The notes beneath the pieces were generated by a model. It was given only the letters and a program-made list of their open reading frames with translations, ran no database searches and had not been told where the DNA came from. DNA of 64,000 nucleotides, taken from NCBI GenBank assembly GCA_017612805.1, contig JAGAFD010000005.1, forward strand, positions 10,130-74,129, written 5' to 3'. Below, piece after piece: positions 1-64,000 of the stretch. Every line of letters starts with the position of its first letter. Positions within the stretch are counted from its first letter, which is position 1. Origin of the DNA: Bacilli bacterium (GTDB lineage Bacteria > Bacillota_I > Bacilli_A > RF39 > UBA660). The position numbers and the translations under genes are program-made.

Positions 1-1730
1 CCCATTTTACGAATAAATGGATCTCTTGTTGGAACAGCCCCTATTTCATATAAGAAGTTTTGCCAGAAGAAGGCATATAATACATGTCTAGTAATGTGTT
101 CTGTACCACCAGTATAACAATCAACACTACCCCAATATTTTAATTTATCAAAGTCAGCTAAAGCTTGATCATTATGTGGATCGCAATATCTTAACCAATA
201 CCAAGATGAACCAGCCCAGTTAGGCATTGTATCAGATTCTCTTTTAGCAGGTCCACCACATTTAGGACATGTACAATTAATCCAACTATCAATTTTAGAA
301 AGTGGTGATGAACCATTATCATTTGGCATATAATCATTTGTTCTTGGTAATGTTAATGGTAAATCTTCTTCATTAAGTGAAACTGTTCCACATTTTTCAC
401 AAAATACTACTGGGAATGGTTCACCCCAATATCTTTGACGATTAAATGACCAATCTTGCATTTTATAATTTACTTGTTTCTTACCAATACCCATATTAAC
501 AACTTTTTCAGCAATTTTTTTCTTAGCTTCAATTACTGGCATACCATCAAATTCTTCTGAATTCATCATTTTAGGATTAGTTTGTAAATAATCATATTTT
601 TCTAAAGCACATTTACTAACATCACCTTCAATAACTTGAATCATTGGAATATTAAATTTAGTTGCAAATTCATAATCTCTTTGATCATGGGTAGGTACTG
701 CCATAACAATACCAGTTCCATAAGATGCTAAAACAAAATCGGAAAGATAAATTGGTACTTTAACACCATTAATTGGATTAATACCATAAATACCATCTAA
801 CTTACAGCCTGTTTTTTCTTTTTGATCAGAAATACGATCTAATTCACTACGATAAGTAGTAGCTTTTTGATAAGCTCTTACTTCATCAATATTTTTAATT
901 TTAGATGCTAATTTATCAATTAAACTATGTTCTGGTGCCATTACAAAGAAAGTAATTCCATAAACAGTTTCAATACAAGTAGTAAAAATAGATGATTGAT
1001 CTAACTTATTACCATCACTATCAACAATATCAAAACTAAGTTCAATTCCTTCACTACGACCAATCCAGTTACGTTGTAATTCTTTTAAGTTTTCATTCAT
1101 TGTAATGCGATCAACGTTTTCAAGTAATTTTTCAGAGTATTCTTTCATTTTTAAGAACCATACCCATCTTTCTTCTTGAACAACTTTACCATGACAACGA
1201 TCACATTCTCCACCTTGAGAATCTTCATTAGATAAAACTGTTTTACAATTAGGGCAGAAGTTAACTACTCCTTTTTGTTTATAAGCCTTACCTTCATCAA
1301 AGAATTTTTTAAAAATCCATTGTGTCCATTTGTAATAACTTGGATCAGAAGTACAAATAGTACGATCCCAATCAAATGATAAACCTAATTTTCTAGATTG
1401 ATCTAATACTCTTTCCATACCTTCATGAACAAAATCTTCCGGATTAATACCAGTTTTAATTGCTGCATTTTCAGCTGGTAAACCAAATGCATCTCCACCT
1501 ATTGGGAATAATACATTATAACCTTGTAATCTTTTCATACGTGATAGCGCATCAGCTGGAACAGTACCTTTTAAATGTCCCATATGTAAATTACCACTTA
1601 TATTATAAAATTCATATAATACATAATATTTTGGTTTAGTTGGATGAAAGTCTATTGCTGCAAAGCTCTTTTCATTAAACCATTTATCTTGCCATTTCTT
1701 TTCAATTGCTCTAATTTCTTCTATATTCAT
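1..1730 (-). CDS. leuS: leucyl-tRNA synthetase, N-terminal ~575 aa (3' end runs off window)
   Basis: Minus-strand translation from ATG at 1728-1730 reads MNIEEIRAIEKKWQDKWFNEKSF...GNLHMGHLKGTVPAD..., with a class I HIGH-type motif and LeuS-like N-terminus. The open frame continues to position 1. It is not in the ORF track because it is truncated at the window edge. Confidence 0.85.
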   Translation of the reverse strand, partial: MNIEEIRAIEKKWQDKWFNEKSFAAIDFHPTKPKYYVLYEFYNISGNLHMGHLKGTVPADALSRMKRLQGYNVLFPIGGDAFGLPAENAAIKTGINPEDFVHEGMERVLDQSRKLGLSFDWDRTICTSDPSYYKWTQWIFKKFFDEGKAYKQKGVVNFCPNCKTVLSNEDSQGGECDRCHGKVVQEERWVWFLKMKEYSEKLLENVDRITMNENLKELQRNWIGRSEGIELSFDIVDSDGNKLDQSSIFTTCIETVYGITFFVMAPEHSLIDKLASKIKNIDEVRAYQKATTYRSELDRISDQKEKTGCKLDGIYGINPINGVKVPIYLSDFVLASYGTGIVMAVPTHDQRDYEFATKFNIPMIQVIEGDVSKCALEKYDYLQTNPKMMNSEEFDGMPVIEAKKKIAEKVVNMGIGKKQVNYKMQDWSFNRQRYWGEPFPVVFCEKCGTVSLNEEDLPLTLPRTNDYMPNDNGSSPLSKIDSWINCTCPKCGGPAKRESDTMPNWAGSSWYWLRYCDPHNDQALADFDKLKYWGSVDCYTGGTEHITRHVLYAFFWQNFLYEIGAVPTRDPFIRKM

Positions 1731-2089
1731 TTTTTCTTGCCCCATTTCTTATTTAAATAACGACCATAGATTTCATAGATCGCATAAATTAATATAATTA
1801 ATAATACAAATCCAATTCCTAATTGAAAAAATAATTTGAGTGGTACTAAATAAATAATCACACTTACAAAAGCAATAATCGCACTATTAATAAGGGATAA
1901 TCGTAATATTAATTTATTAATATCAATCTTTGCTTTATTTAAATTAAACTTATTTACTAAATATTCAACCCCAATAAATTGATAACCCATTTTATTTTTA
2001 ATAAGTTTTCTTTTAATAATCATAAATAAAACAAATGAAATAATAAAAGTTACTATAAAAAAGATTATTGATATAACCATTTCTCTCAT
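1727..2089 (-). CDS. small membrane protein (3 predicted TM helices), function unknown
   Basis: 120-aa ORF with hydrophobic segments. A GGAAAGG RBS sits about 8 nt upstream. Its stop overlaps the leuS ATG (ATGA). It lies between the T-box terminator and leuS. Confidence 0.5.
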   Translation of the reverse strand: MREMVISIIFFIVTFIISFVLFMIIKRKLIKNKMGYQFIGVEYLVNKFNLNKAKIDINKLILRLSLINSAIIAFVSVIIYLVPLKLFFQLGIGFVLLIILIYAIYEIYGRYLNKKWGKKK

Positions 2090-2105
2090 AAGTATTTATC
2101 CTTTC

Positions 2106-2316
2106 CAATAAAAAAACACATCCGATAAGGACGTGTTTAAACGTGGTACCACCTTAATTTCTAGATTGCTCTAGCTTAATCTTGATAATGGAGAATTCTC
2201 CAAACACATCCAAAAGCAAGTTCATAAACATCTTTTATTAGTTTCCACCAACCACTAACTCTCTTTAAAAAGCATTATTTATTACTACTCTTTTTTCATC
2301 GCTTAGAAAGATTATA
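2106..2316 (-). promoter_or_regulatory. T-box riboswitch leader, Leu (CUU) specifier, with intrinsic terminator
   Basis: On the minus strand there is a TATAAT at 2311-2316. Stem I begins GCGAUGAaaaaAGAGUAGUA (GA/K-turn motif), followed by AGAGAG and a specifier loop GAA-CUU-G (codon at 2218-2220). The T-box sequence AAAUUAAGGUGGUACCACG at 2141-2161 matches the consensus AAUUAGGGUGGNACCGCG at 17 of 19 positions. A terminator hairpin AAACACGUCC-UUAUC-GGAUGUGUUU lies at 2114-2138 followed by U7. Confidence 0.75.
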
Positions 2317-4713
2317 TTATAAATTTTCAACATATTCAAGTAATTTTATAAACATTTTAATAAATACCGGATCTAAGCCTTCACTACGTAATTTACGGAT
2401 CTTAATACGTTTTTTACGCATATCTTCATCATTAAAGATAATATGGGAAATTGTTTCTTTTAAATCCGTTTTAATTTTTAAATCCGAAATGATTAAATCG
2501 ATTTCTTCATTAATTAAACGTACCGCATCTATTTCAATATCAGTACCCTTACAATTAATTGTTAATTGTGATGCTGTTGGTACATCCTTAACGGTTACTA
2601 CGAAGTCATTTTCTTCTTCTTTCGTTTCAACTGCTATTGCTTGATTACCAATCATTGCTGAAACTGAATCTGCTTCACGAACATTTCTAAAACGAACAAT
2701 ATAATCACGTTTTTCTGGAATAATACCATTCTTACCTTCAATTGGTCGAATTGTAACGGTATAGTTATTTGGCATGTAATTATAATCAATTGAAGTAATT
2801 GTGTAATAGCCTTGTTCAAATAGTGATGAAACACCATCATCTTCATATAAATTATAGGTATTATTTTCTCCTGGGAAAATATGTAATTCTAATGTTTTAG
2901 GAACACTTGTATCATTTAAGTTTTCACCTAATACAGCAAGTGGAATAATACTACCACTTTTTACAAACACCGGATAATCTTCACTATTATAGAAAGTTAC
3001 ATAACGTTTATCACCTGGAAATTTTTTACCGGTTTTAAAATCGTACCATAAACCAGCTGGAAGATATATTCTTTCAACACTACGATTCATAATCGTATCC
3101 ATTGGTTTAGTAATTGGACTAATAAGCATTTCATTACCAAAGTAATATTCATTACGGTAAGCAACTTCATCATATATTTCTGGATGTACATAATAAATTG
3201 GTTGACATAATGCAAGTCCATAGAAATAATATCGATAAGCTTCACTATAAATATATGGGATTAAACGATGTCTTAAATTTAAATAATTTCTAGTAATTTC
3301 TAATGTATTAGAATCCCAACGCCAAGGTTCGCGTTTATAATAGTGACCTTTTTTCGTACTAAATCTTAAGATTGGTGAGAAGCATCCTAATTGACAATAT
3401 CTTAGATATAAATCATTATCTTCTAATCCACCTTCATAACCACCAATATCATGACTCCACCATGAAAGTCCAATATTAGAAGCGGTAGCATTAAAGTATG
3501 GTAAATCTTTTAATACTTTCCAACTAACCGTCGTTCTACCACTATAATGTACAGGATATAAATGTCCAGCAATACAAGAATTATTAGCTAGAATTAAACC
3601 TCTTTTACTTTCATAATATTTGTAATAATTAAAATGATAATAATTTAAGGTACGATTCATTAATTCATCTTTTAATTCATAATCTAACCAAAAGAAATCC
3701 GTACCTAAATCATGTAATGGTTTAATCATGTATTTAAAATATGCATCAATAAACGTTTTATCTAAAGCATTAAATGGAATAACTTGATTAGTTGTATCAT
3801 TTACTGCTTCTTTAAATTGTTGATAATTCGTTTCATGAGGCATTATTCCTTCAGTAGGATTAATATTTAAACCAACATGAATACCACGTTCATGCATATA
3901 ATCCATCATTTCTTTAGGATTAGGAAACAATTTTTGATTAAATAAATAACCTGTTTTTAAAATATTGGGATTATTACGATTTCTAATATGCCAATCATTA
4001 CCTAACAATAATACTGAAAGTGGAATACGATGTTTATTAAATAATTTTAATAACTCTTTCGTATCATAAAAACTATATGGCATATCACGGTTCCACCAAA
4101 CCCCTAAAGCATATCTTGGAATTAATGGTGGACGACCAGTAACCATGAAATAATCTCTTAAAGCTAAACCAAAGTCACGACGATACATAAAAACATAAGT
4201 ATCAATTCGTTTACCACTAGCCGGAATAAAATATCCATCTGGATCTAGTAATAACGAAGTACTATCATCAAGGGTTGCAAAACCATCGGTTGAATATAAA
4301 CCTTTTCTTAACTTCTTATCTAACATACGGCTACTACCTAAAAAATTTCTCGCTTCAGGATGACCAAAATAATAAACTTTTTCCGTATTAGTTAAAATAA
4401 TTTTTAAATTAGTATCCGGAGCAATTCTAGGTCCACTAAAAGTTGTTCCTTTATGATATTGTAATTGAAAATAACGGGTAGTAATAACTAAATAATTTTC
4501 ATCTTCCGTTACTTGAAATTCTGGTCTTGGTAAATTACGATGATGAATTAACTCGGTTGCACTATCAACAAAAGTACCATCTTCGCTATATTCTAGGCGA
4601 ACTAAGCGCTCAGTTAAAACGGTAATACGATAATTAGCGCCACGGAAAGTGCATTCTCTATTAGCAATTAAATCATTTTGATTAGTTTTAAGATTATTAA
4701 AAAATGCTTCCAC
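2317..4713 (-). CDS. glycoside hydrolase family 31 (alpha-glucosidase/alpha-xylosidase-like)
   Basis: 798 aa. The GH31-like catalytic region reads ...LLLGNDWHIRN...GIHVGLNINPTEG...WSHDIGGYEGG... Confidence 0.75.
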   Translation of the reverse strand: MEAFFNNLKTNQNDLIANRECTFRGANYRITVLTERLVRLEYSEDGTFVDSATELIHHRNLPRPEFQVTEDENYLVITTRYFQLQYHKGTTFSGPRIAPDTNLKIILTNTEKVYYFGHPEARNFLGSSRMLDKKLRKGLYSTDGFATLDDSTSLLLDPDGYFIPASGKRIDTYVFMYRRDFGLALRDYFMVTGRPPLIPRYALGVWWNRDMPYSFYDTKELLKLFNKHRIPLSVLLLGNDWHIRNRNNPNILKTGYLFNQKLFPNPKEMMDYMHERGIHVGLNINPTEGIMPHETNYQQFKEAVNDTTNQVIPFNALDKTFIDAYFKYMIKPLHDLGTDFFWLDYELKDELMNRTLNYYHFNYYKYYESKRGLILANNSCIAGHLYPVHYSGRTTVSWKVLKDLPYFNATASNIGLSWWSHDIGGYEGGLEDNDLYLRYCQLGCFSPILRFSTKKGHYYKREPWRWDSNTLEITRNYLNLRHRLIPYIYSEAYRYYFYGLALCQPIYYVHPEIYDEVAYRNEYYFGNEMLISPITKPMDTIMNRSVERIYLPAGLWYDFKTGKKFPGDKRYVTFYNSEDYPVFVKSGSIIPLAVLGENLNDTSVPKTLELHIFPGENNTYNLYEDDGVSSLFEQGYYTITSIDYNYMPNNYTVTIRPIEGKNGIIPEKRDYIVRFRNVREADSVSAMIGNQAIAVETKEEENDFVVTVKDVPTASQLTINCKGTDIEIDAVRLINEEIDLIISDLKIKTDLKETISHIIFNDEDMRKKRIKIRKLRSEGLDPVFIKMFIKLLEYVENL

Positions 4714-4774
4714 TTAATTCACCCTTTTCTATTCTCTTTATATCATAACACAATTTTATTTTTTTAAAAAGATA

Positions 4775-6625
4775 TTATTGATCTAAAATAATACGTGCTC
4801 CACGAGTTAATCCTGCTTGTTGACTATCATAAACATTAATTCTAAATAAACCAGAAATATAACGACTTGAAGAAAAATCGCCACCATACATTAATGGATG
4901 ATTACCTGTCCAAGTAATGGAATGATCACCAATATAAGTTGATTCAGTACCACCAAATTCAGAAGCTACCATTATTTTTGAATAATTACTATCAAATGAT
5001 AATGTTTTAATATATTCGTGTAATCCACCATTATTACCTACATAAACATTAGTTGCTTCATAACAACCATCAGTTTTATTATCAACATAATCACGTGGAC
5101 TATAACAAATATAAGCTTGATAATTTTTAAAATTAATGCCATCAACATAAGTCCAAACATTACCGTAAAGGTTTTCAATACCACGATAAATATTAGGTTG
5201 GGCAATACCAATAACACTATCAGAATAATAACCAGACTTCATTCCGTATTGATCGGTTAATCCTGATGGTGGTGCCGAAATACGCATTGCATAAGAAGTA
5301 TCATAATTTAAATTATTATAATCCAGTGTAATTTTTTTTCCAGTGATATTACCATTACTATAATCTTCAATAGCTACTACTTTAAGATTATATAGTTCAC
5401 GGGTTTTATCAGAAGTTGTAGAAATAATATTAACATAATAACCTGGTTTAGTATGCCATGAATTAGCAACAATTACATAGTTTGAATTAACCGCAGCTTC
5501 TAAAAGTTTACGATTACCATTAGATAATTCCACGATTCCATAACCTAAAACACTTTGGGCATTATAGTTAGCATATTCCACTAAAAATAACATATAAATA
5601 TTAAATAGGCGATGATCAAATTGGGTAAATTTAGGCCCTAAAGCATAAGCTTGCGTTCTAAACCAACCTGGTTGACGATTAATCTCAATAGATGAACCAC
5701 TTTGACTAGTTAACTTTGTACCATCAAAACCAACATGATAACGTGATACTGAAAATGCCTCACTCTTAGTAAATCCTTCAACAGGATCACGACTAATTTC
5801 AATATATTCATAATCACCTTCACGATAACGATGATAATAAAACTCCGGAATATAAGTCATTACTAAACCATTAGAACCATCAAATTTAAAATTATCATCA
5901 CCAATAATACCAGCTTCTCTACCCGTAGTTAAATCATAATTATAACTATAAATATCACTCCATGGATAAATATAATCAAAAGCATTAGCAGAAACATTAT
6001 TTCCAACTATTGGATTAGCTACTAAAGCCGTACTATCTTTAATACGTTCCCAAGTAGTAGTTGATGCCGTAACATCTTTTTTAATACCATATATTTTTGA
6101 ATTATAAATATCCGATACTTGAATTGTACCAGTAATTGTTTTAGCTTCATCAACTGTTTGATCTAAATAAGAATTATTATAAGTAATGGTCATTGTATAA
6201 TCTTGCGTAGTATCAGGTTCAATCACAATATCTTTTAAAAGTAAGGCATCACTAGTTGGATAAATGGCATTAGTAACGCTACCCCCATTATTCGTTGAAG
6301 TAATAGTATAAGTTAAATCCGGATATCTGGTTAATTCATTATAAACATCCGTTAAAAAGATTTGATAAGTAATATTACCAGTACCAGTATTAGTAACACT
6401 AAACTTCTTAATTACTTGTTGGCCAGGTAATACTTCATTTATAACAATTGAATTAGTTTCCGAATAATTTAAATTTAAATATGGTGATTTAACAGTGGTT
6501 TGTGGTAAATCCGTAGCTAGAAAAATACTTGATCCATAATAAGCATATGAAAAACCAGCAATTGCTACAATTACTGCGATAACAATTATAATAATTAACC
6601 ATTTCTTATAATTCTTATTCTTCAT
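4775..6625 (-). CDS. N-terminally membrane-anchored extracellular protein, function unknown
   Basis: 616 aa. The N-terminus is MKNKNYKKWLIIIIVIAVIVAIAGFSY (signal/anchor). The rest is rich in T, S, N, Y and G. I recognise no catalytic motif. Confidence 0.55.
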   Translation of the reverse strand: MKNKNYKKWLIIIIVIAVIVAIAGFSYAYYGSSIFLATDLPQTTVKSPYLNLNYSETNSIVINEVLPGQQVIKKFSVTNTGTGNITYQIFLTDVYNELTRYPDLTYTITSTNNGGSVTNAIYPTSDALLLKDIVIEPDTTQDYTMTITYNNSYLDQTVDEAKTITGTIQVSDIYNSKIYGIKKDVTASTTTWERIKDSTALVANPIVGNNVSANAFDYIYPWSDIYSYNYDLTTGREAGIIGDDNFKFDGSNGLVMTYIPEFYYHRYREGDYEYIEISRDPVEGFTKSEAFSVSRYHVGFDGTKLTSQSGSSIEINRQPGWFRTQAYALGPKFTQFDHRLFNIYMLFLVEYANYNAQSVLGYGIVELSNGNRKLLEAAVNSNYVIVANSWHTKPGYYVNIISTTSDKTRELYNLKVVAIEDYSNGNITGKKITLDYNNLNYDTSYAMRISAPPSGLTDQYGMKSGYYSDSVIGIAQPNIYRGIENLYGNVWTYVDGINFKNYQAYICYSPRDYVDNKTDGCYEATNVYVGNNGGLHEYIKTLSFDSNYSKIMVASEFGGTESTYIGDHSITWTGNHPLMYGGDFSSSRYISGLFRINVYDSQQAGLTRGARIILDQ

Positions 6626-6702
6626 AGTATCATCAATTTTTATTATATAATAATTATCTATTTATCACAACATTTATATGGTAAAATAAAGCTGGTGATA
6701 CC

Positions 6703-7611
6703 ATGTTTAAGTATTCATTAGATAACAAAAGATATCATACTTTAAACTATTATTATAAAAATAAATACCATCAAAAAATTGTTAAAATCCCGGTTGATTT
6801 GGGGACATCTTGCCCTAATAAAATTAATGGTGGTTGTATCTTCTGTGATGGTGATTTTGCATGTCCTAAATCAACTGCTTCAATTAAAGAGCAATTTTTA
6901 AAAAATAAGACCGTTATTGATCATAAATGGCCTAATAGTGGCTATGTTATTTATTTTCAAAATGGTACTAATACCTATGGTGATTTTAAGAAATTAACCG
7001 CTAAAATAAATGAAGCACTTACTATCCCTAACGTTTTTGGTATTACAATTGCTACACGTCCCGATTGTATCAATAATAATTGGATAACCTATTTTAAAGA
7101 ATTAAATCAAAAAACGGATTTGATTATTGAACTTGGTTTGCAAAGTATGCATAATGAGACTTTAAAACTAATTAATCGTGGTCATTCTAGAGAAGATTTT
7201 GATAAATGTGTTAAATTATTAAAGAAACATCATATTAAAGTAGTGGCTCATATCATTAATGGTCTTCCTTATGAAACCAAAGAAATGATGATTGATACGG
7301 CTAAATACTTAAACGATTTAGGTATTGATGGTATTAAGATTCATATGTTATATGTTAATAAAAATACCCTTTTAGCTACCTGGTTAAAAGAGGATAAATT
7401 TAAGTTATTAACTAAAGAAGCATATATCGATATTGTTGCTAATCAACTAACCTATCTCGATCCCAAAATTGTTATTCACCGTATTACTGGCGATCCTGAT
7501 TTAAAAGCCTTAATAGCTCCTACTTTCTTAATTAAAAAAGTATCACTAACTAATGATATTGATAAATATATGAAAGAACATGATTTATATCAAGGTTGCA
7601 ATTTAAAATAA
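6703..7611 (+). CDS. radical SAM protein, TIGR01212/YtqA-like family
   Basis: Carries a CxxxCxxC-type cluster, CPNKINGGCIFCDG, and YtqA-like overall similarity. Confidence 0.7.
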   Translation: MFKYSLDNKRYHTLNYYYKNKYHQKIVKIPVDLGTSCPNKINGGCIFCDGDFACPKSTASIKEQFLKNKTVIDHKWPNSGYVIYFQNGTNTYGDFKKLTAKINEALTIPNVFGITIATRPDCINNNWITYFKELNQKTDLIIELGLQSMHNETLKLINRGHSREDFDKCVKLLKKHHIKVVAHIINGLPYETKEMMIDTAKYLNDLGIDGIKIHMLYVNKNTLLATWLKEDKFKLLTKEAYIDIVANQLTYLDPKIVIHRITGDPDLKALIAPTFLIKKVSLTNDIDKYMKEHDLYQGCNLK

Positions 7612-7642
7612 AAAAAATTACTACATCAGTAGTAATTTTTTA
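7611..7642. terminator. bidirectional intrinsic terminator between convergent genes
   Basis: A7-ATTACTAC-ATCA-GTAGTAAT-T5. The hairpin is flanked by an A-run and a T-run. Confidence 0.7.
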
Positions 7643-8080
7643 ATCCACTATTTTACGAAGTAATACTTTATATGGTTTAAACCCATATTTTTGATATAAC
7701 ATACAAGCATTATCATTGTCATAAAAACATTTAACATCAACAAACTTAATTGGATGTGTTAAAACTATTTTTAAACCTTCTTCAATCAAATTACTTGCTA
7801 AACCTTGATGACGATATTCATCTAATACATATATACAATCTAATAAATAACCATATACTTCATTATTAACAATTGCTTTAAAATAAGCAAAACCCACTAC
7901 TTTATCATCAACCATTGCTGCCATTAAAATATTACTTTCACTTTCAATACAATTTGCAAAATAATTTTCTACAATCAATGGTTTTGATAATGAATCAAAT
8001 TTTTGTTCAAAAGCAATTAGTTTAGATAATAACTTATCGCACTCACTGGCAATATTTGGTTCTAATACTCTTTTAATCAT
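7640..8080 (-). CDS. GNAT family N-acetyltransferase
   Basis: 146 aa with an acetyl-CoA binding motif, YRHQGLASNLIEEGL. Confidence 0.6.
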   Translation of the reverse strand: MIKRVLEPNIASECDKLLSKLIAFEQKFDSLSKPLIVENYFANCIESESNILMAAMVDDKVVGFAYFKAIVNNEVYGYLLDCIYVLDEYRHQGLASNLIEEGLKIVLTHPIKFVDVKCFYDNDNACMLYQKYGFKPYKVLLRKIVD

Positions 8081-8804
8081 TAATTAATAAACCTTCTAAA
8101 GCTAATATGATCATATCATTTAATGAATTTTGACGTTGTTCTGGGGTTAATACAACATCACTATATTTAGAGTCAACTGCTGTTGCCATAACTGCAGCAT
8201 TACCACCAAGTTTTTGGGCAACTGTAAGTAAACCAAAGGCTTCCATTTCTTCACCTAATAAATTTAAATTAGCAGGTGCTTTAGCAATTAAGTATTCTGC
8301 ATCAATATATGGCCCAAAAACGTCCATAGTCATAATTCCACCAAAATGTAACTTAACATTTAATTTTTCATTAGCTAGTTTAATAGCATTCGTTAATTTT
8401 TCACTTGGATATACTAAATTAGCATTACTTTTACAGAATTGATAAGCAAAGTTTGATAACGTAAAAGCTTTATCCGCTAAAATAACTTCTGGAATATCAA
8501 CACTCTTATCAATAACCCCACAAGTTCCAATACGAATAATATTTTTAACATTAAAGAAACGAAATAACTCTGTAGCATAAATACTCATGGAAGGCATTCC
8601 CATGCCACTACCCATAACCGTTATTTTTTTACCTTTATAATATCCGGTATAACCTAACATATTACGAATATTAGTAACTTCTTCATAATTTTCTAAAAAG
8701 TTTTCCGCAATATATTTAGCACGTAAAGGATCCCCTGGCATTATTACACTATCCGCAATATCAGCATCTTTTTTAATATGAATTGGTTCATTAATAACAA
8801 ACAT
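8073..8804 (-). CDS. deoD: purine nucleoside phosphorylase, DeoD-type
   Basis: Strong similarity to DeoD: VIMPGDPLRAKYIAENFLE...VMGSGMGMPSMSIYATEL...EMEAFGL. Confidence 0.85.
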   Translation of the reverse strand: MFVINEPIHIKKDADIADSVIMPGDPLRAKYIAENFLENYEEVTNIRNMLGYTGYYKGKKITVMGSGMGMPSMSIYATELFRFFNVKNIIRIGTCGVIDKSVDIPEVILADKAFTLSNFAYQFCKSNANLVYPSEKLTNAIKLANEKLNVKLHFGGIMTMDVFGPYIDAEYLIAKAPANLNLLGEEMEAFGLLTVAQKLGGNAAVMATAVDSKYSDVVLTPEQRQNSLNDMIILALEGLLIND

Positions 8805-8855
8805 ATAATCACTCCTAGTTTAAATATAACAAAAAAATAAGGAAAACTATACAAA

Positions 8856-9548
8856 TTATAGCTTTCCTAATAATAATTTACGTTTTTTTACATCCGTATT
8901 AATATATTCATTTATAATCAATTTGCTAAAACAATCATTAACAATTCTTGCACGATCAATACTTAATGCATCAAAATTAATCAAGTTAGTATCATCAGTT
9001 ATAATCATACTAGCTTTTAAACTAGTATTATCTGATAAATCAAACTTTTGCTTAAATTGTGGCACATATGTTAAATAATAAACATACTTTAACGAAGCTA
9101 CATCAATAGCTTTATTATCATTATAAAAATCATAATAAGTTTTAGTATAAGCCAATTCTTTACGATCAACTTGTTTTTCTTTACGGGTAATAATTAAAGT
9201 ACCGCAAGGAGATACCCCAGGTATTAAAACCATATCCGAATTTTGATTTTTATATTTACTATTTAAAGCTCTAAATCTTTCATATAATTCATCTAAATGA
9301 TAATTAAGTAAAAAATGACTTCCTTCAGGGAATATTTCACATTCAATTACTTCATCATTATTACAATTACTAAAAAATTTGATAAAGCGTGGAAAATATT
9401 TAAAGTTTTGACCATAATTATAAAATGGATCAACATTATCATATTTATAAACAATACTTATATCATTATGAAAATAAATATGATAATTTAAAGCAAAATG
9501 TTTCTCATTAATACGTACTATCTTATCAAATTGATTATGTTTTGCCAT
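8856..9548 (-). CDS. hypothetical protein (possible acyltransferase-like, FPEG motif)
   Basis: I moved the start to MAKHNQ because a GGGGG RBS lies 8 nt upstream. An FPEGS motif is present but no clean HX4D motif. Confidence 0.45.
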   Translation of the reverse strand: MAKHNQFDKIVRINEKHFALNYHIYFHNDISIVYKYDNVDPFYNYGQNFKYFPRFIKFFSNCNNDEVIECEIFPEGSHFLLNYHLDELYERFRALNSKYKNQNSDMVLIPGVSPCGTLIITRKEKQVDRKELAYTKTYYDFYNDNKAIDVASLKYVYYLTYVPQFKQKFDLSDNTSLKASMIITDDTNLINFDALSIDRARIVNDCFSKLIINEYINTDVKKRKLLLGKL

Positions 9549-9602
9549 ACTATTTTCCCCCAGCAAGATTTATTATAACATAAAAAAAACACTTTTAAAG
9601 TG

Positions 9603-10238
9603 TTATTTTTCATTAACAAAGATATTTAAAATTGAAATTACTAATGAAGCAATAATTACCCCACCAACAATATCGGTAGCCCAATGAACTCCAGATATTG
9701 TTCTGGTTACAATAACTGCTCCCATTAATAAAACTAAACCAATATTCAAAAGTTTAAGTATCTTCTTATTATTTAATACTTTAGGATAAATCATCATCGC
9801 ACTTACCCCAATTGCTAGCGATAAGAAAACATGGGTTGAAGGAAATGATGCTTCCAATGCTCCATTTTCAAGTACAGGGCGATAGTTAATAGCTAATTTT
9901 TCAAATAAACAAAATACCCCTACTACTAAAATATAAAATAATGCTAAAAAATAAATATTTTTATTAACTTTTAAAAAGCTTTTATTTTTAATTAATTCAA
10001 TTAAACCAATTACAATAAATGATAAAACCACTAAACCTAAAAGTACTCCTATATAGGTTGATATCTTATAAAATAATTCATTATATGGTAGTAGTTTATG
10101 AATTGAATCATTTAATGAAGCAAATCCTACTGATGAAGCTTCGGGTCCAATAGCTTGATAATCATAGAATCTAATTAAAACCGTATAAACAACACTTAAT
10201 AAAAGCATTTCAATACTAACAATAATTTTCTTTTTCAT
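9603..10238 (-). CDS. PAP2-family phosphatase (membrane)
   Basis: Carries the PAP2 motifs KX6RP (NYRPVL), PSTH and TRTISGVHWATD (SRX5HX3D-like). Confidence 0.7.
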   Translation of the reverse strand: MKKKIIVSIEMLLLSVVYTVLIRFYDYQAIGPEASSVGFASLNDSIHKLLPYNELFYKISTYIGVLLGLVVLSFIVIGLIELIKNKSFLKVNKNIYFLALFYILVVGVFCLFEKLAINYRPVLENGALEASFPSTHVFLSLAIGVSAMMIYPKVLNNKKILKLLNIGLVLLMGAVIVTRTISGVHWATDIVGGVIIASLVISILNIFVNEK

Positions 10239-10249
10239 TTTAACTCCTT

Positions 10250-11059
10250 TTATTTTTGATGAATATCAATTTGAGTATATGGAATATCGATATGTTCTTT
10301 TTCTAATCTTTCTTTAACTATTTTATTAGCATCACGTTTAGCTTGGAAACGTTCCTCTGGTTTACAATCAAAAGCAATCTTATATAAAATAGCCGAATTA
10401 TCAAATTTATTTAATCCTAAGAAACGAATATTAGATATAGCAGTAATTTGTTCCATTTCTTTCATAATTTTATTCATTAAAGCATCGGCACTTTTATAAT
10501 CTAATTCATAAGGTAGTGGTATTTCTATATCGCAAAAATTAGATAAAGTTATCGCACTAGAAATATTACGATTAGCAATTACAATAATATTACCATATCT
10601 AATATCTTTAATCTTGGTTGCTTTTAAACCTAGTTCAATAATAATTCCTTCATGATCACCAACTTTAACCACATCACCTACCGAAAAATATTCATCAGCA
10701 ATTAAATTAAAGCCCATAATAATATCTTTTAAAGCATCTTGAAGAGCTAACCCAGCAACTAGTGATACCACTCCTAGTCCAGTTAATAAGGATGCCACAT
10801 TAAAACCATTTATTTGTAATACAACCATGATTACAATTACAACAATAACATATTTTAATATATTAGAAATTAAGCGATAATATGTTAGTTTTCTTTTTTC
10901 TAATTTCGTTTTAGCACGTTTACGATTAAAATACTTAGTTACTACTCCTCTTAAGATAATATAAGCAAATAAACCAATAGCGATTGTTACCAGTGATAAA
11001 TAAACTCTTCTATTAGCAATAATATCCACAAAATCTTGAAATTCAAATAGTAAGTACAT
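10250..11059 (-). CDS. small-conductance mechanosensitive channel (MscS family)
   Basis: Three TM helices followed by a beta-domain, VGDVVKVGDHEGIIIELGLKATKIKD. Confidence 0.7.
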   Translation of the reverse strand: MYLLFEFQDFVDIIANRRVYLSLVTIAIGLFAYIILRGVVTKYFNRKRAKTKLEKRKLTYYRLISNILKYVIVVIVIMVVLQINGFNVASLLTGLGVVSLVAGLALQDALKDIIMGFNLIADEYFSVGDVVKVGDHEGIIIELGLKATKIKDIRYGNIIVIANRNISSAITLSNFCDIEIPLPYELDYKSADALMNKIMKEMEQITAISNIRFLGLNKFDNSAILYKIAFDCKPEERFQAKRDANKIVKERLEKEHIDIPYTQIDIHQK

Positions 11060-11061
11060 TA

Positions 11062-11304
11062 TTATTTTCCTTTCTTCTTAAACAATTTAAATAAAGCCAC
11101 TAAAGCAATTACTGCCCAAATAACTTGTAATACAAATGAAAACCAAGCTTTTTTAGGAAATAAACCAATTGCCATAAAGGTAGCAGCAAGTAAATTTAAA
11201 AATTGATAAATAAAACCATTTTTAACTTTATTAGTCGATAATAAATAATAAGCAAGAAGTACTAATACCATTCCTACCCAACCAATAATTTCTAAATACA
11301 TCAT
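11062..11304 (-). CDS. small membrane protein
   Basis: 80 aa with two hydrophobic helices. Confidence 0.4.
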   Translation of the reverse strand: MMYLEIIGWVGMVLVLLAYYLLSTNKVKNGFIYQFLNLLAATFMAIGLFPKKAWFSFVLQVIWAVIALVALFKLFKKKGK

Positions 11305-11359
11305 AATCCCTACTCTCTAAAATAACTATATCATTTTTTAAACATAAAAAAAAGAGCAA

Positions 11360-11755
11360 TTAGCTCTTTAAACCTAAATGTTTTGGTTTACCAGCATTTA
11401 AATAATAATTCATTGCTGCTAACTTTTCACTCATTTTCTTATCATTATTTAGTTCATTAACTTCTTTTAAACGTTTAATAATTTGTGGAGCAGTCATCCT
11501 AAAATCATTACCCATATTAATATAATCATTAGCACTAAATTGATTACCACATTCATTAATAATTGCTAAAGCTTCAAAATACGGCAGCTTAGTTGCACGA
11601 TCTAAATATTCTTTAGCAAAATAATCATTACCTTTAATATTTTCATGTGGTGAATTAATAATTAAATCATATATTTCACTTTGTGTTAAATCATTACCAT
11701 TAGCTTTAGCTAATAATATTTTATATTCAAAACCATACTTTTCACCTAATGTCAT
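11360..11755 (-). CDS. hypothetical protein
   Basis: 131-aa ORF at the head of a tightly packed minus-strand gene array. Confidence 0.45.
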   Translation of the reverse strand: MTLGEKYGFEYKILLAKANGNDLTQSEIYDLIINSPHENIKGNDYFAKEYLDRATKLPYFEALAIINECGNQFSANDYINMGNDFRMTAPQIIKRLKEVNELNNDKKMSEKLAAMNYYLNAGKPKHLGLKS

Positions 11756-11792
11756 ATCAACACCTCGAGAAGTTATTATATATAAAAACTAA

Positions 11793-12185
11793 TTAAAATT
11801 CAATTACTTTTGGTGGATTAGTAAACGAATAAATAGTAACTATTCCTTTTTCAAAATATAATACTTCCGTATTATCATCTAATTCATTATACATTCCACG
11901 TAAACTAGGATTCTTATCTAACATATCTTTTTTAGCTTCAACGCGATCATCACGAATTAAAGTCCCTGCTACTCGAATCCAAGAGCCATCTTTAAAAGCA
12001 CATAATTCTACTTTATTATTAGCAGCTATTTGTTTAGAAACATTTTTACTTTTACCTGTTTGAATATATAACTTACCTTCAAATATTTCAGCAGTTCCAA
12101 AAGGTCTAACGCGTGGTTGATCACCTTCCACTGTTGCTAAATAATAAACTCCACAATCTTTTAAAAATTTTTGTACTTCTTCCAT
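11793..12185 (-). CDS. pyridoxamine 5'-phosphate oxidase-like FMN-binding protein
   Basis: 130 aa with the split-barrel PNPOx-like pattern (RVRPFG...). Confidence 0.5.
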   Translation of the reverse strand: MEEVQKFLKDCGVYYLATVEGDQPRVRPFGTAEIFEGKLYIQTGKSKNVSKQIAANNKVELCAFKDGSWIRVAGTLIRDDRVEAKKDMLDKNPSLRGMYNELDDNTEVLYFEKGIVTIYSFTNPPKVIEF

Positions 12186-12199
12186 TATTATCCTCTTTT

Positions 12200-13255
12200 C
12201 TAATCTTTAAAATTGAAATCCATATATAAATAACGATCAAATGAATAGTTTTGACATTTTTCTAAAGCTTCTCTAGCAACCTTTGATAATACTGAAGTTC
12301 TTTCATAACCATCACTAGTTATTACTAATGGATCACTATATCTTCTTTTAGCTTTAATATTAACCGCATATTTATCGAGTACTGGCTCATCACTAACCAT
12401 AACACTAGTTCCTTCTTGCCATATCTTAAAGCATTCTTTAATATTACATTCATTGCAGTTTTTAATTTTATCAATAATTTCTGCTTCCGATAATTCATAT
12501 AAATCACTTACGCTAATAATCCCTAATTCTGACATACGCTTCATAATATCAGCTAAGAATTGCATTCCAAATCTTCGTTCATCACGCATATAAAGAAGGG
12601 ATAATTCACCAACACCTAAAACAAACTTTTCCGCAATTTTTAAATCTTTAAAAGCCATTTCCGGAGTACCATCATCTTTATTAATAATTACTACATTATT
12701 ATAAATTTCTTTAACATCATCTAAACTCCAGATTTTTTTACATTGACCTAAACCATTTGATAAAGTATATTCAAAACGATCTGCAGAAAGCATCGGACTA
12801 TCATTATCCGCTATTGGATACATATGATAATCAGCTACTTCATCAACCCTAATACCATCACGTTTTAATAGTTCCATAATCTCTTTTGATTCCATAATTA
12901 AGGTCTTAGTTAAATCTTCCGTTGATTCTTGACGTTCATAATCTTTGTTCATAAAATCAATACAATGTTTAAAAGCTGGTGTCGCAATATCATGAAATAA
13001 TCCAGCTAATGTTTGCTTTTTATCATGAGTAAAATGCCAAACAACTAAAGCTACGCCAATACTATGTTCTAAACTTGAATACCAAAAAGTACAATAATTC
13101 ATCTTCGTATAATATTCACCACAAGAGCAACTAACACCTTGTTGTTTTTGCATTCTTGGGGTTTTTATATAATCAATTAAAAACTCCGGAAAATCACTTG
13201 ATAATATCAAAAAATAATCTTTAATAAATGGATTAAGAGTGTCTAAATAATTCAT
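12200..13255 (-). CDS. HD-domain phosphohydrolase
   Basis: The H...HD signature is HSIGVALVV...LFHDIATPAFKH. Confidence 0.6.
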   Translation of the reverse strand: MNYLDTLNPFIKDYFLILSSDFPEFLIDYIKTPRMQKQQGVSCSCGEYYTKMNYCTFWYSSLEHSIGVALVVWHFTHDKKQTLAGLFHDIATPAFKHCIDFMNKDYERQESTEDLTKTLIMESKEIMELLKRDGIRVDEVADYHMYPIADNDSPMLSADRFEYTLSNGLGQCKKIWSLDDVKEIYNNVVIINKDDGTPEMAFKDLKIAEKFVLGVGELSLLYMRDERRFGMQFLADIMKRMSELGIISVSDLYELSEAEIIDKIKNCNECNIKECFKIWQEGTSVMVSDEPVLDKYAVNIKAKRRYSDPLVITSDGYERTSVLSKVAREALEKCQNYSFDRYLYMDFNFKD

Positions 13256-13288
13256 AAATACCTCACTTTATAATATAAAAGAGTAAAC

Positions 13289-13942
13289 TTATTTGTTACT
13301 CTTCTTTTTTTTATTATCCTTTTTAAAATTACTTATTGCTAATTTATATTGATTACTTTTAAAGAATTCTTTTGCTTTTATAAAACGTTCTTCATCACCA
13401 TTATGTAATTGATAAGTTGGTAGATCATAATTACATAAACGATCAATAATCAAATCATTATTACGATAAGCTTCACAATTAGCAATATCATAATCTACTT
13501 CAATTTGTTTATATTCTGTTTCTTGATCAATAGTTAACTTAGCAAAACCAGCATATTCATCGTTTTCTAAACCTTGTCTTACAAAGTAATAAACACCATA
13601 TAAACAATTATCTTCTTCATCATATCTAAATTCATAATCAATTGGTGAAGAAGTACCGTTTGGTAGGATAGTAAATTCCACAATTCCTTCTGGTTGTAAA
13701 ATACCTTGTCTACCGATAAGATATCTTTCATCAATATACGTTCCAGGAGTCCATTCAAGATAACATCTTGTTTGTTCATCAACAATAACTCCTTCAATAT
13801 TATAAGCACTACCAACACCACGATGATTATTATCTAAAATATAATCATTATTAACATAACCATGCCAATTATAATCTTCTTTTATTTCACCATTTTGTTG
13901 GTAAATGCAATTAAATTTTAAAACGTTATTCCATATTTTCAT
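13289..13942 (-). CDS. hypothetical protein
   Basis: 217-aa ORF with no recognised motif. Confidence 0.45.
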   Translation of the reverse strand: MKIWNNVLKFNCIYQQNGEIKEDYNWHGYVNNDYILDNNHRGVGSAYNIEGVIVDEQTRCYLEWTPGTYIDERYLIGRQGILQPEGIVEFTILPNGTSSPIDYEFRYDEEDNCLYGVYYFVRQGLENDEYAGFAKLTIDQETEYKQIEVDYDIANCEAYRNNDLIIDRLCNYDLPTYQLHNGDEERFIKAKEFFKSNQYKLAISNFKKDNKKKKSNK

Positions 13943-13988
13943 AAATCAAAACTCCCTAACTATATTTAATTATAACAAATTAAAAATA

Positions 13989-14552
13989 TTATTTAAATAC
14001 TTTTTTAAACTTATCAACTATTTTACCGAAGTCTTCATTAACCATTAACTCTTCTTCTGAAACCCACTTATAATCAGAAGATTCATTTTGATCAATCATA
14101 ACATCTTTGATATGATCAATTACAAACAAATAACGCATATCAAAGTGTTGATGACTAGGAATATCTAAACGTTCATTATAAGGAATAAGATGATTATCAA
14201 TATCAATTGGAATTAAAGGATCTTCTCCAATCATAATTTCCTTAAAATCATCAATTCCCGTTTCTTCTTTAATTTCTCTAATTGCTGCAGCAAGGGGATT
14301 AGCATCACTCTTATCAATATGCCCTCCAGGATAAGAAAATATTTGTAAATCTTTATGATATATAACTAAATATTTTTCTTCTTTTTTAGCATATAAAAAA
14401 CCACTAGCTACTACATGACCATTAAAATTATTCCAATCAATTAAATTATTATTACTATTTAAATAATCCATAAATGTTGCTTGACGCCCCAATTCATCTG
14501 GAAATAATTTTAAATAATCATCCATTATTTTTAAAAGCATGTCTTTCATCAT
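13989..14552 (-). CDS. NUDIX hydrolase
   Basis: The Nudix box is GGHIDKSDANPLAAAIREIKEETGI. Confidence 0.65.
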   Translation of the reverse strand: MMKDMLLKIMDDYLKLFPDELGRQATFMDYLNSNNNLIDWNNFNGHVVASGFLYAKKEEKYLVIYHKDLQIFSYPGGHIDKSDANPLAAAIREIKEETGIDDFKEIMIGEDPLIPIDIDNHLIPYNERLDIPSHQHFDMRYLFVIDHIKDVMIDQNESSDYKWVSEEELMVNEDFGKIVDKFKKVFK

Positions 14553-14559
14553 ATACTTC

Positions 14560-14988
14560 CTAATTTTTCATATATTCTTTAATTTCCATTAACTTATCTT
14601 CTTCTAAAACAATACCTTCTTTAAAGTTAACAGCACCAGGCCAATCAATATCTTTCCATTCCATATCAAACATATTAATATCTTTATCATAACGTGGAAA
14701 AGCATGATAATGTACAAATAAATCTTTCATCATCATAATGACATAATTAAACTTAACCGCCCCAAATTTTTTAGTACATAAGTCTTCATACCATTTAACT
14801 ACCTCAGTAAATTCTGCTCCTTCTTCTGGATACATATCACCAACATTAGCAGTTTCCCTTTTTAATAAAATAACTACATCACCTAAAGTAGTTTGTTTTC
14901 CTCTAACACATACAATCCAGTAATTAAACTCTTTAATACATCTAGTATCTGGTTTAAACTTACTCATAAATTCTAAATTATTCATCAA
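14560..14988 (-). CDS. hypothetical protein (weak HIT-like histidine motif)
   Basis: 142 aa. VHYHAFPRY resembles a degenerate HIT motif. Confidence 0.4.
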   Translation of the reverse strand: MMNNLEFMSKFKPDTRCIKEFNYWIVCVRGKQTTLGDVVILLKRETANVGDMYPEEGAEFTEVVKWYEDLCTKKFGAVKFNYVIMMMKDLFVHYHAFPRYDKDINMFDMEWKDIDWPGAVNFKEGIVLEEDKLMEIKEYMKN

Positions 14989-15782
14989 ATTTCCTTCTTT
15001 CTTTTAATCCATTCTGCCCATACCGTAATATTACCATCTTTAGGAATAATTAATCTATCATGATCAACCGGTGTTAATTCATAAGATAAATCATTAGTTA
15101 AATAATCAAATAATTCTTCTGATGAACTATTAAACACATTCTTTAATTGACGCGGATGAATTTCAATTAATAACTTAGGATGATATTTATTAATCGTTTT
15201 TTTCATTCCTTTTAATACTGATAATTCCGCTCCTTCAACATCAATCTTTATTAAATCAATTTTATTCCAAGAAAGTTTTGGAAAAAAATCATCAAACACG
15301 ACCATTTTAACTGTATTAGTAACATCACTATCACTTTTTTGATCAGGATATAATTGCCCTTTGCCTCCAAGCTTCATCATTCCTAAACCTTCATGATCAG
15401 ATAATGCCAAAGCATAAGGAATAATATTTTTGTTTTCAAACATTGCAATATTATCTTTTAAATAAGGCCATGGTTCGGGATCTGGTTCAAAGCAAACAAC
15501 CTTACCTTTAGCACCACTTTTTAAAGCAAATAGTAAAGAATAATAACCAATGTCAGCACCAACATCTAATATATACCATCCTTCTTTAACTTTATCTTGA
15601 ACTACTTTAGTCATCTTTGGTTCCCAAATCTTTTTAAAATATAAAGAACGCCCAATTGTTGATGTTTTCGGGGGTCTAATACGAATTTTAAAACCTGGTC
15701 CATCACAAATTACTGACTTGTTTGGCAAAAAAGGTTTAGCTAAAAATAAGGATATTTTTTTTATCTTCTTTTTTACATGCAT
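14985..15782 (-). CDS. FkbM-family SAM-dependent methyltransferase
   Basis: The SAM-binding motif is ILDVGADIGYYSLLFA, with FkbM-like organisation. Confidence 0.6.
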   Translation of the reverse strand: MHVKKKIKKISLFLAKPFLPNKSVICDGPGFKIRIRPPKTSTIGRSLYFKKIWEPKMTKVVQDKVKEGWYILDVGADIGYYSLLFALKSGAKGKVVCFEPDPEPWPYLKDNIAMFENKNIIPYALALSDHEGLGMMKLGGKGQLYPDQKSDSDVTNTVKMVVFDDFFPKLSWNKIDLIKIDVEGAELSVLKGMKKTINKYHPKLLIEIHPRQLKNVFNSSSEELFDYLTNDLSYELTPVDHDRLIIPKDGNITVWAEWIKRKKEI

Positions 15783-15797
15783 ATAATATCTCTTTTC

Positions 15798-16589
15798 TTA
15801 TTTTACATATTGTTCCATAACATATATTTCTCTAAATCCAAGTCTTTCATAATAGATTTGATTCTTACTATGATGCTCCGTACACAAAATTAATGATTCT
15901 CCACCCTTTTCTTTAAAAAGGTTTATCAAATATGTTAAAACTTGTTTATTATATCCTAGATTCCAATAACCTTGATGAGTACCAACATTGTTAATACCAC
16001 CAATACCATTATCAATATTAAGGGTTGCTACACTTACTGGAATATTATCTTCATTATAACCAATAATATGATATGTCTTGCCATTATTAATTGAAGCCTT
16101 AACCGCATCATAATAACATTTAGTAACAGCATCAGCATAAACATTTTCATCTTCATTTTCAAAATTATCATTATAGGCAGATGATAGTACTTTCATAAAA
16201 TCATTATATTCTTGTTCAGTTTCTACTACTTTGACATTTATATTAATATCAATTTTTAAAAAATTATCTAAAATCATAAATACATCCGTATCTTTTATTT
16301 GATAGTTCATATTTAATAATTTTTTTTTATTATCATTATAGTAATTATCATCTCTACCAATATAGACACATGGCAAACGATCCATAACTTTTAATTTATT
16401 TTCAATTTCAATAATATCATTAGTATCCACTTTATCTTTTAAATATGCTAAATTCCAAAAACAATCATCCATAACTTTAGAAGTACATAAAACATATTTT
16501 AAAGTTTCTTCTATATTATCAAAAAACATACCTTTTAATAAATCATATTGCATCCTTAAACAATTGGAGCAATTAAACTTAGTATTCAT
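15798..16589 (-). CDS. GNAT-like acetyltransferase domain protein
   Basis: The C-terminus reads GTHQGYWNLGYNKQVL...YERLGFREI. Confidence 0.45.
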   Translation of the reverse strand: MNTKFNCSNCLRMQYDLLKGMFFDNIEETLKYVLCTSKVMDDCFWNLAYLKDKVDTNDIIEIENKLKVMDRLPCVYIGRDDNYYNDNKKKLLNMNYQIKDTDVFMILDNFLKIDININVKVVETEQEYNDFMKVLSSAYNDNFENEDENVYADAVTKCYYDAVKASINNGKTYHIIGYNEDNIPVSVATLNIDNGIGGINNVGTHQGYWNLGYNKQVLTYLINLFKEKGGESLILCTEHHSKNQIYYERLGFREIYVMEQYVK

Positions 16590-16628
16590 GATTATTTCTC
16601 CCTTAATTAACTATAATTATATCATAAA

Positions 16629-17234
16629 CTACATTTCGGCTAATTCATAAACTTCATCTAATATTTCTCTTAAATATGGAAGCGTAATAGCATCATCTTT
16701 AAAGAATTCTTTTGGTTTAACACCATAAGCAACTGTTTGAATAATTGGCTCTAATTTATCTACTTGTTTAATAAATTTAGCTTCTTCGGATAATTGATTT
16801 TCATATTCAAGCCATAATTCTTTAAAGTTATTAGCAAAATTTGCTTCATTAAGTAAGTTATCAACTGCTTGTTCTTCAAGCAAGTGTTTTTCTTCTTTAC
16901 TTATTTGATTAGGTACATAATCTCCCGCATAAACCTCACCTAATTCATGAACTATTGCTAACTTCATACATTTTTCCAAATTTAAATTAAGTTGATATTT
17001 TTGAATAATTGACATCGCAAGCATTGTTACTGACCAACAATGATCAGCATCCGATTCAACTTTATTTTCCGCATCAATTCCCATAATATTAGTAAGCCAT
17101 CCTTGACGATATAGATTCTTTAAATGAATATATTGATAATGTAATTTTAATACATCATTATGAACATATCCTTTAAGCTTGTTATAAGGATTTTGATTTT
17201 TAACATAATTATTATTTTTGATATCTTTTTCCAT
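16629..17234 (-). CDS. HD-domain 5'-deoxynucleotidase (YfbR-like)
   Basis: HCWSVTMLAMSI...AIVHELGEVYAGDYVP parallels the YfbR pattern SEHSLQVAMVAH...YHDASEVLTGDLPTP. Confidence 0.65.
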   Translation of the reverse strand: MEKDIKNNNYVKNQNPYNKLKGYVHNDVLKLHYQYIHLKNLYRQGWLTNIMGIDAENKVESDADHCWSVTMLAMSIIQKYQLNLNLEKCMKLAIVHELGEVYAGDYVPNQISKEEKHLLEEQAVDNLLNEANFANNFKELWLEYENQLSEEAKFIKQVDKLEPIIQTVAYGVKPKEFFKDDAITLPYLREILDEVYELAEM

Positions 17235-17247
17235 TTATAATACCTCT

Positions 17248-17634
17248 TTATTTTGTATGTTCTTTTAAATAGTTTTCTATTTTAATAATCTTTTCTTGAT
17301 CCTTTGGTCGATTATTTTCTTTCATCCATTTTAAATTAACTTCTAATTTTTCAACCGGATAACCATCAATAAACTCAATCATATTTGGATTAAAATTCTT
17401 GCAATTAACATCAATAAAATCACATAGTTCATAAACATAATCATAACGAGTTGATTGTTTCATATGGTATTTATCCATTAATAAATCAAAATAATCTTTT
17501 GATGTTTTAATATCAATATCATTACATTTTTCACATAAGCCATACATCAACATCGAACCGCTAGCAATAATACAATATTGATTTTTATCTAAATTTAATT
17601 TATCTAATTCACTTAAAAATTCTTGCTTATTCAT
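17248..17634 (-). CDS. minimal nucleotidyltransferase (Pol-beta/MNT-like fold)
   Basis: A GS...DxD motif, IIASGSMLMYGL...NDIDI. Confidence 0.45.
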   Translation of the reverse strand: MNKQEFLSELDKLNLDKNQYCIIASGSMLMYGLCEKCNDIDIKTSKDYFDLLMDKYHMKQSTRYDYVYELCDFIDVNCKNFNPNMIEFIDGYPVEKLEVNLKWMKENNRPKDQEKIIKIENYLKEHTK

Positions 17635-17636
17635 TA

Positions 17637-18821
17637 TTACTTCCTTTCAAGTACACAGACACTCTCTGAGTGATAAGTATTAGGAAACATATCAAGTAAC
17701 GTTAAATGTTTAATTTCATAAACATCTTTTATTTTTTCATAATCTCTAACAAGTGATAAAGTATCACAAGCAATATAAATTATTTTATTAATTTTTTGAT
17801 TTAAGATATATTCTAAACTACTATTATCAATCCCATTTCTTGGTGGATCAATAATTACACAATCAAATTTTTTATTAACCTTATTAATTGTATCTTTAAC
17901 ATTACCTAATAAGAAATTAACGTTATTACGGCCATTCATCCTGCTGTTTAAATTAGCATCAATAATAGCATTTTTTACAATTTCAATACCAATAACTTCC
18001 TTAGCTTTTAAAGAAGCATTAATTGATAATGTTCCAACCCCACAATATAAATCTAGGACTACATCATCATTATTGATGTAATTATTAATTAACTTAAATA
18101 ATTCTTCATTAATTAAACTATTAACTTGAAAAAATGAATTATATGATACTTTAAATAATAAATTATTTACTTTATCAATAAACGATTTATCACCTTTTAC
18201 TACTTGGTCATTTAAAATAATGCCAGCAATTTTAAAATCATTAAATGCCGGTATTTCAATTTTATCATTAGTATCAATAGCAATTAACAATTCATCATTA
18301 TAATTAGCACGAATAACTACTCTACCATCATTAATATTAAATTTATCAACGCTACTAATAAAATCACTAATAACGGGTTTTAATAATAAACACCTTTTAA
18401 TCCCAATAACTTCATTATCTAATCCGATTAAACCTACTTTACCATTCTTAATTGTTAAAGTAACTTTATTACGATATTCAAATTGATTAGCACTAATAAA
18501 TACTGGTTCTACTAATTCATTAGCATACTTTAAGAATAATTCTTTAACCCGTTTAAGTTTATAATTAGTTTGATCAAGATAACTTAAATTAAGTAAATCA
18601 CAACCACCACATTTATCATAATAAGGGCAATTACATTCTTTATATAATGGACCACGTTCTAAATAATTAATAGCTCTTGCTTCATGATATTTTTTACTTT
18701 TTTTAACAATTTCAATTTCTACTAAATCACCAATAATCGTTTTAGGAATAAATGTTATTAAATTATCAACATAAACAATTCCGCGACCTTGATTATCCAT
18801 TTTTTCTATTCTTACCTTCAT
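17637..18821 (-). CDS. rlmD: 23S rRNA (uracil-C5)-methyltransferase RlmD/RumA
   Basis: An N-terminal TRAM domain, an Fe-S cysteine cluster (CPYYDKCGGCDL), a SAM motif (LDLYCGVGT) and DPPRNG. Confidence 0.8.
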   Translation of the reverse strand: MKVRIEKMDNQGRGIVYVDNLITFIPKTIIGDLVEIEIVKKSKKYHEARAINYLERGPLYKECNCPYYDKCGGCDLLNLSYLDQTNYKLKRVKELFLKYANELVEPVFISANQFEYRNKVTLTIKNGKVGLIGLDNEVIGIKRCLLLKPVISDFISSVDKFNINDGRVVIRANYNDELLIAIDTNDKIEIPAFNDFKIAGIILNDQVVKGDKSFIDKVNNLLFKVSYNSFFQVNSLINEELFKLINNYINNDDVVLDLYCGVGTLSINASLKAKEVIGIEIVKNAIIDANLNSRMNGRNNVNFLLGNVKDTINKVNKKFDCVIIDPPRNGIDNSSLEYILNQKINKIIYIACDTLSLVRDYEKIKDVYEIKHLTLLDMFPNTYHSESVCVLERK

Positions 18822-18901
18822 TTTTGATCACTACTTAAATTATACACATAATTTTGTAATAAAACCACTAATTTTGACAACAATAAGGATAGGTGGATTA
18901 G

Positions 18902-20245
18902 ATGGAAATAATAGATATTATCAAAAAAGATTATGAACAAATTAGTGATTTAAATATTAATCATTATAATAAAAAATATTTAGTTTATTTAGAAAGCTTA
19001 TGTTCTTCTGATAAAATTAACGAATATGTCTTAAAAAAAGATAAAAAACTTAATGGACCTAAAGAAATAATTGTTAATATTAATAATTATCAAGATTATT
19101 TAAATAATGGTTATTTATTAATTGTTAGTAAAAGTAAAATAATAGCGATTGAAGTAAAAGAAAATAATTTTCGAAGTATTACTACTCCAGAAACCCAAAT
19201 ATCTTATAACGGACCTAAAGATAGTTTTAATGAAAATTATTTAACAAATCTTAGTTTAATCAAAAAACGAATTAAAACTAATGAATTAAAAAGCATTGAT
19301 TTTAACTTAGGTAAATACACTAAAACATTAACTAGTATTTTATATCTTGATAATGTTGCTAAAATGACTAATGTTAATAAGATTAAAAAGATCCTGGCAA
19401 ATATCAATATTGATGGCATCCTCGATGCTTCAAGATTGAGTGAATATTTAAAAAACAATACTTCTTTTGCACCCCAAGTATTTATGACTGAACGACCAGA
19501 TTACGTATGTCAAGCTTTATTAAATGGCAAAATTATCATCTTAGTGGATAACTCTCCATATGCTTTAATCTTACCAGCTTTTTTAATTGATTTTATTAAT
19601 CCCCCACTAGATAACTATTCTAAGCCAATATTAGTCAATAGTATTAAAGCTTTAAGAATTATTGCTTTTTTAATAACCATGATGCTGCCGGCAATTTATA
19701 TTGCTTTAACTAATTACAATCAAGAAACAATTCCCTTAAACATTTTATTATCACTAAGTACTGCTAGAAAAACCGTCCCTTTTCCATCAATTATTGAAGC
19801 CTTAATGATGTTATTTATTTATGAATTATTAAGAGAAAGTGATATTCATTTTCCGAAAAATTTCGGTAGTGCCAACTCAATTTTAGGAGCATTAATATTA
19901 GGTGAAGCATCAGTTAAAGCCGGAATTGTATCACCAATAATGATTATCATAATTGCTATTACTTTTATCGCTTCCCTAATCTTTAATAATCTTGATTTTA
20001 TTAATGCTATTAGACATTATCGCTTACTCTTTTTAATAAGCGCTTCATTATGTGGTTTATTTGGAATTATGCTAACCCTATTTTATTTCTTAACTAAATT
20101 AAGTGAAGTAAACTCCCTTAATTATCCTTATACCATCCCCCTTATTCCATTTGATAAAGCTTATTTTAAAGAAAGTATTATTAAACTCAAAAATAATAAA
20201 AGAAGTAATAATCTCAGTAACAATCTCATTAAAGAAAGGGATTAA
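18902..20245 (+). CDS. spore germination protein, GerA (A-subunit) family
   Basis: The conserved GerAA core is ERPDYVCQALLNGKIIILVDNSPYALILPA...TARKTVPFPSIIEAL, with C-terminal TM helices. Confidence 0.75.
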   Translation: MEIIDIIKKDYEQISDLNINHYNKKYLVYLESLCSSDKINEYVLKKDKKLNGPKEIIVNINNYQDYLNNGYLLIVSKSKIIAIEVKENNFRSITTPETQISYNGPKDSFNENYLTNLSLIKKRIKTNELKSIDFNLGKYTKTLTSILYLDNVAKMTNVNKIKKILANINIDGILDASRLSEYLKNNTSFAPQVFMTERPDYVCQALLNGKIIILVDNSPYALILPAFLIDFINPPLDNYSKPILVNSIKALRIIAFLITMMLPAIYIALTNYNQETIPLNILLSLSTARKTVPFPSIIEALMMLFIYELLRESDIHFPKNFGSANSILGALILGEASVKAGIVSPIMIIIIAITFIASLIFNNLDFINAIRHYRLLFLISASLCGLFGIMLTLFYFLTKLSEVNSLNYPYTIPLIPFDKAYFKESIIKLKNNKRSNNLSNNLIKERD

Positions 20246-20246
20246 T

Positions 20247-21245
20247 ATGAAAAAAATAATATTGTTAATAACATGTTTATTATTAACGGGGTGTTATAAC
20301 TATAATGAAATTGAAAAGACCGCCATCATTGATGCCATTAGTATTGATTATGAAAATAACTTATATGAAGTAACTTTTGAAGTTATCAAAAATAATGATT
20401 TAGATACCCTTAATTTAAAAGCTATTTATGAATCTGGAAGTGGTTCTAATTTAATTGAAGCTTTCTATAATGTTGAAAAAAAGCTTGATAATAATCCTTT
20501 GTTTTCTCATCTATCATTGATTATTATTAATGATGAAATAATCAAGGATCACTTTGATGATATTAGGGATTTTATTTTAAGAAATCCCAAAATTAATAAC
20601 AATATTTATTTGATGGGTAGTTTTAATAAAGCTAGTGATATTTTAAAAAATAACTCATTAAACGAAATTACAAGTGATGCTATTAAAGGGTTAATTAATA
20701 ACCAATATAATAACTATGTTAATAACTTATCTTTTAATAAAATTGTTAATGATGATATTAGTAATGGTATTTTAAGTGTTATTAATTATTTAGATGTTAA
20801 CAACCATGCTTATTATTTTAATGGTTTTGGTATTATTAAAAATAATCATCATTTTAATAGTGATGATACTAAAATTTATAATATCTTAACAAATAATGTT
20901 ACTAATATCGTTATTAGTAATAATGATGATATTATTCGCATTAATAAAGCTAATACTAAGTATGATTTTAAAAATCATGAAATAAATATTAAGCTTGATA
21001 TTGAACTAGCTAGTATCAAAAATGATTTTAATTTAAAAACTTTTAATAACCTTATTACCAGTAAGATTACCCAATTTTATGAAAATATTAAAAAAGATAA
21101 CTTAGATATTTTAGGAATTAATCAAAAATATTATCAAAGATATGGTAAGAAAAAAGATTATTTTAAAAATGAAGCTTTTAATATAAATGTTAAATTAACG
21201 GTTTTAAAAAATGGTTTAATCTATGAGGTGAAAAATGAAACCTAA
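20247..21245 (+). CDS. spore germination lipoprotein, Ger(x)C family
   Basis: I moved the start to MKKIILLITCLLLTGC (lipobox LTGC) because an AAAGGG RBS precedes it. The gene directly follows the gerA-like gene. Confidence 0.6.
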   Translation: MKKIILLITCLLLTGCYNYNEIEKTAIIDAISIDYENNLYEVTFEVIKNNDLDTLNLKAIYESGSGSNLIEAFYNVEKKLDNNPLFSHLSLIIINDEIIKDHFDDIRDFILRNPKINNNIYLMGSFNKASDILKNNSLNEITSDAIKGLINNQYNNYVNNLSFNKIVNDDISNGILSVINYLDVNNHAYYFNGFGIIKNNHHFNSDDTKIYNILTNNVTNIVISNNDDIIRINKANTKYDFKNHEINIKLDIELASIKNDFNLKTFNNLITSKITQFYENIKKDNLDILGINQKYYQRYGKKKDYFKNEAFNINVKLTVLKNGLIYEVKNET

Positions 21246-22194
21246 ATTAATTATTTATAATACTATGATGCACTCCTTGTTATTTGGCTTAGGTTTTAAT
21301 TTAATAGCATCTATTTCTAAAACCAACTTAATATTAAGTATTATTCTAGGAACATTTTTTAATATTTTATTATTAAGAATATTTAGTAATAAACCTAATA
21401 AATTTCTTAGTATTATAATTAGTTTAATAATCATTATTATTTATATGATTATTTTTTCTACTTACATTACATCTTTTTATCTTATCAATATGCCCTCTTA
21501 CATAATTAATATTTTAATTATTTTATTAACTATCTATATTGTTAGTAAAAGTCCTAATGTTTTAAATAAAGTATGTTTTTTAATTACTATTTTTAATTTA
21601 ATAGTATATCTTATTATGTTTATTACCCTTTTTACAAAGATTAATTATCCTAATTATCTTCCTATAAACCTAAACTTAAGTTTAATTAAAGGAAGTTTAG
21701 TATATAGTGGTATTTCTATTATTCCATATCTTTATTTAGATAATAAACAAAGTTTTAAAGAAAATTTTAAATCATTAATAATCTCTTCTTTTATCACCAT
21801 TATGATAAGTATTTTAGTACTAGGCATATTAGGACCTAACTTTATTATTATTTATCGCTATCCCGAATATATGATCTTAAAAGAAATCAAGTTATTTAAT
21901 TGTATTAATAATTTAGAAAATATTATTGCTTTTATCTTTGGTAATGAAATTTTAATTAGTATGATTCTTTCCCTAAATAATATTAAAAACTTAATCACTA
22001 AAAAAACTAATTATTATTTAATAATTAGTTTATTAATCATTATTAGTTTAATAATCAATGCTAGTTTTATTAATTATTCAAATCAATATATTATTTATTT
22101 TTTAATAATTAGTAGTATTTTATTAATTATTAGTAAAAAGTTTTTTAAATACTTTAATACCTTTATTAATTCCTTTAAGCATAAAAGTATCTAG
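21235..22194 (+). CDS. spore germination protein B-like polytopic membrane protein (short)
   Basis: 319 aa, very hydrophobic multi-TM protein with a GAGGTG RBS. It is the third gene of the ger operon. The A-C-B order is not canonical. Confidence 0.5.
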   Translation: MKPKLIIYNTMMHSLLFGLGFNLIASISKTNLILSIILGTFFNILLLRIFSNKPNKFLSIIISLIIIIIYMIIFSTYITSFYLINMPSYIINILIILLTIYIVSKSPNVLNKVCFLITIFNLIVYLIMFITLFTKINYPNYLPINLNLSLIKGSLVYSGISIIPYLYLDNKQSFKENFKSLIISSFITIMISILVLGILGPNFIIIYRYPEYMILKEIKLFNCINNLENIIAFIFGNEILISMILSLNNIKNLITKKTNYYLIISLLIIISLIINASFINYSNQYIIYFLIISSILLIISKKFFKYFNTFINSFKHKSI

Positions 22195-22449
22195 CGTATT
22201 ACCTATTATATAGCCAGTATTACTAAATAAATTACCATAATCATCTTCCTTAATCGTTTGATACTTTTTTAAATCAAGGGGTTTATTATTCTTAATATCT
22301 TCTTCAAATAAACGCATGTTTTCTTCAGTTAGAATAACTTCATTACGATCATAAGTTGTATTTAAAGAAGAGATATATAATCCGGTATAAATAATAAATA
22401 TTATAAAAATGATTCTTAAAAAATAATTATTCTTTTTGGGTGTTTCCAT
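22123..22449 (-). CDS. small membrane-anchored protein (possible YqxA-like)
   Basis: 108 aa with an N-terminal TM. It lies downstream of spoIIP and is convergent with the gerB-like gene, overlapping its end. Confidence 0.35.
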   Translation of the reverse strand: METPKKNNYFLRIIFIIFIIYTGLYISSLNTTYDRNEVILTEENMRLFEEDIKNNKPLDLKKYQTIKEDDYGNLFSNTGYIIGNTLDTFMLKGINKGIKVFKKLFTNN

Positions 22450-23320
22450 TTAAATATAAATATAATACTTTAGCAACAATATTAAGGGTATTATCTATTT
22501 CTAAAAAAGTATTATATTGTCCTCCTAATTCTAATAAAATCATATTACTAGCTAAATCTTGATTATAGATTCCGTTTACCCCTTTACCATCTTTTAAGGA
22601 TATCCCTCTTGATAAAGAATTATCTTCATTTTTAATTAAGTCATTGATTTGATTAGCTAAATTAAAGTTAGTTAAATAGTTTTCATGTTTTTTACCAACA
22701 ACCAATAATACTTTAGCATAACTATCCCCATTAATAATCGTCGTAGTTTTTTCATAACTAGCCGAATCACGATGAAGATCAATAATTAATTTAGGATTAT
22801 TATTTGCTAAAAAATCTTTAATTAATAATCTAGAAGCTTCATAAGAGTATTTATAGTTCCAATTATTAGCTCTTAAAATCTCCGTAATATTATTTGTTTC
22901 AACATAAGCATTAATTTTATAATCTTTTAGTTTTTCTCTTAAACTATAACTAGCTAGTAAAACGGTTGGATACACATTATACGGATTAATCTTTTGATAC
23001 TGATAACTTTCCGTTTGATGTGAATTATAAATATAAATATCAATATTATTAGCGATATCATTAGTCCCAATATCTTTAATATAATCTCCTAAATAAGTAT
23101 CATCTTTATTACTTGCTTCACTTAAAATAGCATATTTAATAAAGAAATCTTTCTTAAATAAATTAAGCTTAAAATAACTATCAATATTATTAATACTATT
23201 CTTAAAAATAAAATCATAATGATCTTTTAAAAAATAAGTAATAGAAAAACTAATAATTAAAATAATTACTATTTTTAAAATATTAAAGGGTTTTTTAGAA
23301 GCTTTAAATCGTTTTTTCAT
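22427..23320 (-). CDS. spoIIP: stage II sporulation protein P (SpoIIP) family
   Basis: An N-terminal TM, then ...IDLHRDS...NQDL...LLELGG... It sits divergent from rpsT as in Bacillus. Confidence 0.65.
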   Translation of the reverse strand: MKKRFKASKKPFNILKIVIILIISFSITYFLKDHYDFIFKNSINNIDSYFKLNLFKKDFFIKYAILSEASNKDDTYLGDYIKDIGTNDIANNIDIYIYNSHQTESYQYQKINPYNVYPTVLLASYSLREKLKDYKINAYVETNNITEILRANNWNYKYSYEASRLLIKDFLANNNPKLIIDLHRDSASYEKTTTIINGDSYAKVLLVVGKKHENYLTNFNLANQINDLIKNEDNSLSRGISLKDGKGVNGIYNQDLASNMILLELGGQYNTFLEIDNTLNIVAKVLYLYLNGNTQKE

Positions 23321-23382
23321 AAAATCACCATATTTATCATAAATAATTATTATTAAATAATATGTCGATATATTAAAATAAG

Positions 23383-23411
23383 TTGCAAATAATCAAGTTT
23401 TTTGGTAAAAT
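23383..23411 (+). promoter_or_regulatory. sigma-A type promoter for rpsT
   Basis: TTGCAA, a 17-nt spacer, then TGgTAAAAT (extended -10). Confidence 0.55.
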
Positions 23412-23443
23412 CATAATTGTATTTGGAAAAAGGGAGGGACATC

Positions 23444-23707
23444 ATGGCAAATATTAAAAGTAGTAAAAAAGCTATTAAACAAATTGCTAAAAGAACCGAT
23501 AATAATCATGAATTAAAAGCAACTGTAAAAAACAATATTAAAAATTGTGAAAAAGCTATTGCAAGCAACGATAAAGCTAAAGCAACTGAACTTGCAAATA
23601 CTGTACAAAAAAATATTGATCGTGCTGCTAGTAAAGGTTTAATTAAGAAAAATACTGCTGACAGACAAAAATCAAGATTAGCACAAAAAGTTAAAAATAT
23701 GAAATAG
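23444..23707 (+). CDS. rpsT: 30S ribosomal protein S20
   Basis: Reads MANIKSSKKAIKQIAKRT... with an AGGGAGGG RBS. Confidence 0.9.
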   Translation: MANIKSSKKAIKQIAKRTDNNHELKATVKNNIKNCEKAIASNDKAKATELANTVQKNIDRAASKGLIKKNTADRQKSRLAQKVKNMK

Positions 23708-23730
23708 AAGTAAATTACTTCTTTTTTTTT
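23707..23730 (+). terminator. intrinsic terminator after rpsT
   Basis: GAAGTAAATTACTTC followed by T9. Confidence 0.7.
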
Positions 23731-23767
23731 ATATTATTTTTTGTTATATTTAAAATAGGTGACGAAG

Positions 23768-24715
23768 ATGAATAAGAAAGATTTTATCATTAGGACAGGT
23801 TGTATAATAGTTATTATTTTAACAATCTTTTTTCTAAAACCAATAACCGTTGCAATCACAAAACTTTTATATCATGATCCTAAGATTGTTATTCCAGCCA
23901 CTAATATTTATGCCCGTAATTATAATTTTATCTATGTTCAAAAAACTGATGATTTTAGACCATATAATTATCAAGAATTATTAAATATTTATTATTCCAT
24001 ATTAGATAATGGTTGGAGTGAATTTACTTTCTACTGCCCTTCTGAATATGAAAAATGTTTAAAAGATGTTGAAAGTATTAGTAAAGATCAATTAATCTTA
24101 AGTTATATTAATAATTATGTTGCACCATATAACTGTTTTAAAAATATTTATACTTCTTATGATGAAGCGGGTTTAGTAACGATTAAGATAACTAAATTAT
24201 ATAATGACAATCAAATTCAATATATTAATAAAGAATTAACCAAAATCTTAAAAGAACAAATTACCGATGATATGACTGATGAAGAAAAAATTAAAGCCTT
24301 ACATGACTTCATCATCAATAACACTAAATATGATGAAAAAGCAAATGCCCTAGAAGAAATAACTGATGCTTCTACCGCTTATGGCTTACTTAAGAATCAC
24401 TTAGCAACCTGTAATGGTTATAGTGATACGATGGCTCTATTATTAGATCGTTTAGGAATAATGAATTATAAAATAGCCATTGCTCCTACTGTTAATAAAA
24501 CCGGTCATGTTTGGAATGCTGTTAAGCTTAATGATGAATGGGTTCATCTTGACCTAACTTGGGATGATCCATTAAGTAAAGATGGTAAAGATTATTTATA
24601 TCACAAATACTTCTTAGTTGATAATCAAGGATTGATTGATGCTGATCAAGGCGAAGTTGATATTGATAGTCATAACTTTAAAACATCAATTTATTTAGAA
24701 TTTAAAAATCAATAG
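23768..24715 (+). CDS. transglutaminase-like domain protein (membrane-anchored)
   Basis: A Cys-His-Asp core: TCNGYSDTMALL...GHVWNAVKL...VHLDLTWDDP. Confidence 0.65.
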   Translation: MNKKDFIIRTGCIIVIILTIFFLKPITVAITKLLYHDPKIVIPATNIYARNYNFIYVQKTDDFRPYNYQELLNIYYSILDNGWSEFTFYCPSEYEKCLKDVESISKDQLILSYINNYVAPYNCFKNIYTSYDEAGLVTIKITKLYNDNQIQYINKELTKILKEQITDDMTDEEKIKALHDFIINNTKYDEKANALEEITDASTAYGLLKNHLATCNGYSDTMALLLDRLGIMNYKIAIAPTVNKTGHVWNAVKLNDEWVHLDLTWDDPLSKDGKDYLYHKYFLVDNQGLIDADQGEVDIDSHNFKTSIYLEFKNQ

Positions 24716-24720
24716 CTTAG

Positions 24721-25566
24721 CTATTGATTTTTTATATAATTAATAACATCTTCTAAATAAGTATCACTAGTCACATCAAACCATTTTAAATCAAACTGAT
24801 TTTTAAAAAACGTATATTGTCTTTTAATATAATGTCTGGTATTTTTAATAATATTATCTAGTGCTTCTTCTAAACTAATTTGATTATCAAAGTATGGAAA
24901 TAATTCTTTATAACCAATTACCGTTCTTAAAGACTTAGTATCTTTATGGAAATCATAAAAATACCTAGCTTCTTCAATTAATCCCATATCTTTCATTTGG
25001 TATACCCTATTTGCCACTTTTTCATATAAAGCTTCACGATCCATCGTTAAACCAATAAAAATCGTATTAGGATACATTAAATATGCTTCTTCATCAGGTG
25101 CTTTTTCTTTATTTAAAAATCTTACTAAGCGTTTACGATTATTAACATGAATATTCATTTTATCGTCTTTTAAAATAGCTGCATAAAATAAATCTTCATT
25201 AGATAAATCATCATAATCATTCGTAGTATCTTCATCACTAAATTTATAATTATAAAGTAATGATTTGATATATAATCCCGAACCACCAACAATTATATAA
25301 TTCTTATCGGGATTATTATCAATTATTGCTCGAGCATCTTTTTGATAATCATAGATGGAATAATCTTCATCATAGTTTTTAATATCTAGTAAATGATGTT
25401 TAACTAATGCTTGTTCTTCTTTAGTAACTTTAGCCGTAGCAATATCCATTTTTTTATAAACTTGCATACTATCAGCATTAATAATTTCAGCATTAAAAGT
25501 TTGAGCTAGTTTAATACTTAAATCACTTTTACCGACACCTGTTGGTCCACAAACAACGATTAACAT
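24721..25566 (-). CDS. miaA: tRNA dimethylallyltransferase
   Basis: A P-loop, VVCGPTGVGKS, and MiaA-like sequence throughout. Confidence 0.85.
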   Translation of the reverse strand: MLIVVCGPTGVGKSDLSIKLAQTFNAEIINADSMQVYKKMDIATAKVTKEEQALVKHHLLDIKNYDEDYSIYDYQKDARAIIDNNPDKNYIIVGGSGLYIKSLLYNYKFSDEDTTNDYDDLSNEDLFYAAILKDDKMNIHVNNRKRLVRFLNKEKAPDEEAYLMYPNTIFIGLTMDREALYEKVANRVYQMKDMGLIEEARYFYDFHKDTKSLRTVIGYKELFPYFDNQISLEEALDNIIKNTRHYIKRQYTFFKNQFDLKWFDVTSDTYLEDVINYIKNQ

Positions 25567-25580
25567 GATTATCCCTCCTT

Positions 25581-25608
25581 TAAAAAAAAGACTTGATTAC
25601 AAGTCTTA
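25581..25608 (-). terminator. intrinsic terminator
   Basis: AAGACTTG-taat-CAAGTCTT followed by U-run on the minus strand. Confidence 0.6.
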
Positions 25609-25618
25609 TTTTAACATA

Positions 25619-26362
25619 TTATTGATTATTAGTTAAGCTTAAACGTTTATCTTGCATTTCTTGATAAGCTAGTAAGAATTCATAATCATCAGTAAAAGCT
25701 TTTAACATTTGATTACGTTTAGTTAATCTACTTTTAGTTTTTTTATCTTTATTAAAGAAATAACTTGATTTTAATGATCCGTTAGGATTAAACAATTTTA
25801 AAGCTAATTCATGCATTCTTGAGCAAGCTTCACGATCTTTGATACTCATTAATTTATAATCACTAAATTTTTTAAATCTCTTATAAATATAACTGCCATC
25901 ATATTGGCGTAGATAAAAATCTCTTGTTTGATCAATTGCTTCTTCAAAAGCAAAGTTTTCAGAAGAACAATTAGTTTTATCAATAACAATATATTGAGCT
26001 TCATCCAATTCATTTAAGAAATCTAAATCATTAGTACAATAAATACGGAATAAGCTATTATCAATCGCTACATAACAATTATCAGTAATATGCATTTTTT
26101 TCATAATTAATTTTCTTAATTTAATATTATCCGTTTTATTTAATAATTCTTTTTTCGAACCGGTTAAATGATCATCTAATAATCTTAATAAACGATTATT
26201 ATTATCTTGAACAAATTTATATGTATTATCATTAAAACCTGACGTATTCGTATCAACTAATGATTTTTCTGCTCTAAAGATAATTGTATTTAAATTATTA
26301 ATTGCATAATCATCATTATTATTAGCATAATAATGAACAACATAATAATTTACTTGTTCCAT
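25619..26362 (-). CDS. hypothetical protein
   Basis: I moved the start to MEQVNYY because a GGGGG RBS lies 8 nt upstream. Confidence 0.45.
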   Translation of the reverse strand: MEQVNYYVVHYYANNNDDYAINNLNTIIFRAEKSLVDTNTSGFNDNTYKFVQDNNNRLLRLLDDHLTGSKKELLNKTDNIKLRKLIMKKMHITDNCYVAIDNSLFRIYCTNDLDFLNELDEAQYIVIDKTNCSSENFAFEEAIDQTRDFYLRQYDGSYIYKRFKKFSDYKLMSIKDREACSRMHELALKLFNPNGSLKSSYFFNKDKKTKSRLTKRNQMLKAFTDDYEFLLAYQEMQDKRLSLTNNQ

Positions 26363-26490
26363 AAACATTACCCCCTTCTTTAAAAAACACGAGTAATATA
26401 CCACTTTTGTCTACTTTTGTCAAATATTTGTAAATTTTATGGTAATAAATATCTTCGCAGTTTTATAATTTTATTAAAGGAAGGATTTTT

Positions 26491-27033
26491 ATGAAAGTAA
26501 CTATTTTATCTTCACAAAACACTAATATTGATGAAGTTTATCTTAATACTTCACAAAAAATTATTGATTATTTAACTAATATTCCCAATATTGAATTAAA
26601 CTGGGGTTCTGGTACGGCATCAATCATGGGTTTATGTTATGAAGCCTTTAGTAAAAAAGGCTTACCCATTCATGGTTTTACAACTCCTAAATATATTGAT
26701 TTAATAAACGATTTACCGAATGCTGATCATAAAATTTATGATAATACTTTCTTACTTAAACAACACCTTTATCAAGATACCGATTTTATAGTTATCTTAC
26801 CAGGTGGAATTGGTACCGTTTCTGAATTATTATCATTCTTAGAAGAAGCCAGAAGTAATGATGATGCTAAACCAATCATTATTTATAATGAAACAGGCAT
26901 CTTTGATTCAACGATTAATCTATTAAATGATTTAATTAATAATAAATTTAACAATCCTAATGTCCTTGATTATTTAACTATTGCAAATAATCTTGAAGAA
27001 TTTGATAGCATTATAAAAAGAGTTAATTCATAA
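26491..27033 (+). CDS. LOG-family (cytokinin riboside 5'-monophosphate phosphoribohydrolase-like)
   Basis: A PGGxGTxxE motif, ILPGGIGTVSEL. Confidence 0.65.
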   Translation: MKVTILSSQNTNIDEVYLNTSQKIIDYLTNIPNIELNWGSGTASIMGLCYEAFSKKGLPIHGFTTPKYIDLINDLPNADHKIYDNTFLLKQHLYQDTDFIVILPGGIGTVSELLSFLEEARSNDDAKPIIIYNETGIFDSTINLLNDLINNKFNNPNVLDYLTIANNLEEFDSIIKRVNS

Positions 27034-28795
27034 CTCTTTTAAACATTTTTTCTAAATCATAAGTACTAAACTTAATTATTGTTGGTCTACCATGTGGACA
27101 ATTATATGGATTTTCACAATTAACTAACTCATCTAGTAATACTTCCATTTCTTCATGGCTAATATGATAATTAGCTTTAATAGATGTTTTACAAGCAAGC
27201 GTTATTGCTATATGTTCATTGAATTTGATTGGATCAAATTCTTTTTCTTTGACTGAAATTAAATCAATTATTTTACGAATTTGTTCTTCTTCAAAACCTT
27301 CTTTTAACCAAGTTGGATGTTCTTTAACAATAATGGTATTAATTCCAAACTCATCAATGGTAAAACCTATTTCATCTAAATATGCTTTATTATCCATAAC
27401 CGTCATAAACTCGGTACTATTAAGTTCAATCGTAATAGGAAACATTAAACTAGTTCTAAAGTTTTGACGTTCTTTTAATGCTTTAAAATATCTTTCATAA
27501 TTAACCCGTTCTTGAGCTGCATGTTGATCTAGTAAGTAAATACCTTCTTCATTTTCAGCAACAATATAAGTTCCTAAACATAATCCAACCGGATATAGTT
27601 TTAAACTTTTTAATTCTTCGTTAATAACCACTTCTTCTTCATTAGTAGTTCCTAAATCAAAAGTTAATTGTTCATCATTTTTAGTTTCGTAAGAACTACT
27701 TGGTTCACTAACTAAAAAATCTTCATTAATTACTAAACTAGGTTCTTCTACTTCAACAATTTTATTATCTTCAACTACAAAGTCATTTTTAATAGCGCTA
27801 TTAACTAACAAATTAGTTTTTAATAACTTATCAATATTACTTCTAATTAGTTCTTGTAATTCACTTATTTTACCAATTTTAACATCTTGTTTAGTTGGAT
27901 GAATATTAACATCAACTAAAGTTGGATCAGTTTCAATATTAATAATAACTATTGGATACTTAATATCTGGTTTATAAGTATAATAACCATCATTAATTGC
28001 TTTAAATAAATCATAATTCTTAACTAATCGACCATTAACAAAAGTAATCATATGATTCTTATTACTTTTTAATATTTCGGGTTTACAAATAAAACCACTG
28101 ACATTAAAATCATTATTACTACAATTAAGTGCCAGCATATTTTTACATACGTTAGCCCCATATATTTCATTAATTGTTTTTAATAAATTATTACTACCCG
28201 TTGTTTTAACAATTGTTTTGCCATCATTAATTAACGTAAAACTAATATTGGGATAAGAAAAAGCTAACTTTTCAATTAATTCAACAATATATCTTAATTC
28301 CGAAGTAGCATTCTTTAAATATTTTAAACGAGCTGGCGTATTATAAAATAAATTACTTACCGTAATAGTTGTACCTTTTCTAGAACTTCCAACTTCATCT
28401 GTCTCTAATACTCCCCCATGATAAACAATATGACTACCTTTATTATCTTCACCACATGTTTGTAAATCAAATAATGAAACAGCGGCAATTGAAGGAATTG
28501 CTTCACCTCTAAAACCTAAGGTATAAATAAAAAATAAATCATCTTCATTTAATAATTTTGAAGTAGCATGTCTTCCAAAACAAAGTAAGGCATCATCATG
28601 GTTCATTCCGTTACCATCATCGATAACTTTAATACCAGCTAATCCCCCATCGTTTAGTTCAATAATAATATTGGTACTATTTGCATCAATGCTATTTTCT
28701 ACTAACTCTTTAACAACACTACTACACTTTTCAACTACTTCACCAGCCGCAATTTTATTAGCTAGTTTTTCGCTCATTACTTTAATCTTTGCCAA
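27023..28795 (-). CDS. mutL: DNA mismatch repair protein MutL
   Basis: The N-terminal GHKL ATPase reads LANKIAAGEVVEKCSSVVKELVENSIDA, with MutL C-terminus. Confidence 0.9.
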   Translation of the reverse strand: MAKIKVMSEKLANKIAAGEVVEKCSSVVKELVENSIDANSTNIIIELNDGGLAGIKVIDDGNGMNHDDALLCFGRHATSKLLNEDDLFFIYTLGFRGEAIPSIAAVSLFDLQTCGEDNKGSHIVYHGGVLETDEVGSSRKGTTITVSNLFYNTPARLKYLKNATSELRYIVELIEKLAFSYPNISFTLINDGKTIVKTTGSNNLLKTINEIYGANVCKNMLALNCSNNDFNVSGFICKPEILKSNKNHMITFVNGRLVKNYDLFKAINDGYYTYKPDIKYPIVIINIETDPTLVDVNIHPTKQDVKIGKISELQELIRSNIDKLLKTNLLVNSAIKNDFVVEDNKIVEVEEPSLVINEDFLVSEPSSSYETKNDEQLTFDLGTTNEEEVVINEELKSLKLYPVGLCLGTYIVAENEEGIYLLDQHAAQERVNYERYFKALKERQNFRTSLMFPITIELNSTEFMTVMDNKAYLDEIGFTIDEFGINTIIVKEHPTWLKEGFEEEQIRKIIDLISVKEKEFDPIKFNEHIAITLACKTSIKANYHISHEEMEVLLDELVNCENPYNCPHGRPTIIKFSTYDLEKMFKRVMN

Positions 28796-28796
28796 A

Positions 28797-29738
28797 TTAC
28801 ATCACCTTAAATATTGTTTCTCTTACCTCGATTACATCATCTAATTTAGAAATATCTAAATTAGCTGCATCTCTAACACTAACAAACCCAATATTCTTTA
28901 TTACAATATCTTGATTAGTTAATTTTAAATTCATATAAGTACCAGTTGGTTTATCAAATATTTTTTTAATATCTAAACTATTATTAGTATAAAAAGTCAT
29001 ATTACAAACCTTGTCACTATTATTAAATAAAACTATTTTATCTAATTTAACGCCACTATTAGGTTTAACTTGATAGATTAGAGGTTTAATTAATTTATTA
29101 GCGGTTAAACTACTTAAATCTTTAATATATTCATTTTGATAAACTAAACCTGGTGAATCATAAAACACTAAGTTATCTTCTTCAATTTTAATAAAATCAA
29201 GGGTTGTATTAACTGTATTAGAAGTTAATACTAAATCTTTATTAACTAAAGCATTAATTAAACTGGATTTACCACTATTGGTAAAACCTGCAATACATGT
29301 TTTATCTTCACTAATAAAGTTTCTAATTAAATTGATGTTAATACTTTTTAAACTACTAATCGTAATAACATCTTCATTAATTTGATAAATTAATCTTAGT
29401 CTTTTTAAAATATTATTAACTTTAATACTTTTAGGAATAATATCTAATTTTGAAATAACCAATATTTTAGGAACATTAATCTTCTTAAATGTATCAATTA
29501 CTTCACTATTAATATTTAAAATATCTACTAAGAAAACACATTTATTAAATCTTGTATTAATTAAGGTAATAATTTCATCATTATGATAATTAGGTTTTAA
29601 ATTTGATTTTTCACGATAATTTTTCATTCGAAAACAACGCATACATAAATCCATTGTATTAATGTCTTTAACATAACCTACTTTTTCTTCATCAATATTT
29701 TGTAAAACTACCCCACAACCAATACATTTTTTAATCAT
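28797..29738 (-). CDS. yqeH: ribosome biogenesis GTPase YqeH
   Basis: I moved the start to MIKKCIGCG (Zn-finger CxGCG...CxRC) because a GAGGT RBS precedes it. A G-domain with GFTNSGKSSLIN is present. Confidence 0.75.
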   Translation of the reverse strand: MIKKCIGCGVVLQNIDEEKVGYVKDINTMDLCMRCFRMKNYREKSNLKPNYHNDEIITLINTRFNKCVFLVDILNINSEVIDTFKKINVPKILVISKLDIIPKSIKVNNILKRLRLIYQINEDVITISSLKSININLIRNFISEDKTCIAGFTNSGKSSLINALVNKDLVLTSNTVNTTLDFIKIEEDNLVFYDSPGLVYQNEYIKDLSSLTANKLIKPLIYQVKPNSGVKLDKIVLFNNSDKVCNMTFYTNNSLDIKKIFDKPTGTYMNLKLTNQDIVIKNIGFVSVRDAANLDISKLDDVIEVRETIFKVM

Positions 29739-30252
29739 AATATTTACCTCGATAAAATATTCCACGTTTTTCTAATTTTTTAATAATTCTTCTTTCAAAG
29801 AAACGATTGAACTTTGTAAAGAAAAAATCATTAGGACATAATTGATTAACAAAAATAGAAGTAAAACCAACCCGATTAGCACCTAAGATATCCGTCATTA
29901 ATTGATCCCCAATACATGCAATTTCGGTATCTTTAAAATTATATAATTTCATAATTTTTAAATACTTACATTTAAGAGGTTTTTTAGAAGAAAAAGAAGT
30001 ATCAACATTTAAATTTTCTTTAAATGGTTTTAATCTTTTTTTACCACTATTAGAAAAGATGATTACTTTAAAACCAATATCTTCTAAATAAGCAAATAAC
30101 TCTTTAACACGGGTTTCAATCTTTGAAGAATCAATCGGTGCTAAAGTATTATCTAAATCAAATAATAAACATTTAATACCACGTTTTTTTAACTTTTTAT
30201 AATCAATTGTATGAATGCTTTGCGCATAAATATCAGGAATAAACAAATCCAT
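29731..30252 (-). CDS. yqeG: HAD-IIIA phosphatase, YqeG family
   Basis: The HAD motif LLFDLDNTL is present and the gene sits upstream of yqeH as in Bacillus. Confidence 0.65.
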   Translation of the reverse strand: MDLFIPDIYAQSIHTIDYKKLKKRGIKCLLFDLDNTLAPIDSSKIETRVKELFAYLEDIGFKVIIFSNSGKKRLKPFKENLNVDTSFSSKKPLKCKYLKIMKLYNFKDTEIACIGDQLMTDILGANRVGFTSIFVNQLCPNDFFFTKFNRFFERRIIKKLEKRGIFYRGKYYD

Positions 30253-30319
30253 ACTACCACCACTAAAATTATATCATAAATTATTTATTTAATTAATAGT
30301 TTTTAATAAGGAGCATTTA

Positions 30320-31231
30320 ATGATTACTAATTTTTTTAAAAATAAAATAATTATTCTTTTATTAATTATCACTATTTTATTTATTTATACATTAATTCCT
30401 AAAAATACTAATGATCAAATCACTTACCAAAGTGTTTTTAATGATTATGTTTACCTACTCGACCAAGATAATTACTTAGTAAGAACAGAAGCAATATTTA
30501 GTAGTAATGATCAAGCAGCTTTATTAAAAGAAAAAATAGCTTATTTAATAATTGATTCACCCCAAAACATTTTAATTGATAACGCTTATAAGCCCCTTAT
30601 TCCGAAAAATACTAAAGTCTTAGATTTAAGAATTGATGATGCTACTATCAAGGTTGATTTTTCTAAAGAATTATTAAATATCTCGCCTGCTTTAGAAGAA
30701 AAGATGATTGAAGCAATTATCTATACTTTAACCGAAGATGATTCAATTAAGGAAGTAATGATCTTTGTTGAAGGAACGCTTATCACTAACTTACCTAATT
30801 CCCATATTACTCTTCCTAAAAAACTTAATCGTGAATATGGTATTAACAAAGTTAGTAATCTAACCGATTATAAAAATATTGCTAAAACGACCGTTTATTT
30901 TATAAAAGATGATCACTATCTACCGGTAACTTTAATTAATAATGATAACCATGAAAAAGTTGAAATTATTATTAACGAATTAAAAAGTAATAATATTAAC
31001 GATCCCGATTTAGTAAGTTATTTAAAAGCTAGTACCATTTTAGAAAATTATGAAATCCTAAGCAATAGTATTAACTTATCTTTTAATAAGTATATTTTTG
31101 ATGACTTTAAAAACAAGTTAATAAGTGAAGAAGTTAAATATGCTATCTACTTTTCACTTAAAGATAATTATCAAATAAAAGAAGTTAATTATTTATATGA
31201 CAATCAAGTAGTAAGTCAAATAAATACTTGA
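30320..31231 (+). CDS. membrane-anchored hypothetical protein
   Basis: 303 aa with an N-terminal TM, IIILLLIITILFIYTLIP. Confidence 0.5.
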   Translation: MITNFFKNKIIILLLIITILFIYTLIPKNTNDQITYQSVFNDYVYLLDQDNYLVRTEAIFSSNDQAALLKEKIAYLIIDSPQNILIDNAYKPLIPKNTKVLDLRIDDATIKVDFSKELLNISPALEEKMIEAIIYTLTEDDSIKEVMIFVEGTLITNLPNSHITLPKKLNREYGINKVSNLTDYKNIAKTTVYFIKDDHYLPVTLINNDNHEKVEIIINELKSNNINDPDLVSYLKASTILENYEILSNSINLSFNKYIFDDFKNKLISEEVKYAIYFSLKDNYQIKEVNYLYDNQVVSQINT

Positions 31232-31274
31232 AAAATTCCTAAATTCATGGTATATTCTTAATTGTCTAGCGAAT

Positions 31275-31351
31275 GTCTCCGTAGCTCAGCTGGATAGAGC
31301 ATACGCCTTCTAAGCGTACGGTCGCGCGTTCGAATCGCGCCGGGGACACCA
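31275..31351 (+). tRNA. tRNA-Arg (anticodon TCT), CCA encoded
   Basis: Cloverleaf with acceptor GTCTCCG/CGGGGAC and a GC-rich T-arm (GTCGCGCGTTCGAATCGCGCC). The anticodon loop is CTTCTAA. Confidence 0.85.
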
Positions 31352-31361
31352 TAAAGACAAT

Positions 31362-31393
31362 AAAAGAACTTATGTAAATAAGTTCTTTTTTAT
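31362..31393. terminator. bidirectional intrinsic terminator after tRNA-Arg
   Basis: AAAGAACTTAT-gtaa-ATAAGTTCTTT followed by T-run. Confidence 0.7.
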
Positions 31394-31397
31394 TTTA

Positions 31398-31748
31398 TTA
31401 AAAATCAATTCTTCTTTGATGGAAAGTTAATTTCTTCTTTGGTTTAATTACATTATCTAAGTATTCTTGATCATAAGTAATTGCAATCTTATTATCATTA
31501 TAATCAATTCCACATCCAGCATTAACATAAATTAATACTTCATCCTTACTATTAATAACTACGCGATTACGAACGAAGATTCCTTTTTTATTAACAATAC
31601 CACTATTTAATGTAGCGACAAATAAATCTTCATAAATCGGAATTATATCAATTTTATAATATTTAAATGGAACAACAACATTATCATTTTCTACTATTCC
31701 ATAAAAACCTTGCTCATTCTTTTTAATTTCTTTCATATTTAACCTCAA
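31398..31748 (-). CDS. hypothetical protein
   Basis: 116-aa ORF. Confidence 0.45.
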   Translation of the reverse strand: MRLNMKEIKKNEQGFYGIVENDNVVVPFKYYKIDIIPIYEDLFVATLNSGIVNKKGIFVRNRVVINSKDEVLIYVNAGCGIDYNDNKIAITYDQEYLDNVIKPKKKLTFHQRRIDF

Positions 31749-31763
31749 TTAATTATATGTATT

Positions 31764-32159
31764 TTATTTTTTATTTTGATAAAAAGTTTTAATTAATGTT
31801 TTTGAATAATCATCATCAATATAATAAACTTTTAAAATCTCTTGATTTATAGTTTCTGTTAATTCAGTATCAATTGCTTCATTACCATATTGTTTATTAA
31901 TCATTTTTTCTTGATGTTCTAAACCAAGGCATGAACATAAACAACAACTATCTTTTAAATGATCTACCTTGGAATCACATTTTTTAATTGCCGTTACAAC
32001 AGCGGTAGCAGCAGAAATAACCGAAGCTAAGGTAATAACACTTAATGAAAGCAATTTATATTTCATTTTTTGAACTTCTTCTTTTTTCTTTTCTTCATCA
32101 AATTGCGTTAATTCTTTAGTTGCTAGTTCTTGAAGTGACATTTCTTTTTTATCTGCCAT
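31764..32159 (-). CDS. hypothetical Cys-rich single-TM protein
   Basis: 131 aa with a TM plus CCLCSCLG. Confidence 0.45.
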   Translation of the reverse strand: MADKKEMSLQELATKELTQFDEEKKKEEVQKMKYKLLSLSVITLASVISAATAVVTAIKKCDSKVDHLKDSCCLCSCLGLEHQEKMINKQYGNEAIDTELTETINQEILKVYYIDDDYSKTLIKTFYQNKK

Positions 32160-32160
32160 T

Positions 32161-32847
32161 TTAAAATCTCCTTAATACTTTAATTAAGCCTTCTTCAGAA
32201 TAAAAAGGTTTAAATGGTCCACGTCTTTTTTTCTTATAAATCTTATAAACTTCTGCCAATAAGTTTTTCAATTCTTTAGTTTCGACACTAGTATCAACAT
32301 CAATAATATGATCACATTTAACACGTTTAAATCTTTTTTTAACATCTCTTCTTAAACTATCTGGGGTGAAGGTTGCTAAATTAATATTATGTTCTTCATA
32401 AACCCCTGGATAGTGTTCACGATATAAAGTATCGCCAACGGCCCATCCACATTCCATTTGTGGTTCACGATCAAGATAATTGCAATAGCAAAAATCAACA
32501 AGAATTTTCATAATATCCGCATATCCTAATTGTTCAGGGTAACCATTAGCAGCTAATAAATCACCTAAACATGCACATTTAACAACGGCTTTAGTTTGTT
32601 CTTGTTTAGTAAATTCTTGATTGTCCGCATATCCTAATACTGGATAATTTCTTGATTCATACATTAAATCATTAGCATGGCCATCATCACTCATTACAAA
32701 TACCATAAAGCGATATGGATAATAACCATCAGTATAATATCTTTTATCATCCTTATTATTTACATAGTATTCAGTGAAATCATAAATTCTTCCTACTTCA
32801 CCTAAATAAATACGATTACGATCTACTTTATAATCAACTGATTTCAT
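32161..32847 (-). CDS. hypothetical Cys-rich protein
   Basis: 228-aa ORF. Confidence 0.45.
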   Translation of the reverse strand: MKSVDYKVDRNRIYLGEVGRIYDFTEYYVNNKDDKRYYTDGYYPYRFMVFVMSDDGHANDLMYESRNYPVLGYADNQEFTKQEQTKAVVKCACLGDLLAANGYPEQLGYADIMKILVDFCYCNYLDREPQMECGWAVGDTLYREHYPGVYEEHNINLATFTPDSLRRDVKKRFKRVKCDHIIDVDTSVETKELKNLLAEVYKIYKKKRRGPFKPFYSEEGLIKVLRRF

Positions 32848-32856
32848 AAATCCTCC

Positions 32857-33198
32857 TTAAGCAATAACTTGCTTTAAAGTTCTTTCATTTGTTTTGCTAG
32901 CAGCTTTAGCTTTATCCCATTCTTCACATACTTTTTCATATAAACCATCAACATAATAGAATTGTTTAACTAAAGTTTCTTTTTCTCTTGGGGTCCAATT
33001 ATGATTTTCTAAAATCCAAAAGCGAATATCATATGGATCAACTTGGGAAAAATCAAATGGTTTATTTTCTCTACACCATTGAATTGATCCCGGACATTTT
33101 AACGCTTCAGCAATAAACATATATTTCTCATTATCATATAATTTAATAACCGGCATTTTTAAAGTAAAGATTAACATTTCTTTAGTAATGTTCATCAT
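32857..33198 (-). CDS. hypothetical protein
   Basis: 113-aa ORF. Confidence 0.45.
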   Translation of the reverse strand: MMNITKEMLIFTLKMPVIKLYDNEKYMFIAEALKCPGSIQWCRENKPFDFSQVDPYDIRFWILENHNWTPREKETLVKQFYYVDGLYEKVCEEWDKAKAASKTNERTLKQVIA

Positions 33199-33268
33199 TA
33201 TTACCCCCTCTTTACGCAGATTAAATATTATTTTACACTATTTTTAAAAGATTTCAATAAAAAAAGTA

Positions 33269-33667
33269 CTATTTTTTAGTACTCTTTACTTCCTTTGGTA
33301 AATTGATATCTTCAATACCTCCCATATTATAAACTTCAAAACCTAAGTTATATAAAGTTTGGTAAGCAATATCTGCTCTAAAACCACTTTTACAATATAA
33401 TAGAATTACTTTATCTTTATAAAGTGAAGTATCATTCGTAACTTCACCATAAGGAATATTAATAGCATCAATAATATGTTCTTCTTCATATTCAAGCGGG
33501 GTTCTAACATCAATAATAATATAATCATTATTAGCCATAATCTCTTTTAATTCCGTAGCATTAAGATACTCTTTTTGATTATCATCTTTATCAATGACTT
33601 TTTTCAAAGAAAAAGTACAACCCGTTAATAATAATGTTATTAAACTTAATATCAAAAACTTCTTCAT
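33269..33667 (-). CDS. rhodanese-domain lipoprotein
   Basis: Lipobox LLTGC. The rhodanese fold has its active Cys in LLYCKSGFRA. Confidence 0.65.
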   Translation of the reverse strand: MKKFLILSLITLLLTGCTFSLKKVIDKDDNQKEYLNATELKEIMANNDYIIIDVRTPLEYEEEHIIDAINIPYGEVTNDTSLYKDKVILLYCKSGFRADIAYQTLYNLGFEVYNMGGIEDINLPKEVKSTKK

Positions 33668-33721
33668 TTAAATCACCAATTCTATTATATCTTAAAATTA
33701 TTTATTATCAAACAAATAATA

Positions 33722-33747
33722 TCAAAAAATAAAGACCGAAGTCTTTA
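33722..33747 (-). terminator. intrinsic terminator after the surface-protein gene
   Basis: AAAGACTTCGGTCTTT followed by U-run on the minus strand. Confidence 0.6.
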
Positions 33748-33750
33748 TTT

Positions 33751-36120
33751 TTAATTAGTTAATTTTTTCTTTATATAAATAGTTGTACCAACAAGTGAAA
33801 CAAAACTTACACCTAAGATACCTAAATATATTCCTAAATGATCAGCAGTTTTTGGATTTTTAGTTTCATTTTTAGTTTCCACAACCGCAAGGGTTGTATC
33901 AGTAGGAGTTTCAACCTTTTTACCAGTAATTGCATAATTACTTAAATGATTTATAGTACCAACTAAATAACCATCTTCAACTGTTAATTTAATAGGTGTT
34001 TCAATTGTTAAGTCATCTTTAACATAAATGATATAAAATTCATTAAAATCTTTCATTTCATCAGTCATTTTGATTTTAATTTTAAATGGTCCATTATGAA
34101 GTTCATTATTTGATTCATCAGTTATAACGAAATCATAAACACCAACTAAAGTACCATAAGCCTTAGTTGCATCTTTAATCATTAAATAACCGACATTATA
34201 CTCTTCTTTTGTAATTTCACGTTCTTGTAATTGCTCATCAGTTAAATTAAACCAATTAATAATATCTAAAGAATAATTATGGCCTTCAGGTTTAGTAAAG
34301 AAAATAGAATTACCATCTTTAGTTACAGTATAATCTTTATTAACTGCATCCTTTTCTGCAATTGCATAATTAGAAAACGAATTAGTTTCAAAAGCAATCG
34401 CATTTAATTCTTCATAATAATCAGCTTCAATTATTTCATAATCAATTACTGTATCGCCATCATGTATTTCATGAATAACAACAAATTCTTTACCAGCCAT
34501 ATCATCTTTTAATTCTAAAACAACAACTGCATCACTATCTAGATTAGTTATTGATTGATCCCATGATTCAAAATTACCATTATTATCTTTTAATCCACCT
34601 TTATAAACCGTATTAAATAAAGATAAATCTAAATAATCAGTAACCTCAAAACCAACTTCTGAAGCTTTACTATCAAACTCTGCTTTACGATCAGCATTTA
34701 AGTTAGAAGCATCGTCTACTTCAAGTTTAGCAGTACCATATTCAAAAGCATCATTACTTACTTCAATTGCCCCATTACGAATTGCTTCAACATTTGATTT
34801 AACTTCATTTCCTTCTTCAGTAAATTTAGCTTCTAGATGGAAGTTACCACCTGTAATTGTAAAAGTATAAACACAAGGTTCATCACCTGGTTCAAAAGGA
34901 TTACCATTTAAACCAAAACTTGTTAATTGATATCCAGGATCTGGTATTAATTTAACTGTTAATTCTGTTCCAACAGGAAGGGTTGCAGAACCCCAAGATG
35001 AATCCCATTCCGTATAAACTTCTTTTCTTACTGCATCATGCCAATCATAAATATTACCAGCCGCATTAAAGTCAGCTACACTAGTATAAGTTTCATCATC
35101 AACAACTGCTTGAACAAACTCTAACTTTGCATTAGGAATCATATCATCTTCAGATCCACCAGCATTAGGATCATAATTCCATAAGAAATTACCAAATAAT
35201 ATTTCATCACCATGTTGTTTACGACCAGTAATTTCTACATCATATGTGTTATTTTCAGTTTTATCTACTTCAAAATAATACTCTAATTGTTGATTAGTAT
35301 AAATTTCAATTAAATCTTCTTTAGTAGTAGGAAGTTGATCAGCAAAACTTTGATCATTAATTACAACATCTGTTAATAATGAATTCCATTGTACTTTAAT
35401 TCCAATAATAATTGTATCTTGTGAAATATCTGGATAACCAATTTCCATTGGTTCAGTAGTAACTATTTTACTATATGCAAGTGGATCTTCTTGATATAGT
35501 GTATACTCTACTTTATTTGGATCAATACCATAGAAACTATGTTCTTCATTGATACCAATTTTAATTTCTGATGCATAACCATCATAATTAGGTTCAAATT
35601 CATGACCGTTAATGGTGACATTAACATAAGCTTTAGTATCATATTCTGGATGATAATCACCTGGATTACCTAATTCTTCAATTGATAAACCAAAGAATGT
35701 ACCAGGATCTTCTTGAGTTACTGGATACTCTGATTTATCCATTACGAAGGTAAATGTATAAATATCTCCTGCAATGGCAACATTTTTAGTAACATAATCA
35801 CCCCAGTTACCACCATACATTAAATCAGGTACTTTGTCAGTTAACTTTTTAACCGCAATAACAATTGTGTACTCATCATCATTAGTATAGTAACAATCTT
35901 GTTGACTTTCCCAATTATTATCGTTTACCTTAACACTAATTAATTGGAAATTTAATTCATCATGATTATCAACACCAACTGATAACACTTTATCACCAGC
36001 AGAAGTATTATAATCTTGTGCAAAAACCTTAATTGCTGGAGAAAAATATGAGATTAACATTAATAGTGCTAAGAAAACTCTAATACTTTTTTTAGAAATT
36101 TTTCTTAAAAATCTTTTCAT
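33751..36120 (-). CDS. large secreted/surface protein with C-terminal sorting-signal-like tail
   Basis: 789 aa. An N-terminal signal peptide, and a C-terminus ...TKNPKTADHLGIYLGILGVSFVSLVGTTIYIKKKLTN (NPKT motif, hydrophobic stretch, basic tail). Confidence 0.6.
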   Translation of the reverse strand: MKRFLRKISKKSIRVFLALLMLISYFSPAIKVFAQDYNTSAGDKVLSVGVDNHDELNFQLISVKVNDNNWESQQDCYYTNDDEYTIVIAVKKLTDKVPDLMYGGNWGDYVTKNVAIAGDIYTFTFVMDKSEYPVTQEDPGTFFGLSIEELGNPGDYHPEYDTKAYVNVTINGHEFEPNYDGYASEIKIGINEEHSFYGIDPNKVEYTLYQEDPLAYSKIVTTEPMEIGYPDISQDTIIIGIKVQWNSLLTDVVINDQSFADQLPTTKEDLIEIYTNQQLEYYFEVDKTENNTYDVEITGRKQHGDEILFGNFLWNYDPNAGGSEDDMIPNAKLEFVQAVVDDETYTSVADFNAAGNIYDWHDAVRKEVYTEWDSSWGSATLPVGTELTVKLIPDPGYQLTSFGLNGNPFEPGDEPCVYTFTITGGNFHLEAKFTEEGNEVKSNVEAIRNGAIEVSNDAFEYGTAKLEVDDASNLNADRKAEFDSKASEVGFEVTDYLDLSLFNTVYKGGLKDNNGNFESWDQSITNLDSDAVVVLELKDDMAGKEFVVIHEIHDGDTVIDYEIIEADYYEELNAIAFETNSFSNYAIAEKDAVNKDYTVTKDGNSIFFTKPEGHNYSLDIINWFNLTDEQLQEREITKEEYNVGYLMIKDATKAYGTLVGVYDFVITDESNNELHNGPFKIKIKMTDEMKDFNEFYIIYVKDDLTIETPIKLTVEDGYLVGTINHLSNYAITGKKVETPTDTTLAVVETKNETKNPKTADHLGIYLGILGVSFVSLVGTTIYIKKKLTN

Positions 36121-36214
36121 ATACTCCTCCTATTATTTCTTAACATAATAATATTATATAAACATAATTATTTCAATAAAAATCCAATAAAAAAATAGTG
36201 CTTTACAGCCCTAT

Positions 36215-36421
36215 TTAAAAATAAAATACTTCTTCAAATTTCTTATCTAATGCAATACATATAACATAAGCTAACTTAGCGGTTGGTTGATATTGGCCAG
36301 TTTCTAGTGAACTAATCGTATTTCTTGAAACGCCAACCATATCTGCTAGTTCTTGTTGACTCATTTTTTTATCCGTTCTAATTTCTTTTAAATGGTTTTT
36401 TAAAATTAACTTTTTCTCCAT
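36215..36421 (-). CDS. XRE-family HTH transcriptional regulator (68 aa)
   Basis: The HTH reads MSQQELADMVGVSRNTISSLETGQ. Confidence 0.7.
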   Translation of the reverse strand: MEKKLILKNHLKEIRTDKKMSQQELADMVGVSRNTISSLETGQYQPTAKLAYVICIALDKKFEEVFYF

Positions 36422-36423
36422 TA

Positions 36424-36744
36424 TTAAATTACCTTAAAATAACCTAATATTAACAATACAGTAACTATTAACCAAATAACTGATGTAAAAATATAAAGCC
36501 AACGATTTTTTTCTAACTTAATTCCTTTATAACCATAACCAACAGAACAGAAAATAGCTATTAATGAATATAATACTGGATTAGTACCCTTTCCAGAACA
36601 AATTTCATAAGTATAAAAAACAGTTGCTAAAATAAGCATAGCTAGTGCTCCAGCCCATGTAGCTTTATAAGAAATCTCCGTTTCATATGGATCTTTCTTT
36701 TTATTATCACGACGATTCATTGCTAATATTTCTTCTTTTTTCAT
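36424..36744 (-). CDS. small membrane protein co-transcribed with XRE regulator
   Basis: 106 aa, three TM helices, AGGAGGAAA RBS. Confidence 0.5.
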   Translation of the reverse strand: MKKEEILAMNRRDNKKKDPYETEISYKATWAGALAMLILATVFYTYEICSGKGTNPVLYSLIAIFCSVGYGYKGIKLEKNRWLYIFTSVIWLIVTVLLILGYFKVI

Positions 36745-36757
36745 AATTTCCTCCTTG

Positions 36758-36808
36758 CCAAGTTAACTTGGTATTTACAATATATCACTTGCCAAGTATA
36801 CTTGTCAA
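36758..36808 (-). promoter_or_regulatory. promoter with two palindromic operator sites (CCAAGTTAACTTGG and CCAAGTATACTTG)
   Basis: On the minus strand: TTGACA (36803-36808), a 17-nt spacer, ATATAT (36780-36785). O2 (36792-36804) overlaps the -35. O1 (36758-36771) lies between the -10 and the RBS. Confidence 0.55.
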
Positions 36809-36832
36809 TACTTTTTATAAAAAAAGAAAAGA

Positions 36833-37858
36833 TTAATTTTTTCTTTTCCTTAATACATTGTAAGTTAATACAATTAAACCACTAACAATTAATGGAATAT
36901 AGAAAGTATAAGTTCTCGTTAAAAGCATTCCCACATCGGCTAGCTTAGAAGCAAAGACCATTACAAACAAATTATGGAACATTCCTTCTGAAACTCCTGC
37001 TCCACCAGGAATTGGTACGGCTTCCATGGTAACTTGAACAATTACTTGAATACTTAATAAATCAAGATAAGTATACGTATTAAATCCTAAAGCACGATAT
37101 ACGACATAAGCAATACTAAAATATAATATTCTTTGAATTGCTGCTAAGAAGAAGTCAATAACAACAACCTTTTTATGATCGGCAATGAAAAGAATTTCTT
37201 CATTATATCTTTTTAAGATTTCATCAATATCAAGTTTATCAATATACTTTCTTAGAATTGGAATCTTACGACCAAGGTTTAAAACTTTATTAGCTAAACC
37301 TCTTATAAAACTTTGATTAAAAACTAAGATCGTACAACTTACTACTACAAATAAATCAACTAAGAATCCTAAACCAAAGAACGCCATATAAACATAGCGG
37401 GAATTAAATAAGAATTCAGATTTATAAATTAATGCTATAATTCCTAATACTAATAAGATTAATTTAAAATAAATTGTATTAAGCATTAACGTAATATAAC
37501 TTTTACGCATTGGAATCTTATCCTTAGTCATATAAATTAATTCAGCTGGTTGACCACCTGATGCTGAAGGCGTAATACCACTAAAATAACATTCTACTAA
37601 CGCATAAAAAGTACATTTTAATATCGTTGTTTTTTGTTTCAAGGTAGTTAAAATAATTTTCATATAAACACCTTGAATAATATAATATAAAGCCATGATA
37701 ATAAAACATAGCACAATATATTCATATTTTAAAGTTTTAAATTGTTCAATAATAACTTCGATTGATTCTTTATCATAAATAACTTTAAAAGTTAAAAAAA
37801 TGATTAAAATTAAGAACAAGATTGATAAAAAATATTTTAATTTACTGTTCTTCTTCAA
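36833..37858 (-). CDS. polytopic membrane protein, flippase-like/UPF0104 (MprF TM-domain-like) family
   Basis: 341 aa with at least 8 TM helices. It is in an operon with psd and pssA. Confidence 0.45.
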   Translation of the reverse strand: MKKNSKLKYFLSILFLILIIFLTFKVIYDKESIEVIIEQFKTLKYEYIVLCFIIMALYYIIQGVYMKIILTTLKQKTTILKCTFYALVECYFSGITPSASGGQPAELIYMTKDKIPMRKSYITLMLNTIYFKLILLVLGIIALIYKSEFLFNSRYVYMAFFGLGFLVDLFVVVSCTILVFNQSFIRGLANKVLNLGRKIPILRKYIDKLDIDEILKRYNEEILFIADHKKVVVIDFFLAAIQRILYFSIAYVVYRALGFNTYTYLDLLSIQVIVQVTMEAVPIPGGAGVSEGMFHNLFVMVFASKLADVGMLLTRTYTFYIPLIVSGLIVLTYNVLRKRKN

Positions 37859-37873
37859 TTTTAATCACCTTCT

Positions 37874-38695
37874 TTATATATCTAGCTTTTCACCCATTTT
37901 AACAATTGTTTCAATATCATCTTCACTACATTGTAAGATTTTTTCATTGAACTTAATATCTTTATTAATTAATAAAATGATTGTTGAACCACCAAATTCA
38001 AAATGGCCTTTTTCTTGACCGATGCTAAATTCGGTAACTGGTTCATTAACAATTCTACCAACCATCATTGCTCCTACTTCAATATAGCAAACATCACCTA
38101 AATGATCACAATCTAGGAATGTTACTTCACGGGCATTTTCTTTAAATACTTTATATTTTTTTAAAGCAATTGGTTGAACTGTATGAAACTTACCTTTTAT
38201 ATATTTAGATTTAACAATTTTTCCGCTATCCGGAAATAAATAATGATGATAATCATCAACACATAATCTAAATACTAAAGCATATTTATATTGCTTTTTT
38301 TCACCAATTAATTCATCAATCGTATAAATAGAATCTTTAATATTTAATTTAGTATTCTTATCAATCTTATATACCGTTAATTTAGCATCACTAATCGCAT
38401 ATAAGCCTTTACTAATCTTTCTTTTACCAGGTTTAATATTACGCATAAAAAACTCATTGAAAGAACGATACTTCGTATCTTCATATTCTTCCATATTAAT
38501 ATTATTCTTTTTAATAAACTTTTTTATGCGCCATTTAGAAAACCAAGAATTCATATACATTCTTGATAAATTCGCTGTTAATTTAGTAATAAATAATCTT
38601 AACATAATTCTACCTAATAAAGAATTATACATAAAACTTAATCCTTTTCTTGTAGAACCTTCAATATATTGATCTTTTTTTAAATCATAATACAT
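37874..38695 (-). CDS. psd: phosphatidylserine decarboxylase proenzyme
   Basis: Self-cleavage motif region FEFGGSTIILL, with PSD-like overall sequence. Confidence 0.7.
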   Translation of the reverse strand: MYYDLKKDQYIEGSTRKGLSFMYNSLLGRIMLRLFITKLTANLSRMYMNSWFSKWRIKKFIKKNNINMEEYEDTKYRSFNEFFMRNIKPGKRKISKGLYAISDAKLTVYKIDKNTKLNIKDSIYTIDELIGEKKQYKYALVFRLCVDDYHHYLFPDSGKIVKSKYIKGKFHTVQPIALKKYKVFKENAREVTFLDCDHLGDVCYIEVGAMMVGRIVNEPVTEFSIGQEKGHFEFGGSTIILLINKDIKFNEKILQCSEDDIETIVKMGEKLDI

Positions 38696-39321
38696 TATCT
38701 AATCACCACTAATAATACCCCTAAAGCTACTGCTAAAATTGGTATTATTATATACATTACGCCCTTAAATTTAGGAACTTTAATATTTAATACAAATAAT
38801 AATGAACAAGCTAATGTTGCTACCATATAAACTACTTTAAAACTTGTTTCCGGAATATTAGTGTGTAATAAACCTAAAATTGGATAAATTATTGCTGTTG
38901 CGGTAACTGGAAGTCCATTATATGTTTTAATCGGAGTATCAGAATTAGTATTAATATTAAAATAAGCTAATCTTGAAACACCACACATAATGAATAATGC
39001 AAAAATAACAAAATCCCAAATAGCATTCATTCCAAGTGATAACATAATAACTACTGGTAATACTAAAAAGTTAAATGTATCAGCTAAAGAATCTATTTGA
39101 ATACCAAATTCTTTTTCTTGTTCGGTTCTTTTACAAGCTCTTGCTACTTTACCATCAAACATATCACAAATACCAGATAACATTAAGAAAATTAATGAAA
39201 ATCTAATATATGGAACATCTGAAAATGCAATTTTAGAGAATGCAAAATACATTGAAACACAAGCAAAGATAACTCCTAAATAAGTTACTAATACTGACTT
39301 ATGGACTTTTATTATAAACAT
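38695..39321 (-). CDS. pssA: CDP-diacylglycerol--serine O-phosphatidyltransferase (CDP-alcohol phosphatidyltransferase family)
   Basis: The motif is DMFDGKVARACKRTEQEKEFGIQIDSLAD. Confidence 0.7.
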   Translation of the reverse strand: MFIIKVHKSVLVTYLGVIFACVSMYFAFSKIAFSDVPYIRFSLIFLMLSGICDMFDGKVARACKRTEQEKEFGIQIDSLADTFNFLVLPVVIMLSLGMNAIWDFVIFALFIMCGVSRLAYFNINTNSDTPIKTYNGLPVTATAIIYPILGLLHTNIPETSFKVVYMVATLACSLLFVLNIKVPKFKGVMYIIIPILAVALGVLLVVIR

Positions 39322-39323
39322 AT

Positions 39324-40868
39324 CTAATTACTTCCTTTTCCTAATTCATATTTTTTTAAATAATCATCATCTAATATTTTATTATTATAGAATACTGATT
39401 TTTTCTTTAGCTCTTTATCAAGTTTTTTAACCCCATACTTTTCCGCCAAAGTCTTTTCTGAAGAGAATAAATTAACCCCTAAACCTAACTTATTTCCTTC
39501 AATACTTCCACCTATAGCATATACCAAAGTTGGATAAGTATCAAGTGCTGTTACAATTCTTTCATTATTTTTATATTCTTCTTTAATTTCTTTTGGATTT
39601 ATTAATACACTATATACATAACGATCATCATCTTTAGCACCACGTTTTCTAAAGAATTCATTTTGCATTGATAAATGATCTCCTATTACCATAATAGTTG
39701 TATCTTTATAGTAATCTTGTTCTTTAACATAATTAACAAAATCATAAATTAATCTTGAAGTTGTTGCATATGCATTTTCATATTGTTCATCATATTTTGT
39801 TTCTGAATAATTACCAACAAAGCCATCAACAAAGTGCGTATCAATCGTAATTAATTCTAAATTAAATGGTTCTTCATTATTAGAAATAACTTCCAATCTT
39901 TTCTTAGCTATATCAAATAAATAGTTATCATTAAATCCCCATTTACCTTTATCGCTTTCTTTCATTGAAAAACCATATTTATTTAAACTCTTAGAATCAA
40001 TAATGTCATAACTACCATGTTTTGTAAAATATTCTTTTAAACCCCCAAAAGAAGTTTTAGCAGCAGATATTACTTCATTATGGTAACCATTATCTTTTAA
40101 TAAATCACCTAAAGCATAAGACCCATTCATAAAGTTTTGTGAATGATATTGATTCTTATTAATACGAATCTTAAATGGAACCCCAGTAGAATTAGCAACA
40201 ACCGATGCTGTTGTCCAAGAAGCCCCTTCTAACATACTAGTTAATTCATGATTATCTTCATTATAAAATACTACTGCATCTGGATCTTCTAGTAATTGGT
40301 ATAAACCATCCGTTACTGGATAATCCCAATAACCACCTTGATCTTTTGTAAATAAAGTTGTTTCTAATGATTCAACCACAATTAGAATTAAATTTCTTTT
40401 CTTATCAAAAGTTATCTTTGTACTAGCTGGATCTACATAATGTTCTTCAATAAATGTTGATTTAAAATTCGTATAAACAATAAAGTTAAATAATCTAACA
40501 CTCCACATTAATGCCAAAATTCCTAAACCAAATAATAACCAAGTAATTAATTTGCGATGTTTAATTGTTCCCTTAATTGGATATAATACTTTACCTTTTT
40601 TAGTACTAATCTTTTTCTTACCATTAAAGATATCATAAAACAAAGTATAAAAAATAAACGCAAAAAATAATACAATTGGTCCACATATTTTAAGTCCATC
40701 CCAAAAAGCTGAACTATCAGCATCTTCAACACCAACTCTTAAATAGAAGATAACTTCTTCAAAATTAGTTGATGAGAAATTAATCTTTAAATATATTGCT
40801 GCAATTATTGCTGTAAGCGATAATATAATTGCAATAACATGTAATACTCTTAATATTTTACTTTTCAT
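39324..40868 (-). CDS. LTA-synthase/sulfatase-family membrane protein (alkaline phosphatase superfamily)
   Basis: N-terminal TM helices plus an extracellular sulfatase-like domain (VVESLETT..., MVIGDHLSM). Confidence 0.5.
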   Translation of the reverse strand: MKSKILRVLHVIAIILSLTAIIAAIYLKINFSSTNFEEVIFYLRVGVEDADSSAFWDGLKICGPIVLFFAFIFYTLFYDIFNGKKKISTKKGKVLYPIKGTIKHRKLITWLLFGLGILALMWSVRLFNFIVYTNFKSTFIEEHYVDPASTKITFDKKRNLILIVVESLETTLFTKDQGGYWDYPVTDGLYQLLEDPDAVVFYNEDNHELTSMLEGASWTTASVVANSTGVPFKIRINKNQYHSQNFMNGSYALGDLLKDNGYHNEVISAAKTSFGGLKEYFTKHGSYDIIDSKSLNKYGFSMKESDKGKWGFNDNYLFDIAKKRLEVISNNEEPFNLELITIDTHFVDGFVGNYSETKYDEQYENAYATTSRLIYDFVNYVKEQDYYKDTTIMVIGDHLSMQNEFFRKRGAKDDDRYVYSVLINPKEIKEEYKNNERIVTALDTYPTLVYAIGGSIEGNKLGLGVNLFSSEKTLAEKYGVKKLDKELKKKSVFYNNKILDDDYLKKYELGKGSN

Positions 40869-40938
40869 AATCTACACCACGCAACCTACAATATTATATC
40901 TTTTTATATATAAAATTGCAAATAGTTAGTGCTTTTAA

Positions 40939-41763
40939 CTATTTAACAATGAATAATTGTTTATCTTTTTCTAATTCTTTTAAACTTTTATTTGGTTTTG
41001 GTAAATCTTCTGGCATCGTGCCATTTAATTCTTTAATCGTTTCTCGAACCTTTTTCCCTACTTCATAATGGGTTTTAATAGCTTTAGCTTCCCCTTTAAT
41101 TTTATCATTTTTAAGTTTGGAATCTGTATGAGTAATTCTAAATAAATTATCAACTAATTCTTCACTTCCCATATTATCCAAAATATCTTCACGATATCTT
41201 AATCCTTTACGTCTTGCAATATCATCAGCTGTTTCACCATTATATAACCCTTTGTATCCAGCATTATGAAATTTATCAAAATTTTTAACACCTGCTTCTT
41301 TGGCAGTTTGATTTAAACTTTTATTATGCTTTTTAGTTAGATTTCTTTGATATATTCGTTTTTCATCTTCACTAAGTTCATTATACTCTTTTTCAAATAA
41401 TTCTTGTTTTCTTGTTTGAATAGCAAAATAAGTTTGGCCTAAGGCTACAACCGGTTTAGAAGAATCAGAATTTTGAACTATTAAATAACATGCATATCTG
41501 GTTAATCTATAATCATTTAATATTCTTTTAGCATTTGAACCTATTTTTACCATTACGTCCATTTGGGCGAAATGGTTTTCAATATTTAAAGCACTCTTTT
41601 CACAAGAGATAATAGCTTTTTTAATAGAAGGAAAAAATTTTCTATATTCACTATATTCTAATGTTTTCCCTAACTCTCTTGCTAACCAATATTCATTACC
41701 ACTTTCATCAATATGTTTAATATTTTCAAATATTTTGTCTGTATATTCTTTTATTTCATTCAT
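40939..41763 (-). CDS. dinD: DNA-damage-inducible protein D (DinD) homologue
   Basis: 274 aa. Close to E. coli DinD along its whole length: YWLARELGKTLEYSEYRKF..., VVALGQTYFAIQTRKQEL, GTMPEDLPKPNKSLKELE. Confidence 0.75.
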   Translation of the reverse strand: MNEIKEYTDKIFENIKHIDESGNEYWLARELGKTLEYSEYRKFFPSIKKAIISCEKSALNIENHFAQMDVMVKIGSNAKRILNDYRLTRYACYLIVQNSDSSKPVVALGQTYFAIQTRKQELFEKEYNELSEDEKRIYQRNLTKKHNKSLNQTAKEAGVKNFDKFHNAGYKGLYNGETADDIARRKGLRYREDILDNMGSEELVDNLFRITHTDSKLKNDKIKGEAKAIKTHYEVGKKVRETIKELNGTMPEDLPKPNKSLKELEKDKQLFIVK

Positions 41764-41924
41764 AAGTTCACCTCATAAATGGCATCATAAACAAAAATGA
41801 AATTTAATACAAATCATTAAAATTTAAAAATAATACTAATAAAATAAACAATACTTTAAATATTATTTATCAATAAAGATAAATTTGTAAAAATAAATAT
41901 TACTAAAATACCAATTTAATAACA

Positions 41925-41948
41925 AATAAAAAATAAGAAGAATTACTT
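41925..41948 (-). terminator. intrinsic terminator
   Basis: AAGAAGTAATTCTTCTT followed by U-run on the minus strand. Confidence 0.55.
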
Positions 41949-42221
41949 CTTATTTTCTTTATCTAAATTTTTAAATGGATGTTTAATACGAGTTTTAATA
42001 GCATTAACAATTATTGAAGAAGTAATATCATAAATACGATTAGCTTCTTCTTCATCTACATTAAGATTTTCCATTAAAGCAATAATTGTTTTACATTTAT
42101 TGCTTTTACCAAATAAGAAGTTATCTTCTAATGATTCACTAATAATAATTGCTTTATCATGTGGATAACCAGTTTGCTTTTCCACTTCTGCAATAAATCC
42201 TCTTTTATTCATTACTATCAC
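41943..42221 (-). CDS. hypothetical small protein
   Basis: 92 aa. Overlaps the upstream XRE-TM gene by 17 nt. Confidence 0.4.
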   Translation of the reverse strand: MIVMNKRGFIAEVEKQTGYPHDKAIIISESLEDNFLFGKSNKCKTIIALMENLNVDEEEANRIYDITSSIIVNAIKTRIKHPFKNLDKENKK

Positions 42222-43128
42222 CGTACATTTTACCTTTAGAATCTAGTTGAATTTCATAACCATATTCAAAGATATAAGAAATAACAAAGATAATTAAGAT
42301 TTCTACTAAGTTAAACATTTCTAGTGAAATATCTAAATCTTTATGTAAGATTATTTCAAATATTGAACCAGTTACATTAGGTAGAATAATTAATGCAATC
42401 ATTAAGTAAGCTATTTTTTTAATATGTTCAACATTTTCTAAAGTAAATGGTGTATCACCATTATGAATATTATTAAATAACTTTTCTACTCTTTTAAGCA
42501 TTAATATTAATAATACTAATGAAGCTATTAATACGATAGAAGCTGTTTCACAATATCCAATTAATAAACCTTTGTTATTAATGTTATCTTCAACTACATC
42601 TTTAATCATTGCTATTTTTTCTTTATCACTTTCAACAGCAATAATAGATTTTTTACGTTTAATAATTAACTCATTATTCTCTTCTACTACTTCAATAATT
42701 TTAGTATTATTAGAAATAATCTTACCATCCTTAATATCAATATTTTTAATTGCTATTGGAAGTAATACAGCAACTATTCCAATTAATACTGCTCCAACTA
42801 TTGATGCAATCCATCCAATTTTAGATAATACTGATATTATCTTAGATAATACCTTTACTTTCTTTTGTTTTTGTTTTTTAAACTTAACAACACTCATTTT
42901 AACTTCTTCATCTAATGAATTAATGTCTGACATATCTTCATGTACTAATTCATTAATTTGACATTTAAAAATAGTACATAAACACATAATATTAGTCATA
43001 CTAGGATAATTTTCACCAGTTTCCCATTTAGATACTGATTGTCTAGATACTCCTAACTTATCTGCTAATTCCTCCTGAGATATTTTTCTCATCTTTCTCA
43101 CTCTTTTAAGATTGTCTCCAAATTTCAT
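42205..43128 (-). CDS. XRE-family HTH regulator fused to membrane-spanning C-terminal region
   Basis: An N-terminal HTH, ISQEELADKLGVSRQSVSKWETGEN, followed by several TM helices. Confidence 0.6.
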   Translation of the reverse strand: MKFGDNLKRVRKMRKISQEELADKLGVSRQSVSKWETGENYPSMTNIMCLCTIFKCQINELVHEDMSDINSLDEEVKMSVVKFKKQKQKKVKVLSKIISVLSKIGWIASIVGAVLIGIVAVLLPIAIKNIDIKDGKIISNNTKIIEVVEENNELIIKRKKSIIAVESDKEKIAMIKDVVEDNINNKGLLIGYCETASIVLIASLVLLILMLKRVEKLFNNIHNGDTPFTLENVEHIKKIAYLMIALIILPNVTGSIFEIILHKDLDISLEMFNLVEILIIFVISYIFEYGYEIQLDSKGKMYGDSNE

Positions 43129-43191
43129 TAGACTTCTCTCCTTTCATGCCCTAAGTTTAATAAAAACCAACAATTATTACTATCAACTTTT

Positions 43192-43224
43192 AAGTGCATT
43201 TTATAAATTTAATAAATTGCACTT
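43192..43224. promoter_or_regulatory. inverted repeat, candidate operator upstream of XRE-TM gene
   Basis: AAGTGCATTT-N13-AAATTGCACTT. The arms AAGTGCA / TGCACTT pair. Confidence 0.4.
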
Positions 43225-43312
43225 ATATCTTTACATAAATATTGCTTTTTTATCAAATACACTAAATAATCTAAAAATATATATTAATCATTTAAAAATG
43301 ATAACATTACAC

Positions 43313-44347
43313 TTAAAAATCTATAACATGATTATATAATTGATATTTTTTATTTGAATAATCTATTTTATTATCTAAAGCCAATCTATATAATACGAAA
43401 CACTTAGGATATTTTTCCTCATTATCAATGTTATAACAATCATTATTAACAATACTCATATAATATTCGTCAGATACCATCCAATTTAATGATTGTTTAT
43501 CAGCTTTATCTTCAAATTTTTCGTTTTCAAAAGATATTAAATTTGTGGCTTTAGCCATATTAAAATCACTCTTACAATGTGCCAATTCATGTAATAAAGC
43601 AAAATATATATCTGCAATTCTCTTATACTTTCGGGTTAAATAAATAGCAGGAGTTTCCTTATTGACTTTAAATGCGCCTCGAATCTTAGATCCTGGTAAA
43701 TCATCTTGAATTACGAGTTGAATTCCATTTTTATTAAACTTTTCAATTAATTTTTTTTCATCAAACAAATCATTCTTAGCATTATCTTTTATAAATTCCA
43801 CTAAAGAATCTATATTACTTTTATCATATTGGCCAAGAACCTGATTACTTGCAATTCTATAACATCTCTCTAGCCATATCATAAGCATTTCTGGTTTATC
43901 ATTCTTACTTTTATATAATATATTTTTATCTAATTTATACAAACTATCAGGTGCTGAAACCCTTAAATATTTAAGAATATCCATTAATGATGTCATTTTA
44001 TTATCTACATGAACAAATTTTATCCAATTACTTTTTAATAGCTCTCTATATGAAAATTTATTTAAATATTGAGTAAGCGTTATCTCATTCTTATTCAAGA
44101 AATTTATAATTTCACATTCCATTCTATAATTTTCTTCTATTTTTAAAATATACTCAGCTGGGATATCAGTAACGATGGAAATAGATTGAATTATTGAAGA
44201 AGATAATTCAATGTTACCTGATAATAAATCAATTAAATGCTTAGGGGAAATGCCGATTCTTGCAGCAAATTCCTTATTAGATATATTGTGCTCATTTAAA
44301 TAATCTTTCAAAATATCAACAAAACGCACATGTGCCATTTCTATCAC
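43313..44347 (-). CDS. HTH (XRE) + ImmA/IrrE-family (COG2856) zinc metallopeptidase fusion, HigA-like antitoxin
   Basis: An N-terminal HTH, NKEFAARIGISPKHLIDLLSGN, and an HEXXH at FALLHELAHC. The start is either GTG at 44347 or ATG at 44338. Confidence 0.65.
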   Translation of the reverse strand: MIEMAHVRFVDILKDYLNEHNISNKEFAARIGISPKHLIDLLSGNIELSSSIIQSISIVTDIPAEYILKIEENYRMECEIINFLNKNEITLTQYLNKFSYRELLKSNWIKFVHVDNKMTSLMDILKYLRVSAPDSLYKLDKNILYKSKNDKPEMLMIWLERCYRIASNQVLGQYDKSNIDSLVEFIKDNAKNDLFDEKKLIEKFNKNGIQLVIQDDLPGSKIRGAFKVNKETPAIYLTRKYKRIADIYFALLHELAHCKSDFNMAKATNLISFENEKFEDKADKQSLNWMVSDEYYMSIVNNDCYNIDNEEKYPKCFVLYRLALDNKIDYSNKKYQLYNHVIDF

Positions 44348-44358
44348 CCTTAATCTTT

Positions 44359-44691
44359 TTAAATATTTCTTAAATATCTTTTAAAATCTTCATAATGTTC
44401 ATCAGAAATATATTCGAGTCTAATAGAATAATTATCAGGGCAAGAAAACAAAAGCCTTAATTTTCCACTTTTACTATTCTTATCAATAGAAAATCTATAA
44501 TAACCTGTCAAATCACCTTTCAATTCCTCAAAACCATATTGATCAGATATTACATGGTTTTTTAAATCTTTAAAATCATGTACAACCTCCATATGACTTA
44601 ACACTTTATTTAGTTTATCCATAGCATCATAATTTTTCTTGATTTTTTTTAAGCTATTTTTATACCCAGTTGTAAGTTCAGAAATAATCAT
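44359..44691 (-). CDS. HigB-like (RelE/ParE superfamily) toxin
   Basis: 110 aa. ELKGDLTGYYRFSIDKNSKSGKLRLLF parallels HigB HPLKGDREGYWSITVRANWRITFQF. It sits 11 nt upstream of the HTH-peptidase gene. Confidence 0.55.
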   Translation of the reverse strand: MIISELTTGYKNSLKKIKKNYDAMDKLNKVLSHMEVVHDFKDLKNHVISDQYGFEELKGDLTGYYRFSIDKNSKSGKLRLLFSCPDNYSIRLEYISDEHYEDFKRYLRNI

Positions 44692-44931
44692 GAAAAATAA
44701 AAACTCCTTTCCTCTTCTTTACTCTTTCATATCTATCCTATCATTCCTCTACGTATACGTATATATATTAACATTAAGGTTAATATATGTCAATAATTAA
44801 ATGATTAAAAAACTAATCTAACATTATTATTTTTTATCTTCAATTTTTAAACGCAAATAGTAATTATCGTGTTCATGATAACATAATTGAATTAATTATT
44901 AATTCATATAAAAAAGCAGGATTTCTCCTAC

Positions 44932-46806
44932 CTATATTTTTGATTTGAAATATTTTTGTAATTCAAGATCTGTACAATAAACATAACAACCTTTCAGACC
45001 TCTAGTCATTAATGTTCTATATGTATTTTTTATTATAGAGTCTGCTATTCTATTTGCTTCTTCTTGTCCCTTTTCTAAAGCTATTTTATTTATGCCTTTT
45101 AATGATTGATCTGTTTTTGCTCTTTTTGTATAATCTGTAACTATTTGACCATTTTCATACCTCATATCATCGCCAATAATAACACCAACATAATCAAACT
45201 CTAATCCTTGGCATGTATGAATACATCCAGCTTCATTAACAGACTCTGGATCAATAGCATATGTTTGAGAATTAGCTAAGTTCCAACTCATTTCAAAATT
45301 ATATTCAGGTATTACAATATCATGAACAGTAGTCTTAGCTTTACCTTCACTAATCCAGTCCCAACAGTAACCTGCAACTATTCTAGATTTATTATTTATT
45401 GTATTTTTTTCTTCAATAGTTCTTCTCATTTCATTTGGATCATCAAAAACTTTAAAATCATAATCAAATCCATCGATATCAAAATTTGCAGTTTCTCTTA
45501 TTTCTAATAGATTATCTAACCAGGCGATGTAGCCATCTGAACCATTGCATCTAAATTGACTGTCTAATTCATAAATATAAATACCAGCATCTAATTCTCT
45601 TGCATATTGCTTTATTAAATCTTCACTACCAATATCTTTTAGTGTTACTTTTTGATTTTCATCTATAAAGAATATTGAAAATTTAGAAGCATTAATTATT
45701 TCTTTAATTTGGTTTTCACCTTTATTTTGAAATAATCCAGATTTAGCATTTAATCGATGTGCCTCATCCACTACTAATACATCCAATTTATTACTTTCTT
45801 CATTAACAAAATTACCAGACCCTTGAAATAAATGATTAATATAAGTTTGAGTAAAATCTCCTCTTAATTTAGCTGCAAATACATTTCTAGGTGCAGCATT
45901 TTTTGTTACATAAAAGCATGTCATATTTCTATTATTAAACTCAACTAATAAATTAATGGCCAATACTGACTTACCAGTTCCTGGTCCACCTCTAACAATC
46001 ATTACATTTTTCTTGTTATTAGCAACAGTATCAATTGCATTACTTATTGCATATTCATAAATAACTTTTTGATCATCAATCATATAAAATTCTTTATTAC
46101 CATGTAACATTTGTGATAAAGAATCTTGAAGCATCTTTGATGGTCTAATTCTTCCATGATCAATTTCATATAGAATACTTCCATCATCACCACTTGATAT
46201 ATATTTTTTAATAAAGTCTCTTAATTTAATAACATCATTATGTCCAAATAAAGGAGCCTTATCAGTATATTCTTTATAATTATCAGATAATAATGTATCA
46301 TCATTTTCAAAATAATAATTATGCAAATAAGCACAAGGTATAACATTAATGTCTTTTAGTTGAACAGATTCATTATAATCTTTAATTAAGTTAGCATAAG
46401 TCATGGCTTGGTATGAAGGATGGTTTACATCTCTAAGTCCTCCACCCACAAATGTATTAACCTTATAAATACCATCTAGGTAAGCAACTTCAGTAGCTTT
46501 ATCCCATTGCTTTAGCTCAATTATAATTACATTAGATTTGTCATTGTTAAATCCAGACATCATAAAATCTATTCTACATCCAGTTGGTGGAATATTATAT
46601 TCAATAGCTATACCAGTATTATCCGGTATTTCATTATCACTTAATACACCTCTCATATATTGCATAGAATTCTTCCAAGAATTAAATTCGGGTGAACTTG
46701 GTCTTCTTTTAATCTTTTCAATATATTTATTTCTTATCTTATCAGCTATTATTCCTAAATCTACATCATTAATAAATCCTGATTTTATCCCTTCATATAC
46801 TAACAT
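44932..46806 (-). CDS. DUF2075-type protein with an N-terminal PD-(D/E)xK nuclease-like domain and an SF1-helicase-like ATPase
   Basis: The N-terminus reads ...RIDFMM...VIIIELKQWD (D...ExK). Walker A is RGGPGTGKS and Walker B is DVLVVDEAHRL. The helicase motif is CQGLEFDYVGVI. Confidence 0.65.
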   Translation of the reverse strand: MLVYEGIKSGFINDVDLGIIADKIRNKYIEKIKRRPSSPEFNSWKNSMQYMRGVLSDNEIPDNTGIAIEYNIPPTGCRIDFMMSGFNNDKSNVIIIELKQWDKATEVAYLDGIYKVNTFVGGGLRDVNHPSYQAMTYANLIKDYNESVQLKDINVIPCAYLHNYYFENDDTLLSDNYKEYTDKAPLFGHNDVIKLRDFIKKYISSGDDGSILYEIDHGRIRPSKMLQDSLSQMLHGNKEFYMIDDQKVIYEYAISNAIDTVANNKKNVMIVRGGPGTGKSVLAINLLVEFNNRNMTCFYVTKNAAPRNVFAAKLRGDFTQTYINHLFQGSGNFVNEESNKLDVLVVDEAHRLNAKSGLFQNKGENQIKEIINASKFSIFFIDENQKVTLKDIGSEDLIKQYARELDAGIYIYELDSQFRCNGSDGYIAWLDNLLEIRETANFDIDGFDYDFKVFDDPNEMRRTIEEKNTINNKSRIVAGYCWDWISEGKAKTTVHDIVIPEYNFEMSWNLANSQTYAIDPESVNEAGCIHTCQGLEFDYVGVIIGDDMRYENGQIVTDYTKRAKTDQSLKGINKIALEKGQEEANRIADSIIKNTYRTLMTRGLKGCYVYCTDLELQKYFKSKI

Positions 46807-46816
46807 ACTAACCTCA

Positions 46817-47698
46817 TTACATATTACTTAATTCATTAGCAATAGATTTTCTTCTTTTTTCTCGTTCTAGATTTGCTAATTTTTGAATAAGTATTTCCTC
46901 TAAAGCACATTTTAATATTGGAAATATTTCTTGACATTCTTCTTCTGATAAATTATGTATTCCATCACTCACCCTAGCATAAATTATATTAAACCCATTC
47001 TCAAATAATAAGGATGGTAAATATTTTTTTAATTTTTTTACTCGATCTTCGATACGATAATGCAAAAATTCATCTTCAGAAAAATCTAAATTATCTTTAT
47101 TGTCATTGAAACAATCTATTAATAATTTTTCAAATATTCTTCTTAAATATATTAAAGCGCCAATACATGTATTAAAACTATATAATGAACATGCTTTCTT
47201 ATAATATCCAGCATATTCATTCCCTAATTCCTTTATAAAAGGCTTATTGTTTATTTCTTCATTTAAATCATAAATAGATGGATATTGTCCTATTTTCAAT
47301 ATCCTATCATTTGATAAAACTTTAAAATCAACAATTAAAGAATGCCCACAATCACCACAACCTATTATCCTAAAATAATCTTTACCTCTCAATTCATCAG
47401 CTGCTGATGCTTGTTTTCCTTGAATACTCATACTTATCCATGCATAAGAAGAATTATGTAATGTGAATATTCTTCTTTGTTTACATAAATTACAATAACA
47501 TTCAATTTTTAAATTGTTATACGGAAAAAACTTATAATTTGCAACCTTCGTATTAACAGACATTGGCTTATATAATGGATATAATAACATTTTTTCATTA
47601 ATAAATGAATTTGTCATGTCATTAGCGGTTATATTATTTCTATTGTGGAAATCTAATTCTTGTATTGTTATCATTTCAATATTATTATCTCTATTCAT
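46817..47698 (-). CDS. Zn-ribbon (CxC-x2-C...C-x2-C) protein with DUF4145-like helical C-terminal domain
   Basis: Cysteine cluster CYCNLC...CGDCGH. The alpha-helical C-terminus resembles DUF4145. GAGGTG RBS. Confidence 0.45.
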   Translation of the reverse strand: MNRDNNIEMITIQELDFHNRNNITANDMTNSFINEKMLLYPLYKPMSVNTKVANYKFFPYNNLKIECYCNLCKQRRIFTLHNSSYAWISMSIQGKQASAADELRGKDYFRIIGCGDCGHSLIVDFKVLSNDRILKIGQYPSIYDLNEEINNKPFIKELGNEYAGYYKKACSLYSFNTCIGALIYLRRIFEKLLIDCFNDNKDNLDFSEDEFLHYRIEDRVKKLKKYLPSLLFENGFNIIYARVSDGIHNLSEEECQEIFPILKCALEEILIQKLANLEREKRRKSIANELSNM

Positions 47699-47710
47699 AA
47701 AACACCTCGA

Positions 47711-48025
47711 TTATAATTTTGTATATTTTGTACTTTTTCCTTTTGATTTTTCAACAGGATATTTTTTTGCTGTCTTTTCCATTTTATCTAAAACTATTTG
47801 TTTCGGATCTACTCCTAATTTATCCGCCATCAATATGCAATAATTTATTACATCAGCAAGTTCTTCTTTAACTTCATCTAAATCATATTCATTATTCCAT
47901 TGAAAACATTCTAATAATTCACCTGCTTCAATGCAAATACTCTTTGCTAAATTTTCAGGTGAATGAAATTGATCCCAATCACGTTCTTTAGTAAATTCGA
48001 CAACCTTTTCCCTTAATTCTTGCAT
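47711..48025 (-). CDS. MazG-like all-alpha NTP pyrophosphohydrolase
   Basis: 104 aa with EAGELLE and ELADVINYCILMADKLGVD motifs. AGGTGG RBS. Confidence 0.65.
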   Translation of the reverse strand: MQELREKVVEFTKERDWDQFHSPENLAKSICIEAGELLECFQWNNEYDLDEVKEELADVINYCILMADKLGVDPKQIVLDKMEKTAKKYPVEKSKGKSTKYTKL

Positions 48026-48043
48026 TATAAACCACCTAATTCA

Positions 48044-48052
48044 ATTATACCA
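48044..48052 (-). promoter_or_regulatory. extended -10 promoter (TGgTATAAT) for the 3-gene operon
   Basis: The minus strand reads cttaTGgTATAATtgaattAGGTGGtttataATG. Confidence 0.5.
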
Positions 48053-48067
48053 TAAGAAATATTAGAA

Positions 48068-48095
48068 AAATAAAAAACGTTCATATTATGAACGT
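48068..48095 (-). terminator. intrinsic terminator after the Mrr-cat gene
   Basis: AACGTTCATAATATGAACGTT followed by UUUUUAUUUUU on the minus strand. Confidence 0.6.
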
Positions 48096-48476
48096 TTATT
48101 TCATTACTTCAATATATTCTTCAATTTTTTCATTATCAATAATAGTTATATTTAATCTAGCTGCTGCTTCTTTAGCATTAACACTAACTTCATCATTACT
48201 AATGATAATACCAAAACCAACTTTTTCTCTTTCCATATCTTGTACAGTTTCTTCTATTTCGCGCATTGTTATTTTTTTATTTAAATAAGTTTGAACTGTA
48301 TACATAACATTATCTTTTTTAGCTAACATATCATTATCATTAGTAGGGTCATCATCAGATAATCTAGCATCATCTAACGTTACTGGAAAATAACCATGTT
48401 TTAATAATACTGCTTGAATATAATTTCTAAATTCCCTACTATCTATAAAGTTATCAATAATCCCTATATCTTCCAT
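48096..48476 (-). CDS. stand-alone Mrr-cat-like restriction endonuclease domain protein
   Basis: 126 aa. DNDMLAKKDNVMYTVQT...GFGIIISNDEVSVNAKEAAARLNITIIDNEKIEEY matches the Mrr catalytic-domain pattern. Confidence 0.55.
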   Translation of the reverse strand: MEDIGIIDNFIDSREFRNYIQAVLLKHGYFPVTLDDARLSDDDPTNDNDMLAKKDNVMYTVQTYLNKKITMREIEETVQDMEREKVGFGIIISNDEVSVNAKEAAARLNITIIDNEKIEEYIEVMK

Positions 48477-48534
48477 ATCTTAATCACCTATAATGATTAT
48501 AGCATAATTCGTTATTATTCAATGTTTATATGAT

Positions 48535-49281
48535 TTATTTTTTTGTATATTTACACTTTGGATAATTAGAACATCCAATAAATTTTCCATACTTACTTTT
48601 TCTTTCAACTAATTGTCCACCACATTTTGGGCATTTATTAGGATCTTTATCTATTACATTTTTTCTAATATTTCTAATATGTTCCTTTTTTATCTTTTTA
48701 TCAATGATATTATTTCTATTAATTATATTAACAATTAAACTTACATCATCAATAATAACATCTTTGTATGATAATATTTTATCAACAATAGTATCGTATC
48801 TTACTAACTCTCCATCATGTTGAATCTTTAAAGTTGCTTTACTAGGAATACATACAATATTATATATTTTTGATTCATCAACATTTAATAATTCTGATAG
48901 TGCTTTTACGTGACCATAGTTCTGTCTAATTGGATTAGAATAATAATACTTATTCTTTCCAACATGTCTTATCCAATATTTATCATATTTATTACCAGTA
49001 ATAAAACCATTATATTGTTTAGTTTCTACAGAAAATATACCATATGGTGAAACTATCACATGATCTATTTGATGAGTATTACCATTCGTTTTTATAAATA
49101 CATCATTTATAACTATATATTTATCTTTTGGTAATTTTTTTAGCGCTTGTTTTGTCCAAAGCTCACCAAACCAGCCAATTATTTTTTTAGAATAAATAAC
49201 TAATAATATATCGATTATAATAAATAAGATAACAAATGGATTAGTTAAAAAAGTAATTATTACTTTAATAAAATCAGCCAT
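48535..49281 (-). CDS. NERD-domain nuclease-related protein with C-terminal topoisomerase-type C4 zinc finger
   Basis: An N-terminal TM, a NERD core (GELWTKQALKKL...HQIDHVIVSPYGIFSVETKQYNG), and a C-terminus CPKCGGQLVERKSKYGKFIGCSNYPKC. Confidence 0.6.
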   Translation of the reverse strand: MADFIKVIITFLTNPFVILFIIIDILLVIYSKKIIGWFGELWTKQALKKLPKDKYIVINDVFIKTNGNTHQIDHVIVSPYGIFSVETKQYNGFITGNKYDKYWIRHVGKNKYYYSNPIRQNYGHVKALSELLNVDESKIYNIVCIPSKATLKIQHDGELVRYDTIVDKILSYKDVIIDDVSLIVNIINRNNIIDKKIKKEHIRNIRKNVIDKDPNKCPKCGGQLVERKSKYGKFIGCSNYPKCKYTKK

Positions 49282-49289
49282 ATAATTTC

Positions 49290-49712
49290 CTACTCTCTAC
49301 CATCAACTAACAATATTGTTATATTAACACATACTATTAAACCTTTTAAAATAAAGTATGGAATAAGTATTAAGAATTTATTATTTTCAAATAAATATCT
49401 AAATGTCATTATATGTAATACTAAATAACCAGTTCCGGTCATTGTCATACCTAATACAATAAAACCTTTAGCAGCAAAATTATAATATAAAATACTAGCT
49501 ATTAAACTTAAAAAATCTGGAGTCATAAATGTAAAGCAAAGGGAACATAACATTAAATTAATTGGTAAATAAGCAAATGTTATCGCACTAGTTGCGCTAA
49601 ATAATTTTAATGAAATAAATACTATATATAATATTGCTGCTATACAATAAATAATGTTAATAATATTTAATATTAAACTAACTTTACCTAAAGTAGTTTT
49701 TTTCTTACGCAT
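49290..49712 (-). CDS. small polytopic membrane protein
   Basis: 140 aa, four hydrophobic helices. Lies 8 nt upstream of the NERD gene. Confidence 0.4.
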   Translation of the reverse strand: MRKKKTTLGKVSLILNIINIIYCIAAILYIVFISLKLFSATSAITFAYLPINLMLCSLCFTFMTPDFLSLIASILYYNFAAKGFIVLGMTMTGTGYLVLHIMTFRYLFENNKFLILIPYFILKGLIVCVNITILLVDGRE

Positions 49713-49801
49713 CCTAAATCACCTAAATCAATTATATCATAAAAATTATTATTGTATTTTCAAATATTTTTGTTATCATATATACTTAAGGAAGTGAAGA
49801 A

Positions 49802-50464
49802 ATGGAAAAAGCAGGAATTATTACTGATATGATAATAAGAGGAAATGCCTCTGCATTAAATGCACTAAAAATTTTAAATGCTTATGAACGTTTTGATAAA
49901 ATAATTAAAACTTTTTATCGTGGACTTGGTTTTATTATCACTTATGATTATAGTGATGCCAAAGCGGATTATTACGGACAATATACGCATGATTTAAAAA
50001 TTTATTTTGATCATGTATTAGTATTTGATAGTAAAACTAATACTTATATTCCAGGGCCATGGGAAGAATTACTTAGTAAAATGGTAGAAAACAAAAAAAT
50101 AACTAATAAAAAAGGTAAAGAATATGAAACATCTTACGAACGCGCTTTAAAAATTGATACGGAAATTGAAAAGATTATTGCTAATGATAAATCTGAAGAA
50201 TGTTATGTAAGACTTAATAAAGATATTACCGTTTATAAAAATCCTAAAAGCGAAAATCCGTATGTAGTTTCAGCACATAACGATTTTGTATACATCTGTA
50301 ATAAGTATCATGAAATCCAACAAATTAAAGAAAGTGGATGGGAAGAAGTAGTTTTAAAATACATGGCTGGCGTTGAAGCTGAAAAATTAGATGAATTACA
50401 TAAAAGACAAAAAACATTAGTTCATGATTATATGGATGCATTTAAAGGAAAGGAAAAGAAATAA
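49802..50464 (+). CDS. hypothetical protein, paralogue A (two internal repeats of a GPWE-containing module)
   Basis: 220 aa. The repeats are ...IYFDHVLVFDSKTNTYIPGPWEELL... and ...FVYICNKYHEIQQIKESGWEEVV... AAGGAAG RBS. Confidence 0.55.
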   Translation: MEKAGIITDMIIRGNASALNALKILNAYERFDKIIKTFYRGLGFIITYDYSDAKADYYGQYTHDLKIYFDHVLVFDSKTNTYIPGPWEELLSKMVENKKITNKKGKEYETSYERALKIDTEIEKIIANDKSEECYVRLNKDITVYKNPKSENPYVVSAHNDFVYICNKYHEIQQIKESGWEEVVLKYMAGVEAEKLDELHKRQKTLVHDYMDAFKGKEKK

Positions 50465-51156
50465 TGTTTAAAAAGAAGAATAAACTTAGTAAGGAAACCA
50501 TTGCTTTTCTTGAACAAAATATACCAGCAGTAGAAGATGCCATTAAAATCTTAAAAGAAGTTGGTATTGAAAGTGAAAGAGATCCAAGAGTTAGGAATAA
50601 TAAAGAGATTCAATATAATGGTTCTGGTTTTAATATCCATATTTATGGTGGAAAAGATACTATCGATGCAAAAGACCCGCTATATTTAACTATTAGTTTT
50701 GAACATGTAGTAGTATATAATGCATGGTACCTAAAATATGTTGAAGGCCCTTGGGAAACATTAATTAAAGAGTTAGCAAAGCGTCCTACAATAGCGCAAA
50801 ACCTTCAAGATAAATATAACGAAAATAAAGCGCGTGCCGAAATTATTGATTATGAAATAAGAGATATTATGCAATATCTCACACTTTCTCGTATTAAATC
50901 ACTTGAATTAAAAGACTATAATATGATAATTTATTATAACTACAATTGTGATGATAAAAGATACGTAATAGAGTATCAAGGCGAAGATGTATATGTAGCT
51001 AATAGCTATCATGAAATTCAAACTCTAACTGAAGGCCCTTGGGAAGCCATTTTAATGAATTATAGAAAAAATGAAGAAGCTAAAGCTTATGCCGAAAAGC
51101 ATAAAGTTCAACTAGAACAAGTTGATAAATACATGCAAATATTAAAAAATAGCTGA
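50464..51156 (+). CDS. hypothetical protein, paralogue B (two internal repeats of a GPWE-containing module)
   Basis: 230 aa. The repeats are ...ISFEHVVVYNAWYLKYVEGPWETLI... and ...VYVANSYHEIQTLTEGPWEAIL... Its start overlaps the stop of paralogue A (TAATG). Confidence 0.55.
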   Translation: MFKKKNKLSKETIAFLEQNIPAVEDAIKILKEVGIESERDPRVRNNKEIQYNGSGFNIHIYGGKDTIDAKDPLYLTISFEHVVVYNAWYLKYVEGPWETLIKELAKRPTIAQNLQDKYNENKARAEIIDYEIRDIMQYLTLSRIKSLELKDYNMIIYYNYNCDDKRYVIEYQGEDVYVANSYHEIQTLTEGPWEAILMNYRKNEEAKAYAEKHKVQLEQVDKYMQILKNS

Positions 51157-51169
51157 GATTATATCTTAG

Positions 51170-51880
51170 CTATTTTTTTATGTAATCATTAATTATTTTT
51201 ATTAATTCTTTTGTATGAGTAGTTGCAATATCATGACCGCCATTATTAATTAAATAGATCCGATTTTTTATTTTTTTAGAAACAATTGATAACATTCTCG
51301 ATGGATCTACCATATTATCTTGATTACCATATATAATGATAAAATCGTTAGGTTTAATCGCTTCTAACTTACTAGCTAACTCCACCCTAACAATATCTTG
51401 ATAAGTATTTCTTAAAAACTTAGTTCCATAAACCATTTCAGGAGTTTTAACTTTATAAATTAAATATAAATCTCTTAAATAATTTCTAATTGGTTTAATA
51501 AAATTTGGGGTTTTAATAAATGCTTTGGAAGCTTTTTGATTTCTTATTAAAGCTGGTGATACTAAAATCAATTTAACATTACCATATTTCTTATAATAAG
51601 TAACAGCAACCGCTCCCCCAAAAGAATAACCTAAAATATAATCAGGATGAAAATCATTATCTTTTATGTAATCATAAATAAAATTAGCATAATCATCCAA
51701 AGAATATTTTTTTACATTAGGTTCTTTTGTTAAACCAAAACCTGGTAAATCCGGAGTTTTAACAATATAATCTTTAGCCAAAGCATCAACAAATGCTTGA
51801 CGGTTATACCAAGCATTTGTATCAATCCTGCCATAGTAATTATTATAATTCCAACCATGAATTAATAATATTTTTTTCAT
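51170..51880 (-). CDS. alpha/beta-fold hydrolase
   Basis: Nucleophile elbow GYSFGG. I moved the start to MKKILLIHGW because an AAGGAATGA RBS precedes it. Confidence 0.6.
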   Translation of the reverse strand: MKKILLIHGWNYNNYYGRIDTNAWYNRQAFVDALAKDYIVKTPDLPGFGLTKEPNVKKYSLDDYANFIYDYIKDNDFHPDYILGYSFGGAVAVTYYKKYGNVKLILVSPALIRNQKASKAFIKTPNFIKPIRNYLRDLYLIYKVKTPEMVYGTKFLRNTYQDIVRVELASKLEAIKPNDFIIIYGNQDNMVDPSRMLSIVSKKIKNRIYLINNGGHDIATTHTKELIKIINDYIKK

Positions 51881-51915
51881 TAAATCATTCCTTACAAAAA
51901 TAAACACGTCAGTGT

Positions 51916-52677
51916 TTATTTTTTATCAGTTAATTTTTTAGTTTGACCTTTATAGATATCACGCGATTTTTTTAAAATATCTTGAAGTTCTTCCGGATAA
52001 ATACTATTTACTTTATTAATTAATTCTTCATCTATTTCAATATCTAATAATCTTATTCCTTTTTCTTCTTTTAAGAATATCGCATCTTCAATGTAGATAA
52101 CATTTGCATACGAAGAAAGGGCATTATCAAACCTAACGCTATTGGCATAACCATTAATAATATTACGATAAATAACGCCTTTAAATTCTCTTAAATCATC
52201 AAAGCTTTGGAATATTGCATGTTTAGCAAAAAAAGCATTAGCAATAATCACAATATCACTTATATGTGGAGCTTTCTTTTCATCTTTAACTTGTTTATCA
52301 TCCCACACTAAGATATTATTAACTGCAAATTCACGGTGACCTTTTTTATCAAGATCATAAGCTTCTAAAATCCATTCTTCATGAGCATGCCATTCAGATT
52401 TTTTATATTCTAATTTAATTGGAATAATATTTCTTTTAGCAGTAATTCCTTCCCAATTTTTATAAGTAATCGTAACTACTTTTTTACGCATATTAGCTAG
52501 TTTTTTAGCATCCTCATCACTTAATAGCATATTTTGTACTAAACCACTTTCGGATGTCGTTGCCACATGATAATATAGCGTTTCATCTGAATCATCAAAT
52601 TCTTTAAAACAAAATGAACCTAAATCGTCGCCTCTTTGTTCTCCAGAAATTACATTTAATCTTTTAATCTCACCCAT
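51916..52677 (-). CDS. hypothetical protein
   Basis: 253-aa ORF. Confidence 0.45.
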   Translation of the reverse strand: MGEIKRLNVISGEQRGDDLGSFCFKEFDDSDETLYYHVATTSESGLVQNMLLSDEDAKKLANMRKKVVTITYKNWEGITAKRNIIPIKLEYKKSEWHAHEEWILEAYDLDKKGHREFAVNNILVWDDKQVKDEKKAPHISDIVIIANAFFAKHAIFQSFDDLREFKGVIYRNIINGYANSVRFDNALSSYANVIYIEDAIFLKEEKGIRLLDIEIDEELINKVNSIYPEELQDILKKSRDIYKGQTKKLTDKK

Positions 52678-52700
52678 TTATAAAACCTCCCCAAAAACGC

Positions 52701-53372
52701 TTATTTTTTCTTTAATGTTAATACATGCCAGTTAAGTTTTTCTGCTCCACCTTCATTATGATATTCAACAATATCAAATAAGCCTTCTCTAAAGTTGTCA
52801 ATATCTTCTTTAGTATAATAAGCATAAAATCTTTTTTCTTGAGTTTGTTTATCTTTTAATATTAAATAATTATATTTAGTACCATCAGAAGCGATCTCGG
52901 CATCCGGATGTACTAAAGCATTTTGAAAATTAATAATAAATAAACCATCATCATTTAAACCATTATAAACAACTTCAAATAGTTTTTTAACATCTTCAAT
53001 ATTTAAATGCGGATTACGCCATGAAATAATTAAATCGGCTTTCTTACCAAACGTTTTAATAAAATCATCCGTTAAAAAATTATATTTAACAACATTATTA
53101 ATTCCCATTCTTTGTTGTTCTTCTAAAAAATCATCAACAATATCACTAGCAACTATATCATATGATTGATCTTGTAACATTTTAGCAAGATCACCAGTGC
53201 CACTACCAAATTCAACGATAAATTTATTTCGATCACCGTTTAATCCAGTATCAACATATTTAAATAATCTTTCCCATTTATCGGTTTCAGGATCAATCGC
53301 TTTATGATTAATATATTCTAAAGCTCCCCCATTATTATACATTTCAATTGTTCTTGTATTATCTTTACTCAT
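52701..53372 (-). CDS. class I SAM-dependent methyltransferase
   Basis: SAM motif VEFGSGTGDLAKML. Confidence 0.6.
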   Translation of the reverse strand: MSKDNTRTIEMYNNGGALEYINHKAIDPETDKWERLFKYVDTGLNGDRNKFIVEFGSGTGDLAKMLQDQSYDIVASDIVDDFLEEQQRMGINNVVKYNFLTDDFIKTFGKKADLIISWRNPHLNIEDVKKLFEVVYNGLNDDGLFIINFQNALVHPDAEIASDGTKYNYLILKDKQTQEKRFYAYYTKEDIDNFREGLFDIVEYHNEGGAEKLNWHVLTLKKK

Positions 53373-53427
53373 TAATAAACCTCCTAAATTTATTATAACA
53401 TAAAAAGAACATTAATTAATGTTCTTT

Positions 53428-54903
53428 TTAATATCCCCCTTTTAATTGTTTAATAAACATTGCCCCTTTTTCATATATACGATCCCTATCTACTATAACA
53501 ATTGGACATTCTTTAAACCAATCAGGAAGTCTTTCTGGATTAGGTGAATCAGCATCTAAATAAGTATCCAATAACATGGCATTATCGCCACATGTACCAT
53601 TAACTAAAGTATCAGTTCTCGTATAACCAAAGCCTTCTAAAGCATCATCAAATAGCCTATAATATTTAGGATCAATATCATTAGCTTTTTTGGTTAAGTA
53701 TTTTTGTACTTCAATACCACCCCTTATAATGCCATATTTATCTCTAACATATTTTTCTTCATAATTTTTTGCAAATAAATATAGATTAGGACATATTACA
53801 TCTTCATATGACCATTTAGTTTTAATTAATTTAAAAACATAATCACCAATCCGATAACAACTACAAGTACTACCCTCACCAATAAAACCATATTCTCTAC
53901 TATGACTTAAATCCATATATTTTTCCGTCCACTCTTCTAACAAAGGAGTTAAACTACGCCAATCCATATCTTTTAAAACATCTTTGGTTATATTTATTTT
54001 ATATTCATCAATTCTTGGAGGATACAAATAATAACGCATTCTAAACGCAAACTCATCTAATAATTCTTTACTTACATGAACTTTTTCACCAAACAAAATA
54101 TGAAAACGATAATTCATAGATGTCTTAAATAAAATATCAGCATCTTTATCAAATATTTTTCTATTTCTTTCTAACTTATCTAAATCAGATGAATTATTTA
54201 CATAAACTGGGGCAAGTATTTCATCAGCTAAACTATTATATTGATAAGTTGCTAATATAAGCTCTTTTAATTTATCAAATTCTTGATAGTAATCATTATT
54301 TAATAATTTAACCGCCAATTTTGAAATATCATGAACATCCATTTGTTCAGCAAATAATACCATTTGTTCACCTGGTTCATGCGTAAAAGAAGTAGTATAT
54401 TTAGTAATATCATCATATATTTCATTAATCTTATCAAGATGATTTTCAATTAAATAATCCATAAATAAATAACGAATATGTAAATTATGGTATCTAGATA
54501 GTTGATGTAATAATTCTTGATTATTAGCATCAAAAGCATATTTTACAACTACTTCAAAATTCTTTGAATCTTTATCATTTAACAAGAAATAGTCAAAATT
54601 ATCATTTAATACTTTTAAGCCTAAAGGAGAATTATATAATAAATTACTTAATCTTCCCGAATCAATTAATTTTAAATCGAATAAATCAATAGCATCATCC
54701 ATAAATTCTGGAATATCATAAATTATTAAAAAACAAAAAGTTGGTGATTTAAGTTTTAATTTAGGAAGAAAACCATTAATTATTTCAATTCGATTTTTTG
54801 ATTCTCTAACTAATGCTATTAAATTATCTTTATCATATGTTGATAAACGATTAACAAAATCAACATTACCTTCTTTTAAATATTCTAATGTACTAAAAGC
54901 CAT
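53428..54903 (-). CDS. hypothetical protein with C-terminal kinase/phosphotransferase-like region
   Basis: 491 aa. A Gly-rich loop, GFIGEGSTCSCYRIGDYVFKLIK, then acidic motifs (VIVDRDRI). Strong AAGGGAGG RBS. Confidence 0.5.
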   Translation of the reverse strand: MAFSTLEYLKEGNVDFVNRLSTYDKDNLIALVRESKNRIEIINGFLPKLKLKSPTFCFLIIYDIPEFMDDAIDLFDLKLIDSGRLSNLLYNSPLGLKVLNDNFDYFLLNDKDSKNFEVVVKYAFDANNQELLHQLSRYHNLHIRYLFMDYLIENHLDKINEIYDDITKYTTSFTHEPGEQMVLFAEQMDVHDISKLAVKLLNNDYYQEFDKLKELILATYQYNSLADEILAPVYVNNSSDLDKLERNRKIFDKDADILFKTSMNYRFHILFGEKVHVSKELLDEFAFRMRYYLYPPRIDEYKINITKDVLKDMDWRSLTPLLEEWTEKYMDLSHSREYGFIGEGSTCSCYRIGDYVFKLIKTKWSYEDVICPNLYLFAKNYEEKYVRDKYGIIRGGIEVQKYLTKKANDIDPKYYRLFDDALEGFGYTRTDTLVNGTCGDNAMLLDTYLDADSPNPERLPDWFKECPIVIVDRDRIYEKGAMFIKQLKGGY

Positions 54904-54940
54904 ATAATCCTCCCTTCTTTTGGTTTATTATTCTAACATA

Positions 54941-55090
54941 AAAAAATAAAAACAAAAACAAAAAATGGAGAGCTAACGCTCTCCTTCAGGGGGTTTTGGT
55001 TGAACACTCACATTAGTAAAACGGTGAGTCTTCAAGCATGATGTGTATCATGCTATAATCATTATATGATATCAAACTAATTCTTGTCAA
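54941..55090 (-). promoter_or_regulatory. promoter + ~95-nt structured leader + intrinsic terminator upstream of the 491-aa gene (candidate attenuator/riboswitch)
   Basis: On the minus strand: TTGACA (55085-55090), an 18-nt spacer, TATAAT (55061-55066). Then hairpins GCATGAT-acac-ATCATGC and ACTCAC-N12-GTGAGT, then CCCCCUGAAGG. The terminator is GGAGAGCGTTAGCTCTCC (54967-54984) followed by a U-rich tract. Confidence 0.5.
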
Positions 55091-55702
55091 TTAGTTTTTA
55101 TTTAATTCAATTAAATTATCATAATATTTAGTTTGTGCAATTATTAAATATGGAATTACAAATACTGAAGCAATTCCTCCTGTAAAGATTGCTAATAAAA
55201 TCCATCCTATAAACTTAAGATTAAAGATTACATAATCTAGTTTATAGCCTTTCATCAACTCTCTACTCTTCTTTAATGATTGGAAAGCATTTAACTCTTC
55301 ATCATCAACAATAATATAAAATACTTGTACATACATTAAACTAAATATGATTCCCGGAATAATTAGAATTGAACCAATTCCTACAATTAAATTTAGTATG
55401 ATAATTGCTAATAAGATGGTTCCAAAACTACCAAAATAACTAAATAAACTTTTATAGGTTGCAATCTTACCTCGTACTAAATCTAAATAATATTTATAAA
55501 GACCCATATTTAATGGTAATAAAAGTAATAGGGCAATTACTACGATAATACTTTCTGCTAAAGAACCATTTTCCGTTACATAATAAGCCATCATTAAAAA
55601 TGGTAATGATATAAGTTCAACAATTAAATGAGCAATCCAGATTTTTAAAAAGTTATTTTTTAAAACATATCTAGCGTTTGAACGAATAAGTTTATGATCC
55701 AT
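55091..55702 (-). CDS. polytopic membrane protein (DUF975-like)
   Basis: 203 aa with about 5 TM helices. Immediately downstream of recG. Confidence 0.45.
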   Translation of the reverse strand: MDHKLIRSNARYVLKNNFLKIWIAHLIVELISLPFLMMAYYVTENGSLAESIIVVIALLLLLPLNMGLYKYYLDLVRGKIATYKSLFSYFGSFGTILLAIIILNLIVGIGSILIIPGIIFSLMYVQVFYIIVDDEELNAFQSLKKSRELMKGYKLDYVIFNLKFIGWILLAIFTGGIASVFVIPYLIIAQTKYYDNLIELNKN

Positions 55703-55733
55703 ACTTCACTCTCCTACTATTATTATAGCTTAA

Positions 55734-57704
55734 TTAAGAAATAATTTTCAAACTATTAATGATATTATTAACAACATCATCATTATTTAATAATGCTTCA
55801 TTACTATCAACAATTGCTTGTTTTAAAATTTTAAAATCAGTTCTTAAATCCGCAATTTTAAAATGCATGTCACCACTTTGGTTAGTTCCGAAAAGGTCAC
55901 CTTCTCTTCTTATTTTGAAATCCATTTCGGATATATAAAAACCATCATTAGATTCTTCTAATACCGTTAATCTTTCTGTCTTTTTATCACTAATTAAAAA
56001 GCAATATGATTTAATATCACTTCTTCCAACTCTTCCTCTTAACTGATGAAGCGTTGAAAGACCAAAACGTTCGGCATTATAAATAATCATTACGGATGCC
56101 GTATCAGAATCAATTCCTACTTCAATAACAGTTGTTGATATTAAAATATCAATCTTTTTATTCATAAAATCCGTAATGATTAAATCTTTTTCATTATTTT
56201 TTAATTTACCATGTAAAATAGCAATCTTTTTATTAGGAAATGCTTTTAAATACTTTTCTTTTAATAATTTAACACTATTTAATTCATCATCTTCTTCATT
56301 TTCAATTGAAGGTGCTACGACATAAACTTGATGATTTAGTTCTAATTCTTCTTTTACTTTAATCAAAACCGTTTTAATATCATCTTCTTTAATAACTTGG
56401 GTTTTAATTTCACTACGATTACCTGGTTTAACTTTAATAATAGAAGTATCCATATCACCAAATATCGTCATGGCATAAGTTCTTGGAATTGGCGTTGCGG
56501 TAGTATAAAGCAAATCAGGTTTAACCCCTTTATTAATTAAACATTTTCTTGCATTAACCCCAAAACGATGTTGTTCATCAGTAATTACTAAACCTAAATT
56601 ATTAAATGATAATTCATCATTTAATAAAGCATGGGTACCTACAATAATATCAATCTTATTATTTTTTAAATCTTCATAAATACTTAGCTTTTCTTTTTTA
56701 GTTAATTTACCAACAATTAATTTAATATTAAGATCTTTAGGCATTACTTTTAACATATTTTGATAATGTTGAATAGCTAAGATTTCCGTTGGTGCCATTA
56801 GGGTTCCTTGATAACCACCTAAATAATTAATATATAAAGCAATAATCGCCACAATTGTTTTACCACTACCAACATCACCCATTAAAAGACGATTCATCCT
56901 TTGCCCATTAGTTAAATCATTTAAAATATCATTAACCGCTTTATTTTGATCTTCGGTTAATAAAAAAGGTAGATTATTCATAAATTCATTTAACTTATCA
57001 ACATCAATAACTCTTTTTAAACCATTATCTTTTTTATTCATTCTTTTTAAATAATTAATCTTAGTTGCAAAAGTAAATAACTCTTCATAAATTAATCTTA
57101 ACCTAGCTTTTTTTAAATCATCAATATTTTGCGGATTATGAATAATATTTAAAGCTTCCTTTTTGTTAATAAATTGATACTTATTAACTAAGTTAAGAGG
57201 AATATTATCAAGGTAAGAATAATTAGTAGTTAAAGCTTCCATAATATAACTATGTAAGTTCTTTTGTTTAACTTCTCTTATTACATGATAAACGGGAATA
57301 ATGGTTTCTTTTTTGATAACATTAAAACTAATATCATTAACAATAAATTGATTTTTTAATTTATCGTATTTACCCGTTAAAGTTAAATCGCTATTTAACT
57401 TAATATTATTTTTAAGAAAGTGTCGGTTAAAGATAACCGCTTTCATAATTTTTTTATTACTATTAATATCAAATGATAAGATATTCATATTCTTTCTAAT
57501 AAAGCTTAATTTAACTGGTGATATAACTTTCGCATTAATGGTAATAGCATTATTAAAATCATTACAATTTAAGATATTTATTGGTCTTAAAATATTATAA
57601 CGAAATGGATAATAATTAACTAAATCATCAACATTATTAATATTTAATTTATTTAAATAACTAATACTTTTAGTACCAATTCCTTTAATGTCTTTTAAAT
57701 CCAT
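55734..57704 (-). CDS. recG: ATP-dependent DNA helicase RecG
   Basis: 656 aa. The N-terminus is MDLKDIKGIGTKS. Walker A is GDVGSGKT, and DEQHRFG and the helicase C-motifs are present. Confidence 0.9.
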   Translation of the reverse strand: MDLKDIKGIGTKSISYLNKLNINNVDDLVNYYPFRYNILRPINILNCNDFNNAITINAKVISPVKLSFIRKNMNILSFDINSNKKIMKAVIFNRHFLKNNIKLNSDLTLTGKYDKLKNQFIVNDISFNVIKKETIIPVYHVIREVKQKNLHSYIMEALTTNYSYLDNIPLNLVNKYQFINKKEALNIIHNPQNIDDLKKARLRLIYEELFTFATKINYLKRMNKKDNGLKRVIDVDKLNEFMNNLPFLLTEDQNKAVNDILNDLTNGQRMNRLLMGDVGSGKTIVAIIALYINYLGGYQGTLMAPTEILAIQHYQNMLKVMPKDLNIKLIVGKLTKKEKLSIYEDLKNNKIDIIVGTHALLNDELSFNNLGLVITDEQHRFGVNARKCLINKGVKPDLLYTTATPIPRTYAMTIFGDMDTSIIKVKPGNRSEIKTQVIKEDDIKTVLIKVKEELELNHQVYVVAPSIENEEDDELNSVKLLKEKYLKAFPNKKIAILHGKLKNNEKDLIITDFMNKKIDILISTTVIEVGIDSDTASVMIIYNAERFGLSTLHQLRGRVGRSDIKSYCFLISDKKTERLTVLEESNDGFYISEMDFKIRREGDLFGTNQSGDMHFKIADLRTDFKILKQAIVDSNEALLNNDDVVNNIINSLKIIS

Positions 57705-57769
57705 TATCGATCACCTAATACTAATTATAACATGTAAAAAAATTTTTATAAAAAAAGTGTAAAAAAGTG

Positions 57770-57903
57770 TTGACAAATATAGTCTTTTCGATTAGTATAA
57801 ACACTACCAATTCACACAAGGCGAATTGGTGCTAGTATCACACTAGCCAACCCCTTTTTATTCTTTTAGAAGCAGTCTTCAGGGGGCTGCTTCAGTTTTT
57901 TTT
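57770..57903 (+). ncRNA. orphan promoter-to-terminator unit, candidate small RNA (~100 nt)
   Basis: TTGACA (57770-57775), a 17-nt spacer, TAGTAT (57793-57798). Hairpins CCAATTC-N9-GAATTGG and GCTAG-N7-CTAGC. The terminator is GAAGCAGTC-ttcaggg-GGCTGCTTC followed by T8 (57869-57903). No + strand CDS lies downstream. Confidence 0.4.
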
Positions 57904-57905
57904 AA

Positions 57906-57937
57906 ATAAAAGATATCAAGTATTACTTGATATCTTT
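57906..57937 (-). terminator. intrinsic terminator after gtrA-like gene
   Basis: GATATCAAGTA-ata-CTTGATATC followed by UUUUAUUU on the minus strand. Confidence 0.6.
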
Positions 57938-58339
57938 TTTATGTTTAAAAACAATTAATTTAGAAAATACATAATTAGCAATGGTTACTACTACTTGACT
58001 TACTAATTTACCAATAATATCACTTTTTTTAAGCAAGGATACGATAATAAACATGCAACCCATATCCATAAATAAACTTAAGATTCTAGCAAATACAAAT
58101 AAACATATTTCTAGAAAAATATTTTTATTTTTACTTTCAAATACAAATATTCGATTAGTTATATAAGCAAAAGTTACTGCTGCAATCCAACTAATAATAT
58201 TAGCAATTTGTAACTTAATGGCATTATCCGGATCAAGAAAAGTTCTTGTAAGAATAAAGTATGTTACAAAACTAACAACCGTTGTTAATACTCCCACAAT
58301 TAAATATTTAATTATTTCTACAAAATTATTCTTCTTCAT
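57923..58339 (-). CDS. GtrA-family membrane protein
   Basis: 138 aa with four TM helices. The N-terminus reads IIKYLIVGVLTTVVSFVTYFIL. Confidence 0.6.
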   Translation of the reverse strand: MKKNNFVEIIKYLIVGVLTTVVSFVTYFILTRTFLDPDNAIKLQIANIISWIAAVTFAYITNRIFVFESKNKNIFLEICLFVFARILSLFMDMGCMFIIVSLLKKSDIIGKLVSQVVVTIANYVFSKLIVFKHKKDIK

Positions 58340-59402
58340 CAGTAAACAACCTATCTATATCTTTCATTATTTTATTATTATAATCTTTTAAATAATTAAA
58401 TTGATGCGGATGCTTCTTTGCTTTTAAAATACCTTCTTTAATATCTTCATAACCCTTAACATCACTAACGTATTGGGTTAAATGATTAGTAATAAAGATA
58501 TCTAAGCCTAATGCTTTAGCTTCTAAGATAACCATTCCTTGACCTTCATAACGACTTGTTAAAACAAATCCATCCATTTTACTCATTACATTGTATGGAT
58601 TAGTTAATCTTCCTAAGAATGTTACATAATCACTTAATTTAAGTTTATTAACTAAGTTTTCTAAAGGTTTTCTTTCTTCTCCATCACCAATAAAATATAA
58701 GTGATATAATTTATCTTCACTCTTATCTAATAGTTTTTTAAATTCATTAATTAAAATATCAAAACCTTTTTGATAAGTTAGTCTTCCTACTGTTACTAAG
58801 TTATAAGTTTTCTTATTAACTTTAATATCTGTTTTAAGCTTACTTTTAGCTTCTATTTCTTTAGTATCAATATAATTAGGTATTACCATATATTGAGGAT
58901 TATTAGAGCCATTTAAAGCTTTAAATGGGCCAATAACACCATCTGATACCCCAACAAAGGTATCAAAGTATTGATACTTCTTTTTCATACTAATATGATA
59001 AATACGATATTTAAATTCACTATGATATTTTAAATAAACATCATTATGAATCCACATCACTCTTTTTTTAGCTTTAACTTGTAATGTACCCATTGCCGTT
59101 AATGCTTGATAAGAATCAAAATCAATAGCACAATCATACTCTTTATCTAATACTTTTAATTTAAAAATTTTATTAATTAAATTAAAAGGTAAACAATTTA
59201 ATGCTTTATGATAAATTCCCATCTTTAAATAAATAACATTTACATGTTTATTAATGACATTAACAAAGAAAGGATTCTTATTATCAAATAAATATAAATC
59301 TACTTCATATTTTTGATAATCTAAATTATCTAATAAATTAATCAACGACTTTTGAATACCGCCCATTTGTTGATCATAACAGAAAAATGCAATCTTTTTC
59401 AT
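58326..59402 (-). CDS. glycosyltransferase family 4 (GT1-fold)
   Basis: EX7E region YEGQGMVILEAKALGLDIF. Confidence 0.65.
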   Translation of the reverse strand: MKKIAFFCYDQQMGGIQKSLINLLDNLDYQKYEVDLYLFDNKNPFFVNVINKHVNVIYLKMGIYHKALNCLPFNLINKIFKLKVLDKEYDCAIDFDSYQALTAMGTLQVKAKKRVMWIHNDVYLKYHSEFKYRIYHISMKKKYQYFDTFVGVSDGVIGPFKALNGSNNPQYMVIPNYIDTKEIEAKSKLKTDIKVNKKTYNLVTVGRLTYQKGFDILINEFKKLLDKSEDKLYHLYFIGDGEERKPLENLVNKLKLSDYVTFLGRLTNPYNVMSKMDGFVLTSRYEGQGMVILEAKALGLDIFITNHLTQYVSDVKGYEDIKEGILKAKKHPHQFNYLKDYNNKIMKDIDRLFTDEEE

Positions 59403-59875
59403 ATCTTATCAATAAACTCCTCTACCGTATCAATTAATTCTTGATTATCAATCTCTAGTTTTTTAGGATTAAACTTATTAATATTTTTAATCGTATTTCC
59501 TAAATCTGCTATATCATTAACGACTTTAATATAACCGGCTTCTAAAAAATTTTTAGAAATATCTAATTGATGATTATTAACATGTTCATGATATTTTTTT
59601 AAACGTGGTATAGCAATTACTTTTTTACCATATTCTAATCCTTTAAAGATTGATCCTACCCCAGCATGGGTAATTAAAATATCACATTTTTTTACCATTT
59701 CATTTAACTCATCTTCTGGGGCAAAATTAAAGTGTTCAATTAACCCATTATATTCCGTATAACCAGTTTGCATAATCACTTTATCTTTAATCTTTTTTTC
59801 TTTAACTAAACGATCAATTTCATTAATTAAACGTTTAAATGATTTATCTTGGGTTCCAACAGTTACTAAAATCAT
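59399..59875 (-). CDS. Alg13-like glycosyltransferase C-terminal-domain subunit (GT28 C-domain)
   Basis: Reads MILVTVGTQDKSFKRLI...ITHAGVGSI. 158 aa. Confidence 0.6.
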   Translation of the reverse strand: MILVTVGTQDKSFKRLINEIDRLVKEKKIKDKVIMQTGYTEYNGLIEHFNFAPEDELNEMVKKCDILITHAGVGSIFKGLEYGKKVIAIPRLKKYHEHVNNHQLDISKNFLEAGYIKVVNDIADLGNTIKNINKFNPKKLEIDNQELIDTVEEFIDKI

Positions 59876-61572
59876 TTAACACCACCCCTTTTAATTGATT
59901 TAGGATATAATTTTAACATTTCATCCCAACGAACAATAAATAAATCCGCGATTTGATAAATTAAATTACCCGTAGCACTTCTTTTACTAGAGTTAGCTAA
60001 TGTTTCAATAAAGATTGTTTTACTATCAAGCTCTTTTCCTAAACAAAGCATTGGTCCAGCAAAATGGGCTCCTGTTGATACAATTACATCTGGCCATATT
60101 ATTAAATAGATAAATAAACTCTTAAAAGCATTTAATATTAAACGTATTCCATAAATTAAAATATTATGGCGATCAGATCCAAACATTAAATAATAAACAC
60201 GCGGATATTTTTTGACTAAATCAATAGTGGTTTTAGTTTTTTCGGTAACCAAAGTGGTATCATACTTTTTAAATAATGGTTTTAATACTAAAATTTCTGA
60301 TAAATGACCACCATTAGTTGCAATAAAGATTACTCTTTTTTTATGAATATCATTTAAATAATTAAATTCCGTTAATAAAAGTAAGATAATTAATGCCAGA
60401 TAGATATTTACTGCTGGGCTTACTAAAACATGCCCAGAAAGCATTGCTAAAAGCATGCCAAAGCCTAAACTTAAATAACAATTACTAATTGTTAAATTAA
60501 TCTTTTTAAATACCTTTTTAATAACAAATATACCTAAGTAAATAAATGGCATTACATAGATAATTAAACCGACTATTCCCCCACGGTAGAAGATATCACA
60601 TAAATCCATTTCAACTAATCGAACATCATATCTAGTATACCCAATACCAAATAGTTTTTCATCAAGATGACTGTTCTTATAAACTTTATTATTAGCTTTT
60701 AAGAATTCATCACGACCACTACTAATAATATCTTTATCACTTTTATCATCAGTATTATAAGCAAGTAAAGTTTCTTCTTTAATCGCCAAATTTTCATTAA
60801 TACGGTTATGTCTAGTTATAATATTTTGATAAGCTGGTGAAAAATAAGCAAATACTAAAATTGCTACCATAAACCCGAAATATAAAATACGATTCTTTTT
60901 CTTAATTAAACTAACAATCATATAATAAATAGTTGTTAATGAAATACCAATTAAAACGGTTTTAGTTCCAATCATTAAGAAAACAATTGCACTAATCATT
61001 CCCACAATCTTAAAGAAAATACTATTACTAATCTTTTCATACATAAATGGGAATAATAAAACCGCGATTGCACTTATTTCATTAGCAGCATAAAAATAAC
61101 CCATATAGCCAGCTAAATGATATTTAAGAGGATATGTTAAATTACCCGTTCTTGTAATAAGTGCAATGGTTAAAATTAATGCAAATACATAACCATTAAT
61201 ATAAATAACGTTTTTAATACTTCTTTTATCAATACCAATTTCATCATAAAAGTTTAATAATAATACTAATATCGTTGGTAAACTAAACATTTTAAATATA
61301 TTAATAGCTTCTTTAATAAAATTAGTATCTAATTTGGTTAAGAAATATATTCCACCATAAACCATTAATAAAATAAAATAACTAATGGTAAGCATACGAT
61401 ATTTACTATTACTTTTAAATACTACCATGCCAAAAAGCATTAATATAATTAATCCTCTTACCACTATTCCAATTGATATTGGAAATGAAAAATAACGAAC
61501 TTGTAAAGCCGTTAATAAATCAATCAGTGGATATAAAATAAAAAGTGTTGTTACAAATTTATTATTTTTCAT
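59872..61572 (-). CDS. polytopic membrane domain (O-antigen-ligase/polymerase-like) fused to Alg14-like glycosyltransferase subunit
   Basis: About 400 aa with at least 10 TM helices. The C-terminal 150 aa is Alg14-like: VIFIATNGGHLSEILVLKPL...IVSTGAHFAGPMLCLGK. Confidence 0.55.
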   Translation of the reverse strand: MKNNKFVTTLFILYPLIDLLTALQVRYFSFPISIGIVVRGLIILMLFGMVVFKSNSKYRMLTISYFILLMVYGGIYFLTKLDTNFIKEAINIFKMFSLPTILVLLLNFYDEIGIDKRSIKNVIYINGYVFALILTIALITRTGNLTYPLKYHLAGYMGYFYAANEISAIAVLLFPFMYEKISNSIFFKIVGMISAIVFLMIGTKTVLIGISLTTIYYMIVSLIKKKNRILYFGFMVAILVFAYFSPAYQNIITRHNRINENLAIKEETLLAYNTDDKSDKDIISSGRDEFLKANNKVYKNSHLDEKLFGIGYTRYDVRLVEMDLCDIFYRGGIVGLIIYVMPFIYLGIFVIKKVFKKINLTISNCYLSLGFGMLLAMLSGHVLVSPAVNIYLALIILLLLTEFNYLNDIHKKRVIFIATNGGHLSEILVLKPLFKKYDTTLVTEKTKTTIDLVKKYPRVYYLMFGSDRHNILIYGIRLILNAFKSLFIYLIIWPDVIVSTGAHFAGPMLCLGKELDSKTIFIETLANSSKRSATGNLIYQIADLFIVRWDEMLKLYPKSIKRGGVK

Positions 61573-61580
61573 AAAAATCC

Positions 61581-62672
61581 CTATTTCTTTTTTTTAGTTT
61601 TATTTTTCTTAATTGGTTTTTCTACTTTTTCTTTTTTAGTATGTTCAAATAAAATATCGGTTTTCAAAACAATAAATAATAAGATTAACATTAAGCCAAC
61701 ATAAATACCTAATGCTATACGGTTATCCCCTAATACATAGAATATTGATACTGCCGCAAATAAGATATTAATTAAATAGATTATTAATACCGTAGTTCTT
61801 GGTGAAAATTTCATCTTTAATAATTGATGATGGAAATGTTCTTTATCAGCTACTCCAATATTACCATGTTTTAATAATCTTCTTGCAATTGCAAGCGTTG
61901 TATCAAATATTGGAATAATTAAAATAATTAAAGGAATAATTAATGAAGTTAATGTTGCTCCTTTAAATCCTAAAAGGGCAATAATGGCAATAATTAATCC
62001 CAAGAAATAACTTCCTGAATCTCCCAAAAATATTTTAGCTGGTGAGAAATTAAACATCAAGAAACCAAATATAGCGCCAATCATAATTAATGATAAAATA
62101 ACATCTAAACCACCTAAAGTATTTAAAATAAAGGCAATAATAAATATTGTAACGAAGTAAATTAAGGAAATACCACTACATAAGCCATCTAAACCATCAA
62201 TTAAATTAATGGCATTAATAATCGATACAATAAAGAAAATTGTTAATATATAATTTAATGGTGATGGAATTACAAATTGTAACCCAAAAGCCGAAATATC
62301 TGATAAGAATATTTGACCATAAAAAACAATAATACAAGCAGCTAATATTTGAACAATAAATTTATATCGCGCTCTAATACTATTAATATCATCAAAAATA
62401 CCTAATAAAATCATCACAAATGAACTAATTAAAATTGATAACATCTTGGTAGTCATTGGTGCATATAGCATATAACCAACTAAAAATGCCCCAAAAATTG
62501 CTACCCCACCTAAACGTGGCATTGGACTTTTATGAACTTTTCTTTCATTTGGATAATCAATTGCATTAACATGATGTGCAATCTTTATAACAACTGGCAC
62601 TGATAAAAACGAAGTTAAAAAAGTAACCAGTACAATTTCATATATTTTATAGCCATTAACTAATAGATTCAT
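61581..62672 (-). CDS. UDP-sugar:undecaprenyl-phosphate sugar-1-phosphate transferase (MraY/WecA/TagO family)
   Basis: Polytopic membrane protein with AHHVNAIDYPNERKVHKSPMPRLGG and DGLDGLCSGI motifs. Confidence 0.7.
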   Translation of the reverse strand: MNLLVNGYKIYEIVLVTFLTSFLSVPVVIKIAHHVNAIDYPNERKVHKSPMPRLGGVAIFGAFLVGYMLYAPMTTKMLSILISSFVMILLGIFDDINSIRARYKFIVQILAACIIVFYGQIFLSDISAFGLQFVIPSPLNYILTIFFIVSIINAINLIDGLDGLCSGISLIYFVTIFIIAFILNTLGGLDVILSLIMIGAIFGFLMFNFSPAKIFLGDSGSYFLGLIIAIIALLGFKGATLTSLIIPLIILIIPIFDTTLAIARRLLKHGNIGVADKEHFHHQLLKMKFSPRTTVLIIYLINILFAAVSIFYVLGDNRIALGIYVGLMLILLFIVLKTDILFEHTKKEKVEKPIKKNKTKKKK

Positions 62673-62737
62673 ATGACCAATCTCCTATTAATAGTATAAC
62701 CCATTATAAAAAAAAGAAAAAGTCTTTTTAACTTTTT

Positions 62738-63307
62738 CTAACGTTTTTTAAAGATATTTACTAATGATAAAGATTTAACTTCTTCAATCTCTGGAGCAAC
62801 TGTTTTAGGAACATAATCATCAATAATCGTTTCCCTAATACATTCTACTTGATTATATAATTCAGCAGTATTTTCAACATGTTCTGCTTTCTTACCTAAA
62901 TCATTTAATTCAACAATTTTTTTATAATATTTATCTAATACATCTTTAACTAATTCTGTTTCACTTTGTACTCTTAAACGATCTTTTTTAATTAAAGAGA
63001 ATGTTTCAATCGAACGTGCTACAAAATCAAAGAATGGAACACTAGTAATAATTAATGTATCCCCAATTAAACAAGTAATAAAGCCAGGATATTTTAAAAC
63101 AATAATAATAAAAGCGTTAACGGCTGCTATAATTAAAGCAGTATTAAACATATCATCAAGAACCGCATTTTTAAGTCTATTTTCTTTAATACGTTTTTGA
63201 TAATCAGCATGACCATCATTAATAGCTTTAATATCACGACTAAGACTTCTAGTCTTTTCTTGATAATCTAAAACAATACTATTAATATGTTCTTTTAAAT
63301 TATTCAT
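62738..63307 (-). CDS. hypothetical membrane protein
   Basis: 189 aa with central TM helices. Confidence 0.4.
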   Translation of the reverse strand: MNNLKEHINSIVLDYQEKTRSLSRDIKAINDGHADYQKRIKENRLKNAVLDDMFNTALIIAAVNAFIIIVLKYPGFITCLIGDTLIITSVPFFDFVARSIETFSLIKKDRLRVQSETELVKDVLDKYYKKIVELNDLGKKAEHVENTAELYNQVECIRETIIDDYVPKTVAPEIEEVKSLSLVNIFKKR

Positions 63308-63377
63308 AATACCCCTCCTTTAAGCATTAAATTATTATACATCTTTTTTATGAAAATGCAAGAAAAAATGGTTATTA

Positions 63378-64000
63378 CTAACCATTTACTTTCTTAATAA
63401 CTTCCATACCACCCATGTATGGTTGTAATACTTTAGGAATCTTAATAGATCCATCACTTTGATAATTGTTTTCAATTAAAGCAATTAAACCTCTTGGTGT
63501 TGCTACAACGGTATTATTTAAAGTATGGGGATAATAGTTACCTTCTTCGCCTTTAACTCTAATACCTAATCTTCTTGCTTGGGCATCACCTAAAGTTGAA
63601 CAAGAACCAACTTCAAAGTATTTTTGTTGTCTTGGACTCCAAGCTTCAATATCACATGATTTAACTTTTAAATCAGCTAAATCACCAGAACAACATTCAA
63701 GTTGTCTTACTGGAATATCAAAATTTCTAAATATTTCAACAGTTAATTTCCACATTTTGTTATACCATTCCATAGAATCTTTTGGTTCACAAATAACAAT
63801 CATTTCTTGTTTTTCAAATTGATGAACACGGTATAGACCTCTTTCTTCTAATCCGTGAGATCCCCCCTCTTTTCTAAAACATGGTGAATAACTTGTCATA
63901 TTAATAGGAAGTTCATCTTTTTTTAACATTTGACCTTTAAATTTACCAATCATTGAATGTTCAGATGTACCAATTAAGTATAGATCTTCGCCTTCAATTT
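63378..64000 (-). CDS. serS: seryl-tRNA synthetase, C-terminal part (5' end beyond window)
   Basis: Class II motifs YSPCFRKEGGSHG...GLYRVHQFEK...KYFEVGSCSTLGDAQARRLGIR...TLNNTVVATPRGLIALIENN. The frame stays open through 64000. Confidence 0.75.
   Translation of the reverse strand, partial: IEGEDLYLIGTSEHSMIGKFKGQMLKKDELPINMTSYSPCFRKEGGSHGLEERGLYRVHQFEKQEMIVICEPKDSMEWYNKMWKLTVEIFRNFDIPVRQLECCSGDLADLKVKSCDIEAWSPRQQKYFEVGSCSTLGDAQARRLGIRVKGEEGNYYPHTLNNTVVATPRGLIALIENNYQSDGSIKIPKVLQPYMGGMEVIKKVNG

Follow-up and report, generated by a model that had tools for sequence, protein, structure and literature searches.

Three closely packed minus-strand genes at positions 48096-49712 of the window (the whole stretch of 64,000 nucleotides analysed from a Bacilli bacterium contig) raise the question of whether a multi-pass membrane protein (4TM), a NERD/zinc-ribbon protein and a small Mrr-like protein act together in defence or live side by side. 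A preliminary description had grouped them as one nuclease module, possibly of the abortive-infection or toxin type. Its domain assignments were upheld by an HMM check (Mrr_cat, 1.4e-10; NERD, 2.6e-30; Zn_ribbon_Top1, 1.8e-16), and it was correct that no methyltransferase or ATPase partner lies within the trio. The three-gene module itself was not borne out, since the 4TM protein has no homologues and the NERD and small Mrr genes are adjacent elsewhere only at one locus (L038). The reading preferred here, which is considered fairly probable, is that the trio consists of independent co-residents of a defence island: an autonomous NERD nuclease, a strain-specific 4TM ORF and a separately transcribed, degenerate Mrr-fold protein. 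The NERD gene is accordingly put forward as a candidate single-gene defence nuclease, for which we infer the activity, the topology, the DNA target and the role in defence.

Gene layout and expression signals

The features of the locus are collected in Table 1. The genome, that of an uncultured member of the Bacilli, is poor in GC (~25%), and the GC profile is flat. The three genes are separated by gaps of 8 nt (4TM to NERD) and 58 nt (NERD to Mrr-like). Tight packing on one strand and a single terminator after the third gene give the trio an operon-like look.

Table 1. Coordinates of the trio, its expression signals and the neighbouring operon
Feature	Position	Strand	Basis and remarks
4TM ORF, 140 aa	49290..49712	-	ORF listing
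NERD/Zn-ribbon gene, 248 aa	48535..49281	-	ORF listing, Pfam
Mrr-like gene, 126 aa	48096..48476	-	ORF listing, Pfam
Putative promoter of 4TM-NERD unit	49731..49763	-	Sequence reading, promoter scan; consensus match only
Spacer with putative separate promoter of Mrr-like gene	48477..48534	-	58 nt; sequence reading, cassette search
Intrinsic terminator (10-bp stem, 3-nt loop, T-run)	48075..48097	-	Terminator scan
Adjacent operon, outside trio coordinates	44932..48025	-	Pfam, PADLOC
MazG-like gene	47711-48025	-	Pfam, PADLOC
293-aa ORF, no assigned family	46817-47698	-	
N-terminal-nuclease + SLFN-g3/DUF2075 helicase	44932-46806	-	Pfam, PADLOC

The putative promoter of the 4TM-NERD unit comprises TTGAAA and an extended -10 element (TGATATAAT), followed by 6 nt, AGGTGA, 7 nt and the ATG, and that of the Mrr-like gene comprises an extended -10 element (TGCTATAAT) followed by the same succession of 6 nt, AGGTGA, 7 nt and ATG. 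As consensus matches, a compact cassette of the form TGnTATAAT-N6-AGGTG-N6/7-ATG precedes the 4TM, Mrr-like and MazG-like genes, and the compact extended -10 cassette was found upstream of 5 of the 71 genes in the window. These signals suggest three putative transcription starts, serving the coupled 4TM-NERD pair, the Mrr-like gene and the MazG-like/helicase operon. The terminator lies directly 3' of the Mrr-like gene and sets the trio apart from that operon; together, the promoter and terminator consensus signals suggest that the trio is made up of two transcription units, 4TM-NERD and Mrr-like. Between NERD and Mrr-like the scan returned no terminator, so that transcripts begun at the upstream promoter may also extend into the Mrr-like gene.

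A search for mobile-element boundaries found no Rfam family and no convincing flanking direct repeats around the locus, and no tRNA lies nearby, the only one in the window being at 31275. The exact trio proteins are confined to one metagenomic population with identical context; exact copies are therefore uninformative on linkage.

Sequence and family membership of the three proteins

By its domain content, the 248-aa protein is a typical representative of the NERD (PF08378) plus Zn_ribbon_Top1 (PF01396) architecture, with the NERD domain matched over model positions 2-111 of 111 at 105.6 bits (Pfam cut-off 22.1) and the zinc ribbon at 60.1 bits (cut-off 32). Its layout runs from an N-terminal TM helix (residues ~5-30) through the NERD domain and a helical linker to a C-terminal Top1-type C4 zinc ribbon, which aligns to the zinc ribbons of E. 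coli Top1. The PD-(D/E)xK site (E40, D73 and E86-x-K88) is invariant or at least 98% conserved among 125 homologues, and all four zinc ligands (C217, C220, C237 and C243) are invariant. The N-terminal membrane anchor claimed in the preliminary description was recovered as the one TM segment of the hydropathy scan and, like the E/D/ExK site and the four zinc cysteines, is kept in 120 of 120 relatives examined. The family search gave 2077 matches at E<=1e-10, the best 120 of which share 66-80% identity and are all ~250 aa long, and annotated copies from plasmids of Clostridioides, Synechocystis, Vibrio and Pseudomonas, as well as from C. difficile phages, share 30-41% identity with the window protein. 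Among phage protein families, phrog_21557, whose function is unknown, is matched at 6.3e-42; the tight subfamily had no confirmed match in the viral contig scan. Literature searches found no experimental study of the TM-NERD-Zn-ribbon architecture, with a query combining NERD and zf-C4_Topoisom returning nothing. Proteins of this kind carry the NCBI label "NERD domain-containing protein".

The 126-aa protein has the Mrr_cat fold according to Pfam, and the domain fills residues 11-120, leaving no N-terminal modified-DNA recognition domain. The catalytic pattern of an Mrr-type restriction endonuclease, E...D...(E/Q)xK, is absent from it, with F-R in place of F-E and Q-T-Y in place of Q-x-K. Compared with 13 canonical Mrr_cat proteins, the family as a whole has F-R for F-E and Q-T-(Y/F) for Q-C-K; the replacements of the helix-1 Glu by Arg and of the catalytic Lys by Tyr or Phe are invariant in 18 family members, and only D49 and Q62 are kept of the four catalytic residues. 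The window protein is also acidic (pI 4.4), as is the family (pI 4.1-5.0). Because both the helix-1 Glu and the catalytic Lys are lost and the proteins are uniformly acidic, the family members are probably not nucleases; the window protein itself most likely has no nuclease activity and owes its place here to juxtaposition. The earlier designation of orphan PD-(D/E)xK nuclease is consequently doubtful for the Mrr-like protein, as two of the four catalytic residues are missing in every family member.

The small Mrr family is narrow, with relatives of 120-130 aa falling into 23 clusters and a profile search of 1.84 billion proteins yielding 14 representatives at E<=1e-30. It offers a clean case of a restriction-endonuclease fold whose active site has been lost. 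Searching the PDB by sequence with the profile gave nothing useful, and structural neighbours had to be sought by fold. No match of the family was confirmed in the viral contig scan, and no plasmid match of the protein was obtained.

The claim of a four-TM protein was reproduced, the hydropathy scan placing four TM segments (4-5 TM in all) in a basic protein of pI 9.4. In a search of 5.8 billion proteins, its sole match was itself, at 99-100% identity, and scans of Pfam, PADLOC, NCBIfam and PHROG assigned it to no family. It is an ORFan particular to the strain and opens a bicistronic unit of which NERD is the second gene. The YgjV-type family found beside other small Mrr genes was considered as an identity for the 4TM protein and rejected (hmmsearch E 0.58). 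A conserved membrane partner of NERD was likewise rejected, the only multi-TM neighbour among the NERD contexts being a ZIP zinc transporter (L029).

Genomic neighbourhoods and the alternatives that they support

Relatives of the two conserved genes were compared in ~23 distinct NERD contexts (15 reference-genome loci, 3 further metagenome contexts, 6 annotated plasmid/phage records and L038) and ~20 distinct contexts of the small Mrr family, mostly from gut and rumen metagenome assemblies; NERD neighbours of small Mrr genes were sought with a NERD-family HMM. No 4TM homologue was found beside the NERD relatives (0 of ~23 contexts).

The neighbours of NERD were mostly defence or mobile-element genes, with partners changing from one context to another. 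They included ApeA-HEPN (L019 and L028), Type III Res with T5orf172 and ThsA-Macro (L024), GmrSD with a Gabija-like OLD/UvrD pair (L073), Cas13c (a Cetobacterium plasmid), AIPR (Synechocystis pSYSX) and an OLD-like ATPase (L068), in agreement with the defence-island setting that had been proposed for the window. The OLD-like ATPases following NERD-Zn in L068 and L073 resemble Gabija/OLD genes. An integrase or transposase lies within two genes of NERD in 7 of the ~23 contexts, and NERD-Zn genes are carried on plasmids and on C. difficile phage-plasmids amid genes of replication and recombination, for instance dut, ruvC and an integrase. Some contexts are of a housekeeping kind (SecA, a racemase, superoxide dismutase). 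The NERD/Zn-ribbon family is large, tightly conserved and horizontally mobile.

Among the first 15 loci, only the MazG-like and SLFN-g3/DUF2075 helicase families recur beside NERD in at least three, and an SF1 helicase immediately upstream of NERD is the partner seen most often, three times together with a MazG-like gene. In L020, L026 and L068/69, the MazG-like, helicase and NERD genes follow one another in that order on one strand with tight spacing. Other helicases directly upstream of NERD-Zn are UvrD in L070-72 and one on an Alicyclobacillus plasmid. Proteins in which NERD is fused to a UvrD-type helicase are common. The window, too, has MazG-like, helicase and NERD genes, in permuted order (NERD, Mrr-like, terminator, MazG-like, 293-aa ORF, helicase). 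These co-locations speak for a possible though unlikely alternative in which NERD is functionally tied to the MazG-like and SLFN-g3/DUF2075 operon rather than to the 4TM and Mrr-like genes, as a "split" nuclease-helicase system whose variable helicase, with an exchangeable N-terminal nuclease, would detect foreign nucleic acid or unwind it, while the MazG-like pyrophosphohydrolase, which is conserved, and NERD would serve as constant effectors. The MazG-like proteins are indeed 81-88% identical across the window, L020, L026 and L068/69, and the helicases of these three loci share only ~27-30% identity with that of the window. Against such a system, ~17 of the 23 NERD contexts are without an adjacent helicase, a B. 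cereus plasmid carries a MazG-like gene followed by DUF2075 without NERD, and in the window itself a terminator and the Mrr-like gene stand between NERD and the operon. The window helicase also has its own N-terminal nuclease-like domain already, and an extra NERD nuclease is thus not obviously required. Proteins joining an N-terminal nuclease to DUF2075 (Nhi, Nhi-like and PDC-S41, the last matched by a 715-aa protein of L068 at 7e-245) are established or candidate single-gene systems; since such proteins work alone, the co-location of helicase and NERD may simply mirror the clustering of genes in defence islands.

The neighbourhoods of the small Mrr genes were unrelated to one another and often of a housekeeping kind. 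The closest relative (L014, 67% identity) lies between thioredoxin-reductase-like (TrxB-like) and DUF362 genes, those on Solobacterium-like contigs lie after an EF-G-like gene and before genes for a 2-hydroxyacid dehydrogenase and LarA, and that of L007/8 lies beside a Type I R-M system; NrdG-like, TIR-WD40, CotF/recG, GpmI and YgjV neighbours occur among 29 metagenome loci. The 126-aa Mrr-like gene is lineage-conserved and spread over many unrelated contexts. Unannotated neighbours of small Mrr genes were considered as hidden NERDs and rejected, Pfam identifying them as ankyrin, VWA, reverse transcriptase, DUF362, Zn-ribbon membrane, ICMT-like and other proteins.

When conserved linkage was looked for in relatives, the genes proved to be individually scattered, the outcome that the preliminary description had itself named as contradicting its proposal. 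A NERD/Zn-ribbon gene adjoins small Mrr in 1 of the ~20 other small-Mrr contexts, and a small Mrr gene adjoins NERD in 1 of the ~23 NERD contexts; both counts refer to L038, where NERD (30% identical) is followed by small Mrr in the same order as in the window, with an 8-nt gap. The probability of this adjacency arising by chance is roughly 0.02-0.1. In L026, the small Mrr gene lies 4.6 kb from a NERD gene. The nearest relatives of NERD and of small Mrr are mutually unlinked.

On a broader reading, which is quite unlikely as it stands, the TM-NERD-Zn-ribbon family would be an unrecognised and very widespread single-gene defence nuclease that works at the membrane on DNA as it enters the cell and can recruit lineage-dependent partners, either a dead Mrr-fold inhibitor or pseudo-subunit (window, L038) or a MazG-like protein with a DUF2075 helicase (window, L020, L026, L068). 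The narrower proposal that NERD and the acidic Mrr-fold protein, with or without 4TM, form a facultative toxin or abortive-infection pair, in which the dead acidic protein would bind basic NERD as an inhibitor or inactive dimer partner and be released on infection, is improbable; owing to the independent second adjacency in L038, a facultative link between the two genes retains a low probability, and the proximity of both genes (<5 kb) in L026 points the same way. Weighing against the pair are the lack of NERD in at least 19 of the ~20 other small-Mrr contexts and of small Mrr in at least 21 of the ~23 NERD contexts, the unlinked nearest relatives, the apparent promoter of the small gene's own and the orphan status of the 4TM protein. 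Furthermore, the most recurrent partner of small Mrr is a YgjV-type membrane protein, including one in-frame fusion, which indicates another role for the small protein. It is highly improbable that the trio has no defence role and that NERD/Zn-ribbon is a mobile-element maintenance or DNA-processing factor (in integration, excision or plasmid/phage replication) with two incidental neighbours, because the nearby integrases and transposases, the carriage on plasmids and phage-plasmids and the phage-family match that favour it are set against recognised defence genes dominating many NERD contexts, integrases that flank defence islands anyway, and NERD domains validated in defence in other architectures (10.1101/2024.01.29.577857; 10.64898/2026.04.06.716636).

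Known systems and the proposed mode of action

Defence islands are enriched in NERD proteins, and HEC-02, which pairs an ABC ATPase with NERD, has been validated (10.1101/2024.01.29.577857); ZwsA, a multidomain NERD protein, is a stand-alone antiviral RNA endonuclease against RNA phages (10.64898/2026.04.06.716636). Both have the NERD PD-(D/E)xK domain, its (D/E/Q)xK motif and the defence-island location in common with the window. Unlike HEC-02, the trio has no ATPase in or adjoining it, and unlike ZwsA (VHS-DUF647-NERD-S4), the window NERD protein lacks VHS, S4 and other RNA-binding domains. What it has instead, in distinction to both systems, is a membrane anchor combined with a Top1-type zinc ribbon, and it has no kinase. 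With respect to BREX PglW and MADS MAD6, the protein matches the NERD region only of either model and scores far under the curated cut-offs (37 bits against 460 for MAD6 and 30 against 990 for PglW). In PADLOC-DB v2, its matches (1e-8 to 6e-3) are likewise confined to the NERD region of PglW/MkoA; no trio protein has a full-length match in that database, and for Mrr-like and 4TM the search gave no match at all.

The small protein resembles the Mrr/Type IV catalytic domain (PF04471, Mrr_cat), and its structural neighbours are AF1548, AspBHI and MspJI. It differs from these enzymes in being acidic, in having no DNA-recognition domain and in its housekeeping-like contexts. A weak likeness to the Pfam family "NACHT-associated inactive restriction endonuclease 1" (0.0023) falls below the cut-off. 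The likeness of the region to Nhi, Nhi-like, AbiO and PDC-S41 belongs to the helicase gene of the neighbouring operon, not to the trio. The arrangement of a helicase followed by NERD resembles an Nhi-type nuclease-helicase split over two genes, whereas Nhi itself carries nuclease and helicase on one polypeptide and acts alone.

Under the preferred reading of two, or perhaps three, independent co-residents of a variable defence island, the NERD/Zn-ribbon gene would be the functional core of the region. A single N-terminal helix would tether the intact PD-(D/E)xK nuclease and the Top1-type zinc ribbon, both probably facing the cytoplasm, and the protein alone, held at the membrane, would cut incoming or replicating foreign DNA. 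By analogy with topoisomerase I, the zinc ribbon may grip single-stranded or distorted DNA. The 4TM ORF would be a leader gene particular to the strain and coupled to NERD in translation, rather than a conserved partner, and the Mrr-like protein, with a promoter of its own and its catalytic Glu and Lys lost, would be an incidental neighbour.

Overall, the three-gene module as first proposed deserves little weight, as it falls apart against relatives. The TM-NERD-Zn-ribbon family counts more than 2000 close relatives, shows high conservation, moves across phyla and turns up consistently in defence islands; it is an inexpensive candidate to assay as a single defence gene. For the small Mrr-fold family, fusion to a YgjV-type membrane protein in at least one case hints at a non-nuclease role. 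Across the loci that share the MazG-like gene, the N-terminal nuclease differs among the DUF2075 helicases, being either PD-(D/E)xK-like or GIY-YIG, and a literature search on MazG with DUF2075 found nothing; the strongly conserved MazG-like gene and its DUF2075 helicase partners, among which the N-terminal nuclease is exchanged, may form a two-gene system of their own that is not modelled in PADLOC.

Partners and fusions of the small Mrr-fold family

Among the loci of relatives examined, the commonest recurring partner of the small Mrr-fold family is an Imp-YgjV protein (~177 aa, 5-6 TM; Pfam 1.3e-25), whose gene lies directly after the small Mrr-fold gene in five loci. In a further relative, locus L050, one in-frame ORF joins the YgjV and Mrr-fold domains (Imp-YgjV 6.8e-25, Mrr_cat 2.3e-10). 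The most recurrent partner being a YgjV-type protein hints at a role other than nuclease for the family; no YgjV-like gene is present among the window's genes. Additionally, a 659-aa ORF in relative L059 carries a phosphoglycerate mutase-like part, assigned by eye from the sequence, followed in frame by a divergent small Mrr-fold domain, and may represent either a genuine fusion or a stop codon lost in assembly.

Coordinates of the features discussed, in the window and in loci of relatives
Feature	Locus	Coordinates	Strand	Source
Imp-YgjV neighbour of small Mrr-fold gene	L037	5402-5932
	L039	5424-5957
	L041	2269-2808
	L042	5402-5590
	L046	529-1062
YgjV + Mrr-fold single ORF	L050	1118-2062		Pfam
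659-aa ORF	L059	3414-5393
Small Mrr-fold gene; recG	L054 (example)	701-1063; 1912-3936
recG	window	55734-57704
MazG-like; helicase	window	47711-48025; 44932-46806
MazG-like + helicase pair	L020	2785-4817
	L026	2564-4655
	L068	3956-5983
	L082	4001-6160
29-nt element	window	48480-48508	minus
29-nt element, second copy	window	55047-55075	plus
344-aa HTH gene	window	43313-44347	minus
110-aa ORF	window	44359-44691	minus
220-aa ORF	window	49802-50464	plus
230-aa ORF	window	50464-51156	plus
253-aa gene	window	51916-52677	minus

Genomic setting near recG

In five related metagenome loci (L054-L058), recG lies within one gene of the small Mrr-fold gene in convergent orientation, and a CotF-like gene precedes the latter; in the window, recG is found ~7 kb away. 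Together, these positions suggest that near recG the lineage has a conserved backbone to which the small Mrr-fold gene belongs, with the intervening genes as island cargo. The window's Mrr-like gene is preceded by a 29-nt promoter-like element (ATGCTATAATCATTATA core), an inverted second copy of which (83% identity) sits between a 491-aa gene and a DUF975 gene.

The MazG-like gene and its helicase

The MazG-like pyrophosphohydrolase of the adjoining operon shows 81-88% identity between non-syntenic MAG loci and is followed by an SLFN-g3/DUF2075 helicase in all four MAG loci examined, the helicases varying in their N-terminal nuclease domain (PD-(D/E)xK-like or GIY-YIG). A B. cereus plasmid carries the pair as well, at 46% identity. 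No PADLOC model matches the MazG-like protein; the two genes may constitute a separate two-gene defence system.

Other genes around the trio

The 344-aa HTH protein matches the PADLOC PD-Lambda-2_B model (3.1e-23); Pfam confirms its HTH domains only, and an ImmA/IrrE-type peptidase-like region is read in it as well. Just upstream lies a 110-aa ORF without family, the two forming the pair named a toxin-antitoxin module in the preliminary description. Divergent from the 4TM gene, tandem ORFs of 220 and 230 aa, paralogous as judged by eye, have no significant match in Pfam, PADLOC, NCBIfam or PHROGs. The gene for the 253-aa protein has a SAM-methyltransferase-like gene on one side and an alpha/beta hydrolase gene on the other; the precomputed Pfam table annotates the protein faintly as WYL, and it matches phrog_3715, a phage family of unknown function (5.8e-19).

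Follow-up and report, generated by a model that had tools for sequence, protein, structure and literature searches.

RsaE/RoxS is a C-rich small RNA (sRNA) that is conserved in the Bacillales. It pairs with the G-rich Shine-Dalgarno regions of metabolic mRNAs, is under redox/NO or Rex control, and is itself titrated by another sRNA. Pairs in which one RNA has a G-track and the other is C-rich include RoxS and RosA in B. subtilis, and RsaI with RsaE, RsaG, or RsaD in S. aureus. We know of no phage-borne variants of RsaE. Another kind of RNA element that is relevant here is the promoter-proximal module of long untranslated or late transcripts, such as boxB-boxA of the rrn operons, nut of phage lambda, and put of HK022.

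Here we describe two putative sRNA genes that flank recG in a Bacilli bacterium, an uncultured organism for which metagenomes are the only source. The window that we analyzed is a 64,000-nucleotide stretch of one contig. recG itself (55734..57704, minus strand) encodes the Pfam domains RecG_wedge, DEAD, Helicase_C, and RecG_dom3_C. Beside it, on the + strand at 57804-57903, is what is very probably a genuine small RNA gene of about 95-100 nt with its own promoter and intrinsic terminator. We call this gene sRNA-1; the gene on the other side of recG is sRNA-2. We treat recG as the context for the two sRNA genes, and any functional link to it is putative. The gene callers left both of these intergenic regions empty. 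On the far side of sRNA-1 is a convergent gtrA-like gene (GtrA family; 57923-58339, minus strand). As the original prediction had it, both neighbors of sRNA-1 are minus-strand genes and sRNA-1 is not followed by a + strand ORF (there is none of 40 aa or more downstream).

The promoter of sRNA-1 (57770..57798, + strand) has a -35 box of TTGACA (57770-57775), a 17-nt spacer, and a -10 box of TAGTAT (57793-57798). Transcription presumably starts near 57804, and hairpin 1 begins 2-3 nt later. Hairpin 1 (57806..57830), as given by the MFE fold, has DNA arms ACCAATTC and GAATTGGT, or ACCAAUUC / loop / GAAUUGGU in the RNA. Hairpin 2 (57831..57847) is GCTAGT-ATCAC-ACTAGC (RNA GCUAGU-AUCAC-ACUAGC). It is followed by a 21-nt pyrimidine-rich strand (57848..57868, CAACCCCUUUUUAUUCUUUUA), which is unpaired in both the MFE and centroid folds and is a candidate seed or binding site. 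The intrinsic terminator (57869..57903) comprises a hairpin at 57869-57893 (GAAGCAGTC / TTCAGGG / GGCTGCTTC, with one U-G pair in the stem of 57869-57877 and 57885-57893), then AG, and then T8 (U8 in the RNA) at 57896-57903. The promoter, the two hairpins, and the strong terminator with its 9-bp stem, TTCAGGG loop, and T8 had all been predicted, and all of them are present at the predicted positions. The predicted fold of the 100-nt RNA agrees with these assignments, with all three hairpins and an energy of -31 kcal/mol (z = -5.2 relative to shuffled sequences).

The promoter match by itself is no better than chance in such AT-rich DNA, as the window contains 59 promoter-like sites while 82 are expected from shuffles. 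Terminator-like sites are enriched (9 vs. 1.8 expected). The lack of enrichment of promoter-like sites would fit an explanation in which chance promoter-like hexamers happen to lie beside a terminator that serves the convergent gtrA-like gene. However, the gtrA-like gene has a terminator of its own: an A/T-rich bidirectional hairpin lies across its stop codon (57908..57938) and may also act as a back-stop for sRNA-1. The hairpin at 57869-57893 is therefore not simply the terminator of that gene, and its U-run is on the + strand only. Also, the unit is conserved amid varied downstream neighbors and its promoter is kept: among the matches listed from the metagenome scan described below, TTGAC[AT]-16/17-TAnnAT ends 8-9 nt before hairpin 1 in 101 of the 105 distinct upstream sequences. 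In our judgment, these comparative data have already refuted the chance explanation, and we give it a negligible probability.

With RecG as the query, we searched species-representative genomes and obtained four uncultured Bacilli MAGs (L001-L004; 68-49% identity for RecG). The original prediction had recommended a check for conservation in relatives, and in all four of these genomes the sRNA-1 unit is back-to-back with, and divergent from, recG. The body of the RNA is almost the same in these relatives as in the window, and their terminators show compensatory changes. Together with the window, this makes five loci that were ascertained without using the RNA. Across these five loci, the pyrimidine-rich strand is CCARCCCCUUUUUAUUCUUUU, with one variable position (A/G). 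In L001, the body of sRNA-1 is identical over about 70 nt even though RecG is 68% identical, and the terminator stem shows an A-U to U-A swap. In L002-L004, the terminators and the upper parts of hairpin 1 differ, and the terminator of L003 is without the TTCAGGGGG loop.

When the 21-mer was used as a pattern to scan metagenomes, we obtained at least 120 further contigs; the samples come from the rumen, from humans, and from other guts, and nearly all of the contigs have the full architecture of sRNA-1. Of the 96 metagenome copies that have enough flanking sequence (among the matches listed), 60 have a divergent RecG no more than 1.5 kb upstream. The nearest downstream ORF is mostly convergent, is co-directional in some loci, and varies in identity. 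Because downstream genes are mostly convergent or varied, and none is on the + strand in the window, sRNA-1 does not appear to be a leader. These comparisons show that the putative sRNA-1 family is widespread in uncultured, AT-rich gut/rumen Bacilli, where it is usually back-to-back with the recG promoter.

To describe the variation within the family, we use an alignment (A1) of 92 non-identical chromosomal members, drawn from the matches listed. In this alignment, pairing holds in 96.5% of the cells, and double changes occur at 14 of the 23 pairs. None of 500 shuffles reached these values, and sliding the partners gave just 22-50% pairing. Hairpin 1 is 99.7% paired over the 92 members, with a double change in 6/7 pairs, and the lower stem of the terminator has double changes at 7/7 pairs. 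G-U pairs are frequent in the stems (for instance, 41 members have U-G at one terminator position) and are valid on the + strand only, which identifies the + strand as that of the RNA. The terminator stem is free to vary and its loop is usually YCAGGGGG; most members have a U-run after it (UUAGAU in one subclade). Hairpin 2 does not behave like the other stems: all six of its pairs are unchanging in the 92 members. Hairpin 2 and the pyrimidine-rich strand form an invariant core of 38 nt, GCUAGUAUCACACUAGCCAACCCCUUUUUAUUCUUUU. The invariance of the 21-mer in this large set is partly due to ascertainment, as the 21-mer was the search pattern, but the invariance of hairpin 2 is not. The idea of an orphan promoter-to-terminator sRNA is strongly backed by the promoter spacing, the compensatory changes in the stems, the relatives in which it diverges from recG, and the metagenome contigs (at least 120).

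A covariance model for sRNA-1 (R1) matches the window once, with a score of 104 bits, and a pattern search for the pyrimidine-rich strand that allowed three mismatches also finds one copy. We therefore rejected the possibility of a dispersed repeat (REP- or MITE-like), and the suggestion of a small repeat family does not hold up. The model gives no match to the other terminator-bearing unit at 54.9 kb either, so we also rejected homology between the two units. Near recG in Lachnospiraceae, Izimaplasma, Pelagibacter, and other loci, R1 found nothing significant. We also rejected the possibility that sRNA-1 is a gene for a small peptide: its sole reading frame is a 6-codon UUG ORF within the hairpins, and the invariance at the nucleotide level argues against coding.

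An Rfam scan had been recommended for the candidate, and we ran it with Rfam 15. The only matches in the window at the gathering threshold are a T-box (2124-2307, minus strand) and a tRNA. No family reaches threshold for sRNA-1, in 21 further member loci, or in the related module of 12 viral loci (see below). As to a riboswitch, no known aptamer in Rfam matches sRNA-1 and no regulated + strand gene lies downstream in the window. The best sub-threshold match in the window is to the DUF2815 RNA (RF03084; 24.4 bits vs. a threshold of 41.2), on the minus strand at 57853-57893, where it covers a hairpin with a GCCCC..UGAAG loop and then UAAAAAGG. This is the opposite strand from that of the promoter, the U-run, and the G-U pairs, and the match is absent from the 21 other member loci, so we attribute it to chance. 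A full-text search of the literature for the 13-mer motif, for recG together with C-rich sRNAs, and for DUF2815 returned nothing relevant. The part of the supplements to the human-microbiome structured-RNA catalogue that our search covered contains no sequence match.

The comparison to RsaE/RoxS (RF01820) is more informative. It is the best Rfam match in one member locus, L097, with 21.2 bits (vs. a gathering threshold of 79) and E = 0.75, and this sub-threshold alignment places CCCAUCCCCUUUGUUU and the terminator of RsaE onto GCCAACCCCUUUUUAU and the terminator of the L097 copy. There is no match to RsaE/RoxS at E ≤ 10 in 57600-58050 of the window, or at E ≤ 1 in the 20 other member loci. In design, the RNAs are alike: both are short, stand-alone sRNAs of similar size with one or more 5' hairpins, and both have an unpaired motif of the CCCCUUUxUUU type just before an intrinsic terminator, where the motif is extremely conserved. 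In sRNA-1 this is CCAACCCCUUUUUAUUCUUUU, an unpaired C-rich/U-rich strand with the terminator next to it. In contrast, RsaE/RoxS has two to four C-rich regions, one of them in a hairpin loop, and sRNA-1 has one: the loops are of the ACACAAGG type in hairpin 1 and AUCAC in hairpin 2, with no second C-run. sRNA-1 also differs in its hairpins, in its host clade (uncultured AT-rich gut/rumen Bacilli), and in its linkage to recG. Judging from the sequences and the predicted folds, sRNA-1 is like RsaE/RoxS in design and is not a member of that family.

The original prediction also stated that sRNA-1 shares a rare G-rich element, TTCAGGGGG, with a "54.9-kb leader" on the other side of recG. The element is indeed on the + strand at both sites (54985 and 57878), and it is rare here (seen twice in the window vs. 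0.10 times expected). At the RNA level, however, the element is complementary and is not shared: the 54.9-kb unit is transcribed from the minus strand, and what its RNA contains is CCCCCUGAA, which is complementary to the loop of sRNA-1. More precisely, CCCCCUGAAG in the RNA of this unit is the exact complement of CUUCAGGGGG, which is the terminator loop and 3' shoulder of sRNA-1 (57877-57886).

Instead of a leader, the 54.9-kb unit appears to be a separate sRNA family, sRNA-2. Its promoter (55061..55090, minus strand) has TTGACA at 55090-55085, an 18-nt spacer, and TATAAT at 55066-55061, for 12/12 agreement with the consensus. The sRNA-2 gene itself (54959..55054, minus strand) comprises two hairpins, A at 55054-55035 and B at 55029-55006, then an unpaired stretch (55005-54985, GUUCAACCAAAACCCCCUGAA), and a terminator (54984-54967) with a U-run next to it. 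For the 491-aa ORF that follows sRNA-2 in the window, we found neither a Pfam domain nor a homologue in any relative locus, and a -10-like box (TGTTAGAAT) lies between the two. Given its own promoter and terminator, the unconserved ORF, and the intervening -10-like box, sRNA-2 is probably a stand-alone RNA. We found 27 distinct members of this family, with the same architecture, in the loci that we fetched. Folded one sequence at a time, they form hairpins A and B, leave (U)UCAACCRAA(A)CCCCCUG(AAG) unpaired, and end in a terminator that varies. In 5/5 genomes that were ascertained via RecG, sRNA-2 is downstream of recG and co-directional with it, either directly or after a DUF975 gene. sRNA-1 and sRNA-2 are, on this comparative evidence, two putative and uncatalogued sRNA families that bracket recG; the kind, a stand-alone bacterial sRNA, is a known one.

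In a viral scan for sRNA-2, most of the matches were random. The genuine ones are L191, L205, and L219 only, and these look like the host flanks of prophages. L098 has a duplicated partial 3' end of sRNA-2, and in several loci there are direct repeats after sRNA-2 that resemble integrase-arm sites. sRNA-2 is clearly used as a phage integration site.

The complementarity of the two RNAs holds across the families. The terminator loop contains CAGGGGG in 73 of the 92 members of sRNA-1, and 66 of the 92 have UCAGGGGG (both counts among the matches listed), while 26/27 members of sRNA-2 have CCCCCUG. For 17 of the 21 pairs that are on the same contig, loop and strand are perfectly complementary over 7-11 nt. 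The average duplex energy for the 21 pairs is -17.7 kcal/mol, as compared to -9.0 kcal/mol with shuffled partners. We see no true covariation because both the G-run and the C-run are nearly invariant. In the other four pairs, sRNA-1 is without the G-run and sRNA-2 retains the C-run, which implies that the pairing between the sRNAs is dispensable. We strongly infer that the G-run loop of sRNA-1 would pair with the C-run of sRNA-2.

This arrangement is reminiscent of RoxS-RosA and the RsaI systems, in which the G-run of one sRNA is also complementary to the unpaired C-run of another. Unlike in those systems, the RNA that presents the G-run here (in its terminator loop) has a C-rich strand as well, and a single gene, recG, lies between the two sRNA genes. 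The Rfam scans of both loci found no homology to RosA or RsaI. As sRNA-1 has both a G-run and a C-rich strand, the CCCC of the strand might instead pair with the GGGG of its own terminator loop, to form an H-type pseudoknot in a self-contained, orphan riboswitch-like RNA that senses a ligand or a condition and regulates its own termination or stability. Most members retain both motifs, and the distance between them (about 25-30 nt) would permit a pseudoknot. But 4-5 bp could form at most, and the G-run is missing from roughly 10-20% of the members among the matches listed and from all of the phage variants. Furthermore, the conserved UCA on the 5' side of the G-run fits the UGA of sRNA-2 and not CCCCUUUU of sRNA-1, so it would have no partner within sRNA-1. 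That sRNA-2 explains the UCA argues against a purely intramolecular pseudoknot. We also have no co-directional downstream gene to propose as regulated and no riboswitch match in Rfam, and we consider a self-sensing pseudoknot to be very improbable.

We tentatively propose that sRNA-1 is a trans-acting RNA of the RsaE/RoxS type, with a C/U-rich seed and a partner sRNA. This proposal, which we prefer, may well be wrong. The exposed C/U-rich strand would bind purine-rich Shine-Dalgarno regions with G-runs (similar to AAAAAGGGG), and translation would be repressed or the mRNA destabilized, as with the C-rich motifs of RsaE/RoxS. The G-run of the terminator loop would pair with the unpaired CCCCCUG(AAG) of sRNA-2, and this contact could be a sponge, with one RNA titrating the other, for which RoxS-RosA and RsaI are precedents. 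The late transcripts of some phages carry the same module of hairpin, hairpin, and strand, and it would presumably have the same activity during infection.

Potential target sites are available, as many ribosome-binding sites in the window have runs of GGGG or GGGGG. Of the predicted targets, the strongest is at the ribosome-binding site of a gene with a Glyco_tran_28_C domain (59876-59915; -21 kcal/mol, or about 3.5 standard deviations below the mean), and the predicted site is conserved in L001. Otherwise, duplex scans across the window gave modest matches only. We looked for k-mers complementary to the strand across loci that total 1.65 Mb (roughly 10 kb for each genome) and found no recurrent target; what matched were scattered sites and copies of the element itself in antisense. 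We also considered pairing between hairpin 1 and the recG mRNA (ACCAAUUC with GGAAUUGGU, which encodes Gly-Ile-Gly), and rejected it, as these codons vary freely and hairpin 1 does not.

Some of our observations fit better with another explanation, in which hairpin 2 and the pyrimidine-rich strand are a sequence-specific site for a conserved protein or for the transcription machinery, such as a boxB/boxA-like site for Nus factors. In phages, this would be a cis-acting anti-Rho, processivity, or processing element at the head of a long untranslated late leader; in the host, the module would be expressed as a short decoy or as the RNA of an RNP. An invariant stretch of 38 nt, with a 6-bp stem that shows no covariation in 92 sequences, goes beyond what a pairing seed would ordinarily require and is a better fit to sequence-specific recognition by a protein or to tertiary recognition. 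Hairpin 1 and the terminator do covary, while both the stem and the loop of hairpin 2 are invariant. That we found no conserved mRNA target in about 10 kb per genome points the same way. In addition, UAUUCUUUU in sRNA-1 has what we take to be a resemblance to the boxA core, UUCUUU.

The phage copies of the module also bear on this. We found 12 viral contigs that carry the 21-mer. In four of them (L174, L181, L182, and L184), a late-type promoter follows direct repeats, and a hairpin 1 of unrelated sequence is at +1. Hairpin 2 keeps its 3' strand and is changed in its 5' strand or its register; the pyrimidine-rich strand comes after it, and then a hairpin that does not terminate. In another group (L175-L179, along with the metagenome contig L131), the 37-nt host core comes directly after a tRNA-like element that ends in ...CCCACCA. 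The pyrimidine-rich strand is unpaired in the centroid folds of 3/4 phage variants, and is partly paired in L177. Upstream of the phage modules is a gene for a Sigma70_r4-like activator, and downstream are terS-like and terL genes, which is why we believe that the module heads the leader of the late operon. This leader includes several hundred nt of non-coding RNA with tRNA-like elements and tRNAs; in L183, a ROOL RNA (195 bits) lies about 220 nt downstream of the module. None of the phage copies has the G-rich terminator loop. No GenBank phage matched either the host sRNA-1 or the phage leader.

These phage copies come straight after late promoters, lie between the activator gene and the terS-like and terL genes, and precede a long non-coding RNA, all of which would suit a protein-binding element. 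Because they are without the G-rich loop and are in cis at the start of a leader, a cis-acting element for transcription or processing suits them at least as well as a pairing RNA does. The phage variants are like rrn boxB-boxA, lambda nut, and HK022 put in that a hairpin and a U/C-rich strand are at the 5' end of a leader. Against this, the sequence likeness to boxA is 6 nt and ends at UUCUUU, and the host sRNA-1 is a terminated RNA of 95 nt with a strong intrinsic terminator, which needs no antitermination, so its role in the host would have to be that of a decoy. Nor is any candidate protein genomically linked to sRNA-1, as the downstream neighbors vary. The comparison loci contain no rRNA genes, and hence no rRNA leader to set beside the module. 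A site for a protein or for the transcription machinery is the main alternative, and is possible, if on the doubtful side. A more specific version is that the invariant module is no seed for mRNA pairing and is a recognition element for a conserved host factor (of elongation, Rho evasion, processing, or the ribosome), that phages captured it for their late leaders, and that in the host it acts as a decoy sRNA whose availability is set by the partner sRNA across recG. We view this version as speculative and rather unlikely.

The identity between phage and host sequences could also have arisen from site-specific integration, with the sRNA gene as attB and the phage copy as attP, in which case the phage copies would not be homologous in function. 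The copies in L175-L179 and L131 share exactly 37 nt with the host and have unrelated flanks, and L141 joins the 5' flank of L082 to the 3' flank of L089 at the core, although this join might be a chimera made in assembly, where 50 nt are identical. As described above, the neighboring sRNA-2 is used in this way (the duplicated 3' end in L098 and the direct repeats). But L174, L181, L182, and L184 each come with a late promoter and a hairpin 1 of their own, and their hairpin 2 is re-registered; they are homologues that are evolving and are not copies of an att core. Also, the copies lie between the late activator and terS without an adjoining integrase. Integration may explain the L175-L179 group; it does not explain the groups that have their own promoter and diverged hairpins. 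It accounts for the phage copies at most and not for the host gene. As a general explanation of the identity, we consider it to be improbable.

To our knowledge, essentially no regulatory RNAs have been described for these uncultured gut/rumen Bacilli, and here we report two new putative sRNA families, with more than 90 and 27 distinct sequences, in a large branch of them. Both families would be suitable for inclusion in Rfam, which would improve the annotation of thousands of MAGs. The arrangement of the genes is conserved, with sRNA-1 divergent from recG and sRNA-2 downstream of recG on the same strand, and it comes with a testable interaction between the G-run loop of one RNA and the C-run strand of the other. 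The presence of the module at the head of phage late leaders, near tRNA-like elements and ROOL, ties the host sRNA to the non-coding RNA islands of phages, which are poorly understood. If the module does recognize a host factor, it would be a new class of RNA control module that is shared by host and phage, and it would provide a first functional handle on the RNA islands with ROOL and tRNA-like elements.

On the other side of recG from sRNA-1 (the small RNA gene divergent from recG), the unit at 54959-55090 on the minus strand, promoter included, belongs to a conserved family of stand-alone small RNAs, which we call sRNA-2. In its members, a consensus promoter is followed by two hairpins, then by UUCAACCAAAACCCCCUGAAG, which is unpaired, and finally by a terminator. 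Among the loci that we fetched from relatives there are 27 distinct members, usually immediately 3' of recG. The family has no match in Rfam.

The promoters of recG and sRNA-1 lie back to back (57724-57798), with 18 bp between their -35 boxes. The recG promoter runs from TTTATA at 57752 to TATAAT at 57724 and has a TG. The 3' part of the spacer in the sRNA-1 promoter (TTTTCGAT ahead of TAGTAT) is itself conserved in numerous loci and might serve as an operator.

In some contigs the sRNA-1 gene is present twice in tandem, at a distance of 430-790 nt, as in L097 (95-207 and 885-996, minus strand) and L148 (1-87 and 415-521). In L059 (943-1033), a degenerate second copy (GGUGCUCCCCAGCACCCUUUUUAUUCUUU) lies directly 3' of the intact one. 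Another locus, L141, consists of the 5' flank of L082 (the recG side) fused to the 3' flank of L089, and the junction is exactly at the invariant core of sRNA-1. This could be the product of recombination or of integration at that core, or else of a chimeric metagenome assembly across a stretch of about 50 identical nucleotides.

One subclade of sRNA-1 (L054, L071, L072, L085, L087, L096, L103, L125, L135, L140, L143 and L147) has no U-run behind the last hairpin, and a conserved UUAGAU(A/U)AAAAA... is found there instead, so, judging from these sequences, the 3' end would have to be formed differently in this subclade.

In phages, an sRNA-1-like module is part of the late-operon leader, a non-coding RNA of several hundred nt between a gene for a Sigma70_r4-like activator and terS/terL (L174, 4925-5345; L177, 10520-11230, minus strand; L183, 3680-4650, minus strand; and L131). 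These leaders also contain tRNAs, repeated hairpin + ACUGAUGAUAU motifs, and unusual tRNA-like elements (GGGTAG...CTACCCACCA) that ARAGORN did not detect. The leader of L183 includes a ROOL RNA. Within the window, Rfam recognises a single cis-regulatory RNA, a T-box leader (2124-2307, minus strand; 96.4 bits, at the Rfam threshold); there is also a tRNA at 31275-31348 on the plus strand.

Host-type sRNA-2 is also contained in three viral contigs (L191, L205 and L219). Behind the 3' flank of sRNA-2 there is often TATAAGGGTTTGCG with short direct repeats (TAGATACC or GGTACC type), as in L057, L069, L072, L084, L105, L149 and L191. In L098, CCCCCTGAAG occurs twice at a distance of about 2.2 kb, and a partial 3' end of sRNA-2 is duplicated there. 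These features look like the work of integrative elements for which the 3' end of sRNA-2 serves as an attachment site.

In the window, sRNA-2 is adjacent to a 491-amino-acid ORF (53428-54903, minus strand). This ORF lacks any Pfam domain, and none of the loci fetched from relatives has a homologue. The genes after it encode a methyltransferase (52701-53372) and then, at 51916-52677, a protein with a WYL domain. Possibly this region is a variable or defence island that was inserted beside sRNA-2.
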